Shown one piece after another: positions 1 through 64,000 of a DNA stretch of 64,000 nucleotides. The notes under the pieces were generated by a model. That model did not search any database, was not told where the DNA came from, and saw only the letters and a program-made list of their open reading frames with translations. Position 1 is the stretch's first letter. Every line of letters starts with the position of its first letter. This stretch comes from an uncultured Anaerolineaceae bacterium (lineage in GTDB: Bacteria > Chloroflexota > Anaerolineae > Anaerolineales > Villigracilaceae). Location of the stretch: assembly GCA_964371065.1 (NCBI GenBank), contig CAYJLS010000001.1, positions 4,383-68,382 of the forward strand, in the 5' to 3' direction. Position numbers and translations under genes: made by a program.

Positions 1-1391
1 GTGCCGGCGAGGTCGTCACGGAAGCGCACATCGAGGCGCTTCAGGCGCTGGGGCTGATCCGCTCCGGCTCCCAACCGCTGGACCTGCTCGGCAAAGCCGC
101 GTTGACCGTGATCGCAGCCGTGTTCACCGGGCTGTATTTTTATCGCCGCGAACGCTCGGGCTTTTTGTACGACTCGCGCAGTCTGCTGGTGATGGCGGTC
201 ATGTACCTGCTTTTCCTGGCGGGCGCGCGGCTGGCCATTCCGGGCAACGTCCTGCTCCCATATTTATATCCCCTGCCCGCGGTGGGCATGTTGCTCGCCA
301 CGCTGTTCGGCATCGAAGCCGGCATCCTCATCTCGATTGTGACCTGCGTCCTGGCCGCCTATGGCTTCAACGCCGACCTTCTGCCGTATTACCTGTTTGC
401 CTCGCTGTGCGGCGTGCTGGCGCTCGGATCCGGGCGAAGATTCTGGTCTTACATTTGGGCGGGCGTGGCCGTCACCGGCGCGGGCGTGGCCATGCTGGCC
501 GCCTTCCGCATTTCCACGGGCGACCTCGACTGGCTGGGCATCGCACAACTTGTCCTGGCCGCCATTGGAAACGGATTCCTGTCCGCGGCTTTTGCCCTGC
601 TGGGACAATATTTCCTGGCGCAATCGCTGGGACTCGCCACCGCCCTGCACCTGCTGGAAATCTCCCGCCCCGAATTTCCGCTCCTGCAATATTTCCTGCG
701 AAATGCGCCCGGCACCTACCAGCACAGTTTGCAGGTCGCCAACCTGGCCGAGCAGGCCGCCGAAGCCATCGGCGCGGACCAACTGCTGACCCGCGTCGGC
801 GCGCTGTTCCACGACATTGGCAAAGCCAAAAACGCGGCCTTCTTCATCGAAAACCAGGCGCCCGGACAAATGAACACGCACCAGGATATCGAACCCGAAG
901 AGGCCGCTGTCACCATCATCCGCCACGTTACCGACGGCGTGACGCTGGCGCACAAACACCGCCTGCCGCGCCGCATGGATGATTTCATCCTCGAACACCA
1001 CGGCACCATGCTGACGCGTTACCAGTACAACCAGGCACTTCAAAAAACAGGCGATGCCGCAAAAATAGACCTCGAAAAATTCCGTTACCCCGGGCCGCGG
1101 CCGCGCTCGCGCGAAACCGCCATCCTGATGCTGGCCGACGGCGCCGAAGCCCGCGCCCGCGCCCAGTCTCCGCAGACCGACGAGGACATGCGCGCGCTCG
1201 TCCGCAGTGTCATCGAGTACGTCCAAAAGGAGGGGCAGTTGGACCACACCATGCTCACCCTGCGCGACCTGAACACCATCGTCGAGTCCTTCGTCACCAC
1301 CCTGCGCGGTTCCTACCACCCGCGCATCCAGTACCCCGCGGCCGAGCCGCCGCTGGCCAGCGAACCCCTCGCCACCCTCCCGCGCAAGTAA
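1..1391 (+). CDS. pgpH: 7TM-HD phosphohydrolase (PgpH/YqfF-like c-di-AMP phosphodiesterase), 5' end outside window
   Basis: Frame open to window start; multiple TM helices then HD domain (HSLQVANLAE, HDIGK, EHHGT, MLAD); same order as Bacillus pgpH-ybeY-dgkA. Confidence 0.85.
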   Translation, partial: AGEVVTEAHIEALQALGLIRSGSQPLDLLGKAALTVIAAVFTGLYFYRRERSGFLYDSRSLLVMAVMYLLFLAGARLAIPGNVLLPYLYPLPAVGMLLATLFGIEAGILISIVTCVLAAYGFNADLLPYYLFASLCGVLALGSGRRFWSYIWAGVAVTGAGVAMLAAFRISTGDLDWLGIAQLVLAAIGNGFLSAAFALLGQYFLAQSLGLATALHLLEISRPEFPLLQYFLRNAPGTYQHSLQVANLAEQAAEAIGADQLLTRVGALFHDIGKAKNAAFFIENQAPGQMNTHQDIEPEEAAVTIIRHVTDGVTLAHKHRLPRRMDDFILEHHGTMLTRYQYNQALQKTGDAAKIDLEKFRYPGPRPRSRETAILMLADGAEARARAQSPQTDEDMRALVRSVIEYVQKEGQLDHTMLTLRDLNTIVESFVTTLRGSYHPRIQYPAAEPPLASEPLATLPRK

Positions 1392-1395
1392 CCTT

Positions 1396-1505
1396 CCGTC
1401 ATTGCGAGGAGGGTGCTCGCCTGCCCCGATGCTCTTACGGGGTCCCGACGAAGCAATCCCCGCGTCGTGAGGAGATTGCTTCGCAAGAACCGCTCGCAAT
1501 GACGG
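1396..1505. repeat. REP-like palindrome GTCATTGCGAG..GAAGCAATC..GATTGCTTC..CTCGCAATGAC, copy 1
   Basis: Nested inverted repeats; same element at 22542-22657 and 53977-54064. Confidence 0.9.
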
Positions 1506-1515
1506 AGCGAAAAAA

Positions 1516-1959
1516 ATGATCCACCTCGAAACCGCCCTCGACATTCCCTTCGACCTCTCCCTGCTCGAACGGGCCGCCCGCGCCGCGCTGGATCACCAGT
1601 CCGCGGACGGCGACCTGACCCTCGTCCTGACCGACGACGAACAACTGCGCCTCCTCAACCGGGACTATCTGGGAGTCGACGCGCCGACCGACGTTTTGTC
1701 CTTCCCCGCCTCCGAAACCGACCCCGAGACGGGCGCGCCGTACCTGGGCGATATCCTGCTCTCGGTCTCCCGCGCGGCCGAACAAGCGCGCGCCGCCGGC
1801 CATCCCCTCGCGGACGAGGCGCGCCTGCTGGTCGTCCACGGCGTCCTGCACCTGCTCGGCCATGACCACACTGAGACGGATGAGAAGACGAAGATGTGGA
1901 AGGCGCAGGCGGAGATTTTGGAGAGCCTGGGGGTGAAAGGGATACAGGTAGAAAAGTAG
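1516..1959 (+). CDS. ybeY: rRNA maturation endoribonuclease YbeY
   Basis: LNRDYLGVDAPTDVLSF and HGVLHLLGHDH zinc motif. Confidence 0.97.
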   Translation: MIHLETALDIPFDLSLLERAARAALDHQSADGDLTLVLTDDEQLRLLNRDYLGVDAPTDVLSFPASETDPETGAPYLGDILLSVSRAAEQARAAGHPLADEARLLVVHGVLHLLGHDHTETDEKTKMWKAQAEILESLGVKGIQVEK

Positions 1960-2021
1960 ACACGTACACAGGTACACACGGAAACAGGTAGACACGCAGT
2001 ACGCAACAGGCAGCACGCAAC
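1956..2021. repeat. Octamer then heptamer degenerate tandem repeats
   Basis: GTAGACAC GTACACAG GTACACAC GGAAACAG GTAGACAC then GCAGTAC GCAACAG GCAGCAC. Confidence 0.8.
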
Positions 2022-2038
2022 TCCTAACCCGCATTCCG

Positions 2039-2419
2039 ATGAAACAATTTTTCCTCTCCCGCCTCGCTTCCATCAGACATGCCTTTCATGGCTGGTGGTA
2101 CGTTCTCCGCACCCAGCACAACGCGTGGATCCACGGAGTCGTTGCCACGGCTGTCGTCCTGCTCGGCCTGTGGTTGAAACTGCCCGTCCGCGATTGGGCG
2201 GCGCTGGTGCTGACCATCGCGATGGTCTTCACCGCCGAATTCATCAACACCGCCATCGAAGCCGTGGTGGATTTGGAGACTACCGAGCATCATCCGCTCG
2301 CCAAGGTAGGCAAGGATGTGGGCGCGGCCGCCGTCCTCATTGCCGCGCTGGCCGCGGTGCTGGTCGGCCTGCTCCTCCTCGGTCCGCCATTGTTGGTAAA
2401 GTTGAAAGAATTATATTAA
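2039..2419 (+). CDS. dgkA: DgkA-family diacylglycerol/undecaprenol kinase
   Basis: 3 TM, AEFINTAIEAVVD and AKVGKDVGAAAVL motifs. Confidence 0.93.
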   Translation: MKQFFLSRLASIRHAFHGWWYVLRTQHNAWIHGVVATAVVLLGLWLKLPVRDWAALVLTIAMVFTAEFINTAIEAVVDLETTEHHPLAKVGKDVGAAAVLIAALAAVLVGLLLLGPPLLVKLKELY

Positions 2420-2520
2420 ACACGGAGACGACTGCCGTGTTTACAGGTTTTCCCCCAAAAAATGAGACCAAGAATCGGCCAGACCATCGTCACTTTGCCT
2501 GTCGAATACGGCAGGCCATC

Positions 2521-2557
2521 TGCGTTATAATGAGCAGGTAGTGGTAATCCAAGGAGG
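2521..2557 (+). promoter_or_regulatory. -10 box and RBS for the lipoprotein pair
   Basis: TATAAT at 2526-2531; GGAGG at 2553-2557 ahead of ATG 2566. Confidence 0.55.
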
Positions 2558-2565
2558 TTTTCCTG

Positions 2566-3249
2566 ATGCGAAAAAGAAAAATACTCTGGCAAGCCTGTTT
2601 AGCAGTGACCTTCCTCACGTTCAGCGCCTGCGGCCCTTCCAGCGAGTCGCTCACGCCCACCATGGACGCGACGCTCATCTACACCCAGGCCGCGCAGACC
2701 GTAGCCGCGCAGTTCACGCAGACTTCGGCCGCGCAGACTGCCGCCGCGCCCACCATGACGAACACGCCCGCACCCACGCCGACCATTGCCGCCTCGTTTA
2801 CACCCTTCGCCACCTCGCCCATTTTCACGCTTCCCGCCGGGACTTTTCAACTCACCCCCACCTTCTCCATCCTGCCCGTTCAGGCCACCCCCACCGGGCC
2901 GCTGTGCGATAATTCCGTCTACATCCGGGATATCGGCACGCCGGACGGTACCATCCTCAAACCCGGCGCGGCCTTTGCCAAAGGCTGGCTCATTCAAAAC
3001 ACCGGCATCTGCAACTGGAAAATAGGCTATCACCTCGTGCGCGTTGGCGGTAACACAGATTTTGGCGGCGCGACCTTTGTCATTCGCTCTGCAAGTGACG
3101 TTGTGCTGTCAGGCGCGATTGCCGAAATCTCCCTCAACCTGATCGCCCCAAAGACGCCCGGCGCCTACGAAGCCCGCTACCAGATGTATACCAATCTCGA
3201 CATGCCCTTTGGCACTGGCATGACTGTTGCCGTTGAAGTCAAGAAATAA
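2566..3249 (+). CDS. Lipoprotein with Thr/Pro-rich linker and NBR1 Ig-like (FW) domain
   Basis: Lipobox FSAC; DIGTPDGTILKPGAAFAKGWLIQNTGICNW pattern. Confidence 0.8.
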   Translation: MRKRKILWQACLAVTFLTFSACGPSSESLTPTMDATLIYTQAAQTVAAQFTQTSAAQTAAAPTMTNTPAPTPTIAASFTPFATSPIFTLPAGTFQLTPTFSILPVQATPTGPLCDNSVYIRDIGTPDGTILKPGAAFAKGWLIQNTGICNWKIGYHLVRVGGNTDFGGATFVIRSASDVVLSGAIAEISLNLIAPKTPGAYEARYQMYTNLDMPFGTGMTVAVEVKK

Positions 3250-3285
3250 AGCCGGCCAGCCCGGCCCCATTCCACGGAGATTTTT

Positions 3286-3900
3286 ATGAAACCAAAGTAC
3301 ATTAGTCTCACCATCCTGCTCGCCCTGTTGTTCGCGGCCTGCGCGCCCAAAGCGACTCCCATGCCCACGCCCGATATCAGCGCCATCTCCACCGCCGCGG
3401 CAAAAACCGTCATTGCCGAAATTTCCGCCACCGCGGCCGCGGCCGCCTCCCTCACGCCGCTGGCCAGCCCAACCTCGGAGCCATCCACCGAAGCGCCCAC
3501 GGTCACAGTGACCATGACTGTGGGCGTGTTGACCACGCCCGGCATCATCGGCACCCCGCTGGGACTGTGCGCTGATGCTGTCTTCGTTTCAGATGTCACC
3601 GTCCCCGATGGTTCAGTCATGACTCCCGGACAGGAATTCCTCAAAACCTGGAAAGTCAGAAATACGGGTGACTGTACCTGGGGTGCGGGCTATACTATCG
3701 TTTATGGCGGTTATAACGATAAAATGAGCGGCGTACCTGCCGCCCTGTCCACCACCGTTATCCCAAACCAGGAAGTGGATGTATCCGTTCAATTCAAAGC
3801 GCCCACCAAGGCCGGGGAATATTTAAGCGCCTGGCGCATGGCCAACCCAAGTGGTTACGCATTTGGGCAGTTCTTCTTTATCAAAATCGTTGTTCGCTAG
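3286..3900 (+). CDS. Second lipoprotein with NBR1 Ig-like domain (tandem paralog)
   Basis: Lipobox FAAC; FVSDVTVPDGSVMTPGQEFLKTWKVRNTGDCTW. Confidence 0.85.
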   Translation: MKPKYISLTILLALLFAACAPKATPMPTPDISAISTAAAKTVIAEISATAAAAASLTPLASPTSEPSTEAPTVTVTMTVGVLTTPGIIGTPLGLCADAVFVSDVTVPDGSVMTPGQEFLKTWKVRNTGDCTWGAGYTIVYGGYNDKMSGVPAALSTTVIPNQEVDVSVQFKAPTKAGEYLSAWRMANPSGYAFGQFFFIKIVVR

Positions 3901-5048
3901 TGACAGGCGCGCTCAAACAGTCCATTCTTAACGAAGCGCACCGGCTGGGATTTATCCTGGCCGGTGTGACGACTCCCGACCCGCCGCCGCATTTCCCCGC
4001 CTTTGAAAACTGGCTGGCGCAAGGCCGCCACGCCGACATGTCCTGGCTCGCCTCCGAACGCTCCCGCACCCGCCGCGCCGACCCCAAACAAATCCTCCCC
4101 GAATGTAAATCCATCCTCGTGCTGGCAACACCCTACAACCGCCCTCCCTCTTTGCCTCTTCAAAAAGAATCTTCGCGCCCTCCCTGGCACCGCCCGCCAG
4201 GGCAGGTGTCGCCTCTTCGCGGTGAAAAAAGCCTCGGCCAAATTGCCGCCTACGCCCTCGGCGAAGACTACCATCTCGTCCTCCCGCCGCGCCTGCAAAC
4301 CATCGTCCAATTCATCGAAACACAGGTCGGCCACCCCGTCCCGAATCGTTATTACACCGACACCGGCCCCCTGCTCGAACGCGACCTCGCCCAGCGCGCC
4401 GGCCTCGGCTGGATCGGCAAAAACACCTGCCTCATCCACCCGCGCGCGGGCTCCTACTTCCTCCTCGCCGAAATTCTCCTCGACCTCCACCTCGATCCCG
4501 ACCCGCCCTTTCCCACCGACCACTGCGGAACCTGCGCGCGTTGCCTCGAAGCCTGTCCCACCGACGCCATCCTGCCCGACCGCACCCTCGACGCCAAACG
4601 TTGCATCTCCTACCTTACCATCGAAAACAAAGCCGACACCCCCGCCGAACTGCGCCCGCTCATGCAGGACTGGATTTTCGGATGCGACATTTGCCAGACG
4701 GTCTGCCCGTGGAACCGCTTTGCCGCGCCCGAGGGCGACGCCTCATTCGGACCTCGAAGCGGGTCCGCCCGCCCGGACCTGGTCCACACCCTCGCGTTGA
4801 CTCCCGCATCCTTCCGCCGACAGTTTGCGCGCACTCCCCTCCAGCGCGCCAAGCGCCGCGGCCTGCTCCGCAACGCGGCCGTTGCTCTCGGCAACCTCGG
4901 CGACGAACGCACCCTGCCTGCCCTCGAAAAAGCCCTCGACGATCCCGAACCAATGGTGCGCGAACATGCGAGATGGGCGATGGAACGAATCAACGAATCA
5001 GCGATTCAGCGATTCGGCAAGTCAGCAAATCGAAAATCGCAAATCTAA
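3900..5048 (+). CDS. queG: Epoxyqueuosine reductase
   Basis: DTGPLLERDLAQRAGLGWIGKN; CGTCARCLEACP and GCDICQTVCPWN Fe-S motifs; HEAT-like C-terminus. Confidence 0.96.
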   Translation: MTGALKQSILNEAHRLGFILAGVTTPDPPPHFPAFENWLAQGRHADMSWLASERSRTRRADPKQILPECKSILVLATPYNRPPSLPLQKESSRPPWHRPPGQVSPLRGEKSLGQIAAYALGEDYHLVLPPRLQTIVQFIETQVGHPVPNRYYTDTGPLLERDLAQRAGLGWIGKNTCLIHPRAGSYFLLAEILLDLHLDPDPPFPTDHCGTCARCLEACPTDAILPDRTLDAKRCISYLTIENKADTPAELRPLMQDWIFGCDICQTVCPWNRFAAPEGDASFGPRSGSARPDLVHTLALTPASFRRQFARTPLQRAKRRGLLRNAAVALGNLGDERTLPALEKALDDPEPMVREHARWAMERINESAIQRFGKSANRKSQI

Positions 5049-5056
5049 AATCTGAA
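4988..5056. repeat. Octamer/heptamer array across the queG stop and rdgB start
   Basis: AATCAACG AATCAGCG ATTCAGCG ATTCGGCA then AAATCGA AAATCGC AAATCTA AAATCTG. Confidence 0.8.
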
Positions 5057-5656
5057 ATGAACAAACTCCTGCTCGCCACCAACAACCAGGGCAAACTGCG
5101 TGAACTGCGCGCCATTCTTGCAGGCCTGCCGCTCGAACTCGTCATCCCCGCGGACATCCGCCTCGAACTCGATGTCCCCGAAGACGGCCTCACCTACGCC
5201 GGGAACGCCGCCAAAAAAGCCCTGGCCTTCGCGCGCGCCAGCGGACTGACCGCCCTCGCCGACGACTCCGGCCTCGAAGTGGAGGCGCTCGACGGCGCGC
5301 CGGGACTCTATTCTGCGCGTTATTCCGCCAAACCCGGCGCGTCCGATGCCGACCGCCGCGCGTTCCTCCTGCAAAACCTGCGCGGCCAGCCGCGTCCGTG
5401 GGCCGCGCGCTTCCGGGCGACGGTGGCCGTCGCGGGTCCCGAAGGAAACGTGCAAATCGTCGAGGGGACCTGCGAAGGCGAGATCATCCCCGAAGAGCGC
5501 GGCGCAGGTGGATTCGGCTATGATCCGATCTTCTTCCTTCCCGAACTTGGCAAGACAATGGCCGAACTGCCCGAGGAAACCAAAAACCGCCTGAGCCATC
5601 GGGCGCGGGCGGCGCAGGCGGCCAAGCCGATTTTGATGAGGTTGTTTGGTTTGTAG
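5057..5656 (+). CDS. rdgB: Non-canonical purine NTP pyrophosphatase (RdgB/HAM1)
   Basis: LLATNNQGKLRE, ADDSGLEVEALDGAPGLYSARY, GFGYDPIF, SHRA; true start ATG 5057. Confidence 0.96.
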   Translation: MNKLLLATNNQGKLRELRAILAGLPLELVIPADIRLELDVPEDGLTYAGNAAKKALAFARASGLTALADDSGLEVEALDGAPGLYSARYSAKPGASDADRRAFLLQNLRGQPRPWAARFRATVAVAGPEGNVQIVEGTCEGEIIPEERGAGGFGYDPIFFLPELGKTMAELPEETKNRLSHRARAAQAAKPILMRLFGL

Positions 5657-5675
5657 AACAAATTGCCAATTTGTT

Positions 5676-6452
5676 CTACTGCCCCGGCCGATAGGGAATT
5701 GAATCCGCGAACTCGGCGAGCGCGCCTGCCACGGCCTCCGGCTGTTCGAGCATGACCATGTGACCCGCGCCGGGGAAGGCGACCAGGCGCGCATTGCGAA
5801 TGCGGTCGCGCAGGTGTTCGGAATATTTCACGGGAGTCAGACGGTCGTCCGCGCCGCACAGGATCAACGTGGGGACAGCGATTTCGCCGAGGCGTCCCAT
5901 CACATCAAACTCGTTGCAGGCCAGAAAATCGCCGTGGATGACAGAGGGGCGGATCTCCGCCATCCTCTGCGCGGCCAGCTCTTTCAGCCGCGGATTACTC
6001 GAGGCGCTGAAAGCCCACTCGTTGATCAATTTGACTGCCGCGGGAAAGGTTGACTCGCCGGCTGTATCATCCAGGATTTGCGGCGCAACGCGCAGGCGCG
6101 CGCCGCTGCCCACCAGGCCGAGGCCGAGCACGCGTTTCGGAAAATCCAGTGCGAGCGTGAGGGCGATGGCGCTTCCCATCGAATGACCGATGAAGATCGC
6201 TGTATTCATGTGGTTCGCGTCGAGAAAATCCACAACGATGCGGGCGTAATCCGCGATGCTTTGGCAACCCACCCCGCCCGATTTTCCGTGGCCGGGCAGG
6301 TCGAGTGCGAAGATGCGCTGGCCGACGAGTCGGCGCACCTGCGGAGGCCAATGCAAATGCGTGCCTCCCGCGCCGTGGATGAATATCAGCGGCGGGCGCG
6401 AGGCGTTTTCCGTGCCGTGGGAAAAGGTAAAGATATTAGTTGAAGTTGACAT
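5676..6452 (-). CDS. Alpha/beta-fold hydrolase
   Basis: HGAGG, DLPGHG, GHSMG nucleophile elbow, AGHMVMLE. Confidence 0.92.
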   Translation of the reverse strand: MSTSTNIFTFSHGTENASRPPLIFIHGAGGTHLHWPPQVRRLVGQRIFALDLPGHGKSGGVGCQSIADYARIVVDFLDANHMNTAIFIGHSMGSAIALTLALDFPKRVLGLGLVGSGARLRVAPQILDDTAGESTFPAAVKLINEWAFSASSNPRLKELAAQRMAEIRPSVIHGDFLACNEFDVMGRLGEIAVPTLILCGADDRLTPVKYSEHLRDRIRNARLVAFPGAGHMVMLEQPEAVAGALAEFADSIPYRPGQ

Positions 6453-6604
6453 GGACTTGGCGTAGCGGCGAGATATTATCCCGCCTTACTATTATTACAG
6501 CGCAAAGTTGCTATTCACATCTTGTTTTGGATGCAGTTGGACTGCATCCTGCTCGCAGTGCAACTGCTCGCGAACGGAAAACTGCCTGACCTTGCGCTGT
6601 AATG

Positions 6605-8347
6605 CTATTTGTGATGCAAACGGTCGGCGGCATCTTCCGTCAGCGGAATGTAGACTTGGACGCGTGTCCCCTTGCCCGGCGCGGAGTCGATATTGAGCCG
6701 TCCATTTACCAGTTCGGCGCGCTCCCGCAAATTGACCATGCCGAGACTGCCGCGCTGGTCGTAGGCCGTATCCACGGCCTGCACGTCGAACCCGATGCCG
6801 TTGTCGGCGATCTCGAGCAGGGCAATGCCGGGCTCCAGTTGCCCGAGGCGGATCGAGATGGTGGGCGCGTTGGCATGTTTGCGGGCATTGTTGACCGCCT
6901 CTTCAACAATGTAAAAGATGACGCCCTGTTTCCCCATTTCCAGTTGGTCGGCCAGTTTCGCTTCGACGTTGACGACCACGTTCTGGCTGAAGGTTTCGTT
7001 CATCTTTTCGGCCATGGCCTGCAACGCCGCGCCCAGTCCCTGCGACTCGAGGATGAGCGGGCGCAGGGTGAACAGCATGTGGCGGATTTCCTTGGAAGTA
7101 CGATGCGCCAGTTCCTCGATCTTGACGAGTTCCTCGCTGGCGGAGGCGGGATTGCGTTCCAACATGCGCCGCGCCAGGTTGACGCGCATGGCCATCGCCG
7201 CGACAGACTGGGTGGGACCGTCGTGCAGGTCGCGCGCCAACTTCTTGCGCGCCTCCTCATGCACCTCCACCATGCGGTTCCTTTCCTCGACCAGGTCCTG
7301 GTACAGGCGCGCATTCTGGATGGCGACCACCGCCTGGCGTCCGATGATATCGAGCATGCTGGAGCGGTCGGTGTTGAAGTAATGCGGGTCGGGATGCGCG
7401 AACAGCATCACGCCGTAAACGTTGAATCCGCTGCGTAATGGGAAGCAATAGGCGGACGTGCAGGATCGCAAGGCCACGATGCGGCTTAGTTCGGGATCGT
7501 AACCGATGTCTGAGGAAAGTACCGGCTCGCCCTCATCGAACACCTTTTTGAGCAGGCCCTCCGCGCCCAGCAGGCTGACCTTCTGGTCTGCATTCGTGAA
7601 GCGCCGCGCCGAACCGATGCGGAGTTTGTCGCCCTTGAAGAGCAGCACCGCGCTGACCAGTTTTCCTGCGTCGCCCGCCTGCGGATCCGGGTTGAGGGCG
7701 GCGTCGCCCATGTCCAGCGCGGAATCGAGCACGCGTTTATAACTGAGCGTGGCGGTCAGCGTGGAAGTCAATTCGTAGATGGCGCGCATGCGTTCGCTTT
7801 CGATGTGCCATCTTCCTGCCTCCTCGCGCAGGCGTTTTTCGTGCATCCTCCGCAAATACATCACCAGCCGCCGCCCGAGAAATCCGAACAAAGCCCCCAG
7901 CGCCAGTGTAATCGCCGCGGAAATAATGAGCGGCGAAGTGAGGCCCAACGAATGCATTTGCAACCAGGCGCTGCCCCATTGAATCAGCGCAAAAAGAAAG
8001 GCAACCGCCAGCGTCCCCCAGAACTCAAAATATACCGAGGCGGTCAAAATCGGCAGGATGGATGCCCACGCAGCCGGTCCCGCCAGGCCGCCCTGCAAAA
8101 AGAAAAAAATCGCCGTGAACACAAAATCCACGCCCAGGCCGATCTGGCGATGGAACACCAGGCGCGCGTTCGTGGCCGCCAAAAAGGCCATCGCCACGTT
8201 CCACAGCGCCAGCACAATCACCGGCCAGGCCGCCGCCAGCGTCAAGCCCCCGCCCAGCGACAGCGAGACGAGCAGTCCCACCAGCGCGATCCAGCGCAGG
8301 GAAATGACAAACCAATCGGCAGTGTAGGGTGAATCAAACGTACGCAT
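6605..8347 (-). CDS. Membrane GAF sensor histidine kinase (HisKA_3, NarX/UhpB type)
   Basis: N-terminal TMs, GAF, LARDLHDGPTQ H-box, EAVNNARKHA, DNGIGF, GKGT. Confidence 0.92.
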   Translation of the reverse strand: MRTFDSPYTADWFVISLRWIALVGLLVSLSLGGGLTLAAAWPVIVLALWNVAMAFLAATNARLVFHRQIGLGVDFVFTAIFFFLQGGLAGPAAWASILPILTASVYFEFWGTLAVAFLFALIQWGSAWLQMHSLGLTSPLIISAAITLALGALFGFLGRRLVMYLRRMHEKRLREEAGRWHIESERMRAIYELTSTLTATLSYKRVLDSALDMGDAALNPDPQAGDAGKLVSAVLLFKGDKLRIGSARRFTNADQKVSLLGAEGLLKKVFDEGEPVLSSDIGYDPELSRIVALRSCTSAYCFPLRSGFNVYGVMLFAHPDPHYFNTDRSSMLDIIGRQAVVAIQNARLYQDLVEERNRMVEVHEEARKKLARDLHDGPTQSVAAMAMRVNLARRMLERNPASASEELVKIEELAHRTSKEIRHMLFTLRPLILESQGLGAALQAMAEKMNETFSQNVVVNVEAKLADQLEMGKQGVIFYIVEEAVNNARKHANAPTISIRLGQLEPGIALLEIADNGIGFDVQAVDTAYDQRGSLGMVNLRERAELVNGRLNIDSAPGKGTRVQVYIPLTEDAADRLHHK

Positions 8348-8410
8348 GGGCTTATGATACTCGAAAACCGTTCATCGGGATTTTGACGGACGTTACAGGT
8401 AAATTACGAT

Positions 8411-9187
8411 TTAGACGGGATACCCCATTTTTTCGAGCGCGGCGCCAAACCGTTCAGCCATGACCTTTTGCTGGTCCGCGCCATATGACTCGCGGAAGCG
8501 GCCGATCTTGCCCTTGTAAAAATGCAGACCCTGCTGGCCGTCCCCCGCGCCCGGACGATACTGCTCGATCACTTTCTGGACGCTTCGACCCTTCGACAGG
8601 CTCAGGACAACGCTTCGCTCAGCACTAGCCTCGGGCTGGTCGCTGTTTAATTTGAGGAATCTCACCAGACGGTCCGCCTCGCGGTCGTAATCCGTCAGCA
8701 AGTCTTCGTAGCGGGCGATGAGCGGCGTCTTCTCGCGCATCCATTTTTCCCAGATGCGGACGTATTCGGCCATGAAGTCGAGCGTCTGCTGGAAATCGGT
8801 GAGATGCGAAAAGGCGTTGGGACGTCCCTTTTCGATGGCGCGCTGGCCGAAGTCAAAGGCGGAGAGCATGGCATCGCGCGGGTCGCGGTAGATGTAGGTG
8901 ACGCGCAGCAGGCCGATCGCTTCGAGCAGGCGCGACCCGCCCGAAGGTCCCGCGTGAGCCTTGATGACGAAGGTATTGCCCGCCAGCGCGGGGACGGTCA
9001 CCAGCGCCAATCGCCGCGCGGACAGGACTCCGATATTGCAGTTCACCTCGGTCAATATTTTTTGCAGGCGGTATTTCTCGCGGATGTCGCGCGCGTCGGC
9101 GCAGCCCGTCGTCGCCATCAAATCGTGGATGAGGTTGTAGTGCCAGCCCGATCCGGCGCGCGGCATTCCGACAGATAGAACGATCAT
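8411..9187 (-). CDS. Sulfotransferase-fold protein
   Basis: GMPRAGSGW PSB-like loop, YIYRDPRDAMLS 3'-PB motif, RYEDL, FYKGKIG. Confidence 0.75.
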   Translation of the reverse strand: MIVLSVGMPRAGSGWHYNLIHDLMATTGCADARDIREKYRLQKILTEVNCNIGVLSARRLALVTVPALAGNTFVIKAHAGPSGGSRLLEAIGLLRVTYIYRDPRDAMLSAFDFGQRAIEKGRPNAFSHLTDFQQTLDFMAEYVRIWEKWMREKTPLIARYEDLLTDYDREADRLVRFLKLNSDQPEASAERSVVLSLSKGRSVQKVIEQYRPGAGDGQQGLHFYKGKIGRFRESYGADQQKVMAERFGAALEKMGYPV

Positions 9188-10587
9188 GAATTCTCCTTAA
9201 CCAAAATTCCCGCCAGGATGCCGGGGATGATCCAGATATTCGGCGTGGCGAATGAATCCTGGGTCACATTATATAAGGCAATCGCCAGCCAGGCAAAAAG
9301 CCCGGCGATGCCGAGGAAGCGGAGGAAGCCACTGCGTTGCAAATGCAAGAGGGAATCAGCCAGCGTGGAAAATAAAAATACAAAAAACAAAACGAATCCA
9401 ACCAACCCTGTTTCAGCCAGCAGGCGCACGTACAGATTTTTTGGATTCGGGAACAGCCGGCTTTGCGGATTCAGTTGTTTTGCAACTTCCGGCACGGTGG
9501 TCAATGTCCAATCGGGAAGATTGCCGTAGATCCAAAAGCCGCTGGCGCCGAGTCCCACGCCCGTGATGGGATGCTCGTCATACGCGGCCAGCGCGCCCGC
9601 GGCGTAGGCGCTGCGCCCGCCCGCGTTGATGTCAACGAGGTATTCGCTCAGGTTTTTGGCGGAGCTATCCCACAGGCGGCGGAAATAATTCTTCTGCCCG
9701 AGGAACAACGCCGCGCCCGCCAACGTGCCGAGCAGCGCGGCGATCATGGCCACGCGCAACAGCCAGCCGCGGTGGAATCCGCCGAAGAACCAGTTCGAGG
9801 CGACGCGCAGGTGGGCGCGTCCGACCAGCAGGAAGGTCAGCCCCGAGACGCCGAGTCCGATCAGGATGCCGCCGCGCGAGTAGGTGGCTAAAAGCGTCAG
9901 CGCGGAAAATGCCAGTAAAACAGGTTCCAGCCACATCGTCCGCGTGAGGCGGGTTTTTGTCAAGAGCGCCGCGAACAGGATCGGCAGGTACAACGTCACG
10001 ATCTGTCCCGCGAGCCAGGCGGGCTCGTAGGCCAGCCCCGAAATGCGGTTGGTGCGGACGAGTTCGCGCACCGAGAAGGCCAACTGCCAGTGCGTGACCA
10101 TTTCCTTTTCGAGCAGGGGGGTGTAAAACGTGACGGCTTGCAGGGCGCTCCAGGCCAGGTCGAGGCCGAGGCCTGCGAGCATCCAGCGGAACGTAAATTT
10201 GACTTCGGCCTCGTCGCGGTTCATCCACGCGGCGGAGAGGAAGAAGGCCAGCCCGATGGCGAGCGTGACGAGGGCGCGGAGGGCGCGGTCAAGATAATCC
10301 TGCCCGCGCAGGGGGAGCGGGGCGATCAGGACGCCGAGGCTGGTGACTGCGAACGCGGCGGCCGCGAACAACCCCAGCAGGAGGGCGCTCCCCGTCCACG
10401 GAAAGGGGTGCTGGCGGCGGATGGCCTGGATGAGCAGAACCGGCAACAGCAACGCCAGCGGGTACAACGCCAGCGGGCGGACGAGGGCGCCATCGCCGAG
10501 GAAGGGGAACCAGCGAAAACTTGTGACGGGCAGGGAGACCAGCGCCGCGGCCCAAAGAAAGCGCGTGACGCGATTTAAGTCTTTCAT
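9184..10587 (-). CDS. O-antigen ligase/Wzy-like polytopic membrane protein
   Basis: About 12 TM; TYSRGG; HPITGVGLG..NPKNLYVRLLAETGLVG Wzy_C-like region. Confidence 0.8.
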   Translation of the reverse strand: MKDLNRVTRFLWAAALVSLPVTSFRWFPFLGDGALVRPLALYPLALLLPVLLIQAIRRQHPFPWTGSALLLGLFAAAAFAVTSLGVLIAPLPLRGQDYLDRALRALVTLAIGLAFFLSAAWMNRDEAEVKFTFRWMLAGLGLDLAWSALQAVTFYTPLLEKEMVTHWQLAFSVRELVRTNRISGLAYEPAWLAGQIVTLYLPILFAALLTKTRLTRTMWLEPVLLAFSALTLLATYSRGGILIGLGVSGLTFLLVGRAHLRVASNWFFGGFHRGWLLRVAMIAALLGTLAGAALFLGQKNYFRRLWDSSAKNLSEYLVDINAGGRSAYAAGALAAYDEHPITGVGLGASGFWIYGNLPDWTLTTVPEVAKQLNPQSRLFPNPKNLYVRLLAETGLVGFVLFFVFLFSTLADSLLHLQRSGFLRFLGIAGLFAWLAIALYNVTQDSFATPNIWIIPGILAGILVKENS

Positions 10588-11240
10588 CTTTCGTCTTTCT
10601 TTTTCGCCCCAAAGTTAAAAAACAAAAAGACAAAAGCCCCGAGGAACCAGGCAGCAAGCGTTCCCGCCAACAAATACGCGCTGAACGGAACACTGCGTCC
10701 TTTGGGCAGGTTGGCAGACTCGGTGACTTCAATTTTGATGAAGGCGTTCAGTCCCTCCTGCGCGCGGACGTTGGCCTGCGCGGCCTCTGCAAAGGCCTGC
10801 GCCCAGGTGGACGCCAGCGCCTCGGCGCGTTTTGCATCCTCATCATCGGCGTAAAAATGCCAGCCGGCTTCAGCAGGTTGGCTGAGTCCCAGTTTGCCCT
10901 CGCGTAATTCGCGGACGGTTACTGCGCCGTCTGCCCCTGCCACAACCTGCATCACCGCGTCGGACCAGGCAACTCGTTCCAGTTTCCGCGACTCGCGCTC
11001 GAGGTAATAGAACTGCTCACGGTCGGTCTCCTGCGGCCAGGCCTGTTCGAGGTTGAAGTCCACGTTGACGGTGGCACGCGCCCGATAGGGCGGCGGGACG
11101 ATGAAATAAATCGCGGCGCCGAGCAACGCGCCGAGCAGGGCGGCCAGCAACCAGAAGCGCCAGGCGCGCAGGAGGCGGATTACGTCAGCGAGGGAGGGGG
11201 AAGAAAAGATGAAAGATGAAAGATGAAAGATGAAGGGCAT
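10584..11240 (-). CDS. Wzz-like chain-length/polysaccharide co-polymerase-like protein (start uncertain)
   Basis: Two TM flanking a soluble domain; PPYRARATV after TM1; overlaps the next gene by 4 bp; N-terminus encoded by an AAAGATG heptamer run. Confidence 0.55.
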   Translation of the reverse strand: MPFIFHLSSFIFSSPSLADVIRLLRAWRFWLLAALLGALLGAAIYFIVPPPYRARATVNVDFNLEQAWPQETDREQFYYLERESRKLERVAWSDAVMQVVAGADGAVTVRELREGKLGLSQPAEAGWHFYADDEDAKRAEALASTWAQAFAEAAQANVRAQEGLNAFIKIEVTESANLPKGRSVPFSAYLLAGTLAAWFLGAFVFLFFNFGAKKKDER

Positions 11241-11340
11241 GGGATGGGAGGTGATGTCGCGTAGTTACGTAGTTTGATAGTTGCGTAGTTTCGTAGTTCC
11301 GTGTGTACCTGTGTACGTATATACCTGTGTACCCGTTCAC
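11206..11340. repeat. Heptamer (AAAGATG) and octamer (CGTAGTTT, GTGTACCT) arrays
   Basis: Visible periodicity. Confidence 0.8.
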
Positions 11341-11497
11341 GGTTTTCCTTGCGCGCAATTATACGCCAGAGTATCCATGAACGAAGTACCCCCTGGACAT
11401 CCTGTCGCTGGGGAATTCCGCGAGGATAACTTGAACAATACAACACAGATCATTAAACCAATGAAGTTTGGGCGTGGTTCAGAAACCCAGAAAGTTA

Positions 11498-11758
11498 GAT
11501 TGACACTTTGATTTACACTTCGGCAAATTTTTGACAACCACCTGGCATGAACCGCCATTCGCAGCGGCTTTTGCCGCGTTGGTTTCGTGGTCAACGGATG
11601 GGGAAACGGACACCTGCGGTGGGTGCAGGTGTCCGTTTTATATCCGTTGACCATTATCAGCTGGCAGAATTGGCCTCGCGCGGCGATAGGCTAAATGATC
11701 GCCAGTTTTTGGAAGTCGCGCTGAAAAACTGTCAAGGATGATTTTGAAAGTGTCAATC
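11498..11758. mobile_element. 261-bp MITE-like element with 12-bp TIRs and TTA target duplication
   Basis: GATTGACACTTT 11498-11509 / AAAGTGTCAATC 11747-11758; TTA at 11495-11497 and 11759-11761; internal 66-bp hairpin; no transposase. Confidence 0.7.
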
Positions 11759-11820
11759 TTACTTGAACCACGCCGAAGTTTGTTTCCTCCCCCAGGTGGG
11801 GGTATAGCGCAAAACTCTCG

Positions 11821-12822
11821 GTGGCTTTTTGCCAAAAACCAAAAAGCGGCTGTTTTGTGGATGCGGCTGTCATTCTTTTATACAACCCGGCTACGCAGGC
11901 ATTGGAGTACACCACAGGGCGCGGCTTTCGCACAGAGTCCCTGCAACACACACGCCTGCCGCTGGGGGAAGGTTACGCTGGCCGGGCAGCGTTGGCGCGC
12001 CAAATGATACACATTCCAGACCTTCAGGGAAGGAGGACTGATTTTCTGCGTTCGCCCACATTCTTTCAGGAGGGTTTTATCTCTTATTTTGGTATTCCCC
12101 TGATAGCCAAAGGCGAGATCAAGGGCGTGCTGGAGGTTTTCCATCGCGCCGCTTTCGAGGCGGAAACCGAATGGCTGAATTTTCTTGAAACGCTAGCCGG
12201 GCAAACGGCAATCGCGATTGACAATGCGGCTTTATTCAAAGGTCTGCAACTTTCGAATATTGAACTAACCATGGCCTATGATGCCACCATCGAAGGCTGG
12301 TCACGCGCCATGGATTTGCGCGACAAAGAGACCGAAGGCCACACCCAGCGCGTGACCGAGATGAGCCAGCGCCTGGCGCGCGCCATGCGGATAAACGAAG
12401 CAGAACTGGTCAACATGCGGTGGGGAGCATTGCTCCATGACATTGGCAAAATGGGCGTCTCGGACGGGATCCTACACAAACCCGGCCCTCTGACAGACGA
12501 AGAATGGGTGGCGATGAAAAAGCACCCAACCTTTGCCTACGAGATGCTTGCCCCCATTTCTTATTTGCATGCTGCACTCGACATCCCGTATTGTCATCAT
12601 GAAAAATGGGACGGCTCCGGCTACCCGCGCGGCTTGAAAGGTGAGCAAATCCCGCTGGCGGCGCGCATTTTTGCAGTGGTGGATGTGTGGGATGCGCTGA
12701 CATCAGACCGCCCTTACCGCCCCGCCTGGACAAAAGAAAAAGTGCGGGAATATATCCGCAGCTCATCAGGAACGCACTTTGATCCGCAGGTGGTGGATGT
12801 ATTCATGCAGATCCTAAATTAA
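11821..12822 (+). CDS. GAF plus HD-GYP c-di-GMP phosphodiesterase, probably 5'-truncated
   Basis: DKETEGHTQRV, HDIGK, HHEKWDGSGYPRGLKGEQIP; recognisable GAF begins abruptly near 11857. Confidence 0.85.
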   Translation: MAFCQKPKSGCFVDAAVILLYNPATQALEYTTGRGFRTESLQHTRLPLGEGYAGRAALARQMIHIPDLQGRRTDFLRSPTFFQEGFISYFGIPLIAKGEIKGVLEVFHRAAFEAETEWLNFLETLAGQTAIAIDNAALFKGLQLSNIELTMAYDATIEGWSRAMDLRDKETEGHTQRVTEMSQRLARAMRINEAELVNMRWGALLHDIGKMGVSDGILHKPGPLTDEEWVAMKKHPTFAYEMLAPISYLHAALDIPYCHHEKWDGSGYPRGLKGEQIPLAARIFAVVDVWDALTSDRPYRPAWTKEKVREYIRSSSGTHFDPQVVDVFMQILN

Positions 12823-12843
12823 ATTTGAGACCTCCCCCAACCA

Positions 12844-12878
12844 CCTGTCCAAATTGCATTCTGCGCAATTTGGACAGG
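12844..12878. terminator. Stem-loop between convergent genes
   Basis: CCTGTCCAAATTGC / GCAATTTGGACAGG 14-bp stem. Confidence 0.65.
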
Positions 12879-12886
12879 GAGAGGGG

Positions 12887-13018
12887 TTACTTAAAAATAG
12901 ATGGCAGGTAGAGCCAGTGCGAGGAATCGGCCTGACAGCGCAGGATCGTGACCTTATTGTCCGATGGGCGGCCCACGACAATCCTGAATCCTGTGGTCAT
13001 CCAGTTTGAGGTTTTCAT
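12887..13018 (-). CDS. Candidate 43-aa small protein MKTSNWMTTGFRIVVGRPSDNKVTILRCQADSSHWLYLPSIFK
   Basis: GGAGA upstream of ATG; open frame; hairpin right after the stop. Confidence 0.35.
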   Translation of the reverse strand: MKTSNWMTTGFRIVVGRPSDNKVTILRCQADSSHWLYLPSIFK

Positions 13019-13052
13019 AGAAGTTTCTCCATCAAAATAGCCACGCAACCAA

Positions 13053-14072
13053 CTACCGAACTAACTTGACCCTCATCACCAGCCGATCTTTTGCGCCGAA
13101 GCGATATTTGTATTCCTCGTTGCCGCGCATGAAATCGAACTCGGAGCGTCCATGCTCGCAGGCCCATTGCAGGCTGTGGGACAGCAGAACCCAGCCGGGG
13201 GACAGTTCTATGAAGTCGCGGTTGACTCCCGAATTGTAGCCCCACAACCGGTCCCCGTAATCGAAGTTGAAAGACCCCGCGGCTTTTTGCCCGCCGACCT
13301 CCAGGAAGGCCAGCCACAGCCAGCCGCCGCGCAGCGCCGTGCGCGCGGTGGCGAGCATTTGACGGCGCATCGGCTCGGTCAGGAATTTCTCCTTGGCGGG
13401 GTCCTGCGTCATCAGCGCGAAGAACCCGTCCATTTCGGCATCGAGTGTGGACTCGTCCTCGACGATGTACCAGCGCACAGGGATTTCGTGTTCGGCGGCG
13501 CGGCGTAACTTGCGCCTGATCTCGTGGCGCTGTTTCTTGTCAATGCCCGCGAGATAAGTTTCGAAGTCCGCGGGCAGGGGGATGTAGGGCGCGGGCTGGT
13601 AGACTTCGCGCGTGAACGTCCAGCCGCGGGCCGCAGATTCCGCTTCGAGGGCGGGGAGGCTGGGAGAGGCTTCGGGGAGGTTAACCCAATCGAGGGCGCG
13701 CCAACTCAAAGTCCCGCGTGAGGCGAGGAAGTCGAGCAATCCGCTCACAAAGCGCGGCAGGTCCGCCGGGCGGACGATCAAATCCAGATAGTCGGAAATC
13801 TCAATCGAGCCGAGCAACATCAATGCGGACAGGCCGTCGCGATTCATCGTCTGGAACAACGGCGCAATCCCGACAAGGCGCTCGTTTTCGCGCGCCGTGA
13901 CGACGACCAGTTCGGCCTGCGGCCATTCGCCGCCACCGAGAGTCTGCCACCAATCGCGCAGATATTCGAAGCGCAGGAAAGGCGCGTCGGTGACGCTTTC
14001 CGCCAGCATGGCGTTCCACTCGTCCGCCAGCGGCGCGAGGCTTTCAAATTGCGTGTGTAGGGTGAATTCCAT
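13053..14072 (-). CDS. CelD/BcsL-like GNAT acetyltransferase
   Basis: Start MEFTL at 14072; SDYLDLI, KQRHEIRRKLRR, LSPGWVLL, FDFMRGNEEYKYRFG. Confidence 0.88.
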   Translation of the reverse strand: MEFTLHTQFESLAPLADEWNAMLAESVTDAPFLRFEYLRDWWQTLGGGEWPQAELVVVTARENERLVGIAPLFQTMNRDGLSALMLLGSIEISDYLDLIVRPADLPRFVSGLLDFLASRGTLSWRALDWVNLPEASPSLPALEAESAARGWTFTREVYQPAPYIPLPADFETYLAGIDKKQRHEIRRKLRRAAEHEIPVRWYIVEDESTLDAEMDGFFALMTQDPAKEKFLTEPMRRQMLATARTALRGGWLWLAFLEVGGQKAAGSFNFDYGDRLWGYNSGVNRDFIELSPGWVLLSHSLQWACEHGRSEFDFMRGNEEYKYRFGAKDRLVMRVKLVR

Positions 14073-14160
14073 GAGATTCCCAAAGAAAGGAGAGGGGTGA
14101 ATAAATTTTACCAGTATAATGATGGAGACTTTTCGCAAGTTCTTACATCGTGGTGAAAAC

Positions 14161-16587
14161 GTGCCGATTGACCTGAACATCCTCAGCCTATATCGCCTGA
14201 ACGGACAGGAACAAAACAGCCTGCCCGGCCTGGCGGCGTTTGCACCGCCCCGCAAAGCGGCTCGCGGCCGCGAGCGCGAGCCTCTATTCGTCTCGCTCCT
14301 GCTCAATGGCAATACACCCTTTGCCGCGGCAGAGTATGACAAGCTGACCGGCGACGCGGCGGCCGCATTCCACGGTACGCACGGTGCGCTCACCTCTGCC
14401 CTGCGCGCCGCGGCCGAGTCCATCAACCGCGCATTGCTCGAGCGCAACTTGTCCACCACCGGGCGCGGGCAATATGCCATCGGCTGGCTCACCCTGGCGA
14501 TCCTGCGCGAGTCCCAACTCACCATTTTGCAATGCGGCCCCACGCACGTGCTTTCATTCAGCGGCGGCGTCCCCCGCCACCTGTACGACCCCGCGCTCTC
14601 CGGCAAAGGCCTCGGCCTCAGCCAGGGCATCAGCCAGTTTTTTTCGCAGATTCAACTCCAGCCCGGCGACCGCCTGCTGGTCTGCCCGAAACTGCCGCCC
14701 GCCTGGGAAAACGTACTCGGCTCGGACCGCGGCCTGCCCGCGCTCGAGTCCACGCGCAAGCGCATGTTGGCGCTGGTGGAAGGCGACGTGAGCGGCGCGC
14801 TTATCCAGGCGACAGAGGGGACGGGGGACATGCTCCTCTCCAGATCGGATGGAACTCCGCCGCCTCCCCCGCCCAAGCCGGTTGACGTCTCCCCGGCCGT
14901 TGATTCAGCCCCGGCTTTTATCCCGTCCCCCCCCGCGCGTAGAGACGTTGCACGCAACGTCTCTACGGCCGCGCACGTGGTGGGCCGCCCGCGCGAGGAC
15001 CAGCCGTCCGCCTACGCCATTCCGCCCGAGCCCGCGCAGGACGATGAGATGCTGGTGGAGCAATTGGCCTCGGCCGCCATGGCGCGGCAATTCCCGCCCT
15101 CCATCCCGCGCGCCAAACCCAACGAACCTGAACTGGAATCCATCCCCGAAGCGGACGACGAGGCAGAACCCGAATTCGAGGCAGTGGACACCACGTCCGC
15201 CGCGCCGCGCCGTTCGCCCGAGGAAATCGCCTTGCGCCACGCGGAGGGGAATCGTCAGGCGGCGCGCGCCGCGGTCAGCGGGATCCAGGCCTGGCGTCGC
15301 GTGACCGAACAGGCCGGGGCGCGCCTCCGCAAGTTCCTGCCGAATCTCCTGCCCGGCGGCGAATCCGATATCTCCCTGCCCGTCCCGGCCATGGCGTTCA
15401 TTTCCATTCTCGTCCCGCTGCTGGTGGTGACGATTGCCATTGTGGTTTATATGCGTTTTGGGGTCAGTTCGCAGTATGACATGTACATTACGCAAGCGCA
15501 AACCCTGCGGTCCCAGGCCATGAACGAAACCGATCCCGTGCGCCGGCGCGAGGCGTGGAACAACGTGCTTCAGCGCGTGGCGCTGGCGGAAAAGTATAAC
15601 GTCACCGGCGATACCCAGTCCATGCGGCAGGAAGCGCAGGCGCAGCTGGACGCCTTGCTGGGCGTGTCGCGCTTGCATTTCAGTCCCATTTTCAGCGCGG
15701 GTGCGGGCGCGGAGATCAGCCGCATGGCGGCCAGCGACACCGACCTGTTCATGCTCGACGCGGTGAAGGGAAACATCCTGCGCGCCGCAGTGACCGGGCG
15801 CGGCTATGAACTGGACGCCGCCTTTGATTGCCGGCCCGGCGTATACGGCAATATCACCGTCGGCCCGCTGGTGGATTTGCTGATCCTGCCCAAGTCGAAC
15901 ATGCTCAATTCCTCGACGCTGGGCGTGGACGCGGCGGGCAATTTATTGTATTGCGCGCCCGGGCAGACGCCGCGTGCGCTCACGCTGACCCCGCCAGGCA
16001 CCAACTGGGGGCGCGTCGTCGCGGTGGCGCTGGACAGCAACAAATTGTACGTGCTGGACGCGCCCGCGCGGGCGGTCTGGATCTACAACGGCAAACAAGA
16101 TGCCGTCACGCAGGAGGAGATGGACACTTTCGAGGATGCGCCCTACATCTTTTTCGGCATCCAGATCCCGGAGATCCAGGACGCGATTGACATTGCGGTC
16201 AGCGGCGATGAGTTATTTCTCCTGCATGCGGATGGGCGGCTCACCTATTGCATGTACAGCCGCATTGACGATGTTCCCACCCGCTGTGACTCGCCGGTAA
16301 AATTGTTGAACCGTTTCCCGGCCTACGGGGATACGGATGTTTTCTCGCTGGCGCATTTCACGCAGATGACCTGGACCGGCATGCCCGATTCGACCCTGTT
16401 CCTGCTGGACGCGGACGGCCAGTCGGTGTACCGCCTGAGTTCGCGGGGGTTTGAGTTGCAGGGTATTCTGGGCGCGGCCTCCGGGGCTTTGCCTTCCGGT
16501 CAGTTGGGCGCGATGACCACCAGCCCGAGCCACATCCTGTACCTGGCGCGCGGCGACCAGGTCTACGTCACGAACGACGCGCCGTAA
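14161..16587 (+). CDS. Hypothetical: PP2C-like N-domain, Pro/Glu-rich linker, TM, beta-propeller-like C-domain
   Basis: Long ORF with host-like codon usage; QLQPGDRLLVC, TM near aa 430, repeated LYVLD/LFLL strands; ATG 14119 overlaps a TATAAT so GTG 14161 preferred. Confidence 0.6.
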   Translation: MPIDLNILSLYRLNGQEQNSLPGLAAFAPPRKAARGREREPLFVSLLLNGNTPFAAAEYDKLTGDAAAAFHGTHGALTSALRAAAESINRALLERNLSTTGRGQYAIGWLTLAILRESQLTILQCGPTHVLSFSGGVPRHLYDPALSGKGLGLSQGISQFFSQIQLQPGDRLLVCPKLPPAWENVLGSDRGLPALESTRKRMLALVEGDVSGALIQATEGTGDMLLSRSDGTPPPPPPKPVDVSPAVDSAPAFIPSPPARRDVARNVSTAAHVVGRPREDQPSAYAIPPEPAQDDEMLVEQLASAAMARQFPPSIPRAKPNEPELESIPEADDEAEPEFEAVDTTSAAPRRSPEEIALRHAEGNRQAARAAVSGIQAWRRVTEQAGARLRKFLPNLLPGGESDISLPVPAMAFISILVPLLVVTIAIVVYMRFGVSSQYDMYITQAQTLRSQAMNETDPVRRREAWNNVLQRVALAEKYNVTGDTQSMRQEAQAQLDALLGVSRLHFSPIFSAGAGAEISRMAASDTDLFMLDAVKGNILRAAVTGRGYELDAAFDCRPGVYGNITVGPLVDLLILPKSNMLNSSTLGVDAAGNLLYCAPGQTPRALTLTPPGTNWGRVVAVALDSNKLYVLDAPARAVWIYNGKQDAVTQEEMDTFEDAPYIFFGIQIPEIQDAIDIAVSGDELFLLHADGRLTYCMYSRIDDVPTRCDSPVKLLNRFPAYGDTDVFSLAHFTQMTWTGMPDSTLFLLDADGQSVYRLSSRGFELQGILGAASGALPSGQLGAMTTSPSHILYLARGDQVYVTNDAP

Positions 16588-16637
16588 AGCGAGATACTAT
16601 CTCGCTTTACGGTTTTGATGCACCAAAGGAGCGCACG

Positions 16638-17666
16638 ATGTCCAACTCTTCCGGCAATTTCATCGGTTCCCTGCTGGCGTTCATCTCCTCCCTGTTTGGG
16701 AAGAAACAACCCACCCCCGTTCCGGTCACACCTGCGGGCATCCCCGACAGCCCGGATGAGGTGGCGCCCCTCACCACCAGCAAGGTGATGACCATCGTCT
16801 ACGACCCGACCATGAACGACGGCCAGAAACTTTCGCAGAAGATGGGCTGGCACCGCCCGGATGACCTGGTGACCGCCTGCGCGGCCGACATCCTGACATG
16901 CAGCCACGGGATGGCGCGCTACCAGATCGTCCAGCGCGTCGCGGCGGACGAATTCCCCGTAAAAGTGGACGGCTACCGCTACACCCCGCAGGCCTACCTG
17001 GACGTTCTGCGCGGCGCGGCCCAACCGCACGTTCCGGCGGATGCGGACTACGCCGACATCCTGGCGCGTTTCAATATCCTGTCCAAAATTTCCAGCGGTG
17101 AAATTGACGAAGTATGGATCTTCAACTTTCCGCACGCCGGCTTTTACGAATCGATCATGGGTGGGGCGGGCGCGTTCTGGTGCAATGCGCCGCCGCTCAA
17201 AAACACCGCCCAGTGCGCCCGCCGTTTCGTGCTGATGGGATTCAGTTACGAGCGTTACGTCGGCGAGATGCTCGAATCCTTCGGCCACCGCACGGAATCG
17301 ATCATGGCAAAGACTTTTGAAAAACTCAGCGGCGAGGCCAACCTGTGGACGCGCTTCATCCGCTACGACAAGTCCGCGCCGGGCCAGGCCGCCTGCGGCA
17401 ACATCCATTATGCGCCCAACAGCCAGCGCGACTACGACTGGAACAATCCCGCCGCCGTCCCCAGCGAATGCTACGATTGGCAACTCAACTTCCCAAATTT
17501 GAAGGGCGATGTCCGCGCCGTCACCGCCGCGGAGTGGGGCAGCGGCGACATCCGCCTGCATCACCAGTGGTGGCTGACCCGCATCCCGCACGCGGCGGGA
17601 CGCAAAAACGGCGTCCACAACGATTGGTGGCAATATATTATTGATCCGAACAAAGTCAATGTTTAA
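16638..17666 (+). CDS. Hypothetical protein with N-terminal amphipathic helix
   Basis: AGGAG RBS, 342-aa ORF, downstream terminator. Confidence 0.75.
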   Translation: MSNSSGNFIGSLLAFISSLFGKKQPTPVPVTPAGIPDSPDEVAPLTTSKVMTIVYDPTMNDGQKLSQKMGWHRPDDLVTACAADILTCSHGMARYQIVQRVAADEFPVKVDGYRYTPQAYLDVLRGAAQPHVPADADYADILARFNILSKISSGEIDEVWIFNFPHAGFYESIMGGAGAFWCNAPPLKNTAQCARRFVLMGFSYERYVGEMLESFGHRTESIMAKTFEKLSGEANLWTRFIRYDKSAPGQAACGNIHYAPNSQRDYDWNNPAAVPSECYDWQLNFPNLKGDVRAVTAAEWGSGDIRLHHQWWLTRIPHAAGRKNGVHNDWWQYIIDPNKVNV

Positions 17667-17683
17667 ATTAGAACTGTCGGCAT

Positions 17684-17727
17684 GCAGGAGCGCCGCGACC
17701 TAGGCGGCGCGGCGCTCCTGCGCTTTT
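17684..17727 (+). terminator. Rho-independent terminator
   Basis: GCAGGAGCGCCGCG / CGCGGCGCTCCTGC stem followed by GCTTTT. Confidence 0.75.
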
Positions 17728-17818
17728 ACGGACAGAAATGTTTGCAAATTTAATTGGCGACTGTTCTTGATTCGTAGTACAGAGTGGCTGTAAGGCTTAA
17801 AATATTGCCAAAGGAAAA

Positions 17819-20800
17819 ATGACTTTCCTAAACGAACCCCCCAACACATTCGAACTGGTACCCCTGGCGCTTTATATTATCGCCGCGCTCTATACCTTGT
17901 TGGGGATTTATACGCTTCGGCACAGGGCGCAAGGGGCGACCGCCTCTTATTTGGCATGGATAATGCTCGCCATGGCCTGGTGGTCGGCCAGTTACGCCGT
18001 GGAAATTCACGTTCCAGAATTAAACGCCAAATTCTTTTGGGTCAAAATCGAATACCCGGCCGTCGCCTCCATTCCGGTCTTCTGGTTGTTTTTCATCCTG
18101 GAATATATCGGACAGTCCGCGCTGCTCACCCGCCGCAATAAAATACTCCTGGCGTTGATCCCCTCGCTCATCATTTTAGCGGTGTGGACGAACGATTTCC
18201 ACCACCTTGTTTACACCGAAGGGTCCTATCTCCAAACCACCGGAGGCTTGACCCTGCTCGTCGCGGACCACGGCCCGCTATTCTTGCTCTACCTCATTTA
18301 CTCCTATCTGCTCCTGGGGGTCGGCAGTACGCTCCTTCTGGTTCAAACCTTCCGCTTATCCTCCCTGTTCCGCTCCCAGGCGCTGGCAATCCTGCTGGCG
18401 GTTATCTCGCCCTGGATCGGGAGCGCCATCTACGTGGCCGGACTTTCTCCGATCCCCGGTCTGGATCTTACGCCATTCGCGTTCATCCCAACGGGAGTCA
18501 TCCTGGCGTGGGCCATCACGCGCCGCCAATTGCTACAGGTGATCCCTCCCGCGCAGAATGCCATCCTGCAAAGCCTGCGGGATGGCGTGGTTTTGCTGGA
18601 TGCCCGACGGCGCGTCCTGTACATGAACCGCGCTGCAGGGGATATTCTCGAACAGCATGCCGACCGGACGCTGGGCCAGCCGGTTGAGTTGGTCTACGGA
18701 AAGTGCGCCCCAATCATCGTGCTCTTGCTCGGAAGGGAAGAACAACAGACGGAACTCACGCTGGAAGTGGAAGGGGAAACGCGTTACTTTGAAATACGAA
18801 TCTCTCCCAGTAATTTTACCGAAAAAGAACGCGCTTCGGAAACGCCTTCCCACCTCATTATTTTTCACGACATCACAAACAGGAAACAGACGCAGGCCGC
18901 CCTGAAATATCGCGAAGCGATCCTGCAAGCCGTTAGCCTGGCCGCCGAAATGTTCCTGAAATCGGCTTCCTGGGAACAGAATATCCAGGAGGTTTTGGAA
19001 CGCCTGGGCGAGGCCGCCGAAGTGAGCCGTGTGTATATTTTCGAACGCCGTCTTTCAGAGACGGGCGTTTCCCTCGTCAGCCAGCAATACGAGTGGGCGC
19101 GGACAGGCATCCCGCCGCAAATTGACAACCCCGACCTGCAAAACCTGGACTGGCGCGCCGCGGGCTACGTGCGCTGGGAGGATGCCTTCGAACAGCGCCG
19201 GGTTATTTTCGGAGCGGTGCGCGAATTTCCCGAGTCGGAAAGGGAACTGCTCACCGCGCAGGACATCCTGTCCATCGTTGTCATGCCGGTCTTCATCGAA
19301 GACGACCTGTGGGGTTTCATCGGCTTCGATGAATGCGTCCATGAACGCCACTGGAGCGAAGCCGAACTGGACGCCTTGCGCGCCGCGGCCGATATCTTCG
19401 GCGCGGCCCTGACGCGCCGCAACGTGGAAAGACGCCTGCTCAATCGCCAGCGGTCGCAAAACCTTCTGCAGGAGATCATCCGCGCCGCGCTGGGCAAGGG
19501 TGAACTCCAGGAAATGGGACTTTTCCTCGTGGACCACCTGGGAAGCCTGATCGGGGCCGACCATTGTTTTCTCGCCCTATGGGATGAGGCCGATGGACAC
19601 ACCATTCCATTGGCCGCCTACGGCGTATCGAATGAACTGTATCGTGAAAGGAAGTTTCAGCCCGGAGAGAAAAACCTCACCGCCTCCGCCCTCGAAGCCG
19701 GGCGCCTGCTCATCGTGGACGATGCGCAAGATTCTCCCTACGTCAGCCTTCCCCTCGCCAGGTTATTCGGCACCCGCTCTATTCTCGCCATCCCGATGAT
19801 CTCGAACGAGAAGAAACTGGGCGCGGTGCTGCTTGGCTTCGTTGCGCCGCACCGCTTCACCCCTGAGGAAATCATCGTCAGCGAGCAGGCCGCCGACCTG
19901 GTGGCGCTGGCCCTCGCCAAATTCCAGGCCGTGGAGCAGGCCGAGCGCCGCGCCGAGGAAGCCGAAACCCTGCGCCGCGCCGGGGTCGCCATTTCCGAAA
20001 CCCTCAACCTGGAGGAAGCCACCACGCGCCTGCTCGAACAACTGGCCTACGTGGTGCCGCACGACAGCGCTTCCGTACAGCTGTTGAAGGACGGCGAATT
20101 GGAGATCATTGCCTGTGAGGGTTGGAGCGACCCCGCCTCCGTCATCGGTGTACGCTTCCCCATCCCCGGAAACAACCCCAATACCATCGTGCTCGAAACT
20201 CGCAAGCCCTACTTTCTCAACGAACCTGGAGACACCTATTCAACATTTCGCGATTCCCCGCAGGCCGCGCACATCCACTCCTGGCTGGGTGTGCCGCTCA
20301 TCCTCCGTAACCAGGTCATCGGCCTGCTGGCGATTGACAGCCGCGAGACTAACCACTTCACCGCCGACAACGCCGAACTGGTGACCGCCTTCGCCGGGCA
20401 GGTTGCAATCGCCATCGAAAACGCCCGCCTGTTCGACGAAGTCCAGCAACTGGCGATCACCGACGGGTTGACCGGCCTCTACAACCGCCGCTACTTCTTT
20501 GAACTGGCAAGATCCGAGTTTGAACGCGCCCGCCGTTACAAGCGCCATCTATCCGTCATAATCTTCGATATTGACCATTTCAAAAAGGTGAACGATACCT
20601 ATGGGCACCCGGTTGGAGACCAGGTCCTGCGCGCCCTGGCCGCATTGTGTAAGGAGAAGTGGAGAGAAGGCGACCCGATCAGCCGTTACGGCGGCGAAGA
20701 ATTCATCGCGCTGGTCGTCGAAGCCGATGCGAAGACCAGCCGCGCAGTGGCCGAACGCTTGCGGCGTGAAGTGGAAAAAATGGTCATCCCCAACCCGGAT

Positions 20801-20944
20801 GGCGATGTTAAAATAACCATCAGCGTTGGAATTTCCGGACTGGATGAGAACATCCCCACCCTCGAATCCCTGGTCGCCCGCGCCGACCAGGCCATGTACA
20901 TGGCAAAACACAAGGGACGCAACCGTGTCGCGGTCGGGAAATAA
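17819..20944 (+). CDS. Diguanylate cyclase (N-terminal 7TM, PAS, three GAF, GGDEF)
   Basis: HisKA_7TM-like TMs; AITDGLTGLYNRR, DIDHFKKVNDTYGH, RYGGEEF with RxxD I-site (REGD). Confidence 0.94.
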   Translation: MTFLNEPPNTFELVPLALYIIAALYTLLGIYTLRHRAQGATASYLAWIMLAMAWWSASYAVEIHVPELNAKFFWVKIEYPAVASIPVFWLFFILEYIGQSALLTRRNKILLALIPSLIILAVWTNDFHHLVYTEGSYLQTTGGLTLLVADHGPLFLLYLIYSYLLLGVGSTLLLVQTFRLSSLFRSQALAILLAVISPWIGSAIYVAGLSPIPGLDLTPFAFIPTGVILAWAITRRQLLQVIPPAQNAILQSLRDGVVLLDARRRVLYMNRAAGDILEQHADRTLGQPVELVYGKCAPIIVLLLGREEQQTELTLEVEGETRYFEIRISPSNFTEKERASETPSHLIIFHDITNRKQTQAALKYREAILQAVSLAAEMFLKSASWEQNIQEVLERLGEAAEVSRVYIFERRLSETGVSLVSQQYEWARTGIPPQIDNPDLQNLDWRAAGYVRWEDAFEQRRVIFGAVREFPESERELLTAQDILSIVVMPVFIEDDLWGFIGFDECVHERHWSEAELDALRAAADIFGAALTRRNVERRLLNRQRSQNLLQEIIRAALGKGELQEMGLFLVDHLGSLIGADHCFLALWDEADGHTIPLAAYGVSNELYRERKFQPGEKNLTASALEAGRLLIVDDAQDSPYVSLPLARLFGTRSILAIPMISNEKKLGAVLLGFVAPHRFTPEEIIVSEQAADLVALALAKFQAVEQAERRAEEAETLRRAGVAISETLNLEEATTRLLEQLAYVVPHDSASVQLLKDGELEIIACEGWSDPASVIGVRFPIPGNNPNTIVLETRKPYFLNEPGDTYSTFRDSPQAAHIHSWLGVPLILRNQVIGLLAIDSRETNHFTADNAELVTAFAGQVAIAIENARLFDEVQQLAITDGLTGLYNRRYFFELARSEFERARRYKRHLSVIIFDIDHFKKVNDTYGHPVGDQVLRALAALCKEKWREGDPISRYGGEEFIALVVEADAKTSRAVAERLRREVEKMVIPNPDGDVKITISVGISGLDENIPTLESLVARADQAMYMAKHKGRNRVAVGK

Positions 20945-20973
20945 AAAGCGGCCTGTCGTTGTGAGATGTTTCC

Positions 20974-21013
20974 AGAAACCCGTTTTCTCGCCTCCGGCGG
21001 AAAACGGGTTTCT
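20974..21013. terminator. Bidirectional terminator-like hairpin
   Basis: AGAAACCCGTTTTC / GAAAACGGGTTTCT between convergent genes. Confidence 0.7.
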
Positions 21014-21722
21014 ATCTCCACACCTGATACAGCCCCAGCCATCCTCCCTCTCCATCCGAATAAAACGTCTCCGCGATTTCAAAGCCGCTTTCGGTTGCCA
21101 GCGCGGACAACTCCTCCTCGCTAAACTGATGCACATACCGCAATCCCTCGCCGCCGCGCCGCCAGTCGAGCAGATGGTCGCCCGCATCCACGTCTGCCGC
21201 GGTGAGACCGATCCGTTCCCAGGGTTGGACGCGTCCGCGCAGTTTGTCGCTGTTCAGGAATTGCCAGTTGGAGTGGATGAATCGTCCGTTGGGCGCGAGC
21301 AGGTCGCGAATCGTTTTTAGAATTTCCAGCCGCAACTCTTTCGAGGGGATGTGATGCAACGTTGCAAAACAAGTGATAACGTTGAACGTTAAACATTCAA
21401 CGTTCAACGCCCAATCGGAAGTCAAATCCACTTGCAGAAACCGCGCGGGAAACGAATCGGGGACGGCGGACGCGTCCGAAAGCAGGGACAGGCTAAAGTC
21501 GAGGCCGAGATACGGGGCGCGGTGGCCGCGCCTCGCCAGCGTCCGCGCTAGTTCGCCGTTGCCGCACCCGAGGTCCAGGATGGATTCGTCGCCGGTCAAA
21601 GTCCCCAGCAGGCGCGTCACGCCCGGTTGCAGTCTTTGGCGCGTGGCCGAAAAGTCCGCGCCGAAGCGTTCGTAAAAATCGCGGTTGAGCGCCAGCAGTC
21701 GTTGCGCGGTGGCTGAATCCAT
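21012..21722 (-). CDS. Class I SAM-dependent methyltransferase
   Basis: ILDLGCGNG motif I, FATLHH, LAPNGRF; start MDSATA at 21722. Confidence 0.88.
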   Translation of the reverse strand: MDSATAQRLLALNRDFYERFGADFSATRQRLQPGVTRLLGTLTGDESILDLGCGNGELARTLARRGHRAPYLGLDFSLSLLSDASAVPDSFPARFLQVDLTSDWALNVECLTFNVITCFATLHHIPSKELRLEILKTIRDLLAPNGRFIHSNWQFLNSDKLRGRVQPWERIGLTAADVDAGDHLLDWRRGGEGLRYVHQFSEEELSALATESGFEIAETFYSDGEGGWLGLYQVWR

Positions 21723-21728
21723 GCCGCG

Positions 21729-21745
21729 ATTATAACGGGTATAAT
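21729..21745. promoter_or_regulatory. Two back-to-back perfect -10 hexamers (divergent leaderless promoters)
   Basis: Minus TATAAT 21729-21734 is 6 nt from ATG 21722; plus TATAAT 21740-21745 is 8 nt from ATG 21754; no RBS space. Confidence 0.65.
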
Positions 21746-21753
21746 GCCAGCCT

Positions 21754-22473
21754 ATGTCTTTTATTGATGAGATCCGCAAGCTTGCAGATGAGTTCGAGAG
21801 CAAGACCCCGCCGGAAATTTTGGAATGGGCGATCCGCGAGTACGGCGACGACATCGCCATGAGTTGTTCGTTCCAAACGCAATCCATGCCGCTGCTCCAC
21901 ATGGTCACGCGCCTCAAGCCCGACATCCGCATCTTCTTTCTCGACACGGGCTACCACTTTTGGGAGACGCTCGAATTCCGCGAGCGCATCCAGCACGAGT
22001 GGAACCTGAACGTAATTGACCTGCGCCGCGATCCGCGTTGGGACGCCTTTATTCGCCCGATCGTTCGCAGCCTGCCGCTCGACGACCCGAACTTGTGTTG
22101 TTACGTTCACAAGGTGCAACCGATGCAGAAAGCCGTGGACAGTGTGTGGGTGTGGATCTCGGGCATCCGCCGCGACCAGACCACGGAACGCGCCCATGCC
22201 AGGATTTTGGAATTGCAGGACGACGGCCTCATCAAAGTCAACCCCCTGCTAAACTGGACGAGCGCCGACGTGAATCGCTACGTCGCCGAACACAACCTGC
22301 CCGCGCATCCGCTGCTGGACAAGGGCTACCGCTCGATTGGATGCGCGCCCTGCACCGTGGCGGTCGGCGCCTCCGACTCGGATCGCGCGGGACGTTGGGC
22401 CGGTCGCGGCAAAACCGAGTGCGGCCTCCATACGGACATGTTCCGACAAAAAGACTATATCGTCATTAAGTAG
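21754..22473 (+). CDS. cysH: Adenylylsulfate (APS) reductase, CysH family, Fe-S type
   Basis: FLDTGYHF, CC (NLCCYVHK) plus CxxC (GCAPCT) Fe-S ligands, KTECGLH. Confidence 0.92.
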   Translation: MSFIDEIRKLADEFESKTPPEILEWAIREYGDDIAMSCSFQTQSMPLLHMVTRLKPDIRIFFLDTGYHFWETLEFRERIQHEWNLNVIDLRRDPRWDAFIRPIVRSLPLDDPNLCCYVHKVQPMQKAVDSVWVWISGIRRDQTTERAHARILELQDDGLIKVNPLLNWTSADVNRYVAEHNLPAHPLLDKGYRSIGCAPCTVAVGASDSDRAGRWAGRGKTECGLHTDMFRQKDYIVIK

Positions 22474-22541
22474 TCGCGTGGTCTGGTGGTCGCGTAGTTC
22501 GTGTTGCGTAAAATATCGTTTGATTCAAAGTTCCGTAACAT

Positions 22542-22657
22542 CCCGTCATTGCGAGCGTCCTGAGCGGAGGGTACTCCCGAAGTCGAAGGATGCGAAGCAA
22601 TCCCCTGTTGCGAGGAGATTGCTTCGTCGGGAAGAGCGCCCTCCTCGCAATGACGGG
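22542..22657. repeat. REP-like palindrome, copy 2
   Basis: CCGTCATTGCGAG..GAAGCAATC..GATTGCTTC..CTCGCAATGACGG. Confidence 0.9.
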
Positions 22658-22689
22658 TGGATTCGCTAATCGTAAATCGAAAATCGTAA

Positions 22690-24393
22690 ATGTCCAAAGA
22701 ATCCTGGCTCGCCGCCAACACCCTCACCCCCGATAAGATCGCCCTCGCCCGCCGCGTGGTGGATGAAATCCGCCGCGGACGTAACCTGGGCGACAGTCTG
22801 CGCGCCCACGCGCTGAAGTCCGGTGTGCTGGGAAAATCTTTTCTCGTGGCCGCCTACAACGAGATGGTCGCGGATGGGACTCTCGCGGCGGACGCGTCCC
22901 TGTTCGAGAAACTCCGTATGAAGCCCGTCCGCACACTTTCGGGTGTGACCACCGTCACGGTGCTGACCAAGCCCTATCCCTGCCCCGGCAAGTGCATCTT
23001 CTGTCCGACCGATGTCCGCATGCCCAAGAGTTACCTGCCCGATGAACCCGGCGCGATGCGCGGCGTGGAGCACAACTTCGACCCGTACGCGCAAGTCCGT
23101 TCGCGGCTGGCGCAATTGGAAACCCTCGGCCATCCCACCGACAAGATCGAACTGCTCATCCTCGGCGGGACGTGGAGTTCGTACAAGCGCGATTACCAGG
23201 AATGGTTCGTGGCGCGTTGTTTTGATGCGATGAATGAATCTAAACACGAAGGACACAAAGGTCACGAAGGGGAAACCGAAATCGCGGTAGATCTGCCTTC
23301 CGTTCAAACCGCGAATGAAATTGCCGCGCATCGTAACGTCGGCCTCGTCATCGAGACGCGTCCCGACGAGATCACACCCGACGAGTTGCGCTGGCTCCGT
23401 CATCTCGGCGTGACCAAAGTCCAACTCGGCGCGCAGAGTCTCGACGATCACATCCTCGAAATCAACCAGCGCGGGCATGACGCGGCGGCCACGCACCGCG
23501 CCGTGTCTCTGTTGCGCGCGGCGGGATTTAAAATCGTCCTGCACTGGATGCCGAACTTGCTGGGCGCAACGCCAAAATCGGACCGCGCCGATTTTGCAAA
23601 ACTATGGGACGGTCTCTGCCCAGATGAAATAAAAATTTATCCCAACCAACTGCTTGCCAATGCGGAGTTGTACGACTACTGGCAACGCGGCGAGTTCCAT
23701 CCCTACACCACGCAAGAACTCATTGACCTGATCGTGGATATCAAACCGGCCATCCCGCGCTACTGCCGCGTCAACCGCGTCATCCGCGACATCCCGTCCA
23801 CGCACGTGGTCGAGGGGAATCGGCGCACGTCCCTGCGGCAGGATATCCACGCCGAGATGAAAAAGCGCGGGGTGCATTGCGAATGCGTCCGTTGCCGCGA
23901 AGTGCGCGGCAAGATCATTGCTCCCGCCTCCCTGCGACTCGATGACCTGATTTATTCAACCGACTCCGCCGAGGAACATTTCCTCTCCTTCGTCACGCCC
24001 GACGACAAACTGGCGGGCTTCATCCGTCTCTCGTTGCCCAACGCCGGCTCGCCCGCGACCGGTCTCGCGGATCTCGATGGCGCGGCGCTGATTCGCGAAG
24101 TCCACGTGTACGGTCAATCCCTCGCGGTCGGCGCGGACCGTGAAGGCTCCGCGCAACATGTCGGTCTCGGGACGCGCCTGCTGGCGGAAGCCGAAGCGAT
24201 TGCGCGCGAACGCGGCTTCCGTCACATGGCGGTCATCTCTGCGGTGGGGACGCGCGGCTATTATCTCGAGCGCGGCTTCGAGCGCGGGGAATACTATCTG
24301 GTGAAATCTTTGCAGGAGGCAATCCCGAAGGATGAAAGGGTTGTAACTAATCCCGAAGGCGATGTGTTGAGCCTGTCGAAACAGATGCCATGA
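22690..24393 (+). CDS. elp3: Elp3-family radical SAM/GNAT tRNA U34 carboxymethyltransferase
   Basis: RTLSGVTTVTVLTKPYPCPGKCIFCP, GGTW, ETRPD, REVHVYG, QHVGLGTRLL, AVISAVGTRGYY. Confidence 0.9.
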   Translation: MSKESWLAANTLTPDKIALARRVVDEIRRGRNLGDSLRAHALKSGVLGKSFLVAAYNEMVADGTLAADASLFEKLRMKPVRTLSGVTTVTVLTKPYPCPGKCIFCPTDVRMPKSYLPDEPGAMRGVEHNFDPYAQVRSRLAQLETLGHPTDKIELLILGGTWSSYKRDYQEWFVARCFDAMNESKHEGHKGHEGETEIAVDLPSVQTANEIAAHRNVGLVIETRPDEITPDELRWLRHLGVTKVQLGAQSLDDHILEINQRGHDAAATHRAVSLLRAAGFKIVLHWMPNLLGATPKSDRADFAKLWDGLCPDEIKIYPNQLLANAELYDYWQRGEFHPYTTQELIDLIVDIKPAIPRYCRVNRVIRDIPSTHVVEGNRRTSLRQDIHAEMKKRGVHCECVRCREVRGKIIAPASLRLDDLIYSTDSAEEHFLSFVTPDDKLAGFIRLSLPNAGSPATGLADLDGAALIREVHVYGQSLAVGADREGSAQHVGLGTRLLAEAEAIARERGFRHMAVISAVGTRGYYLERGFERGEYYLVKSLQEAIPKDERVVTNPEGDVLSLSKQMP

Positions 24394-24520
24394 TTGTAAC
24401 GGAAGCGCATGCTCGGAACATAATCCCGAAGGGATGACAGGATTCGACCGAAAATGCCACCCCTTCGGGGTTGTGGGCAAACTGCTTCCCGGTCTACAAT
24501 CAGATCACCCCTTCGGGGTT
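24321..24520. repeat. REP-like cluster: three AATCCCGAAGG and two inverted CACCCCTTCGGGGTT
   Basis: Copies at 24321, 24349, 24422; inverted copies at 24458, 24506. Confidence 0.8.
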
Positions 24521-24602
24521 GAGAGCCATATTGTTCCCGCCCTTTTGAAACACACAGAAATTGAACGCATCGTTTGGATAAAGAAAGTAGAAACAAGCAA
24601 CC

Positions 24603-25118
24603 TTGAACCTCTACCTCGAACTCTTCCTGACCTTCCTCAAGGTCAACCTGCTCAGCACCTCCGGCCCGGCTTCGGTGGGGTTGCTCTATTCCGAAGCGGT
24701 GGGGAAATTCGTCACCGAAGGCCAGTTCGTGCAGGCGGTGGGATTCGCCTCCGTCCTGCCCGGCTCGGACGCGTTGCAGATGGCCATGTACGTCGGCTAT
24801 GCCGCGGCGGGCATCCCCGGCGGACTGGTGGCCCTGCTCGGCTCGATCCTTCCGCCCACGCTGTTGATCCTCGGCGTGGTCATGCTCCTGCACCGTATCC
24901 GCCGCGAGGCCTGGGTGGCGAGTTTTGTCGAAGGCCTGACGCCCGCCATTTCGATGGTCATTTTGTTCGCGGCCTGGAAAATTTTCCAGAAGGGCGGCGA
25001 CACCGGCTGGCAAGGCTGGCTGATCGGCGCTCTGAGCCTGGCAGCGCTGTTGCTGAACGCGCCCGCGCGCATCGTGGTTGTGGTCGCGGCGCTGGTGGGA
25101 GTGTTCTTTTTATCATGA
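24603..25118 (+). CDS. chrA: Short-chain chromate transporter subunit 1
   Basis: FLTFLKVNLLSTSG, VLPGSDALQMAMYVGYAAAGIPGG..LGSILPP; TTG start. Confidence 0.85.
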   Translation: MNLYLELFLTFLKVNLLSTSGPASVGLLYSEAVGKFVTEGQFVQAVGFASVLPGSDALQMAMYVGYAAAGIPGGLVALLGSILPPTLLILGVVMLLHRIRREAWVASFVEGLTPAISMVILFAAWKIFQKGGDTGWQGWLIGALSLAALLLNAPARIVVVVAALVGVFFLS

Positions 25119-25270
25119 GCCGTCATCTGGCGATTGTCCCACACGGATGCTTCGCGAAAATCGCACTGACGATTGCAAAGTCCGCCTTCGTGGACTACTT
25201 TGAATTAGCCGACGAAGGTCGGCTTTGCACGCGTAGCCGCGACTTGAGTCGCCCCGCCAGATTGTCATGA
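25113..25270 (+). other. 152-bp REP-containing insert flanked by TCATGA direct repeats, carrying a 51-aa bridging ORF (25115-25270)
   Basis: TCATGA at 25113-25118 and 25265-25270; GTAGCCGCGACTTGAGTCGCC at 25233-25253; ATGA overlap with both chrA genes. Confidence 0.6.
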
Positions 25271-25806
25271 CCCAGCCCTCGAAATTTTCCGTCTGGTGGA
25301 AATTGCTGTGGATGTTCCTGAAGGTGAACCTGCTTTCGCCTTCGGGGCCTGCCTCGATTGGCCTGCTCTACAAGGAAGCGGTCGGCACGATCATGGACGA
25401 GGAACGCTTCGTCGAAGCGGTGGGATTTTCGAACATCCTGCCCGGCAGTGAGGCGCTCAAACTTGCCATGTTCGTGGGCTACGCCGCGGGCGGCATCCCC
25501 GGCGTGCTGACCGCCCTGCTCGGCGCGATCCTGCCGCCGACGGTGATGATGCTGGTGGTGGCCTTCGTGCTGGAACGATTCCAGCGCGAGAACTGGCTGA
25601 ACGGTTTCGTGGCAGGCATGAGTCCGGCGGTGGCCGCGCTGATGGTCACCGTGGCGTGGGAACTCTCACGCGCCACGCGCTCCAAAAAAATTACGCGCCG
25701 ATTCCTGATCATTGCCGCGTTGAGCGCGGTGGCGCTGTACCTCGAAGTCCCTTCGCCGCTCATCCTGGTCGGCGCGGGGATTTTGGGCGTTATCCTGTAT
25801 CGGTAG
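25267..25806 (+). CDS. chrA: Short-chain chromate transporter subunit 2
   Basis: Paralog of 24603; ILPGSEALKLAMFVGYAAGGIPG..LGAILPP. Confidence 0.85.
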   Translation: MTQPSKFSVWWKLLWMFLKVNLLSPSGPASIGLLYKEAVGTIMDEERFVEAVGFSNILPGSEALKLAMFVGYAAGGIPGVLTALLGAILPPTVMMLVVAFVLERFQRENWLNGFVAGMSPAVAALMVTVAWELSRATRSKKITRRFLIIAALSAVALYLEVPSPLILVGAGILGVILYR

Positions 25807-25812
25807 GTGGAT

Positions 25813-26664
25813 ATGACTTCAGATATTCTGATCTTTACCAACGGACGCGCGACGACTCTCCCCGCCATCGAATACGGCGCCTGGCTGGGCGCTTCGCTGC
25901 GGACCCCGGTGCGGCTCGTCGGCCTCGACGAGTATCCGTCCCCCAGCCAAATTGACGAAGCGACTTATCCGCTCGAGAGGATCTTTGCGGAGGCGGTCGA
26001 GGCGTTCAAAAAGGCCGGGATCGCGTACCAACTCGAAGTCCAGCAGGGACACGCCGAGGAGGTCATCCCGCGCCGCGTCAAAGGGCTGGACGCGCTCGTC
26101 GTGCTGGGCCCGCTCGGTCGTCCGCCGTTGAAGCGGCTGTTGTCGGGGCGGTCGTTCCGCCACATCATGGAGCAGGTCGCCGCGCCGATTCTCTACGCGC
26201 CGAAGACGCGCCTGCCGCTCAAGCGCATGTTGGTCTGCCTGGGCGGACTCGGCTACGAAGTGACCGCCGAGAACGTCGCCGTGCAGTTGGCGCAGGCCGC
26301 GCAGGCCGAGGTGATCCTGCTGACGGTCGTCCCGCCGATTGACCTGGATTATCCCGAGGCGCGCCATGTGAGCGAAAACTGGGAGCATCTCGCGGATACG
26401 AATACGTTAACGGGGAAAAGTCTGCGCCAGGGATTGGAAACGGCCCGCGCGGCGGGGTTGCAGGCTTCGGTGAAGGTCCGCAACGGAAATGTGCTGGAGG
26501 AGATTCTCGCGGAAGTGGGGCAGGGGAATTACGATTTGCTGTGCATGGGCTCGCCCTACAGCAGTCATGCGTTGCGGCAGTTTTACACCCCCAACATCAC
26601 CGCCGAGATCGCCGAGACTGACCTGGTGCCTGTGCTTACGGCGCGCTATATGCGGCCGGAATAA
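25813..26664 (+). CDS. Tandem universal stress protein
   Basis: Two USP domains; LVVLGPLG, YDLLCMGS; GGTGG upstream. Confidence 0.85.
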   Translation: MTSDILIFTNGRATTLPAIEYGAWLGASLRTPVRLVGLDEYPSPSQIDEATYPLERIFAEAVEAFKKAGIAYQLEVQQGHAEEVIPRRVKGLDALVVLGPLGRPPLKRLLSGRSFRHIMEQVAAPILYAPKTRLPLKRMLVCLGGLGYEVTAENVAVQLAQAAQAEVILLTVVPPIDLDYPEARHVSENWEHLADTNTLTGKSLRQGLETARAAGLQASVKVRNGNVLEEILAEVGQGNYDLLCMGSPYSSHALRQFYTPNITAEIAETDLVPVLTARYMRPE

Positions 26665-26718
26665 TTTTTCACGAATTCCCTGCTTGCAAATTTCCCCAAC
26701 GAAAATATAGCGAAACCG

Positions 26719-26760
26719 ATGAAAAAGCCTGCGAAACCACAAATTCGCAGGCTTTTTCAT
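26719..26760. terminator. Bidirectional terminator
   Basis: ATGAAAAAGCCTGCGAA / TTCGCAGGCTTTTTCAT. Confidence 0.85.
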
Positions 26761-26780
26761 CTTTCATCTTTCATCTTTTC

Positions 26781-27536
26781 TCACAACCCCGGCGTGTATT
26801 TCTGTTCCCATTCGGCGATCGCGGCGCGGATGACGGCTTGCACTTCGAGGTCGGTCACCTCGCTTACGCCCGCGAACTTCTGCGATCCAACCAGAACGAT
26901 CACGCTTCCATCGGGCGATTCCAGCAATCGAATGGAACGCTCCGCCAGCGTGGTGAACGCCAGCCGCGCTTGCAGGATTTCATCAATCTGAGCAACGATG
27001 CTGAGCGGCGCGGCAAGTTTCTCTTCCTTTTTGGCGGGCGCTACAAGGGGAATAATGGGACTCGGCGCAATGGGAGGCGGCATCTGCATGACCGGGGCGG
27101 CAGGCGCAGGCCGCGGCACAGAAGTGGACGGGAGCGGCTGGGAGACCGGGGCAGAGGCGGCAGGCTTTCCCTCAATCCACGGGCGCATTACAGATAACAA
27201 AGCGATCAGTCGTTTGCGATTCGGCTCGGAGATGCGCAACGTATTCACCGGCTGATTATCCAGTTCAAGGTTGGGATGCTCGGCCAGGTCCAGCCATAGG
27301 CGTAGGATGGTCTTCCCCGGCACAGCAGGTTGCGCGGGCTGAGCGGCCGCGCGGGCGGCTTGCGACGCGGCGGCACGTTCGGCTTCCCCTTTGGCCTGGC
27401 GCACAGCCATCTCGGCCTTCTCCTCCGCCGCTTTGATCTTTTTATCGGCGCGCATTTTGGAATCGAAAAAGCCAATTGCCCAACCAATCAGCAGGGCCGC
27501 AAACCCAATAATGATTCGGATCATTCCTTCTGGCAT
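26781..27536 (-). CDS. Hypothetical single-TM protein with Pro-rich linkers
   Basis: N-terminal TM, coiled region, globular C-terminus; 3 bp from mutM stop. Confidence 0.75.
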   Translation of the reverse strand: MPEGMIRIIIGFAALLIGWAIGFFDSKMRADKKIKAAEEKAEMAVRQAKGEAERAAASQAARAAAQPAQPAVPGKTILRLWLDLAEHPNLELDNQPVNTLRISEPNRKRLIALLSVMRPWIEGKPAASAPVSQPLPSTSVPRPAPAAPVMQMPPPIAPSPIIPLVAPAKKEEKLAAPLSIVAQIDEILQARLAFTTLAERSIRLLESPDGSVIVLVGSQKFAGVSEVTDLEVQAVIRAAIAEWEQKYTPGL

Positions 27537-27539
27537 ATG

Positions 27540-28343
27540 CTACCTCTTTATTTGACATTTCGGGCAAACGTGTGTGCCGCGCTGCCCGACCACCAGGCGT
27601 TGAATCTTCGTCCCGCACACGGGACAGGCTTTTCCCTCGCGAGCATACACCCGAAAATAATTCTGGAACTCGCCGCCGCGATAGACCCAGTCTATGGACG
27701 CGCCGTTGCGGCGGATGCCTTCGTTCAATACGGCGCGGATCGCCTCATGCAGGCGTTCGGCCTGCTTCCGTTTCACCGAGTCCGACGCGGCCAGCGGATG
27801 CAGTCGCGCCCGGTGCAGGGCCTCGTCGGTGTAGATGTTGCCCAACCCGGCGAGAAACGCCTGGTCGAGCAGCAGGGGCTTCAACCGGCGATGGCGGCGG
27901 CGCAGGTTGTCGTACAGCCATCCCGGCGTGAATTCGTCCGAGAGCGGCTCCGGGCCGAGTTTGCCGATGACGGTTTCAGGGTCGTCTGTCAACCAGGTGC
28001 GGCCAAATTTGCGGGTGTCGCGAAATATCAATATTTTATCGCCGGAAAGAAACAATCTCAACCGGTCGTGTTTTTCAGGCGGGTTGTTTCCTTCTTTTAT
28101 AAACAAATCGCCGCTCATGCGCAAGTGGACAAATAGGTTGAAAGTCGAAAGTCGAAGGTCGAGGAATTTGGCGCGCCGCCCCACTTCGAGAATCTTCTGC
28201 CCGCGAATCTGTTCCTTGAATTTCCGCGCGGAAGGACTCGCAATCGTCCGCGCCCAGCGTACGTCCGCGTCGAGGATCGTCGCGCCGACCAGTTCGGGGC
28301 GCAACGTCCGCGCGATGGTTTCCACTTCAGGGAGTTCTGGCAT
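27540..28343 (-). CDS. mutM: Formamidopyrimidine-DNA glycosylase
   Basis: MPELPEVE start, HLRMSG, AGLGNIYTDEAL, CPVC..CPKC zinc finger. Confidence 0.98.
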   Translation of the reverse strand: MPELPEVETIARTLRPELVGATILDADVRWARTIASPSARKFKEQIRGQKILEVGRRAKFLDLRLSTFNLFVHLRMSGDLFIKEGNNPPEKHDRLRLFLSGDKILIFRDTRKFGRTWLTDDPETVIGKLGPEPLSDEFTPGWLYDNLRRRHRRLKPLLLDQAFLAGLGNIYTDEALHRARLHPLAASDSVKRKQAERLHEAIRAVLNEGIRRNGASIDWVYRGGEFQNYFRVYAREGKACPVCGTKIQRLVVGQRGTHVCPKCQIKR

Positions 28344-28344
28344 T

Positions 28345-28447
28345 CTGGTAATTGGTGATTGGTAATTGGTAATCAGGTACTGATGACTGATCACTGATCA
28401 CTGATCACTGGTCACTGATCACTGATCGCTGCTCACTGCTCACTGGC
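28345..28447. repeat. Heptamer arrays TTGGTAA and TCACTGA
   Basis: About 14 degenerate 7-mers filling the prs-mutM gap. Confidence 0.9.
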
Positions 28448-28449
28448 AC

Positions 28450-29439
28450 TTACTCGTTGAACATCTCTCCCACGCTGCGTCCCTCGTGGGCGCGGCGGAT
28501 GACCTCGCCAATCAGGGAGGCCACCGACAGGATGGTGATCTTGTCTTCGAGATATTTCATCTTGTCGGCGGGGATCGGGACCGTGTCGGTGGTGATGATG
28601 CGCTTGATGGGCAGGGATGCCAGTAGTTGCGCGCCCTCGTCCGACAGGATGGCGTGGATAAAAGACAAATACACGTCTCGCGCGCCGTTCTGCTTGACGA
28701 TGTTGACCGCCTGCGCGACGGAGCCGCCGGTGTCCACCTCGTCGTCCACGATGATCACGTCGCGGCCCTTCACGTCGCCGATCAGGGTCAGCGCCTCGGC
28801 GTGGGCGTCGTTGCCGATGCGCCGCTTTTCGATGAAGGCGATGGGTGTGTCCAGGTCGGCGGCGTAGTTGCGTCCCTTTTTGGCAAAGCCCAGGTCCGCC
28901 GCGACCACCACCGGGTCCGCGAGTTGCGGGCGCAGGGTCGCGTTGATATGTTTCGTCAGCATGTGCGAGGCGGTCAGCACGTCGCCGGGGATCGAGAAGA
29001 ATCCCTGGATCTGTCCCGCGTGCGGGTCGAGAGTCATATAGCGGTCCGCGCCCGCCACCTCGATCATATCTGCCACGAGGCGGGCGGTGATGGGCACGCG
29101 CGGCTGGTCTTTTTTGTCCGAGCGGCCGTAGCATAGGTAAGGCACCACCGCCGTGATGCGCGCCGCCGAATCCAGCCGCAGGGTTTGGATCATAATGAGC
29201 AGTTCCATCAGGTTGTTGTGGACCGGCGAGGTCGTGGACTGGATGACGTACACATCCTGGCCGCGCACACTGCCGTGCAGTTTGACGAACAGGTTTTCGT
29301 TGGGGAACTCGACCACGTCACGCCCGCGCAGGGGACTTTCCAGATAGTCGGAAATTTTTTGCGCCAGCGCGGGCGATCCCGTCCCGGCGTAAAGTTTAAT
29401 ATCCCCGTATACTTTCATCTCGTGCAAATGATGGCTCAT
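28450..29439 (-). CDS. prs: Ribose-phosphate pyrophosphokinase
   Basis: YGRSDKKDQPRVPITA, VIIVDDEVDTGGS; GGAG RBS before MSHH at 29439. Confidence 0.97.
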   Translation of the reverse strand: MSHHLHEMKVYGDIKLYAGTGSPALAQKISDYLESPLRGRDVVEFPNENLFVKLHGSVRGQDVYVIQSTTSPVHNNLMELLIMIQTLRLDSAARITAVVPYLCYGRSDKKDQPRVPITARLVADMIEVAGADRYMTLDPHAGQIQGFFSIPGDVLTASHMLTKHINATLRPQLADPVVVAADLGFAKKGRNYAADLDTPIAFIEKRRIGNDAHAEALTLIGDVKGRDVIIVDDEVDTGGSVAQAVNIVKQNGARDVYLSFIHAILSDEGAQLLASLPIKRIITTDTVPIPADKMKYLEDKITILSVASLIGEVIRRAHEGRSVGEMFNE

Positions 29440-29993
29440 GGATTCTCCGTTTTGCGCGCTTCCCATTCCCGGCGCAGGATACTCATGAGATGAACGTCAA
29501 TAAACTTGCCGCGCTTGAACACGGCTTCGCGCTGGGCGCCTTCGTGGACAAAGCCCGCCTTCTCGTAGGCGCGTTTGGCGCGCGGGTTATCGGCGTACAC
29601 ACTCAGGAAAATTCGATTCAGGTTCAGGGTCTCGAACCCGTGGCGCAGGAGCAATTCCACCGTCTCGGTGCCCAACCCATGATTCCACGCAGACTTGTCG
29701 CCGATCATGATACCGATCTCGGCAGAATGCGCCAGCGTGTCGAGGTTGAAAAATGTGCAATTGCCGATCAGCCGCCAGCTGTCCCCGGCGCGCACTTCGA
29801 TGGCGAGTGGTTTCTCGTTCGGTTCGCGGCTCGAAGCGCGCTCGAACCACTTCTCCTCATCGGTCATGGACATCGGCAGGTACAGCGACAGCCCAAACGT
29901 CACCTCGGGATCGTTGACCCATTCGAAAAACTTCTTCACATCCTCGCGCTCCACCGCCCGCAGGCGGATGCGCCCACCGTAAATGATGCTCAC
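29436..29993 (-). CDS. RimJ/RimL-type GNAT N-acetyltransferase
   Basis: RIRLRAVE, AEIGIMIGD..WNHGLGTE, NPRAKRAYEKAGFVHEG. Confidence 0.9.
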   Translation of the reverse strand: MSIIYGGRIRLRAVEREDVKKFFEWVNDPEVTFGLSLYLPMSMTDEEKWFERASSREPNEKPLAIEVRAGDSWRLIGNCTFFNLDTLAHSAEIGIMIGDKSAWNHGLGTETVELLLRHGFETLNLNRIFLSVYADNPRAKRAYEKAGFVHEGAQREAVFKRGKFIDVHLMSILRREWEARKTENP

Positions 29994-30988
29994 TTGGGCC
30001 TCCCGTTCACTAACATTTGCGCCGCCTCCCAGGGCGAGAGACTGCGTTCGTAGACTTTCTGCAAGGCCGACTCAAACTTTCCGTTCGGGATTTCCGCGCG
30101 GAAACGCGCCAGCAACGCTTCGAGCAACAGCGCCTCCATCTCGGACCCGAGGCGGGCGCGCTCCCGAACGGCCCAGTCCCCGCTGAGGCGCAGATGCTCC
30201 GCGTGTTTGGCGATGGCCGCGGCCAGTTCCGCGATGCCCGTGCCTTCGGTTGCCACCGTCCGCTGGATGGGCGGGATCCACATTCCCGCCTCCACTTTAG
30301 ATGGCGCGTCCACGGACATTTCCTGCCCATGGTGGAGGAAGACGTGCCGCGTCGGGTGCGCCAGTTCGAGCATGGACTTGAGCGCCCGCTCGGTATTCTC
30401 CACGCCGGGGCGGTCGGCCTTGTTGACGACCAGCACGTCCGCGATCTCGAGGATGCCGGCTTTGATGGCCTGGATGTCGTCGCCCATGCCGGGCGCTTCC
30501 ACCACGATGGTGGTGTGCGCCAGGCGGGCAATGTCCACCTCGCTTTGTCCCGCGCCGACGGTTTCGATGATCACCACGTCGAAGCCCGCCGCGTCGAAGA
30601 CCTGCGCCATGGCGGCGGTGGCCTGCGCCAGTCCGCCGAGTGAACCGCGCGTTGCCATCGAGCGGATGAACACGCCCGCGTCGCCTGCCAGGTCGCGCAT
30701 GCGCACGCGATCTCCCAGCACCGCGCCGCCCGTGAACGGGCTGGAGGGGTCCACCGCCAGGATGGCGACGCGCTTGCCCTCGCCCCGAAAGTGGAGCGCC
30801 AACTGGTTTACCAGCGATGACTTGCCCGTGCCGGGCGCGCCGGTCACGCCGAGCAGGTGGGCTTTGCCGGTGTGCGGAAACAACTCCGCCAGCGCGGCGC
30901 GGCCATCCGGGGTGTCATTCTCCACCTGGGTCAGCAGGCGCGCCAGCGCGAGACGGTCATTCTTCAAAACGGATTTGGAGAGAGTCAT
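29990..30988 (-). CDS. meaB: Methylmalonyl-CoA mutase-associated GTPase MeaB/ArgK
   Basis: GAPGTGKSS, AVDPSSPFTGGAVLGDRVRM, ETVGAGQSE, NKAD. Confidence 0.95.
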   Translation of the reverse strand: MTLSKSVLKNDRLALARLLTQVENDTPDGRAALAELFPHTGKAHLLGVTGAPGTGKSSLVNQLALHFRGEGKRVAILAVDPSSPFTGGAVLGDRVRMRDLAGDAGVFIRSMATRGSLGGLAQATAAMAQVFDAAGFDVVIIETVGAGQSEVDIARLAHTTIVVEAPGMGDDIQAIKAGILEIADVLVVNKADRPGVENTERALKSMLELAHPTRHVFLHHGQEMSVDAPSKVEAGMWIPPIQRTVATEGTGIAELAAAIAKHAEHLRLSGDWAVRERARLGSEMEALLLEALLARFRAEIPNGKFESALQKVYERSLSPWEAAQMLVNGRPK

Positions 30989-30999
30989 GAGTCAACCAT

Positions 31000-31045
31000 T
31001 ACGCACTACGTACTACGTAATACGTATTGCGTAGTACGTAACTAT
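31000..31045. repeat. Heptamer array forming an imperfect hairpin
   Basis: TTACGCA CTACGTA CTACGTA ATACGTA TTGCGTA GTACGTA. Confidence 0.75.
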
Positions 31046-31488
31046 TCCTTCACTGACTCGCGCACGTCGCGGATGATGTCTTCCGTGGACGCGCCGGGGC
31101 CGTAGATGCCGCTCACGCCCATTTCCATCAGGCGCGGCACATCCTCGTCCGGGACGATTCCGCCGATGAAGACGCGCACGCGTCCCTGCCCGTTGGCTTT
31201 GAGCAGTTCCAGCACGCGCGGCGCCAGCGCCATGTGCGCGCCGGATAGGATCGAAAGTCCCACCACATCCACATCCTCCTGCAAGGCCGCCTCCGCGATC
31301 ATTTCGGGAGTCTGGCGCAGGCCGGTGTAGATGACTTCCATGCCCGCATCGCGCAGGGCGCGCGCCACCACTTTGGCGCCGCGGTCGTGCCCGTCCAGGC
31401 CGGGCTTGGCAACCAGCACGCGGATTTTCCGATCCTTTGTCGGACTCTGGGCAACGCCTTGCCCAGAATTTGTTTTTCGTTCGGTCAT
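31042..31488 (-). CDS. Cobalamin-binding (small) subunit of an acyl-CoA mutase
   Basis: [12 protein letters not shown] (DxHxxG), SILSGAH, GGIVP; GGAGG RBS before MTER at 31488. Confidence 0.93.
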
Positions 31489-31848
31489 TGTGCCTCCGCT
31501 TGAAAATTCCAAGCGGATTATACTATACTGAAAATCAGGCATTACGCCGCCTCGAATCGTGCGGAGTCAAAAGTCTCCCGACTTTGGAGTCCGCAAAAAT
31601 CTTCGCGGTTGGCGTAATTTTCCAAGTCGCACTCGTTCTTGAGAAGGGGACGTTTCCTCGGTCGAAAATTTACGATCCCACCAAAAGTGTTACGCAATAT
31701 CGCGAAGCATCCCCGTGAGACGCAATACGCAACACGCATCTCCTATCTCGCAACTCCTATCACGTAACACGCCCCCTCCGCAACGACATTGTAATTTTTC
31801 GCCTATTTCAGCCAGCCCTTCATTAATGAATTGTGCTATACTTTTAAT

Positions 31849-32088
31849 ATGCAAACGCAGAGACCGCACTGGTCAGACTGGGCGAGTCAACTCCATCGCC
31901 TGAAACTCGACGCCATCGCCGCCTGGTTGCTCGAAGCAGGCGCGCCCGTCGTCCTGCTCGGCGCCCAGGCGCTTTTTGTCGCGCGTCCGTTTTTGGGAGC
32001 GCAAAGCGAGGCGCTCGCGCGTTTGCTCGAAGAGGAAGATGAAACGCGCGCCTTTGCCGCGTACCTGCGCGAGGAGGCCCTGCCATGA
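31849..32088 (+). CDS. Small hypothetical protein, first gene of 7-gene operon (probably leaderless)
   Basis: Extended -10 TG-C-TATACT (31834-31842) 6 nt before ATG; ATGA overlap with next gene. Confidence 0.7.
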   Translation: MQTQRPHWSDWASQLHRLKLDAIAAWLLEAGAPVVLLGAQALFVARPFLGAQSEALARLLEEEDETRAFAAYLREEALP

Positions 32089-32825
32089 CCCAGGCGCTCC
32101 CGCTCGGACTGGTCATTTTGGCCGCCGTTCTTTTGCTGGCATTAACTTTCATTAAACGGAAATCGCCCCCCGCCTTCCGCGAGATCGCGGCGTTGACGCG
32201 CCTGAAAAAGGCCGCGGGTCTGGCTGTCGAAGACGGGACCCGCCTCCACGTCTCGCTGGGACGCGGGGGGCTGGTCAGCCCGCGCGGCGCGGCCTCGTTG
32301 TCCGCGCTGGCGTTGTTGCGCCAGATCGGCGAGCAGACCTCCATCAGCGACCGGCCGCCCGTCGCCACCTCCGGCGACCCGGTGCTGGCCGCGCTTTCGC
32401 AGGATACGTTGCAGGCCGCCTGTCAGGCCGCGGGCGTGGACGAATTATTCCAACCCACGAGCGGACGCCTCGGCGGGCTGACCCCGTTTTCGTACGCGGC
32501 CGGGGCGATGACGGTGGCCCGCCAGGAGCAGGTCTCCACCGATGTGCTGATGGGCGATTTCGGCGCGGAGGTCGGCCTGCTGACCGAGGCCTCCGAACGC
32601 GAGAATTCCACGCTCATCGCCGCGACCAGTGAACCCTCCGCGCAGGCCATCCTGTTTGCATCCGCCACGGAGCCGCTGGTGGGCGAGGAATTGTTCGCGG
32701 CGCCCGCCTACATCGGCAATGACCCGGCCCAGCGCGCCAGTTTACAGGCGCAGGATATTTTGCGCTGGCTGATCATCCTGGCGTTGCTGGCGGCCGCGGG
32801 GTTGAAAATGGTGGGAATGATATGA
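32085..32825 (+). CDS. DUF6754-like membrane-anchored protein
   Basis: N- and C-terminal TM; FSYAAG, GEELFAAPAY..ASLQAQD pattern recalled for DUF6754. Confidence 0.65.
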   Translation: MTQALPLGLVILAAVLLLALTFIKRKSPPAFREIAALTRLKKAAGLAVEDGTRLHVSLGRGGLVSPRGAASLSALALLRQIGEQTSISDRPPVATSGDPVLAALSQDTLQAACQAAGVDELFQPTSGRLGGLTPFSYAAGAMTVARQEQVSTDVLMGDFGAEVGLLTEASERENSTLIAATSEPSAQAILFASATEPLVGEELFAAPAYIGNDPAQRASLQAQDILRWLIILALLAAAGLKMVGMI

Positions 32826-33448
32826 AACGAAGTCCCGTTGCCGCGGCCATCGCCATCTCGGTGGGCCTGATCGTTTTGCTCGGAACTTTCGCGCGGATCC
32901 CGTTGCTTGTTGCGGTGCGGCTCGAACTGGTGCAATGGGCGGCGATCCTGGCGGGCGTGGCCGTGTTGGTGGGGATTGGTAATTTATTCAGCGTTCATTA
33001 TCAAAAAGTGCGGTGCCGCGAGAAGGGCTGGTTCTACAGCCTCACCCTGCTCTTTGCCATGCTCGCGACCTTGCTGGTCGGCATGATTTTCGGCCCGTCC
33101 GGCGCGTGGATGCAGGCCGCGCTGGAAACCATCATTTTCCCTGTGGAAGCCTCGTTGATGGCGCTGTTGTCGGTCACGCTCCTCTACGCCAGCATCCGCC
33201 TCCTGCGCCGCCGCGCGGATTGGATGTCGGCGCTGTTTCTGGGGACTGTCGCGCTCACGCTCCTGGCCTCGGTCTCCCTGCCTGTGATTGGCGAGATTCC
33301 CATTTTAAGTGACTGGATCCGCCCCTGGCTGACGTATGGACTCGCGGCCGGCGGCGCGCGCGGGCTTTTGCTGGGGGTGGCGCTCGGCGCGTTGACCACC
33401 GGCCTGCGCGCCCTCTTCGCGCTGGATCGTCCCTACGGGGGGAAATAA
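32822..33448 (+). CDS. Polytopic (about 6 TM) hypothetical membrane protein
   Basis: Hydrophobic ORF overlapping both neighbours. Confidence 0.8.
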   Translation: MKRSPVAAAIAISVGLIVLLGTFARIPLLVAVRLELVQWAAILAGVAVLVGIGNLFSVHYQKVRCREKGWFYSLTLLFAMLATLLVGMIFGPSGAWMQAALETIIFPVEASLMALLSVTLLYASIRLLRRRADWMSALFLGTVALTLLASVSLPVIGEIPILSDWIRPWLTYGLAAGGARGLLLGVALGALTTGLRALFALDRPYGGK

Positions 33449-35766
33449 TGGCCGACCTGCTTTGCCCTCATTGCGGAATGCCCAACCCTCCCGGCCAGAA
33501 TGTGTGTTCTTTCTGCCGCCAGCCGTTGCGCGCCCCGGAAGACAGCCAGCCCATTCGCCCGGGCGAGTTGCCGACGAAAAAGACCACCGCCGAACTGGAA
33601 CCGGTCCTGCCCGACTGGCTGAAGGACGCGCGCGCAAACGCGCGCCGCGTGGACGCGGAAAATGCCGCCGAGCAAGCCCAAGCCGCGGTGGAACGCCCCG
33701 CGCCAAAAAAAGAGGAAGTCCCCGACTTGCTGGCCGGGTTGGAATCCGCCTCGCGCGAAGAACAGGATGACGAGATCCCCGAATGGATGCGCGGCGCGGT
33801 ATCCACGCCCGCAGAGCGGCCTGCCAAACCCGAAAAGCCGGAGCAGACCTTCCCGCGTCGCCAGGAAATCCACTGGGGCGATGAAACCAAAGAGGAAATG
33901 GGCGGCATGGCAACGCTTCCCATCCCGTCCGCGCCGGAAAGCGGCGATGCCATGCTCCCGTGGATGAGCGGCGCGGGGGATGAACCTGCCGCAGAAAAAG
34001 ATGAACGGAAACCGTCCAACTGGCTGGCCGGCCAAAACGCCGCGCCGCAGGAGCAGCCACCCGTTTCTCCGTTTCCCACTGGCGCCCTCCAGCCACCGTC
34101 CACCGGCGAACTCACCGGTTGGCTGGACAAGGTTGGCTCCGAATCCGCCGCGCCCGCCGACCAGCCTGCGTCGGAATCCGGTGATTCCATTAAGCGAAGC
34201 AATCCTGCGGATAAGCGAAGCAATCCTGCGGACGGCGACTGGCTCTCGAACCTGCCGCGCGGCGAGGCTTCGCCCGCGCCGGCGGAATCCAGCGAATCCT
34301 TTGGCGAGGATATAGACCTGCCCGAATGGATGAAGCCTGCCGCTGAAGCGCCCGCCGCGCCCAAAGAGAAACAGGCTGAAACTTCTGCGCCCGATTGGAT
34401 ATCATCTTTCCGCGAACAGGAACTGCTGGCGGGACGGTCGCCGTCGGCCCAGCTGGCGGAACCCGCCCCCGAGGTCCCGCGCGCCCCGGCCTTCGTCCCC
34501 GGCGCGGAGACTGCGGATCAGCGAAGCAATCCTGTGGACAGTAGCCAGGAGAATGAACTGTTCTCCATCGAAATGCCCGACTGGTTGTCGAACATCGCGC
34601 CGACCGACCAGAAGTCCGCCTCGACTGAGACGCAGGAGGCGATTGCCCCGGCTGACCTGCCCTCCTGGGTGCAGGCCATGCGCCCGGTGGAAAGCGTCCT
34701 GCTTGGGCCGTCGTTCACCGTCCCATCCGCCGAGGGACCGCTGGAGGAAAACGGCCCGCTTGCCGGACTGCGCGGCGTTTTGCCGACGGCCGGCGGACTG
34801 ATCCAGCCCGGCAAGCCCAAAGTCCAGGCCATCCGCTTGCAATCCAGCGAAGCCCAGCAATCCAGCGCGGCCCTGCTCGAACAAATGCTGGCCGCCGAAA
34901 CGCAAGCCAAACCTCTGCGCGGCGGCGGGAGGCTGGTTTCCCAGCGCGTCCTGCGTTGGATCATTTCTGCCATGCTGATTCTGCTGGTGACGTTTACCCT
35001 GCTGGGCGGGTCGCAAAGCGTGCCTTTGCCAGCCGCGCTCCCGGAAGAAAGTAACCTGCTGTTGCCGGTGATTGACCTCCTGGCCGAAGGCGCGCCGGTT
35101 TTGATGATTTTTGACTATGAACCCGCGCTGGCCGGTGAAATGGAGGCCGCCGCCGCGCCCTTCGTGGACCGCGTGCTGGGTCTGCGCCGCCCGCGCGTGA
35201 CCATCCTTTCGACCTCTCCCACCGGCGCGGCGCTGGCCGAACGATTTATGGCCGCCACCCAGGCGCGGCACAATTACCGGGGCGGGGAGGATTACGTTAA
35301 CCTGGGTTATTTGCCCGGCGGAACCGCGGGCATCCTTTCCTTTGCGGAAAACCCGCGCGCGGCCATGCCCCTGCCCGGTTGGGACTCGGCCGCGGCGCAG
35401 GGTGTGAGTCGCTTCTCGGATTACAAGGCGGTCATCCTGCTCACCGACCAGGCCGAGACGGCGCGCGCCTGGGTGGAGCAGACCGGCGCCACCCGCGCAG
35501 GCCTGCCATTGCTGGTGGTTTCCAGCGCGCAGGCCGCGCCGATGATCCAGCCGTACCTGCTCTCGGGGCAGGTCAACGGGCTGGTGAGCGGACTGCACGA
35601 CGGCGCGGCGTTCGAAAGTTCCAGCGGGCTGGGCAGTCCCGTGCGCCGCTATTGGGACGCGTACAACTTTGCCACCCTGTTCGCCGCCCTGCTGATCGTC
35701 TTCGGCGGCCTGTGGAATTTTCTTGCCGGGGCGCGCGCCCGCCGCCAGGGCCTGGATGAGGTTTGA
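33448..35766 (+). CDS. Double zinc-ribbon, long disordered P(D/E)W-repeat region, TM, globular domain, TM
   Basis: CPHC..CSFC; about 10 [PG/S][DE/N]W[LM] motifs; TM near aa 510; YVNLGYLPGG domain; C-terminal TM. Confidence 0.8.
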   Translation: MADLLCPHCGMPNPPGQNVCSFCRQPLRAPEDSQPIRPGELPTKKTTAELEPVLPDWLKDARANARRVDAENAAEQAQAAVERPAPKKEEVPDLLAGLESASREEQDDEIPEWMRGAVSTPAERPAKPEKPEQTFPRRQEIHWGDETKEEMGGMATLPIPSAPESGDAMLPWMSGAGDEPAAEKDERKPSNWLAGQNAAPQEQPPVSPFPTGALQPPSTGELTGWLDKVGSESAAPADQPASESGDSIKRSNPADKRSNPADGDWLSNLPRGEASPAPAESSESFGEDIDLPEWMKPAAEAPAAPKEKQAETSAPDWISSFREQELLAGRSPSAQLAEPAPEVPRAPAFVPGAETADQRSNPVDSSQENELFSIEMPDWLSNIAPTDQKSASTETQEAIAPADLPSWVQAMRPVESVLLGPSFTVPSAEGPLEENGPLAGLRGVLPTAGGLIQPGKPKVQAIRLQSSEAQQSSAALLEQMLAAETQAKPLRGGGRLVSQRVLRWIISAMLILLVTFTLLGGSQSVPLPAALPEESNLLLPVIDLLAEGAPVLMIFDYEPALAGEMEAAAAPFVDRVLGLRRPRVTILSTSPTGAALAERFMAATQARHNYRGGEDYVNLGYLPGGTAGILSFAENPRAAMPLPGWDSAAAQGVSRFSDYKAVILLTDQAETARAWVEQTGATRAGLPLLVVSSAQAAPMIQPYLLSGQVNGLVSGLHDGAAFESSSGLGSPVRRYWDAYNFATLFAALLIVFGGLWNFLAGARARRQGLDEV

Positions 35767-35767
35767 G

Positions 35768-36451
35768 ATGATGACGCCCGCCCTGATTTCCGGAATCATT
35801 GGTTTCCTGCTGACCTTGATGGTGTTAAGTTATCTCATCGGCGATAACGCCTTGTTCCGTTTTGCCGTTCATATTTTTGTGGGCGTGTCCGCGGGAGTTG
35901 TCGCGGTGGTGGCGCTCTATCAGGTTATATTGCCGTACCTGCTCATCCCACTAGCCAGCGCGCCGATGTTGGAACGCGGCCTGCTGATCATTCCCCTCGT
36001 TTTGAGCGCGCTCCTTCTGATGAAAATGTCGCCGCGTCTCAGTTGGCTGGGCGGACCGGCGATGGGGTATCTCGTCGGCGCGGGCGCGGCGGTGGCGATT
36101 GGCGGCGCCGTGCTGGGGACGATCTTCCCGCAGGTGGGCGCGGCCGCCGAACCGTTCGATGCGATCGGCTTGTCCCAGCGCGGCATCAATCCGTTGCCGT
36201 CGCTGTTCAACGGCGTGGTGATGCTGGTCGGCACGGTCGGCACGCTGGCTTATTTCCATTTTGGGGCGCGCCGCAAGGACGACGGCTCCGTGAAACGCAA
36301 CGGCCTGGTCGAGGCGTTTGCCTGGGTCGGAAAGTTTTTCGTGGCGCTCACCCTCGGCGTGTTGTTCGCGGGCGTGTACGCCGCCGCGCTCGCGGCCCTG
36401 ATCGAGCGCATCCATTCTCTTCTCACTTTGTTTACGCTCTTTGGTTCCTAA
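35768..36451 (+). CDS. Polytopic (about 6 TM) hypothetical membrane protein
   Basis: SYLIGDNALFRFAVHIFVGVSAG; 1 bp from upstream stop. Confidence 0.8.
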   Translation: MMTPALISGIIGFLLTLMVLSYLIGDNALFRFAVHIFVGVSAGVVAVVALYQVILPYLLIPLASAPMLERGLLIIPLVLSALLLMKMSPRLSWLGGPAMGYLVGAGAAVAIGGAVLGTIFPQVGAAAEPFDAIGLSQRGINPLPSLFNGVVMLVGTVGTLAYFHFGARRKDDGSVKRNGLVEAFAWVGKFFVALTLGVLFAGVYAAALAALIERIHSLLTLFTLFGS

Positions 36452-36454
36452 CAC

Positions 36455-38203
36455 ATGCCAACATCGCTGGTTGAAGGCAATTCCCTTTTGGCCGTGGACG
36501 TCGGCGCGACGACCACGCGCGCCGTGCTTTTCGACGTGGTCGAAGGCGTCTATCGCTTTGTGTCCATCGGGCAGGCGTCCAGCACGGCCGAGGCCCCGTT
36601 CAAGGATATCGGCCTGGGGGTGCGGGAGGCCATCGAAGGCGTCCAGGCTGTCACAGGCCGGATTTTCCTCGACGCGGAACGCAACCTGATCGTCCCGACC
36701 CAGCCCGACGGTTCGGGCGTGGATTCGTTCGCGGCCACGCTTTCCGCCGGGCCGGCCATCCGTACCGCCATCGTCGGCCTGCTCCCGGACGTTTCAATGG
36801 AATCCGCCCGCCGTCTCGCGGAGACAACCTACTGCCGCATCGTTGAACGACTCAGCCTGGCGGACCATCGCCGCCCCGAGGAGCAGATTGACAGCCTCCT
36901 GCGCGCCCGCCCGGACTTGATCCTGCTGACCGGCGGAACGGACGGCGGCGCGTCGCGCTCCCTCCAGAAAATGCTCGATACGGTCGGCCTGGCCTGTTAC
37001 CTGATCCCGTCCGAGAAACGTCCCGCCGTGCTGTTTGCCGGTAACAACAGCCTGTCGGGGGATGTAAAGAAACTGATGGCGGAACTGACCCCCGCCCTGC
37101 ACTTCAGCCCGAACGTGCGCCCCTCGCTCGAAACCGAAGACCTCGACCCGGCCATGAACGAACTGGCGCAGGTGTTCACGGGCATCCGCAAGGGACAGGT
37201 GCGCGGCGTGGATGAACTCGAGGCCTGGTCGAACGGGCATCTCCTGCCCACCTCCTACGCGGCCGGGCGCATGATCCGCTTCATGGGTTCGGGCGCGCCC
37301 GGCGGCGTGCTGGGCGTGGATTTGGGGACCTCGGCCGCTTCGGTTGCGGTGGGGATGGGCGGGCAATGTTGCCTGCGCACGTATCCGCAGTTTGGATTGG
37401 GCGAAAACCTGGCAGCGCTCCTGCAAACCGTTGCGCTCGAAGATTTTACGCGCTGGCTTTCGCTGGATATCCACCAGAACGCGGTGCGCGATACCCTGTA
37501 TCAGAAATCCTACCATCCATCCATTTTGCCCGCCACGCCCGAAGACCGCGTTATCGTTCACGCGGTGACGCGCCAGGCTTTGTACCTTGCCATGCGCGCC
37601 GCGCAAAAGGATTTTCCCGTCGGCATGCGCTCCCTGCGCCCGGACCTGCTACAGTCCTTTGACCTTATTTTTGCCAGCGGCGCCGCGTTGACCGACGGAC
37701 CCACGCCCGGCCAGAACCTGCTCCTGTTGCTGGACGCCATCCAGCCCGTAGGCCGGACGCAGTTCATGCTGGACCGCGCCGGCCTGCTTCCCCTGTTGGG
37801 CGTGGCCGCCGAGGTGAACCATCTACTGCCGGTGCAGGCGCTCGAATCCGGCGCGTTCCACAATCTTGGCACAACCCTTTCCGTTATCAGCGCCGCGTCC
37901 TACGGGACGCCGGTGTTGCAGGCTCGCCTGCTCTATGCGGATAGGAACGAAGCGCGCCTCGAAGTCAAACAGGGTTCGCTCGAAGCCCTGCCGCTGGCGC
38001 TCGGACAGACGGCGCGCCTGTCGCTGCAACCCCTGCATCGCGCGGATGTGGGCTTCGGGCCCGGGCGCGCGCAGACCATCACGGTGGATGGCGGCGCGCT
38101 GGGCGTGGTGATTGATGCGCGCGGCCGTCCGCTCCAATTACCGTCCGACGCGGTGCGCCGCCGCGAACTCTTCAAAAAATGGCTCTGGACGCTGGGAGGC
38201 TAA
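36455..38203 (+). CDS. GlmL/MutL-like ASKHA (actin-fold) ATPase
   Basis: Phosphate-1 LAVDVGATTTRA, PDLILLTGGTDGG, phosphate-2 VLGVDLGTSAA; hallmark of the glutamate mutase L family. Confidence 0.75.
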   Translation: MPTSLVEGNSLLAVDVGATTTRAVLFDVVEGVYRFVSIGQASSTAEAPFKDIGLGVREAIEGVQAVTGRIFLDAERNLIVPTQPDGSGVDSFAATLSAGPAIRTAIVGLLPDVSMESARRLAETTYCRIVERLSLADHRRPEEQIDSLLRARPDLILLTGGTDGGASRSLQKMLDTVGLACYLIPSEKRPAVLFAGNNSLSGDVKKLMAELTPALHFSPNVRPSLETEDLDPAMNELAQVFTGIRKGQVRGVDELEAWSNGHLLPTSYAAGRMIRFMGSGAPGGVLGVDLGTSAASVAVGMGGQCCLRTYPQFGLGENLAALLQTVALEDFTRWLSLDIHQNAVRDTLYQKSYHPSILPATPEDRVIVHAVTRQALYLAMRAAQKDFPVGMRSLRPDLLQSFDLIFASGAALTDGPTPGQNLLLLLDAIQPVGRTQFMLDRAGLLPLLGVAAEVNHLLPVQALESGAFHNLGTTLSVISAASYGTPVLQARLLYADRNEARLEVKQGSLEALPLALGQTARLSLQPLHRADVGFGPGRAQTITVDGGALGVVIDARGRPLQLPSDAVRRRELFKKWLWTLGG

Positions 38204-38206
38204 ACG

Positions 38207-39262
38207 ATGCTTGCACCGGTCACACACATTCTCGGCCTGACCACCATCCTGCGCGAACGCCTCCTGCCCGTGCCGGGCGTCATCAACGTGCGGCTCAACC
38301 AGCGCGTCTCCGCGAGCGACGTGGTGGCCGAAGCCCGCTGGGCGCGCGAGCATATCCTGCTGGATGTGGCGCGCAGCCTGGGCGTTTCCAGCCTCGCGGC
38401 CGACCGCCTGATCCGCTGCAAAGTGGGCGACGAACTGGCCGCCAATACGCTCGTCGCCAGTGGAAGCGGACTGTTTCCGCGGGAAGTGCGCACGCCGCGC
38501 GAGGGACGCGTGGTCGTGGTGGGCGGCGGGCGCGTCCTGATCGAGGTCGGCGAGACGAACATCGAACTGCGCGCCGGCCTGCCCGGGATGGTCATGCAAA
38601 TCGTCCCGGAGCGGGGCGTCGCCATCCAAACTGCCGGGGCGCTGATCCAGGGGGTGTGGGGCAATGGGCGCATTGAAACCGGTATGATGGTCAACCTGAT
38701 GGAGAAACCCGATTCGGCGCTCGAAGCCGGGCGGCTGGATGTGAGCCTGCGCGGCTCGGTCGTTTTGGCGGGCATGGCGCGCGATGCGGACACCCTGCGC
38801 GCCGCCGCCGAATTGCCGGTGCGCGGCTTGATCCTTTCGAGCCTGCATTCCGCCCTGCTCCCGCTGGCCCTGCAAATGCGCTATCCCATTTTGGTGACGG
38901 ACGGTTTCGGCAAACTGCCGATGAACTCCGCCGCCTATCGTCTGCTGACCACCAACGCCAAACGCGAAACCACGGTCAACGCCGAGATGCCGGAGCGTTA
39001 CAGCGGCGCGCGCCCGGAAGTGATCATCCCCCTGCCGGTTTCTGTGGAACCGGCCCAGCCGAACGATGTGGAAACCTTCGCGCCCGGCCAGCAGGTGCGG
39101 ATGCGCGCCGCGCCGAATTTTGGGATGATCGCCTCGCTTGTGCGCCTGCGCCCCGGGCTGTCCACCCTGCCCAGCGGCTTGCGCGCGCCCGCCGCGGATG
39201 TCCGCATGGAGGGCGGCGAGGAGATTCTCGTCCCTCTGGTAAATTTGGAAGTTGTGGGATAA
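38207..39262 (+). CDS. Hypothetical: barrel-sandwich-hybrid-like N-terminus, alpha/beta core, KOW/SH3-like C-terminus
   Basis: VSASDVVA and KVGDEL..VRTPREGRV hybrid-like motifs; GQQVRM..VPLVNLEVV. Confidence 0.6.
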   Translation: MLAPVTHILGLTTILRERLLPVPGVINVRLNQRVSASDVVAEARWAREHILLDVARSLGVSSLAADRLIRCKVGDELAANTLVASGSGLFPREVRTPREGRVVVVGGGRVLIEVGETNIELRAGLPGMVMQIVPERGVAIQTAGALIQGVWGNGRIETGMMVNLMEKPDSALEAGRLDVSLRGSVVLAGMARDADTLRAAAELPVRGLILSSLHSALLPLALQMRYPILVTDGFGKLPMNSAAYRLLTTNAKRETTVNAEMPERYSGARPEVIIPLPVSVEPAQPNDVETFAPGQQVRMRAAPNFGMIASLVRLRPGLSTLPSGLRAPAADVRMEGGEEILVPLVNLEVVG

Positions 39263-39282
39263 TTGTGCTATCATTCATTCGG

Positions 39283-39352
39283 AAAGCAGAAAGCAAAAAG
39301 CGGAATGCAGAAAGCAGAAAGCAGAAAGCAAAAAGCAGAATGCAGAAAGCAA
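39283..39352. repeat. Heptamer array (AAAGCAG), about 10 units
   Basis: Visible periodicity. Confidence 0.9.
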
Positions 39353-39371
39353 TAGATGAGGAGAGTGACCC

Positions 39372-39905
39372 ATGTATGATGAAAGCGATAACCTGAACAC
39401 GCTGGACGATGCGCCACCCCCGGAAGAATCGGGCAATAAAACTTTTCTGCTTGTGGCGGCGGTTTTGGGCGGGTTCGTGCTCCTGTCCATTGTTTGCCTG
39501 GCCGCCTATGGTTTGTATTTCCTACCCAAGCAGACGGCCGCGCGCAATGCTTCACAGTCCACGCTCGTGGCGCAGAACCTGCAGGTGAACCAGGCGCTGA
39601 CGGCAAAGGCGTTGACGAATCTTCCCCAGTCCACCGCCACCCTGGAACCGACCAACACGCCGGTCTTCCAGCAGTCCACTCCCACGCTCGCTTCTCCCCC
39701 GGACCCGCAAACGGCCACTGTCGCCGCGGCGTTGACCCAGGCCGCGCAGGCCCAATTGACGGTGACCTCGTTGCCGACCTCCACGCTCCTGCCCAACACC
39801 GGCTTCATTGACGATGTCGGCGCGCCGGGACTGGCGGTGATGGCCATGGCGCTGGTGGTGGTCATCCTGCTGGCGCGACGATTACGCGTCGCCCCGGCAA
39901 AGTAG
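39372..39905 (+). CDS. Thr-rich surface protein with N-terminal TM and C-terminal LPXTG sorting signal
   Basis: LPNTG, hydrophobic helix, RRLR tail; GAGGAG RBS. Confidence 0.75.
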   Translation: MYDESDNLNTLDDAPPPEESGNKTFLLVAAVLGGFVLLSIVCLAAYGLYFLPKQTAARNASQSTLVAQNLQVNQALTAKALTNLPQSTATLEPTNTPVFQQSTPTLASPPDPQTATVAAALTQAAQAQLTVTSLPTSTLLPNTGFIDDVGAPGLAVMAMALVVVILLARRLRVAPAK

Positions 39906-39924
39906 CCGTACGCATTACTTTTTG

Positions 39925-39958
39925 ATGGGACAGCGGTTTGACTGCTGTCCCATTTTTT
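39925..39958 (+). terminator. Rho-independent terminator
   Basis: ATGGGACAGC / GCTGTCCCAT stem with T-runs on both sides. Confidence 0.85.
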
Positions 39959-40153
39959 AGTGCGGTTTCTTTTCGCAGTCTCATCCCCGAATTGGGCGAT
40001 GTGGGAATGTCGGTAAGATTCAAGCAGGCTGGGAAGCATCAACGCAAACGCGGCTCATAAATCCATCCATCTCACGAAAGCGCTGGCGAGTTGTTAAACG
40101 AACAGGACGAGGAAGATCATTCCTCGCCCTGTTTTTCGAAAGACCAATCCTGG

Positions 40154-41992
40154 TTAGATCACTTTTTCGCGCATCACCGAACTGAGATAATCCATGCTGG
40201 CGACGACGATCGCGATGGCAAACATCTGGGCGCTGGCGGCGCGGTAGTTGAGCAGGTTGATGTTTTGCTGGAGCAGGAAGCCAATGCCGCCGCCGCCCAC
40301 AAATCCGATGATGGTGGACATGCGAACGTTGATGTCCCAGCGGTACATGGTGTAGGAAATGTAGGGCGGGATGATCTGAGGGATGACGGCATAGATGATG
40401 GTTTGCAGACGGTTCGCGCCAGTGGCTTGAATGGCTTCGAGCGGACCGGCCATGATGCTTTCGACCTGTTCCGAGTAAAGTTTGGCAAGGCTGACGATGG
40501 TGTGCAGGCCAAGAGCCATCATGCCCGCGAACGGGCCAATACCCACCGCGATCACGAACACAATCGCCATGACGAGCGCTTCGATGGAGCGCAGGCCGTT
40601 CAGGAAGGTGCGTGTGATGTAGTAAATCACCATGCCGGTGGGCAGTGTGGCTTTAGCCCTGGTAAAGAATGCTATTGCAAGTCCCAGCATGGCCCCGGTT
40701 AATACGGGACCCCACAGGGTGTAAAAGGGGCGGCCGATCTGATACAGCCACTCCACCAGTTGCCCGATCAACCCAAATGTGGCGGCTCCGGCCAGTGTGG
40801 CAAAAACGATGTTGAAGATTTTCATGCTGCTGGGGATCAGTTTTTCTGTGGTTTGCTGCCCCAGCCGCCCCATGAAACTACTCAACGCTCCGCCAGCCGC
40901 CAATCCTCCCAACGCGGGGGTAATGATGCTGACGATATCCCCGGCCTGGAACAGGAAGTTACCGAGGAAGGCAAGCGCTCCCAACTTGGAGACGCCTATC
41001 AGCCCCAGGTTTTTGGCAAGGCTGGCAAGCTGGAACAGGCCAAAGAAACTGACCAGAACTGCCAGGAGTAAAACGCCCAGGCGCGCCAAGCGCAGGGGAG
41101 TCGCTGGTTTGGATATTTCCTCCTGCGGCAAAGCCCAGCGGATACCAAGCCATGTCAAAGTAGGCGTCAGGATGATCGAGATCAGGTTGACTGGAATATT
41201 TTCAGTAAAGGGTGTGCTTAATCCCTCCACCCAGCGGACGATAACAAAGCCCAGCACAATGCCAATCGGCCATCCTAAAATGGACAAGGAAATGCTCGCC
41301 AATGGGCTTTTGACCGGTTTCATCAGGTTTCGGGCAGCAATGAAGCTAAGCGGGATGGCGAGAAGGGTGCCGAACGTGGTTGCCAAAAGGGCCATGAACA
41401 CGGTCTCGACGATTTTTTCCCAGGTGTCGTAAGCGGTCTTGGTAAGGTGCGGTGTACCGACATTGCGGCGCAGGATGGCACGGATGTATTGCACATCCTC
41501 GCTGAGCCGGTTGGGGAGGGTCATTTCAAAGGTGAAGTGACCCGCATCGTCGGTTTCCACATTATCGCGCCCAAGGGCAACCGTGTTGGCCGGGTCACTA
41601 CCGGGGACAAAGCGCAGCGGCCCGGTGGTGTTGGGGGCAAAGTTAAACCCTTCCACGTGTACCGCTTCGCCGGCATTGGCGCATGTGGGGGTAATCACGA
41701 GATAGGGTTCAGTCGTTTCGGGTTCCGGGATGGTCGGGTTGCCATTCGCGGGACACGGCACGTAAATCGGGAAGTTGACAACCTCCTGTTCCTGGTCATA
41801 GGCAAAAATTTCCGGTTTTGCCAAAGCGCGTAACACGCGTACCATACTTTCCTGCCGCCGCTCACTGCGCAGGTCTTCCAGGTCCACCTTGGTAATTTGA
41901 AATCCGTAGGCATACACGAGCAGGCCTGCCAGGACTACCAAACCCAATTGAATGGATTTCCAGGGAGAGGCTTTTTTCTTCTGATTTTTCAT
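40154..41992 (-). CDS. phnE: Phosphonate/phosphite-type ABC permease (PhnE/PtxC) with large insertions
   Basis: ETVFMALLATTFG..PLSFIAARN; RSIEALV, KLYSEQVE, EAIQATGA, YRWDINVRMST. Confidence 0.88.
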   Translation of the reverse strand: MKNQKKKASPWKSIQLGLVVLAGLLVYAYGFQITKVDLEDLRSERRQESMVRVLRALAKPEIFAYDQEQEVVNFPIYVPCPANGNPTIPEPETTEPYLVITPTCANAGEAVHVEGFNFAPNTTGPLRFVPGSDPANTVALGRDNVETDDAGHFTFEMTLPNRLSEDVQYIRAILRRNVGTPHLTKTAYDTWEKIVETVFMALLATTFGTLLAIPLSFIAARNLMKPVKSPLASISLSILGWPIGIVLGFVIVRWVEGLSTPFTENIPVNLISIILTPTLTWLGIRWALPQEEISKPATPLRLARLGVLLLAVLVSFFGLFQLASLAKNLGLIGVSKLGALAFLGNFLFQAGDIVSIITPALGGLAAGGALSSFMGRLGQQTTEKLIPSSMKIFNIVFATLAGAATFGLIGQLVEWLYQIGRPFYTLWGPVLTGAMLGLAIAFFTRAKATLPTGMVIYYITRTFLNGLRSIEALVMAIVFVIAVGIGPFAGMMALGLHTIVSLAKLYSEQVESIMAGPLEAIQATGANRLQTIIYAVIPQIIPPYISYTMYRWDINVRMSTIIGFVGGGGIGFLLQQNINLLNYRAASAQMFAIAIVVASMDYLSSVMREKVI

Positions 41993-41999
41993 GGCATCC

Positions 42000-42752
42000 T
42001 CACCCTATCCGCTCGGCATCGCGGCCATAGATGTCTTTGAATTTCTGATCGTCAATTTCACTGGGCAGGCCCTCGAAGACCAGTTTTCCCTCGTTTAGCG
42101 CAACGGCCCGATCGGCGTAACGATGGACCAGGTCAAGGAAGTGCAGGCTGCATAATACCGTCACGCCGTCTTTATCGTTGATGTCTTCCAGGTGTTTCAT
42201 GATGCTATGCGCCAGGACAGGGTCCAGGCTGGCGACCGGTTCGTCGGCCAGTATCATTTCGGGATCCTGCATCAGGGCGCGGGCGATGCCGACGCGTTGT
42301 TGCTGTCCGCCGCTCAACTCATCCGCGCGCTGGTTGGCCTTATCGGCAATGCCCACACGTTCCAACTGCTTAATGGCTTTTTCCATATCGGCTTTTGGAA
42401 AACGGTTCAGCAAACTCCAGGCCGGATTGATGTAGCCCAGCCTGCCGGCCAGCACGTTGGTAATCACTTTGGAACGATGGACAAGGTTGAACTGTTGGAA
42501 GACCATGCCGATCTTGCGGCGAATACGGCGCATTTCCTCCGGCGAGGCTTTGGTGATGTCCTCGCCATTCCAGAGAATCTGGCCATCAGTGGGTTCGATC
42601 AGACGATTGATACAACGCAACAATGTGGATTTCCCCGATCCGCTCAAACCGATCACTGCCAGGAACTCGCCGTCTGGCACCTCAAAGCTGACGTTATCCA
42701 GTGCTTTCACACCGCCATCATAAATCTTGGTCAGGTTTTTTATTTGAAGCAT
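42000..42752 (-). CDS. phnC: Phosphonate ABC ATP-binding protein
   Basis: GLSGSGKS, LSGGQQQRVGIARAL, ILADEPVASLDP; start MLQIK at 42752. Confidence 0.95.
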   Translation of the reverse strand: MLQIKNLTKIYDGGVKALDNVSFEVPDGEFLAVIGLSGSGKSTLLRCINRLIEPTDGQILWNGEDITKASPEEMRRIRRKIGMVFQQFNLVHRSKVITNVLAGRLGYINPAWSLLNRFPKADMEKAIKQLERVGIADKANQRADELSGGQQQRVGIARALMQDPEMILADEPVASLDPVLAHSIMKHLEDINDKDGVTVLCSLHFLDLVHRYADRAVALNEGKLVFEGLPSEIDDQKFKDIYGRDAERIG

Positions 42753-42854
42753 ACGAGAATATCCTGAATATGATCTGGCGCAATCAGCGCCGTTATGAGA
42801 ACAAATGTTGCCTGAATCCCGGATGTCTTGAATTTCGATGAAAAGTGAACAAGT

Positions 42855-42892
42855 ACAATTTGGGGCAGGGAATTTTCCCTGCCCCAAATTGT
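42855..42892. terminator. 17-bp perfect hairpin between phnD and phnC (terminator/stabiliser)
   Basis: ACAATTTGGGGCAGGGA / TCCCTGCCCCAAATTGT. Confidence 0.75.
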
Positions 42893-42911
42893 CTATCAAA
42901 AGCAGTTGGGC

Positions 42912-44045
42912 TTACGGTTCGATGGTGTAGCCAGTGGCTTCCACCATGGCGCGAACAACGTCGTACTCGGAGTCGGTGGCGGGCAGAATGCCAGTCCAGC
43001 CGTAGAAATCGTTGCTGCCGATGGAGGTGCCCCAGGCTTCTGTTTCGGCGAAGGCCAGCAGGGCCGCTTCGATCTGGGCGCGCAGTTCAGCCGGGAACTC
43101 AGGACCGAAGGCCATCGTGTCGTTCGGGATGGCGGCAGAGATGGCCAGAATGCGGACTTTCTGCACTACATCGGGGGCCTCAGTGCGGATGTTGGCGCGG
43201 GCATCCAGAATGCGGTAACCGTCGCACAGAATCTTCTTGCCATCTTCGTTGAGAGCGCAGTTCGGAATGGATTCCGCGGGGATCTCGTACTGCTCCAGGC
43301 TGGTGATCTTTCCGGCAAGATAGTCGTCATAGCTGAAGATGGGCGCGCCATCCGGGTTCAGCGGCACGCTGTAGAACACGGTGCCGAAATCAACCTCGCC
43401 ATTGTAGACGGCGGTGACGGTCTGGTTGTGGCCGCCGGTCTGAACCTGGTCACCGGGGGTGATTCCAGCCGCGGCCAGTTCGACGGTCGGAACCATGTAA
43501 CCGGAGGTCGAGCCCTGGTCGCCGTAGCCCCAGGTTGCGCCCTCGAGGTCGGCCAGGGTCTGGTATGTGCTGTCGCGGGCGACGATGTACTCAGCCCAGT
43601 AGACCGGGTAGCCAAAGCGGACGGCCTTGAAGGCAACATCCACGCCGCACAATTGGCTGGCGATGGCGTAACCCAGGCCGGGGATGAAGGCCATGGTGTC
43701 CGTGGGGGAGGCGCACATCTCTTCAATGGTGGCGGCGTAGGAGGTCGGGACGACCACTTCGAAGGTCAGGCCGGTGGCTGCGTTCAAAGCCTGGGCCATA
43801 ACCTCACCGCCGGTGGTGATGATGTTCGCATCCACAGACGGGACGAAGAGTACCTTGATGGGGTGTTCGGGGGATCCCACGGTTGGCGCGGGCGGCTCGG
43901 TGGCGGTTGGCGGGACGGCGGTGGGGGGGACGGCAGTCGGAGGGACGGCGGTCGGCGGCACCGTTGTCGCGGCGGGGCCGCAGGCGGAAAGCGCCAGCGT
44001 CAAGGCCACGAGCAGGGAGAACAGAACAGAAAGTCGTTTGGTCAT
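42912..44045 (-). CDS. phnD: Phosphonate/phosphate-binding lipoprotein (PhnD/PtxB family)
   Basis: Lipobox LSAC, TAVPP repeats, VPTSYAATIEEM, DQGSTSGYMVP, IPND. Confidence 0.9.
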   Translation of the reverse strand: MTKRLSVLFSLLVALTLALSACGPAATTVPPTAVPPTAVPPTAVPPTATEPPAPTVGSPEHPIKVLFVPSVDANIITTGGEVMAQALNAATGLTFEVVVPTSYAATIEEMCASPTDTMAFIPGLGYAIASQLCGVDVAFKAVRFGYPVYWAEYIVARDSTYQTLADLEGATWGYGDQGSTSGYMVPTVELAAAGITPGDQVQTGGHNQTVTAVYNGEVDFGTVFYSVPLNPDGAPIFSYDDYLAGKITSLEQYEIPAESIPNCALNEDGKKILCDGYRILDARANIRTEAPDVVQKVRILAISAAIPNDTMAFGPEFPAELRAQIEAALLAFAETEAWGTSIGSNDFYGWTGILPATDSEYDVVRAMVEATGYTIEP

Positions 44046-44199
44046 GTGATTCTTCTCCTAGAAGATTTTGAATTGCAGGGAATCCCCTGCATGGATGGGG
44101 TTGATGATAGCGCGCTTTTGGGCTTGTGGCAAGTGGTAATTATCTGACAACCATCTTAAATTTTTCGGTTTATGCAAAGTGGCAGCCACTTCGCATTTT

Positions 44200-45243
44200 C
44201 TACCTCATCAGCCCCGACAACTCCAGTCTCGATTGCTCCAGCAGGCGGCGCAGCGCGTCGTAAAATGTATCGTCTGCCAGTTCCAACCCGTCAATCTGGT
44301 ACGTGTCGCGCAGGGCGGCGTTGCCCTCCTCGGTCTGGATCATGACCATCAGCGCGGACGTGATGGACAGGCGCATCTCGTCGGGCAGGCTGGCGGCGTA
44401 GGCGACCCCGTCGAACGGGACGATGGCTTCCGTTTCCCAAACGACCACCACCCTTTCGGCCGCGTCCTCGTAACCGGCCGCGATAAAAATCTGGCCGTCG
44501 GCGAGGGTCGCGCCAAACTGGCAGATCGTCCCCTCGGGATCCTGGTAGAGCGACTTGACGACGGTGGCATGTCCCTGCACGAACGCGCCTATCTTCGTCG
44601 GGATGCCGTTCTCGTTCAGGATTCCGAGCGGGACGACATACCCCGTCGGTGAGTAGGGATCGGTCCAGCAGGGCTTTTTGTCCGCGAACTGACCCAGGGC
44701 GGCCGCGGCCTCTGCCAGGTTCGCGCCCGTCGCGGGGTCGAAGTAGACCGTGAAGATGCGGTCGTCCACCATCTGCTTGTTGACGAGGAATTGCGCCGCG
44801 CTCAAAGCCTTCCCAAAGACGGTGGTGGCGAGGGCCGCATCGGCGTGACTTTTTTCGTGCGCCAGCAGGTAGGGAAACGGCGGGAGCCAGGCGATGTGGA
44901 CGCGTCCCGCGCCGAGCGCCTCGACCACTTCCGCGTAGGAGGCGGGCGCAAACGGGACGATGACCAGCCCCGTCAGGTTGGAGAGTTGAGCGACCACGTC
45001 CCGCGCGGACTCGGGAATCTCGCGTCCGCTGGAGGGGATGAGCGCCATGAGGATAGGATTCGCGTCCGTGCCGAGCGGCGCGCCGGGCTCGGGTGTGGGC
45101 TGGGGGGTGGGAATCTGCGTCGAAACCGCGACCAGGCTGGGGGTCGGAGAGGAAGCGGATTCCGTCGGCACGGCAGTCGGCGCGGCGGGCAGGTTGCAGG
45201 CAGTCAGAATAAAAATGAGGAGGAGGAGGCGGAGTCTGGTCAT
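44200..45243 (-). CDS. Second PhnD-family lipoprotein, divergent
   Basis: Lipobox LTAC, SYAEVVEALG, DPYSPTGYVVP, VPFD. Confidence 0.8.
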   Translation of the reverse strand: MTRLRLLLLIFILTACNLPAAPTAVPTESASSPTPSLVAVSTQIPTPQPTPEPGAPLGTDANPILMALIPSSGREIPESARDVVAQLSNLTGLVIVPFAPASYAEVVEALGAGRVHIAWLPPFPYLLAHEKSHADAALATTVFGKALSAAQFLVNKQMVDDRIFTVYFDPATGANLAEAAAALGQFADKKPCWTDPYSPTGYVVPLGILNENGIPTKIGAFVQGHATVVKSLYQDPEGTICQFGATLADGQIFIAAGYEDAAERVVVVWETEAIVPFDGVAYAASLPDEMRLSITSALMVMIQTEEGNAALRDTYQIDGLELADDTFYDALRRLLEQSRLELSGLMR

Positions 45244-45308
45244 GAATCTGATTCGCAAAGTAGGGCGAGATACTATCTCGCCCCTACTGGTTGAAAGGCA
45301 ACGGTTAT

Positions 45309-46274
45309 TTACTTTTCTTCCTTCAGCGCTTCCTGTTTGGCTTTGCGCCTGCGGTTGGCGTTGCGGACCGCGCGGACGATGAGCCAGATGGGCAGGCCGA
45401 AGACGAGGGCGATGGTGAGCAGTTTCGGCAGGAAGTTCACCACGAAGACGATCAGGAAGTCTACGAAATCCTGCCAGAAGTAGATCAGGTTCTGGATGGC
45501 GTCGCGCAGGGTGCCTTCGGGTTTCCAGCCTGCGATCTCAAGCGGCTTGACAGTTTCTTCGGCAACCAGGTGAACCGAGATGGCCGAGAGCGCGACAGAT
45601 TCTTCGAAGTATTTCATCTGGCCTTTGATGGACTCGATCTGTCCGCGGATGGAGGTCAGTTGGTTGAAGACGTTCAACACATCCTCGGTCTTCTCGGCCT
45701 TCCGCATGATCTCGGTCAACTGGGCTTCGGCGGCTTCGAGGTTCTTGAGTTGCGACTCGAGGTCCACGTATTCGCTGGTGACATCCTGTCCGCTCTGCGT
45801 CTCAGCCTGGACTTCGACCGCGTCGGCCTTGATGGTTTTGAGCGCCTGATCCAGTTTTTCGGCGGGGACGCGGATGACCACGCTCGCCTCGGGGACGGGC
45901 AGGCCGCTGGGCGCGTAGGACTGGTACAGGTTGGACGAGACCACGAACCCGCCCAGTTCCGCGGCCAGGTTGGTGATGGCGGTCATGGCGGCTTCGGGAT
46001 CCTTGACCACGATGGACAGGTCGGCGTTCTTGATGACGAGGCGTTCGCGTCCCGAGGCGTCCACGTTCCCACCGCCGGCCTTGTTGGATTCGGGCGCGCG
46101 AGCCGCTTCTGTCGGCATGGCGGCGGGTTGCTGTGGGGAAACCCCGTCGCCGCCGCCCATTCCATACGGAGGTTGTTCAACAAAGGACGGTTCAGACGCG
46201 GCTTGAAGCGCCCTCTGGCCGCAGGCGGCCAGCAAAAACGCGGCGATCAACATGACAAACAGGGTTCGTTTCAT
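45309..46274 (-). CDS. DUF4349-type lipoprotein with C-terminal TM
   Basis: Lipobox LAAC; RLVIKNADLSI, QDVTSEYVDLES, IESIKGQMKY. Confidence 0.85.
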   Translation of the reverse strand: MKRTLFVMLIAAFLLAACGQRALQAASEPSFVEQPPYGMGGGDGVSPQQPAAMPTEAARAPESNKAGGGNVDASGRERLVIKNADLSIVVKDPEAAMTAITNLAAELGGFVVSSNLYQSYAPSGLPVPEASVVIRVPAEKLDQALKTIKADAVEVQAETQSGQDVTSEYVDLESQLKNLEAAEAQLTEIMRKAEKTEDVLNVFNQLTSIRGQIESIKGQMKYFEESVALSAISVHLVAEETVKPLEIAGWKPEGTLRDAIQNLIYFWQDFVDFLIVFVVNFLPKLLTIALVFGLPIWLIVRAVRNANRRRKAKQEALKEEK

Positions 46275-46348
46275 TTTCTCTTCTCCTTGTGATTCGGCGA
46301 TTTCTCGCCCAAAGGACGAACCGTTCTTTGTAAAAGTTCCGGGGGGGG

Positions 46349-46470
46349 CAGGTAAACAGGTACACAGGTAAACACGTAAACACGTACACAGGTAAATACG
46401 CAATACGTACTACGTAACTATCAAACTACCCAACTATCAAACTACCCAACTACCCAACTACCAAACTACC
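46349..46470. repeat. Octamer arrays GGTAAACA and AACTACCC with heptamers between
   Basis: Visible periodicity filling the intergenic region. Confidence 0.85.
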
Positions 46471-47202
46471 TCACCACCCCTCCGCGATCCTGGCCGCATG
46501 TTTCTCGGGCATGCCCAGTTCACGGATGCGCGCCTGCACCGCGGGGATATCGTACTCCACGCGGCGCGGTTCCCAGGTGCGCGCCTCGGGATCGAAAATG
46601 GCATAGGCGGCGCGCGGGTCGCGGTCGCGCGGCTGTCCCACCGAGCCGGGATTGAAAATGGCGCGCGGCGTCATCGTCATTGCTTCGCCCGGTTTGGGCG
46701 CATCCATCGCGATGCGGTTCCTCTCCACATCCAATTGGAACAGGCATTGCAAATGCGCGTGTCCCACAAAACAAAACGGCGTATCGAAATAATCGAAATT
46801 CAGGCGCGCCGCCAGCGAGTTCAGCACATATTCCCAGATCGGGTCGCGCGGCGAGCCGTGCACCAGGGTCACCTCGCCGCGCGTCAGCGTGCCATCGGGC
46901 AGGGAGCGCAGGAACTCCATATTGTCGGCGGTCAGCACCCGCGCCTGCAAATCCAGCGAACGACGCGCCTCGCCGTTGAAAGCCGAGAGGGGCATCCTGC
47001 CGAGCAGGGCTACATCGTGATTGCCCAGCAGGCAGGTGAGATGCGGCCTCTCGCGGATCGTCTCCACGCACAAGTTTGGGTCGGGGCCGTAGCCCACCAT
47101 GTCGCCGAGGCACCACGTTTCATCCACCGCGCCCGCGTCGGCGAGCACGGCTTGCAGGGCTTCGTAGTTGGCATGGATGTCTGAAATAACGAGGATGCGC
47201 AT
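46471..47202 (-). CDS. Calcineurin-like metallophosphoesterase
   Basis: SDIHAN, GDMVGYG, GNHD, VHGS, VGHAH, NPGSVGQPRD. Confidence 0.93.
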   Translation of the reverse strand: MRILVISDIHANYEALQAVLADAGAVDETWCLGDMVGYGPDPNLCVETIRERPHLTCLLGNHDVALLGRMPLSAFNGEARRSLDLQARVLTADNMEFLRSLPDGTLTRGEVTLVHGSPRDPIWEYVLNSLAARLNFDYFDTPFCFVGHAHLQCLFQLDVERNRIAMDAPKPGEAMTMTPRAIFNPGSVGQPRDRDPRAAYAIFDPEARTWEPRRVEYDIPAVQARIRELGMPEKHAARIAEGW

Positions 47203-48416
47203 TAAGTCTCCAGCAACGCCGCAAGGCGCACAATGATGGTCTCCGCCACTTCGGTTTTGCTCATTAGCGGCAGGCTTTCCTGCTTCCCATTTGCAAACAA
47301 TAATGTGACGCGATTGGTCTCCGCGCCGAACCCCGCGTCGGAGGCGGAGATGTCGTTGGCGGCGATCATATCCAATTTTTTGGACTTCAACTTTTCGGAC
47401 GCATTCGTTAAAAGATCCTGACTCTCAGCCGCGAATCCCACCGTTACCCGGGGACGCTTCTTCCTGGACCTCGCGCGGGATACCGCTTCAAGGACATCTT
47501 CCGTGGCTTCGAGCGCGATCTGCGGAATCCCGTCGCGCTTCTTCATTTTACTCGGCGCGGACAGTTTTGGGCGGAAATCCGCGATGGCCGCGGCCATCAC
47601 CAGCGCGTCGGCATCGGACGATTCGGCCAGCACGGCCTCCAGCATCTGCCGCGCCGTCTCCGCGTGGACAACCCGCGCGCCGACGGGCGGAGTCAGCGAC
47701 GAGGGCGCGCTGACCAGCACAACGTCCGCGCCCGCGTCCAGCGCGGCCTGCGCGAGCGCGTAGCCCTGTTTGCCGGACGAACGATTGGTGAGCACACGGA
47801 CGGGGTCGAGCGGCTCCTGAGTCCCACCAGCGGAGATAACAACCTTTTTAGCGGCGAGCAGGCCAGCCCGTCCAAGAACGAGGCGCAGGTGGCCGATAAT
47901 TTCGTTCGGTTCGAGCATCCGTCCGAGGCCGGAAAGTCCCGAGGCGAGATGTCCCTCGGCGGGACCGATGATTGTCGCGCCGCGTTCGAGGAGGGTCGCG
48001 AGGTTGGCTTGCGTCGCGGGCGCGTCGTACATCCCGCCGTCCATCGCGGGTGCCAGCACGAGAGGCGCGCGATTCGCCAGCGCGGTAATCGTCAGCAAAT
48101 TATCGGCGAGACCGTGCGCCAGTTTGGCGAGGGTGTTGGCGGTGCAGGGCGCAATGACGAGCGCGTCCGCCGCGCGCACCAACCCGACGTGCAGGATGTG
48201 CGCTTCGCCGCCCCACAGGTCGGCGTCGGTGAAGGCGCGGCGGCCCGTCACCGACTGGAAGGTGAGCGGCGTGACGAATTTCTCCGCGCCCGAAGTGAGG
48301 ATCACATCCACGAGCGCGCCCGCCTGCGCCATTTTGGAGGCCAGGTCCGCGGCTTTGAACGCCGCGATGGAACCCGTGACGCCGAGCAGGATGTGTTTGT
48401 TGGTGAAGAGGGACAT
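47202..48416 (-). CDS. coaBC: Bifunctional PPC decarboxylase/PPC synthetase
   Basis: GVTGSIAAFKA, GGTQEPLDPVRVLTNRSSGKQG, MAAAIADF, GFAAES; TATAAT 6 nt upstream of ATG. Confidence 0.96.
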   Translation of the reverse strand: MSLFTNKHILLGVTGSIAAFKAADLASKMAQAGALVDVILTSGAEKFVTPLTFQSVTGRRAFTDADLWGGEAHILHVGLVRAADALVIAPCTANTLAKLAHGLADNLLTITALANRAPLVLAPAMDGGMYDAPATQANLATLLERGATIIGPAEGHLASGLSGLGRMLEPNEIIGHLRLVLGRAGLLAAKKVVISAGGTQEPLDPVRVLTNRSSGKQGYALAQAALDAGADVVLVSAPSSLTPPVGARVVHAETARQMLEAVLAESSDADALVMAAAIADFRPKLSAPSKMKKRDGIPQIALEATEDVLEAVSRARSRKKRPRVTVGFAAESQDLLTNASEKLKSKKLDMIAANDISASDAGFGAETNRVTLLFANGKQESLPLMSKTEVAETIIVRLAALLET

Positions 48417-48670
48417 GGGTTAATTATAACCCCCTCCCTACCCTCCCCCATTTCAAAGTGCGGAAATGGGGGAGGGAGAAGCGCGCTATGAACATGAGAT
48501 GTTGTTCTCTTCCCAACCTCTCATTCCCCTTCCCCCAAATCCGTTCTTCGATTTGGGGGAAGGACGGGATGGGGGTCAAGGGTTCGAGTGAAACATCACC
48601 TCAACCCCCTTCATGCTTACCATGTGACACAAACCAGGTTTCTTGCATCGCGAGAAACCTGGTTTATAAC

Positions 48671-49663
48671 TCAACGACTTGCCAGCGTACTGCCCATCAG
48701 GATGCCGTTGACCCAGTAGAAGCCTGTATCACTCGAAGGCAGAAGATCGTAGGTTACGAGGCCGCCGTACGGCAGGGTTTCTACGCGGATCACAAGTGCG
48801 CCGTCCAGAAGATTGCCCACTTTGAGATCGCCCAGCCTGCGCCCATCCGCGGTGGGATGACCGGGCGAGGCCCACAGTTCCCGTCCATCATCCAGGACGA
48901 TGTGAACGACCCGATGACTGGCAGGCGCAACCATGTTTCCCACCCTCAAAATCACTGCGGAGACGCGCTCGCCCGCCGCGTTCATCGTCCAGACCGAGTC
49001 GCCGGGGCGTAGGTTTTCCACAGCCTCGGGTCCGCGCGGCGTGTCAATCGAAATGCTCGCGGCGAGGCAGATCGGGCAGGAAGGGAAACTCGGATCACGT
49101 TGCTCGACCTTGATCCTGCCATCCCCGTCAATGGCGCCGGAGATCATGAAACCGGACTGGCCTTCCGTTCCCGTCTGCAATTGGAACTTGTATTTTTCGC
49201 CAACCAGTTCGAATTGGATGGCGGCCAGTTTCTTGTGCTCGCGATAGATGAGCAGTTTTTGTTCGTCTGTGAAGGCCGTCAAGTCGCTGAGACCGTTGTG
49301 GTTCAGGATCGCATTGAACTCCTCCGCGTTGGCTTGTATTTCGGGGAAGCGTTCCTGCGCCAGAACATTTTCATCTTCGCGGGCGATTGGATAATAATCG
49401 GGATCGCAAAAGAAGAAATCCGGGTACTCTTCCAGCAGGCGGTACTTCAACTCGGTGGGCGAGAGTCCCGATGGCAGGGTTGGGATGGCGGTTGCCGGCG
49501 CGGGCGTGGGGACAGGCGCCTCCGTCCCGCCTCCAATGCCGGGGATGACTGTGGCCTCGGGCATGACCGTCATGACTTTCGCGGTGGAAGTCCCTGAATT
49601 CGACGGACTGCACGCGGCCAGGAGGAATGTAATGGTGAGGGTTAGGGTAAATAGTTTTTTCAT
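48671..49663 (-). CDS. Lipoprotein with C-terminal Hint (intein-like) domain
   Basis: Lipobox LAAC; CLAASISIDTPRG..VENLRPGD block A; ASPGHP block B; TYDLLP..FYWVNGILMGST end. Confidence 0.85.
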   Translation of the reverse strand: MKKLFTLTLTITFLLAACSPSNSGTSTAKVMTVMPEATVIPGIGGGTEAPVPTPAPATAIPTLPSGLSPTELKYRLLEEYPDFFFCDPDYYPIAREDENVLAQERFPEIQANAEEFNAILNHNGLSDLTAFTDEQKLLIYREHKKLAAIQFELVGEKYKFQLQTGTEGQSGFMISGAIDGDGRIKVEQRDPSFPSCPICLAASISIDTPRGPEAVENLRPGDSVWTMNAAGERVSAVILRVGNMVAPASHRVVHIVLDDGRELWASPGHPTADGRRLGDLKVGNLLDGALVIRVETLPYGGLVTYDLLPSSDTGFYWVNGILMGSTLASR

Positions 49664-49719
49664 GGGGATATGCTCCAAACAGTGGACGATTTGATATTGG
49701 ATTTGTTCCACATTATCCT

Positions 49720-50184
49720 TCACAGAATTTTCTGAAACACCACCTCGTATCTCTTCATCTTCTCTCCCTCATACACAAACTTCGCCGAGAAAAATTTCCC
49801 CTCGCGGATCCACGGCATGAAGACGTGGTCGCTTTCCCACAGTGGCAGGGACTCGACCTCGTCGTCGGGAATCCACTTCAGATATCCCTCGTTCGATTCG
49901 ATCAACTCGCCCTCGAATTCGTCCGCGGTGAAGGTGAACACATACCAATCGTCGCCTTTGAAATTGGGGAACATCAGCAGGCCGACCAGTTTCGAATTCT
50001 GAATCGTCAATCCCGATTCCTCACGCACTTCGCGGACGATGCACTCCTCGGGCGTTTCGCCTGATTCAAACTTGCCGCCCAGCCCGTTCCATTTCCCCGC
50101 GTGGATGTCGTTCTCCTTTTTGACGCGGTGAAGCATGAGCGTGTGGTCGTCGCGGTGGAGGTAGCAGAGGGTAGCGAGAATCAT
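49720..50184 (-). CDS. Nudix hydrolase, 8-oxo-dGTP diphosphatase-like
   Basis: GGKFESGETPEECIVREVREESG Nudix box; LWESD. Confidence 0.92.
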   Translation of the reverse strand: MILATLCYLHRDDHTLMLHRVKKENDIHAGKWNGLGGKFESGETPEECIVREVREESGLTIQNSKLVGLLMFPNFKGDDWYVFTFTADEFEGELIESNEGYLKWIPDDEVESLPLWESDHVFMPWIREGKFFSAKFVYEGEKMKRYEVVFQKIL

Positions 50185-51218
50185 CCAAACATCCTCTCCA
50201 ACCCCACATCCACATGATCCCTCCACGACGTGTAATTATGCGCGCCGCCGTATTCGTGATAGGTGACATCAAATCCGCGCTCGCGCAGGAGCGGGAGGAT
50301 GCGGCGATTGTCTTCGAGCAGGAAGTCCAGCGTGCCCACGTCCATGTAAATACGTGGACGCGCGGGCGCGTGGCGGATCAACTCCACGGCCACGAAGTCG
50401 CGGCCCTCGGTCTCGAACACGGCGGACTGGCTGAGGACACGTCCGAAGATTTCGGGCAGGCGCAGTCCCGTGTACATCGCCATCAGTCCGCCGAACGACG
50501 CGCCCAGCACGCCGAACGCGCCCGGCTCTTTCTTCACGTCGAGCAGGTTCATTTCACGGTTCGCAAGCGGCAACACGTCATGCTCGATCCACGCCAGGGT
50601 CGCGTCGGAGCAGGCGTATTCCACGCCGCGGCGCGCCCCGCCGTTGGGCAGGAACGCCATCGCAATCGGGCGGATGTGCTTCGCCGCGATCAGGTTGTCC
50701 ACGATGACGGGCAGTCGTCCGCGGCGCAGGTAGTCGGGCCCGTCGTAGACGATCAGCAACGGGACGCGCTCCTCGACGGGCGGATGGTAGAGGGTGACGC
50801 GTCGCTGGCCGGGATGCGCGACCATCCACGTTTCGACGGTGTGACGGGACACGCGTCCGCGCGGGACTGCGGGCTGTCTCCGCGTCAACGGCGAGGGACT
50901 CGCCTCGGGCATGTAGAAGAAGTGGTTGTAGTTGCCGAGTCCGTTCCAGGTGCGACGCGGGTTGAGCGGATCGCGGAAGCGCGTTTTCGTCGCCGGGTCG
51001 TAGAACGCGTACTCGAAGTACGCGTCCCGCGGCAGGTCGAAGGAGACCGCCCACAGCTTGGGAAAGACGCGAGCCAACTTTAGCGGATTCTCCTCCCAGC
51101 CGTGGAGGTCGTCTATCAGGCGCGGCGCGGAAGTCCCCTCCCACAGAAACGTGACCGTGTTCCCGTCAATCAGCGGATGTCCTTCCGATTGAGCGCGTGT
51201 GAGAAGATTCTTTTTCAT
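50181..51218 (-). CDS. Fes/enterochelin-esterase-like alpha/beta hydrolase with N-terminal beta domain
   Basis: YDGPDY, GASFGG, GAHNYTSW. Confidence 0.88.
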   Translation of the reverse strand: MKKNLLTRAQSEGHPLIDGNTVTFLWEGTSAPRLIDDLHGWEENPLKLARVFPKLWAVSFDLPRDAYFEYAFYDPATKTRFRDPLNPRRTWNGLGNYNHFFYMPEASPSPLTRRQPAVPRGRVSRHTVETWMVAHPGQRRVTLYHPPVEERVPLLIVYDGPDYLRRGRLPVIVDNLIAAKHIRPIAMAFLPNGGARRGVEYACSDATLAWIEHDVLPLANREMNLLDVKKEPGAFGVLGASFGGLMAMYTGLRLPEIFGRVLSQSAVFETEGRDFVAVELIRHAPARPRIYMDVGTLDFLLEDNRRILPLLRERGFDVTYHEYGGAHNYTSWRDHVDVGLERMFG

Positions 51219-51221
51219 AGG

Positions 51222-52121
51222 TCAGACCAAAAAGAGAATGAAGACGCCCGCCATCGCCAGCAGAGTCCCAGCAATGGCCTGCCAACCGAGGCGTTCCTTG
51301 AAAATGAAGTGACTGATGGGCAGGATGAAGATCGGCGAGAGCGAGGTCAGCACGCTGGCGACGCCGACCTCCGCATGTTGCACTGCGAGGAGCGAGGAAG
51401 TCACGCCCAGCACGGGACCGACGAACGCGGCCAGCGCCAGCAGTTTGAGCGCGGATGGATTTTTTCGCAGGGTTTGGATCGTGCCGCCAATTTCTCTTTG
51501 GAAGGCGGCCATCACCCACAAGGCCAGCGCCGCGGCGGACATGCGGATGACATTGCCCTGGAACGGCGAGAAGTCACCCGCCATGCCCTGCTTGGAAAAG
51601 ACGTAGCCCGTGGCCTGCCCGACCGCGGCGAGGATGCCAAACATCACCCCGCGCGCCGCATGCGGATGCGGAGTCTCCGGTCCGCTTCCGCGCTCGAGGA
51701 TGACCCAGACGATTCCGCCGAGAGCGAGCGTGATGCCGACCATCTGCACGAGGGTCAACGTCTCGCCGAAGAACAGCCAAGCTTCGAGAATCCCGATGAC
51801 GGTGGAGAGACTGAGGAGCAACATGCCGATGCGCGGACCGATCAGCAGATAGGACTGAAACAGGAACGCGTCGCCGAGCGCCAGTCCGATCACGCCCGAA
51901 AGCGCGAGCCAGGACCAGCGGCTCACGTCCGCGCCGAGGGGAAGCGGCTGGCCGAAGAGAACAAGGTTGATGAGAAGCAGGTACGCGAACGCGAACAGGA
52001 CGCGCATCCGATTGGAGATGACCGAGCCAACCTGCCGCCCGGCGCGCGTGATAACCATGGCATTGACAGTGTACATGAGGGACGTCAGGATGCCTGCGAT
52101 TTCGCCGATGTAGGAAGACAT
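51222..52121 (-). CDS. DMT/EamA-family transporter
   Basis: 10 TM, two EamA halves (LGDAFLFQSY, LTSLSPIFIL..FKERLG). Confidence 0.9.
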   Translation of the reverse strand: MSSYIGEIAGILTSLMYTVNAMVITRAGRQVGSVISNRMRVLFAFAYLLLINLVLFGQPLPLGADVSRWSWLALSGVIGLALGDAFLFQSYLLIGPRIGMLLLSLSTVIGILEAWLFFGETLTLVQMVGITLALGGIVWVILERGSGPETPHPHAARGVMFGILAAVGQATGYVFSKQGMAGDFSPFQGNVIRMSAAALALWVMAAFQREIGGTIQTLRKNPSALKLLALAAFVGPVLGVTSSLLAVQHAEVGVASVLTSLSPIFILPISHFIFKERLGWQAIAGTLLAMAGVFILFLV

Positions 52122-52220
52122 TGGGAATGGGTAAATGGTAATTGGTAATTTGGAGGAAGTGCGTCGCACCTTACTCGGGGAGATCGCCTACCCGTTGTGG
52201 TGCGACGCACTCGCGTATGG

Positions 52221-52829
52221 TTATTTGCTGAATGTTCCCATCAACTCACCCTGCGCGAGGATGTGACCTTGAATTGCGGCGAGAACATCTTTTTTATACG
52301 CGCTGGAAGAAAGCGAAAGAGTCGTGTCGAGCGCGTAGAGTTTAAAGAAGTAGCGGTGCGTGCCCGAGGGCGGACAGGGGCCGTCGTAGCCGATCTGGCC
52401 GCCGCTGTTTTTTCCCTGCCGGGCGCTGTTGACCAACTCGGCGTCCCGCGGGGTATTCTCCGGCCAGCTATGCGCGGAGGTTGGGATGTTGTAGAGCACC
52501 CAATGATCCCACGTGCCCGCGGGCGCGTCGGGATCGTCCACGATGAGCGCGAGGGATTTTGTGCCAGCAGGCGGTTCGTCCCACGCCAGCGGTGGGGAAA
52601 CGTTTTCGCCTTTGCAGGAATACTTGACGGGAATGGGTTCTCCGTAGGAAAACGCGGTACTGGTCAGGTTCATGGAGGCCTCCAAATCATCTGGGAATGA
52701 GGTTTCTTCGGTGATGGTGGAAAAGACTTCACCTTTCACCGGACCGAGCAGGTATAAGACAAGGCAGGCAATCAAAACGAAACTAAGTATGGAAAGACTG
52801 AAGATAATAAGAAGGGGTGGTTTTTTCAT
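52221..52829 (-). CDS. YbhB/YbcL (PEBP/Raf kinase inhibitor-like) protein
   Basis: DDPDAP, WDHWVLYNIP, YDGPCPPSGTHRYFFKLYALD. Confidence 0.93.
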   Translation of the reverse strand: MKKPPLLIIFSLSILSFVLIACLVLYLLGPVKGEVFSTITEETSFPDDLEASMNLTSTAFSYGEPIPVKYSCKGENVSPPLAWDEPPAGTKSLALIVDDPDAPAGTWDHWVLYNIPTSAHSWPENTPRDAELVNSARQGKNSGGQIGYDGPCPPSGTHRYFFKLYALDTTLSLSSSAYKKDVLAAIQGHILAQGELMGTFSK

Positions 52830-52835
52830 GGAGCC

Positions 52836-52876
52836 TCTCTCAAGACTTCCGAAGTCTCCAAGACTTCGGAAGTCTA
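52836..52876. repeat. Tandem palindromes AGACTTCCGAAGTCT / AGACTTCGGAAGTCT
   Basis: Two adjacent 15-bp palindromes overlapping the upstream stop. Confidence 0.75.
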
Positions 52877-53929
52877 CGGCAGATCCTCGCGCGTTACGCC
52901 GGGGAAATCGAGGATGTAGTCCGCTCCGTAGGCGCGGCTGGGAGTCTGGAAGCCGGGCTTGAGATCCTCGGCCAGGATGCGCTTGGCGATGGCAAGAGAG
53001 GTGAGCGCGGTCAACTGGTAGCCTTCGGGGACGCGCAACTTCGAGCGGACGGTGACCGCGCCGTCGGACGCTTCCGCGAGCAGGAGGGCGAATCCGTTCG
53101 TGCGGCGCTCCTCGCTCGGACCTGCCGGGCGGAATCGCAAAAACGATTGCAGGATTCGTTTGACGGGACGGTTGTAAAGCAACGGCCCGATCACGCGCAT
53201 GGCTTTTAATAGGTTGATGGCCGCGGGCGGAACCGCCATGTACGTTTCCACGTTGGGGATGCCCGTGCTGTGATATGCGGTGGCTACATCTCCCCAGCCG
53301 ATGGAAACCAATTTGACGGGACCGCGGCCGAAGTCACGTTCCTCCACTTTCCAGGCGGGAGGCACGGTGACAATTTTTCCGTCGCGGCGGACGCGTCCCT
53401 GCCGTTGCATGTTCTCGATGCCCGAGCGCGCCGTCCCGCGCGAGATTCCGCCGCCGACACTGCGGATGAAAAGTTTGAGATGGGTCGCGGAGGGGAGTCT
53501 GCGCTTCATGTGCGCGGCGAGACAGTCCGAGGGAACCACGTCAAAGCCTGAGCCGGGCAGGAGCATCACGCCCGCGGCTTTGGCTTGCGCGTCAAGCGGT
53601 GCGATGGCTTCGAATTCCTCGATCTCGCCGCTGATGTCCATGTAGTGCGCGCCTGTTCGCAGGCAGGCCTCCACCATTTGACGCCACGTGAGCACGAACG
53701 GCCCCGCGGCGTGGACGACCAATCCCGTGGTGCGCAGCGCGTCGTCGAGCGCGGACGCGTCCGAAAGCGGGATCACGCGAAAGTCCAGGGAGAGGCGTTT
53801 CGCCTGGGCGCGCAGACGCGTCTCGTCGCGGCCCGCCAGCAGAGGGCGGAGTCCCTCACGCACCGCGAGTTCCGCGATTAAATTTCCGGTGTAACCGTAT
53901 GAACCGTAGAGAAGAAATGTGTTGGACAT
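52874..53929 (-). CDS. Saccharopine dehydrogenase-like NAD(P)-dependent oxidoreductase
   Basis: LYGSYGYTG, LAGRD, HAAGPF, YMDISGE, GFDVVPSDCL; TATAAT 6 nt before ATG. Confidence 0.9.
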   Translation of the reverse strand: MSNTFLLYGSYGYTGNLIAELAVREGLRPLLAGRDETRLRAQAKRLSLDFRVIPLSDASALDDALRTTGLVVHAAGPFVLTWRQMVEACLRTGAHYMDISGEIEEFEAIAPLDAQAKAAGVMLLPGSGFDVVPSDCLAAHMKRRLPSATHLKLFIRSVGGGISRGTARSGIENMQRQGRVRRDGKIVTVPPAWKVEERDFGRGPVKLVSIGWGDVATAYHSTGIPNVETYMAVPPAAINLLKAMRVIGPLLYNRPVKRILQSFLRFRPAGPSEERRTNGFALLLAEASDGAVTVRSKLRVPEGYQLTALTSLAIAKRILAEDLKPGFQTPSRAYGADYILDFPGVTREDLP

Positions 53930-53976
53930 GAAGTGATTATACGCCAATGCCCTAAGTCTAAAGCAGATCGTTGTTT

Positions 53977-54064
53977 CGTCATTGCGAGGAGGGCGTACTT
54001 CCCGACGAAGCAATCCGCGTGTCGAGAGGAGATTGCTTCGGGAAGATCGCCCTCGCAATGACGG
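53977..54064. repeat. REP-like palindrome, copy 3
   Basis: CGTCATTGCGAGG..GAAGCAATC..GATTGCTTC..CCTCGCAATGACG. Confidence 0.9.
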
Positions 54065-54070
54065 ATGAAA

Positions 54071-55132
54071 TTAGCAGATGCGCGGCAACATTTCGCCCGC
54101 TAGCATATCGAGGATGCGGGTCGTGCCGATGGCCGTGCGAAGCAGGACGCGCCCGCGCGGCTCGCCGGTCACTTCGCCGATGAGGACGGCCTCTTCGCCG
54201 TACCGCGTGGCGCGCATGGCGGTCAGCACGCGCCCGGCATCCTCTGCCGCGACCAGCGCCACCAGTTTGCCTTCGTTAGCCACGTACAGCGGATCGAAGC
54301 CCAGCATCTCGCAGGCGGCATTGACCGCGGGATGCACGGGGATGGACTGCTCGTTCAGCGTGATGCAACAATTCGACTGCGCCGCGATCTCGTTGAGCGT
54401 GGTCGCCAGTCCGCCGCGCGTGGGGTCGCGCAAAACGTGGACGTTCGGACTGGCGTCCAGCATGGCTTCGATGAGACGGTTGAGAGGCGCAACGTCGCTT
54501 TGGATCTCGGACTGGAACCCCAACTCGCCGCGCGCGCCGAGGACGGCAATCCCGTGGTCGCCGAGCGGGCCGGACAGGAGGACTGCGTCGCCTGCTTTGG
54601 CTTCCGCCCCGCCGACGCGATGTCCCGCGCGCCGCACGCCGACGCCCGTGGTGGTGACGTACAACCCGTCCGCTTTGCCGCGCTCGACCACCTTGGTGTC
54701 GCCCGCCACGATCTGCACGCCCGCCTCGTCCGCCGCGGCTTTCATCGAAGCGACCACGCGCTGGAGGGTTTCGATGGGCAGACCCTCCTCGAGGATGAAT
54801 CCCGCCGTGAGATAAAGCGGACGCGCGCCGAGCATCGCCACGTCGTTGACCGTGCCGCACACGGCCAGTTTGCCAATGTCCCCGCCGGGGAAGAAGAGCG
54901 GCGTGACCACGTGCGAGTCCACGCTGACGGATAATCCCGCACCATCAATCTCGAGCGGCGCGGCGTCGTCACCGGTCCGCAGGATCGGGTTGTCGAACGC
55001 GGCGAGAAATGTCTTCACGATCAGGTCGTGCGACATCTTTCCGCCCGAACCATGTCCGAGCACGATCTGCTCGTTGTGCGTCAACGGGACGGGACAGACC
55101 GCGCCTTCGATGTTGATTGTTTCGTCCGTCAT
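54071..55132 (-). CDS. hypE: Hydrogenase maturation carbamoyl dehydratase
   Basis: HGSGGKMS, LFFPGGDIGKLAVCGTVNDVAM, RDPTRGG, C-terminal PRIC. Confidence 0.98.
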   Translation of the reverse strand: MTDETINIEGAVCPVPLTHNEQIVLGHGSGGKMSHDLIVKTFLAAFDNPILRTGDDAAPLEIDGAGLSVSVDSHVVTPLFFPGGDIGKLAVCGTVNDVAMLGARPLYLTAGFILEEGLPIETLQRVVASMKAAADEAGVQIVAGDTKVVERGKADGLYVTTTGVGVRRAGHRVGGAEAKAGDAVLLSGPLGDHGIAVLGARGELGFQSEIQSDVAPLNRLIEAMLDASPNVHVLRDPTRGGLATTLNEIAAQSNCCITLNEQSIPVHPAVNAACEMLGFDPLYVANEGKLVALVAAEDAGRVLTAMRATRYGEEAVLIGEVTGEPRGRVLLRTAIGTTRILDMLAGEMLPRIC

Positions 55133-55190
55133 AAGACCTCGGTGGTAAGTGGTAAATAGTAATTGGTAATTACCACTTACCAATCACTAA

Positions 55191-56273
55191 TTATCTTCCG
55201 TATTTGTAATACGCCGCGCAGGCGCCCTCGGAGGAGACCATCGTCGCGCCGAGGGGATGTTCGGGCGTGCATTCCTTCCCAAAGGCGGAACAATCGTGCG
55301 GCTTCTTCATTCCCACCAAAATCTGTCCCGCAATGCACAGCGGCGATTCTTTCGTCTGGATGGCTCCCACGTCGAAGCGTTTCTCCGCGTCGAACGCGGC
55401 GAACTCCTCGCGCAGTCGCCATCCGCTCATGGGGATCGTCCCGATGCCGCGCCAGGTGCGGTCGCAATCTTCAAAGACCTGATGGATGGCGGCTTGCGCG
55501 GCCGGGTTGCCCTCGAACGAGACCGAGCGCGGGTACGCGTTTTCCACGGCCACGCGGCCCTCTTCCAACATGCGGACGGTGTACAGAATCCCCTGCGCCA
55601 TGTCCAGCGGCTCGAAGCCCGTCACCGCCATCGGCACATGATATTTTTCCGCCAGCGGCGGGTACTCGTGATAGCCCATCACCGTGCAGACGTGGCCCGC
55701 CAGCAAAAATCCCTGCACGCGGCAATCGGGCGAACCGAGGATGGCGTGCATGGCAGGCGGCACGCGCACGTGCGAAACCAAAATGGAATAATTCTTCAAT
55801 CCCAACGCGCGCGCCTTGAGCACGCTCATCACGTTGGGTGGGGCGGTGGTCTCGAAGCCGATGGCAAAAAAGACCACCTGCTTGTCGGGGTTCTGGCGCG
55901 CGATCTCCACCGCGTCCAACGGCGAATAGACCACGCGGACTTGTCCGCCCGCGGCCTTCACCGAGAACAGGTCGCGGTCCGAGCCAGGGACGCGCAACAT
56001 GTCGCCGTAGGAGCAGAAGATCACGTTCGGTTGGGAGGCGATCAAGAGCGCCTTGTCAATCAGTTCGAGCGGGGTCACACAAACGGGACAGCCCGGCCCG
56101 TGTACCAACTCAATTAACGGAGGCAGGATCTGGTCCAGCCCGTAGCGGACAATCGAATGCGTCTGTCCCCCGCAAATTTCCATGAGAACCCACGGGCGCG
56201 TCACTACGCGGCGGATCTCGTCCACCACGCCGCGCACCAGCGTTGCATCGCGATATTCGGTAACGTATTTCAT
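55191..56273 (-). CDS. hypD: Hydrogenase maturation protein HypD
   Basis: [36 protein letters not shown]. Confidence 0.98.
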
Positions 56274-56307
56274 ATTGGTTCTTCCATCCGAAATTTCGAA
56301 TTCAATC

Positions 56308-56347
56308 TTGACAACTCATCCGTTCCGTTGTACAGTGTTCCTGTACA
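56308..56347 (+). promoter_or_regulatory. sigma70 promoter and YefM-type operator
   Basis: TTGACA 56308-56313, 17 bp, TACAGT 56331-56336; TGTACA boxes at 56329-56334 and 56342-56347. Confidence 0.75.
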
Positions 56348-56363
56348 GAATGGAGCGTCTTCT

Positions 56364-56654
56364 ATGACTATCGAATTCACTTACACCAGCGCCCGCGAAC
56401 AATTGGCCAATCTGCTTAACCGTGTGACCAAAGACCGTGAAGTGATTATCATTCAGCGGCGTGGCTCCGAGGATGTCGCCATGATCGCGGCAAAGGAACT
56501 CGCCAGCCTGACTGAAACCGCGTATCTTTTGCGCTCACCGCAAAACGCCGAACGGCTTTTGTCCGCTTTGGCGCGCGCCTTGAAAAATGAAGGACAACCA
56601 CAAAGCATGGACGACCTGCGCCGCGAGGTGGGACTTGAAACCGAAAAACCGTGA
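56364..56654 (+). CDS. yefM: Phd/YefM antitoxin
   Basis: TYTSAREQLANLLNRV, SLTETAYLLRSPQNAERL. Confidence 0.95.
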   Translation: MTIEFTYTSAREQLANLLNRVTKDREVIIIQRRGSEDVAMIAAKELASLTETAYLLRSPQNAERLLSALARALKNEGQPQSMDDLRREVGLETEKP

Positions 56655-56910
56655 GGCCGTTTTCCAGATTGAGTTTATCGAGGATTTACGCTATTGGGTC
56701 GAGGCCGACCGCAAACTGGCGGTGCGCGTTCTCGATCTGGTTGACGCCATTCTGCGTGATCCCTTCGAAGGCATTGGCAAGCCCGAACCGCTCAAGTATC
56801 TTGCGCCTGGATGCTGGTCGAGGCGAATAACCCAGGAACATCGTATTGTATATCTCGTGCGGGACACACGAATTGACTTTTTACAAGCGCGATATCACTA
56901 CGGCAAATGA
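56635..56910 (+). CDS. yoeB: Txe/YoeB mRNA interferase toxin
   Basis: DPFEGIGKPEPLKY, WSRRITQEHRIVY, QARYHY; TTG start with GAGGTG RBS. Confidence 0.95.
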   Translation: MKPKNREAVFQIEFIEDLRYWVEADRKLAVRVLDLVDAILRDPFEGIGKPEPLKYLAPGCWSRRITQEHRIVYLVRDTRIDFLQARYHYGK

Positions 56911-57156
56911 TCAGGGGCCGAGTTCAGCCTCGATGTCGGTGATCTGCTTGAGCAAGTCCAGCGTCTCTTTGGCGTCCTCTTCGCTCAACAGGTTGAGCGC
57001 GAAGCCCACGTGGACGATGCAGTAATCTCCCACCTTTGCCTCGGGCACATAGGCCAGGCAGGTCTCGCGCACCACGCCGCCGAAATCCACCTTGCACATT
57101 TGCAGTCCGCCCTGTTCGTACATTTCAACGATCTTGCCTGGCACACCTAAACACAT
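56911..57156 (-). CDS. hypC: Hydrogenase maturation chaperone HypC
   Basis: MCLGVPG, VGDYCIVHVGFAL. Confidence 0.98.
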   Translation of the reverse strand: MCLGVPGKIVEMYEQGGLQMCKVDFGGVVRETCLAYVPEAKVGDYCIVHVGFALNLLSEEDAKETLDLLKQITDIEAELGP

Positions 57157-57181
57157 AATAGTCTCCTCGTCTGCTAGTCCG

Positions 57182-59560
57182 CTAGTCGGCTAGTTGTCTG
57201 GCGGCGATCACAGCTTGTCCCAAAGACAGTCCGCCATCGTTCGTTGGAACCTGCTGGTGTATGTATACTCGAAAACCGCTTTCCTGTAAAAGTGACAAAG
57301 AGCGTCCCAATAGGGTGATATTCTGCCAGACTCCGCCGGAGAGCGCGACCTCGTTGACCCCGAACTTCTCGCGCATGTCGAGGCAGACGACGCGGCAGAC
57401 TTCCGCGAGACCGTTGTGGAAGCGCGCCGAAATTTTTTGGATGGGGACTCCCGCCAGCGCGTCCGCGGTCAACGACTGGATTGCGCCTCTTCCCTTGACT
57501 TTGGGCGGGTTCCACGCAAACGGATATTTCCCACCCTCAAGCGGATCCGCCAACGCCTCGAACTCGATGGCCGCCTGCGCCTCATAGTTGACCGACTGCC
57601 GCACACCCGCCAACGCGGCGGCCGCGTCGAACAGGCGTCCCATGCTGGAGGTCATCGGCGTGTTGATTTTCTTTTCCAGTTGCACGCGCAGGGTCGTGCG
57701 GTCTTCCGCGCAAAATTCAGCCACGGACGCGAGACGGTCATCCCAGTCCAGTCCCAGCGACCAGAGCAGCGCCAGCGCGGTGCGCGCCGGTTTGCGGATG
57801 GCCGCGTTGCCGCCGGGAAGCGGGAAATATTCGAGTTGGCCCGCGCGCTGGCAGCCGCGATAATCCGCGATGAGAATCTCGCCGCCCCAGATGGCGCCGT
57901 CGTCGCCGTAGCCGGTCCCGTCGAACGCCAGGCCGATGACGGGACGCGAACCATCCAGTCCGTGCTCGGCCATGCAGGCCGCGATGTGCGCGTGGTGATG
58001 TTGGATGGCGATTGCCGGAATATTTTCGCGTTCTGCCCGTTGTAGCGTGTAGCGTGTTGCGAGGTAGTTGGGATGGAGGTCATGAGCGAGGGCAACCGGC
58101 TTCACGCGGAAGAGCCGCTCGAAATGCTCCACGCCCTGCTCGAAGGATTTCAAGGTCTCGTAGTTTTCCATGTCCCCGATGTGGTGGCTGAGGAAGGCGT
58201 AATTTTTGTTGGTGATGCAAAAGGTGTTTTTGAGTTCCGAGCCAGCCGCAAGAATTTGGGGGACTTCAAAGGGAAGTTTGACCGGGAAGGGGGAGTAGCC
58301 GCGGGAGCGACGGAGGGGGTATGTGGTGCGAGATGCGAGATGCGAGTTATGTATTGCGTGTTGCGTATTGCGTAACTCGGATGAATCGAAAACTCGCACA
58401 ACAGAATCGTCACAGCGGATGTGAATGTCGCGATCGTGGAAGAGGAAGGCATCCCCTAATTTTGACAATCGTTCGCGGGCCTCATCGTTGTCGGTGGCGA
58501 TGGGTTCTTCGGATAAATTCCCGCTCGTCATAACGAAAGGTGGAACGTTAAACGTTAAACGTTCAACGTTTGGGTCTGCAAACAACAAATAGTGAAGAGG
58601 TGTATATGGGAGCATCACGCCGAGCCAATCTTGAGCGGGCGCGACTTCTTGGGCGATGTTGGATTCGGGTTTTCGTTTCAGCAAAACAATGGGACGCGCG
58701 GTGGATAAAAGCAAATCACGCTCGGCGTCGCTGGCGAAGCAATGCCGCTTGATGGTTTCGAGATCGGGCATCATCAGCGCGAAGGGTTTGTCCACGCGGA
58801 GTTTACGATTGCGGAGTTCGGTGACGGCGGTTGCATTGGTCGCGTCGCAGGCGAGGTGAAATCCACCCAATCCCTTGATGGCTACGATCTTTCCTTCCGA
58901 TAAAAGTTTGCGAGTCTTTTGAATGGCATCCTCCCCATCCCATGTAGTGACGACTTCAGTCGTCCTTTGACGAATAAATTCGTCACTACATGGTTCGAGC
59001 CAGACATGCGGCCCGCATACAGGACACGCCACAGGTTGGGCATGGAATCTGCGATTGGTTGGATCGGTGTATTCCTTCTCGCAATCGGGACACATGGCGA
59101 AGGGCGCCATGGTTGTCTTGGGGCGGTCGTAGGGGATGTCTTTGATGATGGTGAAGCGCGGTCCGCAGTTGGTGCAGTTGATGAAGGGATAACGATAGCG
59201 GCGGTCAGACGGGTCGAAGAGTTCGCGCAGGCAGTCGTCGCAGATGGACACGTCCGGTGAGATGGGCTGGAAGGCGCCCTCCATCGCCTCAGAGTGGAGG
59301 ATGTCGAAGGAACGGAACCCGCCGGCGGGTCCGAAGGAGGCGGTCAGTTCGTCAATACGGGAAAGGCGCGGGGCTTCGTCACGCAACGATTTAACGAAAG
59401 AGTCCAAAACATCCTTTTCCCCATCCACTTCGATATCCACACCGGCAGAGGTATTTTTCACCCAGCCTTTGAGTTCCAATCGCGTGGCAAGATTATAAAC
59501 AAAAGGTCGGAACCCGACCCCTTGCACAATGCCCGTGATGTGAACCCGAAGCCCTTGCAT
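57182..59560 (-). CDS. hypF: Carbamoyltransferase HypF
   Basis: GIVQGVGFRPF, CDDC..CTNCGP, CPDC..CPVCGP, KGLGGFHLACDA, QHHHAH, DGTGYG, SSMGRLFDA, PTNDGGLSLGQ. Confidence 0.98.
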   Translation of the reverse strand: MQGLRVHITGIVQGVGFRPFVYNLATRLELKGWVKNTSAGVDIEVDGEKDVLDSFVKSLRDEAPRLSRIDELTASFGPAGGFRSFDILHSEAMEGAFQPISPDVSICDDCLRELFDPSDRRYRYPFINCTNCGPRFTIIKDIPYDRPKTTMAPFAMCPDCEKEYTDPTNRRFHAQPVACPVCGPHVWLEPCSDEFIRQRTTEVVTTWDGEDAIQKTRKLLSEGKIVAIKGLGGFHLACDATNATAVTELRNRKLRVDKPFALMMPDLETIKRHCFASDAERDLLLSTARPIVLLKRKPESNIAQEVAPAQDWLGVMLPYTPLHYLLFADPNVERLTFNVPPFVMTSGNLSEEPIATDNDEARERLSKLGDAFLFHDRDIHIRCDDSVVRVFDSSELRNTQHAIHNSHLASRTTYPLRRSRGYSPFPVKLPFEVPQILAAGSELKNTFCITNKNYAFLSHHIGDMENYETLKSFEQGVEHFERLFRVKPVALAHDLHPNYLATRYTLQRAERENIPAIAIQHHHAHIAACMAEHGLDGSRPVIGLAFDGTGYGDDGAIWGGEILIADYRGCQRAGQLEYFPLPGGNAAIRKPARTALALLWSLGLDWDDRLASVAEFCAEDRTTLRVQLEKKINTPMTSSMGRLFDAAAALAGVRQSVNYEAQAAIEFEALADPLEGGKYPFAWNPPKVKGRGAIQSLTADALAGVPIQKISARFHNGLAEVCRVVCLDMREKFGVNEVALSGGVWQNITLLGRSLSLLQESGFRVYIHQQVPTNDGGLSLGQAVIAARQLAD

Positions 59561-59562
59561 GA

Positions 59563-59632
59563 TTTACCAATTACCAATTACCAATTACCAATTACCAATT
59601 ACCAATTACCAATTACCAGTTACTGATTACGT
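59563..59632. repeat. Near-perfect heptamer run (TTACCAA), about 8 units
   Basis: Fills the hypB-hypF gap. Confidence 0.95.
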
Positions 59633-60282
59633 TTTACGTTTTGGAACAGCCAATCAATCCAGGCATCCAGGCCTTCGCCCGTGCGGCAGGAAATCGGGAA
59701 GGTGGTGAGGCCGGGGTTGAGGACTTCGACGCCGCGCTGGAAATAATCCATGCGAAAATTGATGTAGGGGAGCAGGTCAATTTTGTTGATAACCAGCGCG
59801 TCCACGCCGCGATACATGCCAGGATATTTGTACGGCTTGTCGTCACCCTCTGGCACGGAGGCAACGAGGATGGATTTGTGCGTGCCGAGTTTGAAACTCG
59901 CGGGGCAGACGAGGTTGCCAACGTTCTCGACGATCAGCAGGTCAAATTGGGTGAGATCGAGTTGGTCGAGCGCGCCGTGCAACATGACCGCGTCGAGGTG
60001 ACATTCGCCGCCGGTGTTGACCTGGATGGCGGCTCCCGCGCCGGCCGCGGCGGCGCGGTCTGCGTCAATGGAGGTGGCGATGTCGCCGTCCACGACCGCG
60101 ACGCGCAGTTGTCCCGCGAGGCGCGGCAGGGTCTGCTCGATCAGCGAGGTCTTGCCCGCGCCGGGCGAGGCCATGATGTTGACGGCGAAGACGCCCGCGG
60201 CGTCAATGCGGGCGCGGTTCTCTTCCGCGAGGCGGTCGTTGGCATTGAGGATGTTTTCTACGATTGAAACACGCTGGGTCAT
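59620..60282 (-). CDS. hypB: Hydrogenase nickel-insertion GTPase HypB
   Basis: ASPGAGKTS, GECHLDA, ENVGNLVCP, EGDDKPYKYP, NKID. Confidence 0.98.
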   Translation of the reverse strand: MTQRVSIVENILNANDRLAEENRARIDAAGVFAVNIMASPGAGKTSLIEQTLPRLAGQLRVAVVDGDIATSIDADRAAAAGAGAAIQVNTGGECHLDAVMLHGALDQLDLTQFDLLIVENVGNLVCPASFKLGTHKSILVASVPEGDDKPYKYPGMYRGVDALVINKIDLLPYINFRMDYFQRGVEVLNPGLTTFPISCRTGEGLDAWIDWLFQNVKRNQ

Positions 60283-60295
60283 GTTAGTTCCTCAG

Positions 60296-60364
60296 TTGGG
60301 TAGTTCGGTAGTTCAGTAGTTCGTGTTGCGTATTCCGTGTGTACCTGTTTACCTGTCTACGTTT
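60296..60364. repeat. Octamer arrays GGTAGTTC and GTGTACCT
   Basis: Same composite as 11259-11340 and the reverse complement of 46349-46470. Confidence 0.75.
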
Positions 60365-60365
60365 T

Positions 60366-60707
60366 TCACTCCACATCAATCGCTTCAACAAAGAATTCCT
60401 CCCCTGCGATCACTTTCACTCCGACACTGCCGCAATTCGGACATTTGAATTCTTCGCCGTTCGGGGAATACTTCTCGGAACAGACCATGCACTGCAATTG
60501 GGCGGGGACGCGCTTGAAGCGCAGGGTTGCGCCTTCGGCGGGCGTGTCCTTTGCGATCATATCCCAATAGAACTGGATCGAGTCGTCCATGAGCGTGGCG
60601 AGCTGGCCGATGACGAGGTGGATGTCGGTAATGCGCGTCGCGTTGGCCTGTTTTGCGTGGCGAAGGGAAATCTCAAGGATGGATTGGGTGGCGGACAGTT
60701 CGTGCAT
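60366..60707 (-). CDS. hypA: Hydrogenase maturation nickel metallochaperone HypA
   Basis: MHELS, CMVC..CPNC. Confidence 0.98.
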   Translation of the reverse strand: MHELSATQSILEISLRHAKQANATRITDIHLVIGQLATLMDDSIQFYWDMIAKDTPAEGATLRFKRVPAQLQCMVCSEKYSPNGEEFKCPNCGSVGVKVIAGEEFFVEAIDVE

Positions 60708-61084
60708 AGCGACTCGGTTGCGCTATTTTACTTCCTTTTGCCTCGCGACTTGTCATATTTCGGCTGACAAACTTCCCAATAAAGTGGTGTCTTTTTCATG
60801 AGTAGCCCTACAGTAAATCGTGGCGTCTTCAATTTCGCAGAGAATCAGCCACCGATTTACCCTTCGGGCACGATGTCACGGATTTACACAGATTGGAATT
60901 GAATATCCGTGAAAATCTGTGCTAATCCGTGGCAAAAGATCTTGACCACGTTTAAATGCGGTGCTACCTTTTCATGTGTCTTTTGGGTTTTCGTACGGGG
61001 ATTGGGGCTTTCGTTCACCAATCGCCAGCGAGCATAGCCGTAGTACAATAGCCCGAAGTTAATCCACCGAGCCCCTCAGTCCAG

Positions 61085-62623
61085 ATGTTCTCCTTACCGA
61101 CCAATAAGTTTACCCGCCCTCGAACCATGCTTCTGCGATCTCTGCGTCTTACGCTATGGATGGCGCCAGGCGTGATGGCGGTGATCGGTATTGCCTTCAC
61201 CCTGTTCGAGAATGCGCGGCACACCGGGGAACCCGTCTGGCCGTGGCCGACTGTGTTCGGTCTGCTCGTGTTGGGGTTAATTGGACCCGTGCTCTCCTGG
61301 CTCAGCCTGCTTTGGGCAATCCGAACTGCCGAGGCTTATCTCGCATCGGAAGGAAAATTAGCTCAACGGAATGCAGAGCTGGCGGCATTGAACGCGTTAG
61401 GATTGACCGCCAATAGTTCCCTTGATATGGAAAAAACCCTCGCGGCGGCGTTGGAACATACCATAGAGACTCTGGATGCGGCGGCAGGTATGCTCTTCCT
61501 CCAGGGAGACAAGAACAGCGGACTCCGCCTTGAAGCGCATCGCGGCATCTCCATTGACATGGCACAGAAAGAGGCGCGCCTTGCTCCAGGTGAGTGCTTG
61601 TGCGGACAGGCGGTTGCATCGAGGCGAGTCTTGATGGCTCACGATGTCGGGGATGATCGCCGTTGTACCTCCAACCTTTGCATATGCGAGGGATTTCGCT
61701 CGGTAGCCTGCGCACCGCTGGAAGTCAAAGGTCAACTGGTCGGATTACTGCAACTCGCCAGTCCGAACGTCGGACATTTCACCGAAAGCCAGCAGGATTT
61801 TTTGGCCGCCATTGCGCGGCAACTCGGCGCTTCCATTGAAAACGCCCGCCTCTATGACACAGTCCGCGTCTTCAACGTTGAATTGGAAAAGAAAGTCAAC
61901 CAGCGCACGCGCGAACTGGAATCGGCGCGCTGGGCGCTGGCAGAGAAAGCCCGCCAGTTGCAGCGCCTGTTGAGCGAATCCTATCGTGTGCAGGAGGATA
62001 CGCAGGCGCGCATCGCCCACGATATGCACGACGGCGTCACCCAGATGATCATCGGCGCGCTCTACGAAACCCAGGCCGCGCGTCAGGCACTGATTGACGA
62101 TCCCGACCGCGCCGCCGAAAATCTGGAACGCGCACAGGACCTGCTCACCGAGGTCGAGACGGAGATCCGCCGCGTGATCTACGACATGCACCCGCCGGTG
62201 TTGGACCAGATGGGACTGGTGGTGGCGCTCAAACGGTTTGCCGCGACATATCAGACCACCTTTGGGATCGAATGTCAGATCCAGGTGGCTGGCAAGTCGC
62301 ACCGAATGGTTCCCGATACCGAAGTTACGATCTACCGAATCATCCAGGCCGCATTGCACAACGTTGCGACCCACGCGCAAGCCAAACGCGCAAAAGTCTA
62401 TTTTGATTTTGGGACAGCGACACTCCAGGTGGTGATCGAAGATGACGGCATCGGCTTTGACCCTGATGCTGTGATGCGCCTGCCCGGCGAACACCTGGGC
62501 TTGATCGGCATGAAAGAGAGGGCCGAGGGTTTGAAGGCTGAGTTGACGATCAGTTCCGCGCCTGGCAAAGGCTCGTATATTCTGTTGCGCGTCCCCGCGC
62601 CCGTTTATCTGGAACAAAGATGA
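61085..62623 (+). CDS. Sensor histidine kinase with two TM, Cys-rich GAF and HisKA_3 (start 61085 or 61127)
   Basis: IAHDMHDGVTQ, ALHNVATHA, DDGIGF, GLIGMKERA, GKGS. Confidence 0.92.
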   Translation: MFSLPTNKFTRPRTMLLRSLRLTLWMAPGVMAVIGIAFTLFENARHTGEPVWPWPTVFGLLVLGLIGPVLSWLSLLWAIRTAEAYLASEGKLAQRNAELAALNALGLTANSSLDMEKTLAAALEHTIETLDAAAGMLFLQGDKNSGLRLEAHRGISIDMAQKEARLAPGECLCGQAVASRRVLMAHDVGDDRRCTSNLCICEGFRSVACAPLEVKGQLVGLLQLASPNVGHFTESQQDFLAAIARQLGASIENARLYDTVRVFNVELEKKVNQRTRELESARWALAEKARQLQRLLSESYRVQEDTQARIAHDMHDGVTQMIIGALYETQAARQALIDDPDRAAENLERAQDLLTEVETEIRRVIYDMHPPVLDQMGLVVALKRFAATYQTTFGIECQIQVAGKSHRMVPDTEVTIYRIIQAALHNVATHAQAKRAKVYFDFGTATLQVVIEDDGIGFDPDAVMRLPGEHLGLIGMKERAEGLKAELTISSAPGKGSYILLRVPAPVYLEQR

Positions 62624-63273
62624 CACAAGACTGGCGCCCCATCCGCGTTTTGATCGTGGACGATCACCCCGTCGTCCGCCAGGGACTGCGTAGTTTGCTG
62701 GCGGGCCATTCCGACCTTGAGATCGTCGGCGAGGCCGTGGATGGCTCCGAAGTATTGCCTTTGCTGACCAAACATCCCGCCGATGTCATTTTGCTGGATA
62801 TCCAGATGAAGGGTCAGAGCGGAATCGAGGTGGCCCGCCGCGTGCGCGCCGCTCATCCAAATGTCAAAATCGTGATCCTCACCACCTTCGATGACGAAAG
62901 TCTGCTGCGCGAAGCGATGGAAGCAGGCGTCCACGGTTATTTGCTCAAAAGCGTTTCGCATGAGACCCTGCCAGACTCCATCCGGGCTGTGATGAGGGGC
63001 GAGAAATTATTAAGTCCCAACCTGGTCAGCAGTGTGATCAACCAATATCAAAAATTGGCGCAGACCCAGGCTCAAAAAGAAGCGGGACTGACACCCGATG
63101 AATTACAGGTGCTGGCGGCTATCGCGGAAGGAGCCAGCAATAAAGATTTGGCCGAAAAATTTTTCTGGAGCGAGGCGACGGTCAAGCGCCGCGTGCAGGA
63201 GATTGTCGAGAAGATGGGAGTCTCCAATCGCACGCAGGCGATTGCGGAGGCTCTCCGTAAGGGATGGATATAA
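62620..63273 (+). CDS. NarL/LuxR-family response regulator
   Basis: VDDHPVVRQG, LLDIQM, LTTFDD, GYLLK, C-terminal HTH; ATGA overlap with kinase. Confidence 0.95.
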   Translation: MTQDWRPIRVLIVDDHPVVRQGLRSLLAGHSDLEIVGEAVDGSEVLPLLTKHPADVILLDIQMKGQSGIEVARRVRAAHPNVKIVILTTFDDESLLREAMEAGVHGYLLKSVSHETLPDSIRAVMRGEKLLSPNLVSSVINQYQKLAQTQAQKEAGLTPDELQVLAAIAEGASNKDLAEKFFWSEATVKRRVQEIVEKMGVSNRTQAIAEALRKGWI

Positions 63274-63354
63274 TGTATAACATCCCGAATTGAGAAGTTG
63301 GGAAGCCAATGGCTTTCTGATTAGTAATTAGGTTCAGTAAATGATAGATATTTT

Positions 63355-64000
63355 ATGACGCCTCTCATTGTTCCAAATCTTAACCCAAGTGATAAAGAAT
63401 TTCAACACTTAATCGAGTCGCCGTACCTTGATGAAGAACGGCGATTACTTGAGAGTTTATGGGAGAAGTATGAACCCTATGCTGACAAACAGTTTAGGGT
63501 AGAAATTGCGTCGAACTTTCACCAGCGTTTTTGGGAAATGTATTTAAGCTGTACTTTGATGGACCTTGGCATTGAGCTATCACCTAAAAGGAAACAGAAG
63601 GGCCCAGATGTTTGCGCCAAAGTGAATAACAGATGGGTATGGATTGAAGCTATCGCGCCTAGTGGCGGAGATGGTCCCGACGCAATTTTTAAGCCCGATT
63701 TAGCTGTTGGTGAAATTCATTGGTTTATGGTTCCAGATGAGAAGATTATCCTTCGTTATATTGCGGCCATTATTGTAAAGTGCAATAGATATTTGACTTA
63801 CCTGAACGACGGAGTTATAAAACCAGGTGATCCTTATATTATTGCATTGAATGGTCGACGCGTCCCATATTCGAATCTTGATGATGATGTACCTTACATA
63901 GTAAAGGTATTGCTTTACGAGAACGAGATCCATAAAGCGAATGATTCTATAGTCTCTACGGGTATCTTTTACAACAGAGAATATACAGGTATTTCGGGAG
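63355..64000 (+). CDS. Low-GC hypothetical protein with PD-(D/E)xK-like motif, runs off the window end
   Basis: Hand translation open for 215 codons: MTPLIVPNL..FHQRFWEMYL..KGPDVC..WVWIEAIAP..; absent from ORF track because it has no stop in the window. Confidence 0.75.
   Translation, partial: MTPLIVPNLNPSDKEFQHLIESPYLDEERRLLESLWEKYEPYADKQFRVEIASNFHQRFWEMYLSCTLMDLGIELSPKRKQKGPDVCAKVNNRWVWIEAIAPSGGDGPDAIFKPDLAVGEIHWFMVPDEKIILRYIAAIIVKCNRYLTYLNDGVIKPGDPYIIALNGRRVPYSNLDDDVPYIVKVLLYENEIHKANDSIVSTGIFYNREYTGISG

Follow-up and report, generated by a model that had tools for sequence, protein, structure and literature searches.

A sediment Anaerolineae bacterium carries a gene for a putative lipoprotein that ends in a Hint domain, which raises the question of what such a module does at the C-terminus of an exported and membrane-anchored protein. 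Known Hint domains splice proteins as inteins, process Hedgehog, or bring about cleavage in toxins and in variable proteins of bacteria. The original prediction for this locus, made from the letters of the window (the whole stretch of 64,000 nucleotides that was analysed), was that this Hint domain lacks the residues needed for splicing, cleaves at its N-terminal junction in the manner of Hedgehog, and so releases the surface-anchored domain as a thioester available to a nucleophile. Here we follow up that prediction by analysing the domains, the homologues with and without the Hint domain, and the genomic context of the gene.

Gene and genomic context

The precursor is encoded on the minus strand, where every element listed in the original prediction was found, namely the lipobox, the linker, the globular domain, the SCPI|Cys1 junction, the SPGHP motif and the GILMGSTLASR end. 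The gene and the N-terminal part of its product comprise the following features:

48671-49663, minus strand: whole open reading frame, lipoprotein precursor with a C-terminal Hint domain, 330 aa (ATG at 49663, TGA stop at 48671-48673)
49673-49676, minus strand: GGAG, a putative Shine-Dalgarno-like motif 9 nt 5' of the ATG, read off the sequence
48631-48665, minus strand: perfect inverted repeat of 13 bp with a 9-nt loop, starting 5 nt past the stop, read off the sequence
49610-49663, minus strand: signal peptide and lipobox L-A-A-C, residues 1-18 (MKKLFTLTLTITFLLAAC; weak LPAM_1 match, E = 0.071)
49481-49609, minus strand: low-complexity Pro/Thr/Ala/Gly/Ser linker, residues 19-61, delimited by composition
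49070-49480, minus strand: N-domain, residues 62-198, 137 aa, delimited by the AlphaFold2 model and conservation
49070-49078, minus strand: end of the N-domain, C196-P197-I198

The gene is present in a single copy within the window, and its MKK start is common to the homologues in our alignment (A1). The inverted repeat 3' of the gene looks like a terminator hairpin, though it has no T-run, and a consensus terminator scan did not call it. The neighbours of the gene in the window are unrelated housekeeping genes, with no toxin or immunity gene around it. Clustering of the open reading frames of 54 loci recovered no neighbour common to most of them, and a conserved operon partner was rejected on this ground; in three loci, though not in the window, the family gene is preceded by rpsB-tsf-pyrH-frr-uppS-cdsA-glpX.

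A predicted lipoprotein with an N-terminal domain of unmatched fold

The N-terminal segment MKKLFTLTLTITFLLAAC matches the lipobox pattern [LVI][ASTVI][GAS]C, and a lipobox-like motif is found in 243 of 300 family members. Cys18 (codon 49610-49612), which is invariant in A1, is predicted to be the lipidated N-terminus of the mature protein. The linker that follows consists of Pro, Thr, Ala, Gly or Ser at 30 of its 43 positions, differs in length between homologues, and has a pLDDT below 50 in the full-length model. The whole protein contains only four cysteines, C18, C86, C196 and C199.

AlphaFold2 modelling of the N-domain from a 109-sequence alignment (pLDDT 96.5, pTM 0.89) predicts four main helices followed by a four-stranded antiparallel sheet; the model of the full-length protein adds one short helical turn to the helices. 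Nearly invariant positions of the domain include C86-D-P-D (C86 codon 49406-49408), Y140, K144 and G176, and its homologues form 392 clusters at 50% identity. Searches of the N-domain against Pfam (E <= 10) and NCBIfam, and against the PDB by sequence and by profile, returned no significant match, and Foldseek detected no fold match in the PDB or BFVD (best E 0.07 and 0.065). That the N-domain has a confidently predicted fold without a counterpart in Pfam, the PDB or BFVD is a new finding.

The third residue before Cys1, Cys196, had been proposed as a helper of the Hint domain that could resolve the thioester. Cys(-3) is found in 80 of 84 representatives, and is missing from a few Hint-bearing members; since it is nearly invariant across the N-domain family, even in Hint-less members that have no Cys1, Cys196 is best assigned to the N-domain itself rather than to the Hint domain as an accessory. 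In proteins with tandem N-domains, the first repeat often has an equivalent of C86 but none of C196, so that a C86-C196 disulfide is no more than a candidate pairing.

A Hint domain equipped for the first step of autoprocessing

The remainder of the protein comprises the following features:

48689-49069, minus strand: Hint domain, residues 199-325, 127 aa, delimited by Pfam Hint_2, Foldseek and the CatC and gp41-1 matches
49067-49069, minus strand: Cys199, Hint position 1, predicted nucleophile, invariant in A1 and aligned to intein Cys1
48857-48868, minus strand: block B S266-P-G-H269 (SPGHP = S266-P270), a T/SxxH motif aligned to SEEH of gp41-1
48746-48748, minus strand: Asp306, the Asp of the block F motif TYDLL, which aligns with block F in CatC and gp41-1
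48686-48694, minus strand: G324-S325-T326, at the intein His-Asn-(+1) positions in the gp41-1 alignment (M-G-S|T versus T-H-N|S)
48674-48688, minus strand: C-terminal tail T326-L-A-S-R, five residues

Several comparisons bear out the predicted Hint identity. The protein scores 30.3 bits (E = 6.5e-7) with Pfam Hint_2 (PF13403), for which the cut-off is 28.4; the match is thus only about 2 bits over the threshold, and it extends over no more than the first half of the model, positions 1-81 of 147. The precomputed PF13403 assignment is carried by every homologue among the matches listed. Moreover, phmmer and profile searches match the consensus intein CatC and the gp41-1 intein. A Foldseek search of the full model against the PDB gave 52 matches at E <= 0.001, of which the best 50 are all inteins, bacterial intein-like (BIL) domains or the Hedgehog Hint domain HhC, with a top E of about 1e-7. 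The best structural match is the BIL domain 2lwy (TM 0.80, rmsd 1.9 A), and the Hedgehog structures 1at0 and 6tyy are matched at E of about 5e-6 to 9e-6. The Hint assignment is well beyond chance, and both hallmarks of the superfamily, the horseshoe Hint beta-fold and a position-1 nucleophile accompanied by T/SxxH, are present.

In the gp41-1 profile alignment, Cys199 corresponds to intein position 1, SPGH to block B and TYDLL to block F, and the junction reads SCPI|CLAASISIDTPRG, with Cys199 the first residue after the bar. The T/SxxH motif of inteins promotes the N-S acyl shift. All residues associated with this step (Cys1, the block B His and the block F Asp) are kept, in support of the original prediction: S266, H269 and Asp306 are invariant in A1, SxxH and the block F Asp are each found in 62 of 65 diverse representatives, and among 50 GTDB loci, 47 have motif matches with TGT or TGC as the Cys1 codon. 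Further invariant surface residues of the Hint domain in A1 are W225, R233, R261, D273, Y316 and W317.

The C-terminus of the Hint domain points away from splicing, again as predicted. The protein ends in GILMGSTLASR; the His-Asn pair is absent here, where the alignment to gp41-1 places Gly-Ser, and from the Hint ends of all 279 family members compared. An x-S-T-L ending replaces the residues of step 3 throughout the family (S-T-L in 254 of 279 members), and the position of the penultimate His is occupied variously by G, A, K, R, S, D, Q or T. The family Hint domains span 125-131 aa, and the tails mostly extend 3-10 aa past the Asn-equivalent residue, with poor conservation beyond S-T-L. Because His-Asn is replaced by Gly-Ser and just five residues follow, splicing is excluded as judged from these residues, and because there is no Asn, C-terminal cleavage through a succinimide is ruled out as well. 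The Hint fold and the invariant Thr326 at the +1 position might still recall a true intein or a BIL-type element for splicing or C-terminal cleavage. Such an element is the least credible of the readings considered, given the family-wide Ser in place of the terminal Asn (or Gln/Asp), the variable His position, a "C-extein" of only 3-10 poorly conserved residues where a functional one would be expected, and the lack of any insertion in a host protein.

Hint-less relatives end at the predicted cleavage site

As judged from its homologues, the family is large, conserved, apparently single-copy, and vertically inherited in the Anaerolineae and Chloroflexota, which is a new finding. One GTDB locus of the family (L018), from a MAG, carries the label Anaerolinea thermophila. 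The Hint domain is retained across thousands of sequences, and its identity is about 67-69% where that of the N-domain is 60-80%, which indicates purifying selection comparable to that on the N-domain. Nevertheless, 22 of 150 N-domain cluster representatives lack the Hint domain and terminate at Cys-Pro-x, that is, just before the position of Cys1. The stop codons of six such loci were checked at the DNA level; two are TAA (L059 and L064) and four are TGA. Among the latter, the TGA is followed 10 nt on by a convergent gene in L060, by IS elements in L058, and by what is left of a decayed Hint block A ('PAAHTQIDAPQCG*') in L063; in L007 it stands in place of the Cys1 codon, and the 134 codons that follow encode, in frame, an intact Hint domain in which every motif is present. 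Three further Hint-less clusters keep CPIC followed by a tail of 2-5 residues (e.g., CPICTTH* in L065 and CPICGARCR* in L066).

In a neighbour-joining tree of the 137-residue N-domain, computed without support values, the Hint-less tips are scattered among Hint-bearing ones, and Fitch parsimony on this tree requires a minimum of 15 state changes from a Hint-bearing root. Therefore, the Hint domain has probably been lost repeatedly, leaving the same C-terminus each time. Pro(-2) is present in 300 of 300 family members. The residue at -1, by comparison, is Ile in 73 of 84 Hint-bearing but only 3 of 21 Hint-less representatives (Fisher p = 4e-10, with phylogeny ignored), and the junction thus appears to be constrained only when the Hint domain is present. 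Moreover, the Hint-less relatives show that a product with nothing more than a C-terminal carboxyl is viable.

A proposed model of traceless autocleavage

Given that many Hint-less relatives end exactly at the predicted cut site, we consider it most likely, with a probability of roughly 60%, that the exported lipoprotein undergoes traceless N-terminal autocleavage, so that the anchored N-domain ends in ...Cys-Pro-Ile and the Hint domain is shed. According to this model, Sec export would be followed by lipidation at Cys18, and the Hint domain, assisted by Ser266 and His269 of block B and Asp306 of block F, would then catalyse an N-S acyl shift at the predicted scissile bond Ile198-Cys199. The resulting thioester would be resolved, by default through hydrolysis or thiolysis. 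A mature N-domain with the C-terminus ...Cys196-Pro197-Ile198-COOH would be held on the membrane by its N-terminal lipid, and a Hint fragment of 132 residues, with the predicted start CLAASISIDTPR (precursor junction ...SCPI-CLAASISIDTPR), would be shed. With Ser in place of Asn and only five residues following, neither splicing nor C-terminal cleavage would ensue. Furthermore, the spacing of Cys196 to Cys1 is that of the intein redox trap, and a Cys196-Cys199 disulfide could therefore keep the precursor uncleaved under oxidising conditions and permit cleavage under reducing ones.

The predicted cut at CPI|C thus gains backing from the homologues that end exactly at CPx; the notion that the N-domain is released has to be turned around, as the N-terminal lipid would keep this domain on the membrane and it is the Hint domain that would leave. 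The domain-alone homologues of any fusion end near the junction, and with a Hint-less ancestor the coincidence would carry less weight. The single-residue exactness of the ends, the block A remnant in L063 and the N-domain tree all appear to argue against such an ancestral state. At the same time, simple hydrolysis would give nothing that a stop codon could not, and yet the Hint domain is strongly retained, which suggests a further contribution, for example to timing, folding or redox control or through an adduct.

Comparison with known systems

Cleavage at the N-terminus has been demonstrated for B-type BIL domains, in which the C-terminal motif is missing (PMC7765530). The present domain resembles these and Hint_2 in its Hint fold, Cys at position 1, N-terminal and block B/F motifs, and lack of His-Asn; as with B-type BILs, the setting is a secreted bacterial protein, although N-terminal autocleavage is here only predicted. 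BIL domains have been described from hypervariable regions of non-conserved proteins, whereas this Hint domain forms the C-terminal end of a conserved lipoprotein family, in which both the x-S-T-L ending and the C-P-I|C junction are fixed.

The label "Hedgehog-like" holds for the architecture and for the chemistry of the first step. As in Hedgehog, an N-terminal cargo, predicted here to be exported and N-terminally lipidated, precedes a non-splicing C-terminal Hint domain, and an N-S acyl shift is predicted at the bond between cargo and Cys1. The label fails for family membership and adduct formation: the cargo is unrelated to HhN, the Hint domain has no second catalytic Cys, the host is a bacterium of the Chloroflexota, and there is neither a sterol-recognition region past the Hint domain nor a sign of an adduct.

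In an engineered Ssp DnaE intein, a disulfide between Cys-3 and Cys1 controls N-terminal cleavage, which it blocks until reduced, and the same disulfide is native in the MoaA intein of Pyrococcus abyssi (Pab) (PMC3922620). The lipoprotein has a Cys at the identical spacing, three residues before Cys1 (C-P-x-C). Unlike in the intein redox trap, this Cys is a conserved cargo feature kept in Hint-less homologues, the protein is extracytoplasmic, and the disulfide is hypothetical. Autoproteolytic release in secreted bacterial proteins is also the role of the PT-HINT domain (PF07591) of polymorphic toxins, whose literature includes work on Neisseria MafB. PT-HINT lies N-terminal to the toxin that it releases, whereas nothing lies downstream of the Hint domain here, and the PT-HINT Pfam model gave no match to the protein even at E <= 10.

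Alternative readings

The retention of the Hint domain, when a stop codon would yield the hydrolysis product, is one argument for a Hedgehog-like ligation in which the thioester at Cys199 is captured by a specific nucleophile and not by water, yielding an N-domain with a C-terminal adduct in addition to its N-terminal lipid. Candidate nucleophiles would be a membrane lipid, a cell-wall amine, another protein, or Cys196, which would form a C-terminal thiolactone. The six invariant surface residues beyond the catalytic set (W225 to W317, above) would fit such a role, as would the parallel with Hedgehog in combining an N-terminal lipid with a C-terminal Hint domain (PMC7765530). Against ligation stand the minimal size of the Hint domain (125-131 aa plus 3-10 residues), which leaves no region resembling that for sterol recognition or otherwise suited to recognise an adduct, the many lineages with relatives that simply end in a carboxyl group, and the absence of a conserved neighbour gene that would point to a partner. 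The analysis thus yielded no pointer to the nucleophile envisaged in the original prediction, and we regard ligation as possible but unlikely. A more elaborate version is about as unlikely: the Hint thioester would serve to link the lipid-anchored N-domain, through its C-terminus, with a membrane lipid, a cell-envelope amine, another protein or some other second molecule, or to close a Cys196 thiolactone, possibly gated by a Cys196-Cys199 disulfide that senses extracellular redox state.

The near invariance of CPxC (Pro(-2) throughout, Cys(-3) in all but four representatives) could also be taken to mean that the precursor remains intact, with C196-P-I-C199 as a CxxC redox or metal site and the Hint domain as a scaffold or binding module; the three Hint-less clusters that keep CPIC suggest that the dithiol can matter without the Hint domain. 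However, the 22 clusters that end at CPx have no second Cys, so that the CxxC pair is dispensable for N-domain function. Conservation of the block B His and block F Asp would lack an evident reason without an acyl shift, and the constraint on Ile at -1 goes with the presence of the Hint domain. We therefore consider a non-cleaving Hint domain rather improbable. The arrangement in L007, with TGA at Cys1 ahead of an intact Hint frame, and the N-domain homologues that end at CPx prompt the further reading that the TGA specifies selenocysteine (CPxU), as a redox or selenoester site. However, a single sequence on a single contig has the truncated form, its closest relatives (75-81% identity) all have Cys and are full-length, and the hairpin past its TGA is no stabler than shuffled sequence (z = 0.11). 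The pattern CPx-TGA-LAxxTxIxTP, sought in 241 million metagenome records, turned up only twice, both times by chance, the Cys1 motif matches in GTDB loci are all TGT or TGC, and the remaining TGA loci have no Hint domain downstream, two of the six stops being TAA. Selenocysteine at Cys1 was accordingly rejected as highly improbable.

Implications

The Hint domain is here a fixed and strongly conserved part of a widespread lipoprotein family with a cargo of unknown fold, in Anaerolineae, which are abundant in sediments, soils and digesters. The occurrence in many lineages of a stop codon at exactly the Cys1 codon, in place of the Hint domain, amounts to a natural experiment on autoprocessing, which pinpoints the site of cleavage and leads one to ask what is gained by keeping the Hint domain. 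The family also presents a natural, family-wide Cys-3/Cys1 arrangement that is extracytoplasmic and occurs in mostly anaerobic bacteria. If a second molecule were indeed attached through the thioester, this would be a bacterial counterpart of the dual modification of Hedgehog. Should either cleavage or ligation prove true, the family would supply a small tag (about 127 aa) able to cleave itself off outside the cell, as well as an entry point to an uncharacterised protein of the envelope in a phylum that has been little studied.

Gene organization and genomic context

The protein with the C-terminal Hint domain is encoded on the minus strand of the window, with the following layout.

Features of the gene and its product
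49663 (ATG) to 48671-48673 (TGA), minus strand: open reading frame, 330 aa
Signal peptide: lipobox L-A-A-C, with Cys18
Linker: 43 residues, 30 of them P, T, A, G or S
Residues 62-198: compact N-domain
Junction: S-C196-P-I198 followed by C199-LAASISIDTPRG, Cys199 codon at 49067-49069
Residues 266-270: block B motif SPGHP
C-terminus: NGILMGSTLASR
48631-48665: hairpin, perfect 13-bp inverted repeat with a 9-nt loop, 5 nt past the stop codon

Re-reading of the open reading frame bore out all the sequence statements of the original prediction, namely the lipobox, linker, domain, junction, SPGHP motif and end. A mechanical list of open reading frames starts the gene at an upstream GTG (49723); the ATG at 49663 is preferred because homologues share an MKK start and GGAG lies 9 nt upstream of this codon. 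The protein contains only four cysteines (18, 86, 196 and 199). The hairpin, which lacks a T-run and drew no call in a terminator scan, is likely a transcript-end hairpin.

The neighbors in the window are unrelated genes on the same strand (PEBP, EamA transporter, esterase and NUDIX upstream; CoaBC, metallophosphoesterase and a DUF4349 lipoprotein downstream), and the gene looks monocistronic. The DUF4349 protein (45309-46274, minus strand; Pfam E = 1e-50), encoded three genes downstream, has a lipobox-like signal peptide (...FLLAAC) and is predicted to be a second lipoprotein of this neighborhood. In three other genomes (L001:1-7002, L002:1-6978 and L005:1-7002), the family gene follows rpsB-tsf-pyrH-frr-uppS-cdsA-glpX; L001 has a small DUF6496 gene directly upstream, the contig of the protein P0134 carries one too, and a roughly 415-aa protein that matches CreD faintly adjoins the family gene in both L001 and L005. 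In the window the subject gene is flanked by none of these, and no neighbor recurs in most of the family loci compared. At the homologous locus L066, a PEBP (PF01161) gene overlaps the 3' end of the family gene, and the window also has a PEBP gene at 52221-52829.

A conserved family with a Hint domain

Multiple lines of evidence establish that the C-terminal domain belongs to the Hint fold, as originally claimed. Profile classification places residues 198-269 in Pfam Hint_2 (PF13403; E = 6.5e-7, with 30.3 bits where the cut-off is 28.4), a phmmer search of PDB sequences matched the consensus intein CatC over residues 254-323, and the family profile matched the gp41-1 intein across the entire domain. 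Moreover, with the full-protein AlphaFold2 model (mean pLDDT 71, low values being confined to the signal peptide and linker), Foldseek found 52 PDB matches at E <= 0.001, of which the best 50 are inteins, bacterial intein-like (BIL) domains or Hedgehog C-terminal (HhC) domains (top E about 1e-7); the Clostridium thermocellum BIL domain 2lwy superimposes with a TM of 0.80 and rmsd of 1.9 A. In the gp41-1 alignment, Cys199 is intein residue 1 (Cys1), S266-P-G-H269 is block B (SEEH in gp41-1) and T-Y-D306-L-L is block F, so that the machinery for an N-S acyl shift is present. At the other end, M-G324-S325 | T326 stands opposite T-H-N | S: the Asn of the last intein step is replaced by Ser, with only five residues after it.

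A search of 5.8 billion proteins (E <= 0.001) recovered 4571 family matches. The best 120 of these come from metagenomes and Anaerolineales/Chloroflexota MAGs, are nearly all 320-375 aa long (with one 276-aa fragment) and share 58-89% identity with the query (apart from one 100%-identical fragment) at 81-100% coverage, mostly 95% or more; the named members among them are titled 'Hint domain-containing protein' or 'hypothetical protein'. Four sediment-metagenome runs contain the exact window sequence. A scan of GTDB, with one genome per species, yielded 50 loci with Chloroflexota/Anaerolineae titles except for three bins (L029, L045 and L051, labelled Bacteroidota, Syntrophothermus and Candidatus Methanoperedens); the genes of these three are typical of the Anaerolineae type (56-60% identity) and the contigs are probably mis-binned. 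Of the 50 loci, 47 match the junction motif, and their Cys1 codon is always TGT or TGC.

In a 32-sequence alignment, Cys18, Cys86 (inside FFFCDPD), C196-P-I-C199-L, S266, H269, D306 and G324-S325-T326 are invariant. Among 300 full-length members, Pro(-2) is present in all and Ile(-1) in 288, the Hint domain spans 125-131 aa, and the tail past the Asn-equivalent residue is mostly 3-10 aa; S-T-L forms the ending in 254 of 279 members. The lack of His-Asn, originally noted for the subject protein, extends across this full-length set, and the position of the penultimate His varies (G, A, K, R, S, D, Q or T). Block B SxxH and the block F Asp are each retained by 62 of 65 diverse full-length cluster representatives. 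Furthermore, Hint identity follows N-domain identity (about 67-69% where the N-domain is 60-80% identical), which points to purifying selection on the Hint similar to that on its cargo.

An orphan cargo domain

Modelled alone from a 109-sequence alignment (pLDDT 96.5, pTM 0.89), the N-domain is predicted to form four helices followed by a four-stranded antiparallel sheet. It matched no Pfam or NCBIfam family and nothing in PDB sequence and profile searches; fold comparison likewise drew a blank, with best E values of 0.07 in the PDB (TM about 0.23) and 0.065 in BFVD. A phmmer search of 1.84 billion representatives retrieved 392 clusters (241 with E <= 1e-10), and C86, D87, P88, D89, P92, Y140, K144, G176, C196 and P197 are near-invariant in diverse N-domains. 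Some members carry two N-domains in tandem, with a terminal Hint (P0142, P0149, P0167 and P0190) or without one (P0174, P0188, P0200, P0205, P0208, P0213, P0214 and P0242; locus L058:8001-9002). In these tandem proteins, the C-terminal Cys-Pro is confined to the second repeat, and the first often has the C86 equivalent without that of C196.

Hint-less homologues and the Cys1 codon

Among the 150 best N-domain representatives of the 392 clusters, a complete Hint follows the standard CPxC junction in 58 and an unusual junction in 6, and a contig end cuts the Hint short in 22. In 22 others the protein ends exactly at Cys-Pro-x (CPx), the residue preceding Cys1, in 1 at Cys-Pro, in 3 at CPIC plus 2-5 residues and in 3 at ...FNT, one residue short of Cys(-3); the remainder are fragments with scattered end points. 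At the DNA level, CPICTTH-TAA (L065:465-1091) and CPICGARCR-TGA (L066:417-983) are genuine ends of the CPIC-plus-tail kind. The FNT-enders (P0168, P0211 and P0268), whose Hint-bearing relatives read INT/FNT-CPICL, reflect either a stop (possibly TGA) at the Cys(-3) codon or coinciding contig ends. For six CPx-enders the DNA past the stop was examined.

DNA loci of six homologues ending at CPx
L059 (P0182): CPL-TAA, then unrelated sequence
L064 (P0131): CPV-TAA, then unrelated sequence
L060 (P0255): CPT-TGA, then a convergent MFS gene at 10 nt
L058 (P0174): CPK-TGA, then junk and IS66 genes
L063 (P0124): gene 3001-3720, CPN-TGA, then in-frame 'PAAHTQIDAPQCG*', then junk/unrelated sequence
L007 (P0127): 1227-2249, CPI-TGA (TGA at 1845-1847), then an intact in-frame 134-codon Hint with all motifs

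The in-frame 'PAAHTQIDAPQCG*' of L063 resembles Hint block A (compare LAAHTQIDTPHG in the homologous locus L011) and is taken as a decayed remnant of it, a snapshot of Hint loss. In L007, the TGA in place of the Cys1 codon, with the intact frame beyond, could be read as selenocysteine, that is, a Cys/Sec pair at Hint position 1. We reject this reading: every one of the relatives closest to L007 (75-81% identity) is a Cys form of full length, about 346 aa; the shortened protein is one sequence on one contig; scanning the metagenome collection for the pattern CPx-TGA-LAxxTxIxTP turned up two chance matches only; and the RNA past the TGA shows no folding advantage over shuffled sequence. A literature search found no paper joining selenoproteins with Hint domains. 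L007, a family member of the Anaerolineae type, has probably acquired a nonsense mutation very recently, one that 'hard-codes' the cleaved product.

In a neighbor-joining tree of N-domains, Hint-less tips are scattered among Hint-bearing ones, and Fitch parsimony yields a Hint-bearing root and a minimum of 15 state changes, an approximate figure from a tree without support values. Ile occupies position -1 in 73 of 84 Hint-bearing versus 3 of 21 Hint-less representatives (p = 4e-10, not corrected for phylogeny). The simplest reading of these sequence patterns is that the functional product of Hint-bearing genes would be the N-domain ending at the -1 residue, from which the Hint would remove itself tracelessly, and that evolution may repeatedly have 'hard-coded' this product through conversion of the Cys1 codon (TGY) to a stop codon. 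L007 would then be a fresh, L063 an intermediate and the others old stages of loss, and Ile(-1) would be kept only while serving the Hint reaction. Given that stand-alone homologues of the first domain of a fusion protein end near the junction anyway, part of this coincidence is expected if the Hint-less state is ancestral; derived losses are favored, short of proof, by the exactness to a single residue, the remnant in L063 and the tree.

Predicted processing and comparison with known systems

With respect to mechanism, we envisage that the protein would be exported by Sec and, judging from the lipobox, lipidated at Cys18. Conservation and homology to inteins, BIL domains and HhC suggest that an N-S acyl shift would follow at Ile198-Cys199, helped by Ser266/His269 and Asp306, and water or a thiol would resolve the thioester, leaving a lipid-anchored N-domain that ends ...Cys-Pro-Ile. 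The original prediction had the N-domain released; since its N-terminal lipid stays in place, it is the 132-residue Hint fragment that would leave. Use of the thioester for ligation or cyclisation instead of hydrolysis would be the more interesting outcome; we consider it unlikely, granting it a small chance because one may ask why the Hint is kept if a stop codon yields the identical chain.

Splicing and Asn-type C-terminal cleavage are excluded by the Ser at the Asn position family-wide and the variable penultimate His position, and intein identity is likewise rejected. A pretoxin Hint is rejected too, given that there is nothing downstream, no toxin/immunity context and no PT-HINT match. 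Of the Hedgehog-like autoprocessing originally asked about, the architecture and predicted first step stand, whereas the protein has no sterol-recognition region and no known adduct. By Pfam and motif pattern (N-terminal motifs kept, C-terminal motif missing), the closest systems are B-type BIL domains/Hint_2, for which N-terminal cleavage has been shown (PMC7765530). BIL domains are described as lying in hypervariable regions of non-conserved proteins (PMC7765530), in contrast to the Hint studied here, which is constrained much like its cargo.

The C-P-x-C spacing of Cys196 and Cys199 exactly matches the Cys(-3)/Cys1 pair of the intein 'redox trap': a disulfide between these positions blocks N-terminal cleavage until reduction in an engineered Ssp DnaE intein, and is native in the Pyrococcus abyssi MoaA intein (PMC3922620). 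By analogy, processing of this exported protein could be redox-gated, a reasonable extension for bacteria that are mostly anaerobic. Cys196 as a Hint accessory is rejected: Hint-less homologues without Cys1 invariably have both this Cys and Pro197, and a few Hint-bearing members replace the Cys with His, Tyr, Ala or Asp. The Hint-bearing representatives P0143 (HPIC) and P0183 (YPIC) lack Cys(-3), which is thus not strictly required alongside the Hint. The three Hint-less CPIC-plus-tail clusters hint that the dithiol may matter independently of the Hint.

Taken together, the observation behind the original prediction is confirmed and its interpretation partly supported. What is new is a conserved lipoprotein family with a Hint domain, an orphan cargo fold, a fixed C-P-I|C junction with an x-S-T-L ending and what appears to be a succession of evolutionary stages in which the Hint was lost at the Cys1 codon.

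Follow-up and report, generated by a model that had tools for sequence, protein, structure and literature searches.

Intergenic-type short repeats in three hypervariable linkers of the carbamoyltransferase HypF of Anaerolineales

How do three blocks of repetitive DNA come to lie inside the reading frame of a conserved enzyme, and are they of the same kind as the repeats in the spacers around its gene? The question is raised by hypF in a 64,000-nt stretch of DNA from an uncultured Anaerolineaceae bacterium (hereafter the window), for which a preliminary description had claimed three independent in-frame insertions and had proposed that intergenic repeats are colonising protein loops. The gene and its three inserts are the following.

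57182 to 59560, minus strand: hypF coding sequence, 792 aa, intact; carbamoyltransferase HypF, host of the three inserts
58940 to 58993, minus strand: insert 1, inverted doublet of a GTAG-headed REP hairpin (REPIN-like); encodes P190-W207, PCSDEFIRQRTTEVVTTW
58544 to 58570, minus strand: insert 2, AACGTTN heptamer array (x3.9, 95% match); encodes N331-V339, NVERLTFNV
58327 to 58376, minus strand: insert 3, seven heptamers; encodes LRNTQHAIHNSHLAS

The protein has the acylphosphatase, Zn-finger, YrdC-like and Kae1-like domains of HypF, is matched over its full length by PDB 3vth (E=4.5e-214) and by the E. coli protein 3tsp (E=1e-141), and is encoded within a complete hypABFCDE cluster. Insert 1, in the linker that leads from the Zn-finger CPVCGP motif to the YrdC-like domain, is a palindrome whose 25-nt arms (58940-58964 and 58969-58993) are 88% complementary and separated by a 4-nt spacer. 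Insert 2 occupies the loop of the YrdC domain immediately preceding VMTSGN. Insert 3 fills the YrdC-to-Kae1 linker in the interval between DDSVVR and RRSRGY; TRF divides it into two arrays, TGCGAGA x2.9 and GTATTGC x3.4, and on the coding strand it reads as ACGCAAT/ACGCAAC units followed by CTCGCAT units. When the codons of hypF were shuffled (n=1000), a period-7/14 array with a TRF score of at least 35 arose in 7 shuffles and never more than once per shuffle, as against three such arrays in the real gene, two of them at the claimed insert sites. We can confirm that the three DNA features exist at the positions described, keep the reading frame and go far beyond what chance would produce. Two further candidates were set aside as background: a fourth heptamer site (TGTAGCG x3, 58041-58061), because its segment ATRYTLQRAERE is conserved in all Anaerolineales orthologs and has no gap in 4g9i (T. 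kodakarensis HypF), and the recurrent weak arrays near residues 87 and 518 (CAACATT, score ~30-36), which lie in conserved protein segments. The loops of E. coli HypF had been described as much shorter at the three insert sites, and the 3tsp alignment bears this out with approximately 13, 8 and 21 fewer residues at sites 1, 2 and 3, respectively; the alignments to 3vth and 4g9i have gaps at the same three places, where these structures have short loops. In an AF2 model, pLDDT falls below 50 at residues 192-208 (insert 1), 329-339 (insert 2) and 377-424 (insert 3). This model is of moderate quality (mean pLDDT 68.5, with the Zn-finger region low too) and was used solely for the confidence at the inserts.

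What kind of element is insert 1? Each of its arms contains a 21-nt REP unit with its own inner hairpin and the GTAG tetranucleotide at one end, and the two units form an inverted pair across a short spacer, a layout which recurs on many metagenome contigs.

58944 to 58964, plus strand: canonical REP unit GTAGTGACGACTTCAGTCGTC, arm B of insert 1, 0 mismatches
58969 to 58989, minus strand: variant REP unit GTAGTGACGAATTTATTCGTC, arm A of insert 1, two symmetric substitutions, own inner hairpin kept

When the window is shuffled, the expected number of REP units is 0.00. The unit is carried by at least 120 metagenome contigs, often as inverted dimers, with approximately 94 of 120 copies outside long ORFs among the matches listed; the variant unit GTAGTGACGAATTTATTCGTC recurs on two unrelated contigs (L092 and L199). 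In-frame copies are also present inside a penicillin amidase, a DUF4397 protein and a DUF1501 protein. Within the window the sole copy is that of hypF, and one more was found on a contig of equal depth in three runs. GTAG-type REPs are known to be mobilised by RAYT, a Y1 transposase. A motif regex for RAYT returned nothing relevant, either in the window or in the other loci examined, but on the metagenome contig L170, which was picked out after the regex search from the layout of its flanking inverted REPs, the 149-aa ORF between inverted REP units is a 5'-truncated RAYT gene. It matches NF047646 at profile positions 42-146 (E=9.8e-22; 77.4 bits, just below the 80-bit cut-off) and PDB 4er8 (E=3.3e-9), so that NCBIfam and PDB recognise an ORF which Pfam does not. 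The link of insert 1 to RAYT is indirect, since the in-window REP is confined to hypF and no RAYT was seen there.

Inserts 2 and 3 consist of 7-nt units in tandem, and arrays of this type are present in almost all intercistronic spacers of the window. The non-coding DNA of the window (6.9 kb) and its gene ends contain 17 period-7/8 arrays, and such arrays stand at four junctions of the hyp cluster itself, hypA-B, hypB-F, hypF-C and hypD-E. Those which bear on the present question are listed here.

59564 to 59623, no strand assigned: TTACCAA x8.6, hypB-hypF intercistronic array; stops 4 nt short of the hypF ATG
59627 to 59642, no strand assigned: TTACGTT x2.3 array; supplies the final hypB codons (QNVKRNQ and stop)
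57169 to 57194, no strand assigned: 8-nt array GTCCGCTA x3.2; covers the hypF stop codon and the hypF-hypC spacer
60294 to 60360, no strand assigned: two 8-nt arrays in the hypA-hypB spacer
55143 to 55171, no strand assigned: TGGTAAT x4.1 array in the hypD-hypE spacer, just 5' of the likely hypE start
31720 to 31738: ACGCAAC intergenic array, its unit common to insert 3
28379 to 28445: ACTGATC array
21378 to 21409, minus strand: AACGTTC x4.6 array in a class-I SAM methyltransferase gene; encodes LNVECLTFNV
28140 to 28162, minus strand: GAAAGTC x3.3 array in Fpg/MutM; encodes DLRLSTFNL

The TTACCAA family of the hypB-hypF spacer (as CCAATTA, read NYQLPIT) is also found inside hypF loops of other species, and the peptide of the Fpg/MutM array is of the family found in loop 2 of HypF from other species. 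We also observed that some arrays look seeded from local codons and that in two other genes arrays replace sequence instead of adding to it: the Fpg/MutM array causes zero net length change relative to the solved MutM, and in both this gene and the methyltransferase gene periodic DNA substitutes for structural residues with little or no gain in length. Simple insertion is therefore not the full account.

Are the three loops repetitive only in this one bacterium? We compared 198 HypF alleles of Anaerolineales (80 genomic and 118 from databases), and in this set all three loops are hypervariable. The heptamer arrays in them comprise over 30 unit types and are accompanied by inverted pairs of arrays, by REP doublets and by palindromes of other kinds. 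In the 80 hypF genes, 140 of 180 tandem arrays lie inside the three loops; 114 arrays have period 7 and 14 have period 14. The typical array is short and imperfect (median about 4 units, 88% match). Short states (12 aa for loop 2, 8 aa for loop 3) exist in many species. The content of the loops changes rapidly: pairs of hypF with a core identity of 90-97% have a loop identity of just 34-42%, and likeness between loops is mostly gone at 3-10% core divergence. Had close orthologs shared the same aperiodic loops, the notion of repeat-derived inserts would have failed; at approximately 88% core identity the loops already differ, and periodic DNA is found throughout. Small pieces are nested within the hairpin loops of REPs in L004, L017 and P0009, and in P0015 a REP doublet with its flank is duplicated in tandem. 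One allele (L041) was considered as a broken hypF and this was rejected, as it is intact with a TTG start and has MTSAN in place of MTSGN. Aquifer and groundwater runs with approximately 18% word sharing contain diverged relatives, in contigs too broken at repeats for loop comparison. Of the original claim of three independent insertions, the three repeat families and their being in frame stand, but they are better described as order-wide hypervariable repeat cassettes than as one-off insertions.

Could the arrays simply have originated in place, through slippage during replication of the coding sequence already present in each loop, with the recurrence of units due to mutational bias or convergence? 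Some arrays do run on from conserved flanking codons: GTTGGAA units continue the W-L-E codons TGGTTGGAA, and GTGTTCA continues from V-F ahead of GATCAGT-type arrays. The former is also compatible with growth in place. The lengths of loop 3 cluster at 18, 25 and 32 aa, that is, in 21-nt steps, and polymerase slippage is proposed to favour 7-nt units in a passage of PMC4679880 that cites Mrazek. We nevertheless consider this origin improbable. Units of hypF arrays are identical to an intergenic unit, by rotation or reverse complement, in 33% of cases against 2% (maximum 7%) in the null, and with one mismatch allowed in 65% against 24%. The same unit families recur in different loops and in different genes. 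The 27-nt imperfect array of insert 2 is identical at 27/27 nt in the hypF of L031 and at 26/27 in those of L003 and L032, although the genes share only 70-77% DNA identity and reuse approximately 51-63% of codons at conserved residues; it also matches the methyltransferase array of the window at 25/27 nt. The short state of loop 2 does not resemble AACGTT, and slippage cannot yield a REP doublet or inverted array pairs.

It is equally improbable, in our judgement, that the inserts have an adaptive or regulatory role, whether as ribosome-pausing mRNA hairpins at domain boundaries, as a means of tuning linker length or as frameshift switches for phase variation. Two of the three inserts sit at domain junctions, the mRNA of insert 1 folds at -34.1 kcal/mol (z=-8.9) and that of insert 2 at -12.9 kcal/mol, and the insert 2 element is conserved as DNA, all of which would suit such a role, but the structure of insert 3 is not significant (z=-1.0), the content of the loops swaps among many unrelated families and the short states of loops 2 and 3 are widespread. 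Enrichment could be another sign of function. Arrays of period 7/8 number 104 in 188 kb of hypF, 9 per ~431 kb in the interiors of flanking genes, 29 per 562 kb in coding interiors of unrelated contigs and 67 in 66.5 kb of intergenic DNA and gene ends, which amounts to approximately 1 per kb in intergenic DNA versus 0.02-0.05 per kb in coding interiors. The excess of hypF over other coding DNA is 10- to 26-fold and exceeds what tolerance alone explains. As to switching, adding or removing a single 7-nt unit changes the reading frame. Against this, the arrays are short and imperfect, none of the 198 alleles is frameshifted, and no unit-number polymorphism was seen in the contigs of four runs, which hide rare variants; the frame-switching polymorphism that marks a phase-variable contingency locus is thus found neither in the alleles nor in these contigs.

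Removal of the inserts before the mature protein is made, as a mini-intein, as an intron or by translational bypass, has nothing specific in its favour and is very unlikely. At 9-18 aa the inserts are much too short for an intein, an Rfam search of the whole window matched no family, and the reading frame is open and free of stops in 198 of 198 alleles. Moreover, TGA has been purged where it would be read: in units of the TGATCAC/G type whose TGA position is a codon, TGA occurs in 0 of 28 cases, mostly replaced by its one-step neighbours TGG, TCA and TTA, and out of frame it is retained in 12 of 39. A frame that is kept and from which TGA is purged is expected solely if the inserts are translated through. 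A search for RNA-seq runs turned up none that contain hypF.

The weakest explanation is that of misassembly at the repeats or of a decaying pseudogene. The interval 57100-59593 shows 0 differences and 0 gaps against contigs from four separate sediment-metagenome runs (spanned by a single contig in two of the four and by overlapping contigs in the other two), the identical protein is encoded on 32 contigs, and near-identical copies are known from other sources. Read depth in the four runs climbs from ~21 to 54-607 solely across the repeats, which are therefore multicopy and able to confuse assemblers. As four independent assemblies agree without a difference, the ORF is intact, the catalytic motifs are invariant in 118 of 118 database orthologs and the hyp cluster is complete, artefact or decay is scarcely credible.

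The inserts are thus repeats of families shared with intergenic DNA, in part conserved at the DNA level, lying in open frames at hot spots of rapid turnover. The most probable explanation is that short intergenic repeats entered the linkers of hypF in frame and that fast turnover at these permissive linkers goes on throughout the lineage, which supports and widens the original idea of repeats colonising protein loops. The lineage would possess a repertoire of dispersed 7-nt, less often 8-nt, arrays, of GTAG-headed REP inverted doublets and of a few other small palindromes, whose usual home would be the intercistronic spacers. Copies would have entered hypF at linkers that tolerate indels, namely the Zn-finger to YrdC linker, the loop preceding MTSGN and the YrdC to Kae1 linker. 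Survival would be limited to versions which keep the frame and contain no stop, and since just these persist, they would be translated as extra surface loop residues, probably disordered, in a HypF which still functions. An occupied loop may then serve as a landing pad on which arrays are swapped, nested into, duplicated and resized, and the turnover of loop content would therefore far outpace that of the gene's core. We infer that a RAYT-type transposase moves the REP doublets, that heptamer arrays spread through slippage together with template switching or gene conversion between arrays, and that the effect of the inserts on the enzyme is neutral. Perhaps the heptamer arrays are more than this, an actively copied system of DNA-level elements which behaves like the STRR and TAACTGA repeats known in filamentous cyanobacteria and Beggiatoaceae and partly shares their units, with the HypF linkers as self-perpetuating landing pads. 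We put this forward tentatively, as a possibility less likely than its alternative. If true, the in-frame copies in HypF loops would record the rules of insertion, replacement and nesting of the machinery which installs them. In a variant of this idea, slippage by single units would switch hydrogenase maturation on and off reversibly through frameshifts.

In-frame selfish repeats in proteins are already known from Rickettsia palindromic elements and scattered intragenic REPs, and heptamer arrays have so far passed for intergenic curiosities in a small number of phyla. In our limited literature collection we found no paper on heptamer repeats of Chloroflexi or on repeat-filled HypF loops. The present data extend heptamer-array biology to Chloroflexota and offer approximately 200 natural replicates of one conserved enzyme whose three linkers have been overwritten repeatedly by dozens of repeat families with the enzyme left intact, and which show how much arbitrary sequence inter-domain linkers absorb. 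The shared imperfect arrays, nested elements, purged stop codons and 21-nt steps are a record from which the mechanism of array copying could be derived. On the practical side, loops of this kind will, if left unmasked, distort the alignment of Chloroflexi proteins, their phylogenies and their predicted structures.

How do these repeats compare with known systems? GTAG-tagged REPs, including intragenic ones, were described by Di Nocera et al. 2013 (PMC3733652), who also mention Rickettsia palindromic elements, and REPINs by Bertels & Rainey 2011 (PMC3116915). Insert 1 resembles them in its GTAG head, short hairpin and two inverted units with a short spacer; its family is dispersed over at least 120 metagenome contigs, is mostly extragenic among the copies listed there, flanks a RAYT gene on one contig and has in-frame copies in other proteins, as PMC3733652 reports for other species. 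It differs in that a doublet of its type measures just 46-54 nt, the 64-kb window has neither a RAYT by motif regex nor a second REP copy, and its REP is one of many interchangeable loop occupants, with small elements nesting in its hairpin loop in orthologs. The Rickettsia palindromic elements (RPEs) are reportedly found in frame in protein genes, in work ascribed to Ogata et al. in 2000 and Claverie & Ogata in 2003. Insert 1 is similar to them as palindromic selfish DNA which lies in frame at permissive surface positions of conserved proteins, is presumably translated and is patchy among orthologs. RPEs are ~100-150 nt long and belong to Rickettsia, whereas insert 1 is 54 nt long and belongs to Anaerolineales, and we know of no report of RPE sites as multi-family hot spots with rapid replacement. 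Insert 1 is RPE-like in behaviour and is not a member of an RPE family, from which its size and host set it apart.

The cyanobacterial STRR heptanucleotide tandem arrays are said to go back to Mazel et al. in 1990. Like such arrays, those found here consist of head-to-tail 7-nt units. Genomes hold many copies, which lie for the most part in short spacers by gene ends and directly 5' of start codons without a Shine-Dalgarno sequence, and the few intra-ORF copies occur in the stop-free orientation only, at the ends of proteins or between modules. PMC2858038 mentions STRR; GGGNATC heptamer repeats of Nostoc and Xanthomonas appear in a 2015 paper (PMC4692102), according to which heptamer arrays had no detailed literature devoted to them, and TAACTGA direct repeats were described in Beggiatoaceae and cyanobacteria by MacGregor 2015 (PMC4679880), which does not mention Chloroflexota. 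ACTGATC of the window and ACTGATA/ACTGATT of ortholog loops are a rotation of TAACTGA or one mismatch from it; most other units differ, and the STRR1-3 units were not seen among ours. In contrast to the one to three unit families of STRR, TAACTGA and GGGNATC, dozens are present here, arrays frequently stand beside their reverse complement, and throughout an order of Chloroflexota they fill internal loops of one conserved enzyme at an intergenic-like density. Heptamers of the STRR type are also said, by Vioque in 1997, to lie within the RNase P RNA gene of heterocystous cyanobacteria. There, too, heptamer arrays are tolerated in a structurally dispensable variable loop of a functional gene, although an RNA gene imposes no reading-frame filter. 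Lastly, Elhai et al. in 2008 reportedly described small dispersed repeats of Nostoc which nest in hairpins and heptamer arrays. The phylum is another one and the likeness is of nesting behaviour: there, tiny elements reportedly prefer existing repeats, which fits the pieces nested in the REP hairpin loops of hypF.

The reading frame at 57182-59560 on the reverse strand encodes a full-length HypF carbamoyltransferase of 792 aa, which matches solved structures from end to end (Caldanaerobacter 3vth, E=4.5e-214; Thermococcus 4g9i; E. coli 3tsp) and lies in a cluster ordered hypA-hypB-hypF-hypC-(yefM/yoeB, antisense)-hypD-hypE. Its nearest database proteins come from uncultured Anaerolineales/Chloroflexota, and the identical protein is on record for 32 contigs. 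The antisense pair between hypC and hypD, in a cluster whose remaining genes are co-directional, consists of YefM (Phd_YefM antitoxin, E=3e-14) and the toxin YoeB (E=1e-33) at 56157-56910 (+); the YefM frame as listed overlaps the 5' end of hypD, and its true start probably lies further in. The preliminary description reported three in-frame repeat-derived insertions in hypF, and this observation is confirmed.

Inserts in hypF
58940-58993, loop 1 (Zn-finger/YrdC linker): insert 1, a palindrome whose two 25-nt arms (complementary at 88%) enclose a 4-nt spacer, encoding PCSDEFIRQRTTEVVTTW
58544-58570, loop 2 (before VMTSGN): insert 2, AACGTTN x3.9, encoding NVERLTFNV
58327-58376, loop 3 (YrdC/Kae1 linker): insert 3, seven heptamers (by TRF, TGCGAGA x2.9 and GTATTGC x3.4), encoding LRNTQHAIHNSHLAS

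When the hypF codons were shuffled 1000 times, a period-7/14 array scoring at least 35 arose in seven shuffles and never twice in one, while the real gene has three; the chance expectation of the palindrome unit within the window is 0.00. E. coli HypF is indeed shorter at the three sites, as the preliminary description stated, by about 13, 8 and 21 residues in an HMMER alignment, and all three inserts fall in gaps of 3vth, 4g9i and 3tsp alike. An AlphaFold2 model of moderate quality (118 orthologs as input, mean pLDDT 68.5) gives pLDDT below 50 at each of the inserts (residues 192-208, 329-339 and 377-424). Could they be artefacts of assembly? Contigs from four independent sediment-metagenome runs carry 57100-59593 without any difference, which excludes assembly error. 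Read depth in these runs rises from ~21 to 54-607 only over the array that precedes hypF and over the three inserts, so these sequences are multicopy in the community; one more contig at matching depth bears the insert-1 palindrome with 4 mismatches.

The ortholog alignment that had been proposed was made with 118 database proteins (identity 74-100%, 760-845 aa) and with loop DNA from 80 genomic orthologs of Anaerolineales MAGs. It showed that the three loops are hypervariable and repeat-derived nearly everywhere, and that single repeat families occupy different loops in different species.

Repeat families in the HypF loops, with encoded peptides
CCAATTA arrays: NYQLPIT
ATACGCA arrays: RNTQYAI
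AACGTTN: NVERLTFNV, STFNVKRST
AACCTTC: DLQPSTFDL
GAAAATC: ENRKSxIENRKS
CATCCTT: SLHPSSFILHP
CAGAATG: QNAECRMQN
[GATCAGT]n...[ACTGATC]n, inverted pair: SDQSSVIS...TDHWSLIT
[GGACCGT]n...[ACGGTCC]n, inverted pair: GPLTVDR...STVHRPPS
REP doublets: SDDFSRP..TTKVVTT
other palindromes: SLRGG..RRSN, ALSEVEG

TRF found 180 non-overlapping arrays in the 80 hypF genes, 114 of them with period 7 and 140 within the three loops. Arrays of the period-7/8 class number 104 in 188 kb of hypF, compared with 9 in about 431 kb of flanking coding interiors, 29 in 562 kb of coding interiors of unrelated contigs (672 kb in total) and 67 in 66.5 kb of intergenic DNA and gene ends. hypF is thus 10- to 26-fold richer than other coding DNA, and the loops hold repeats at an intergenic-like density. 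One third of the hypF array units are also intergenic array units of the same locus set, allowing for rotation and reverse complement, whereas a letter-shuffle null gives 2% (maximum 7%). The earlier proposal that intergenic repeats colonise protein loops is therefore supported and extended. The best-supported reading is that dispersed short repeats of this lineage would enter permissive HypF linkers non-adaptively, that a filter for open frames would act after colonisation, and that sites already holding repeats would undergo rapid replacement.

Turnover can be followed in ortholog pairs. At core identity (HypF outside the loops) of at least 97% the loops are about 90% identical; at 90-97% loop identity is down to 34-42%, with a recognisable loop in common in about 20% of pairs. 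Some relatives at about 88% core identity have insert 1 in common and insert 3 partly, while their insert-2 site holds either a variant or another family, and others at the same distance have wholly different occupants. The imperfect 27-nt array of insert 2 recurs at 27/27 in locus L031 and 26/27 in L003 and L032, although DNA identity of the hypF genes there is no higher than 70-77% and, at conserved residues, only about 51-63% of codons agree; within the window, a methyltransferase gene matches the array at 25/27. A near-identical imperfect array in otherwise diverged genes points to DNA that was itself copied or homogenised and not to a drifted coding segment. In loop 2 of close relatives, AACGTTN (NVERLTFNV) and AACCTTC (DLQPSTFDL) arrays stand at one position, and one G-to-C change, repeated in every unit, sets them apart; this suggests that the units changed in concert or that one family was replaced by its sister.

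Is it possible that the arrays arose in place by slippage? It would account for some that run on from flanking codons, but it does not account for the palindromes, for the sharing of families or for imperfect arrays that are identical, and we regard it as improbable. We consider it similarly unlikely that the inserts have an adaptive role in hairpin pausing, linker tuning or frameshift switching, given that loop occupants are interchangeable, that short states exist (LLEKADDFPQAL in loop 2, RVFEKEIY in loop 3) and that there are no frameshifted alleles. All 80 genomic and all 118 database alleles are open across the three loops, and stop-containing units are always oriented so that no stop is read (CCAATTA and never TAATTGG). 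In TGATCAC/G-type units, TGA is found in 0/28 where its position is in frame, mostly replaced by the one-step neighbours TGG, TCA and TTA, and is retained in 12/39 where it is out of frame. These patterns, read from the genes themselves, are evidence that the inserts are probably translated; a search for RNA-seq runs with hypF in them found none.

Arrays of this kind also occur outside hypF. Tandem arrays of 7- and 8-nt units number in the dozens across the window, 17 of them in non-coding DNA (6.9 kb) or at gene ends on a simple gene map, and inserts 2 and 3 are of one kind with them; the insert-3 unit ACGCAAC recurs in an intergenic array at 31720-31738.

Arrays of 7 or 8 nt at hyp junctions
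60294-60360: hypA-hypB
59560-59623: hypB-hypF
57169-57194: hypF-hypC
55143-55171: hypD-hypE

C-terminal residues of QueG, HypB and HypF are encoded by adjoining arrays. In the QueG-like epoxyqueuosine reductase (3900-5048 +), CGAATCAG and AAATCGA arrays at 4986-5057 encode the last roughly 20 residues (…NESAIQRFGKSANRKSQI*), so this tail looks repeat-derived. Heptamer arrays also lie inside the SAM methyltransferase (21378-21409, LNVECLTFNV) and Fpg/MutM (28140-28162, DLRLSTFNL). The former adds 2 aa relative to UbiG structures and the latter changes length by 0 aa relative to 1l1t; periodic DNA can therefore replace sequence besides adding it, and these two arrays stand in for structural residues with no added loop. 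On unrelated contigs, further conserved enzymes contain in-frame arrays of 7/8 nt: inside a molybdopterin oxidoreductase (L163 1391-1486, where GGGAGATT and TCTCCAA arrays are paired), in an ABC transporter TMD-NBD linker (L199 3109-3141) and between the two domains of a GHMP kinase (L083 962-985). Separately, a perfect 21-nt tandem duplication (KRSNPAD KRSNPAD, 34191-34232) lies in ORF 33448-35766 (+), whose 772-aa low-complexity product matches nothing in Pfam; its GCGAAGCAATCC core is similar to the palindromic SLRGG..RRSN family that L005 and L006 carry in loop 2 of hypF.

How do these repeats compare with known systems? Insert 1 consists of two inverted 21-nt units, GTAGTGACGACTTCAGTCGTC and its variant GTAGTGACGAATTTATTCGTC, whose two symmetric substitutions keep its own inner hairpin; this architecture matches GTAG-tagged REP doublets or REPINs (PMC3733652, PMC3116915), and insert 1 has the defining structure of such a GTAG doublet. 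GTAGTRACGACTTYAGTCGT was found on at least 120 metagenome contigs; among the matches listed about three quarters of copies lie outside long ORFs, many as inverted dimers, and some copies are read in frame as part of genuine proteins (a penicillin amidase and DUF4397 and DUF1501 proteins). The hypF copy is the only one in the 64 kb, where a motif search saw no RAYT (REP-associated tyrosine transposase). On contig L170 (2618-3229) a 149-aa ORF lies between inverted units of this family, with three or four REP units clustered downstream; it matches the NCBIfam RAYT model (E=9.8e-22; 77.4 bits, where the cut-off is 80) and E. coli TnpA-REP (4er8, E=3.3e-9), and is 5'-truncated, missing the first 41 N-terminal profile positions. 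The REP family is therefore RAYT-associated somewhere. In loop 1 of ortholog P0015 the doublet and eight flanking codons are tandemly duplicated (…PRSDDFSRPPTTKVVTTWEGDDAIQE PRSDDFSRPPTTKVVTTWKDDDAIRE), the outcome to be expected if repeats recombine unequally. Insert 1 behaves like a Rickettsia palindromic element, yet it is not one. Extra pieces such as GGGCGCTTCGCGG sit exactly in REP-unit hairpin loops; nested cases are L004 and L017 (small pieces in the REP hairpin loop of hypF loop 1), P0009 (within a loop-3 array), L125 and L152. Small dispersed repeats of Nostoc nest in hairpins, and the pieces in REP hairpin loops recall them.

Inserts 2 and 3 belong to the class of STRR/TAACTGA heptanucleotide arrays, which are described as mostly intergenic, with a few ORF-terminal or inter-module copies (PMC4679880, PMC4692102). 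Chloroflexi are absent from PMC4679880, and a limited literature search found no paper on repeat-filled HypF loops or on heptamer arrays in Chloroflexi. Upstream of hypF, TTGGTAA x8.6 ends 4 nt ahead of an ATG preceded by no Shine-Dalgarno sequence, an arrangement matched by TAACTGA repeats in Beggiatoaceae (MacGregor 2015, PMC4679880). The TAACTGA heptamer itself, described from Beggiatoaceae and cyanobacteria (PMC4679880), is a rotation of, or one mismatch from, the intergenic ACTGATC x9.6 of the window (28379-28445) and the ACTGATA/ACTGATT units in loop 3 of the orthologs at L038 and L047.
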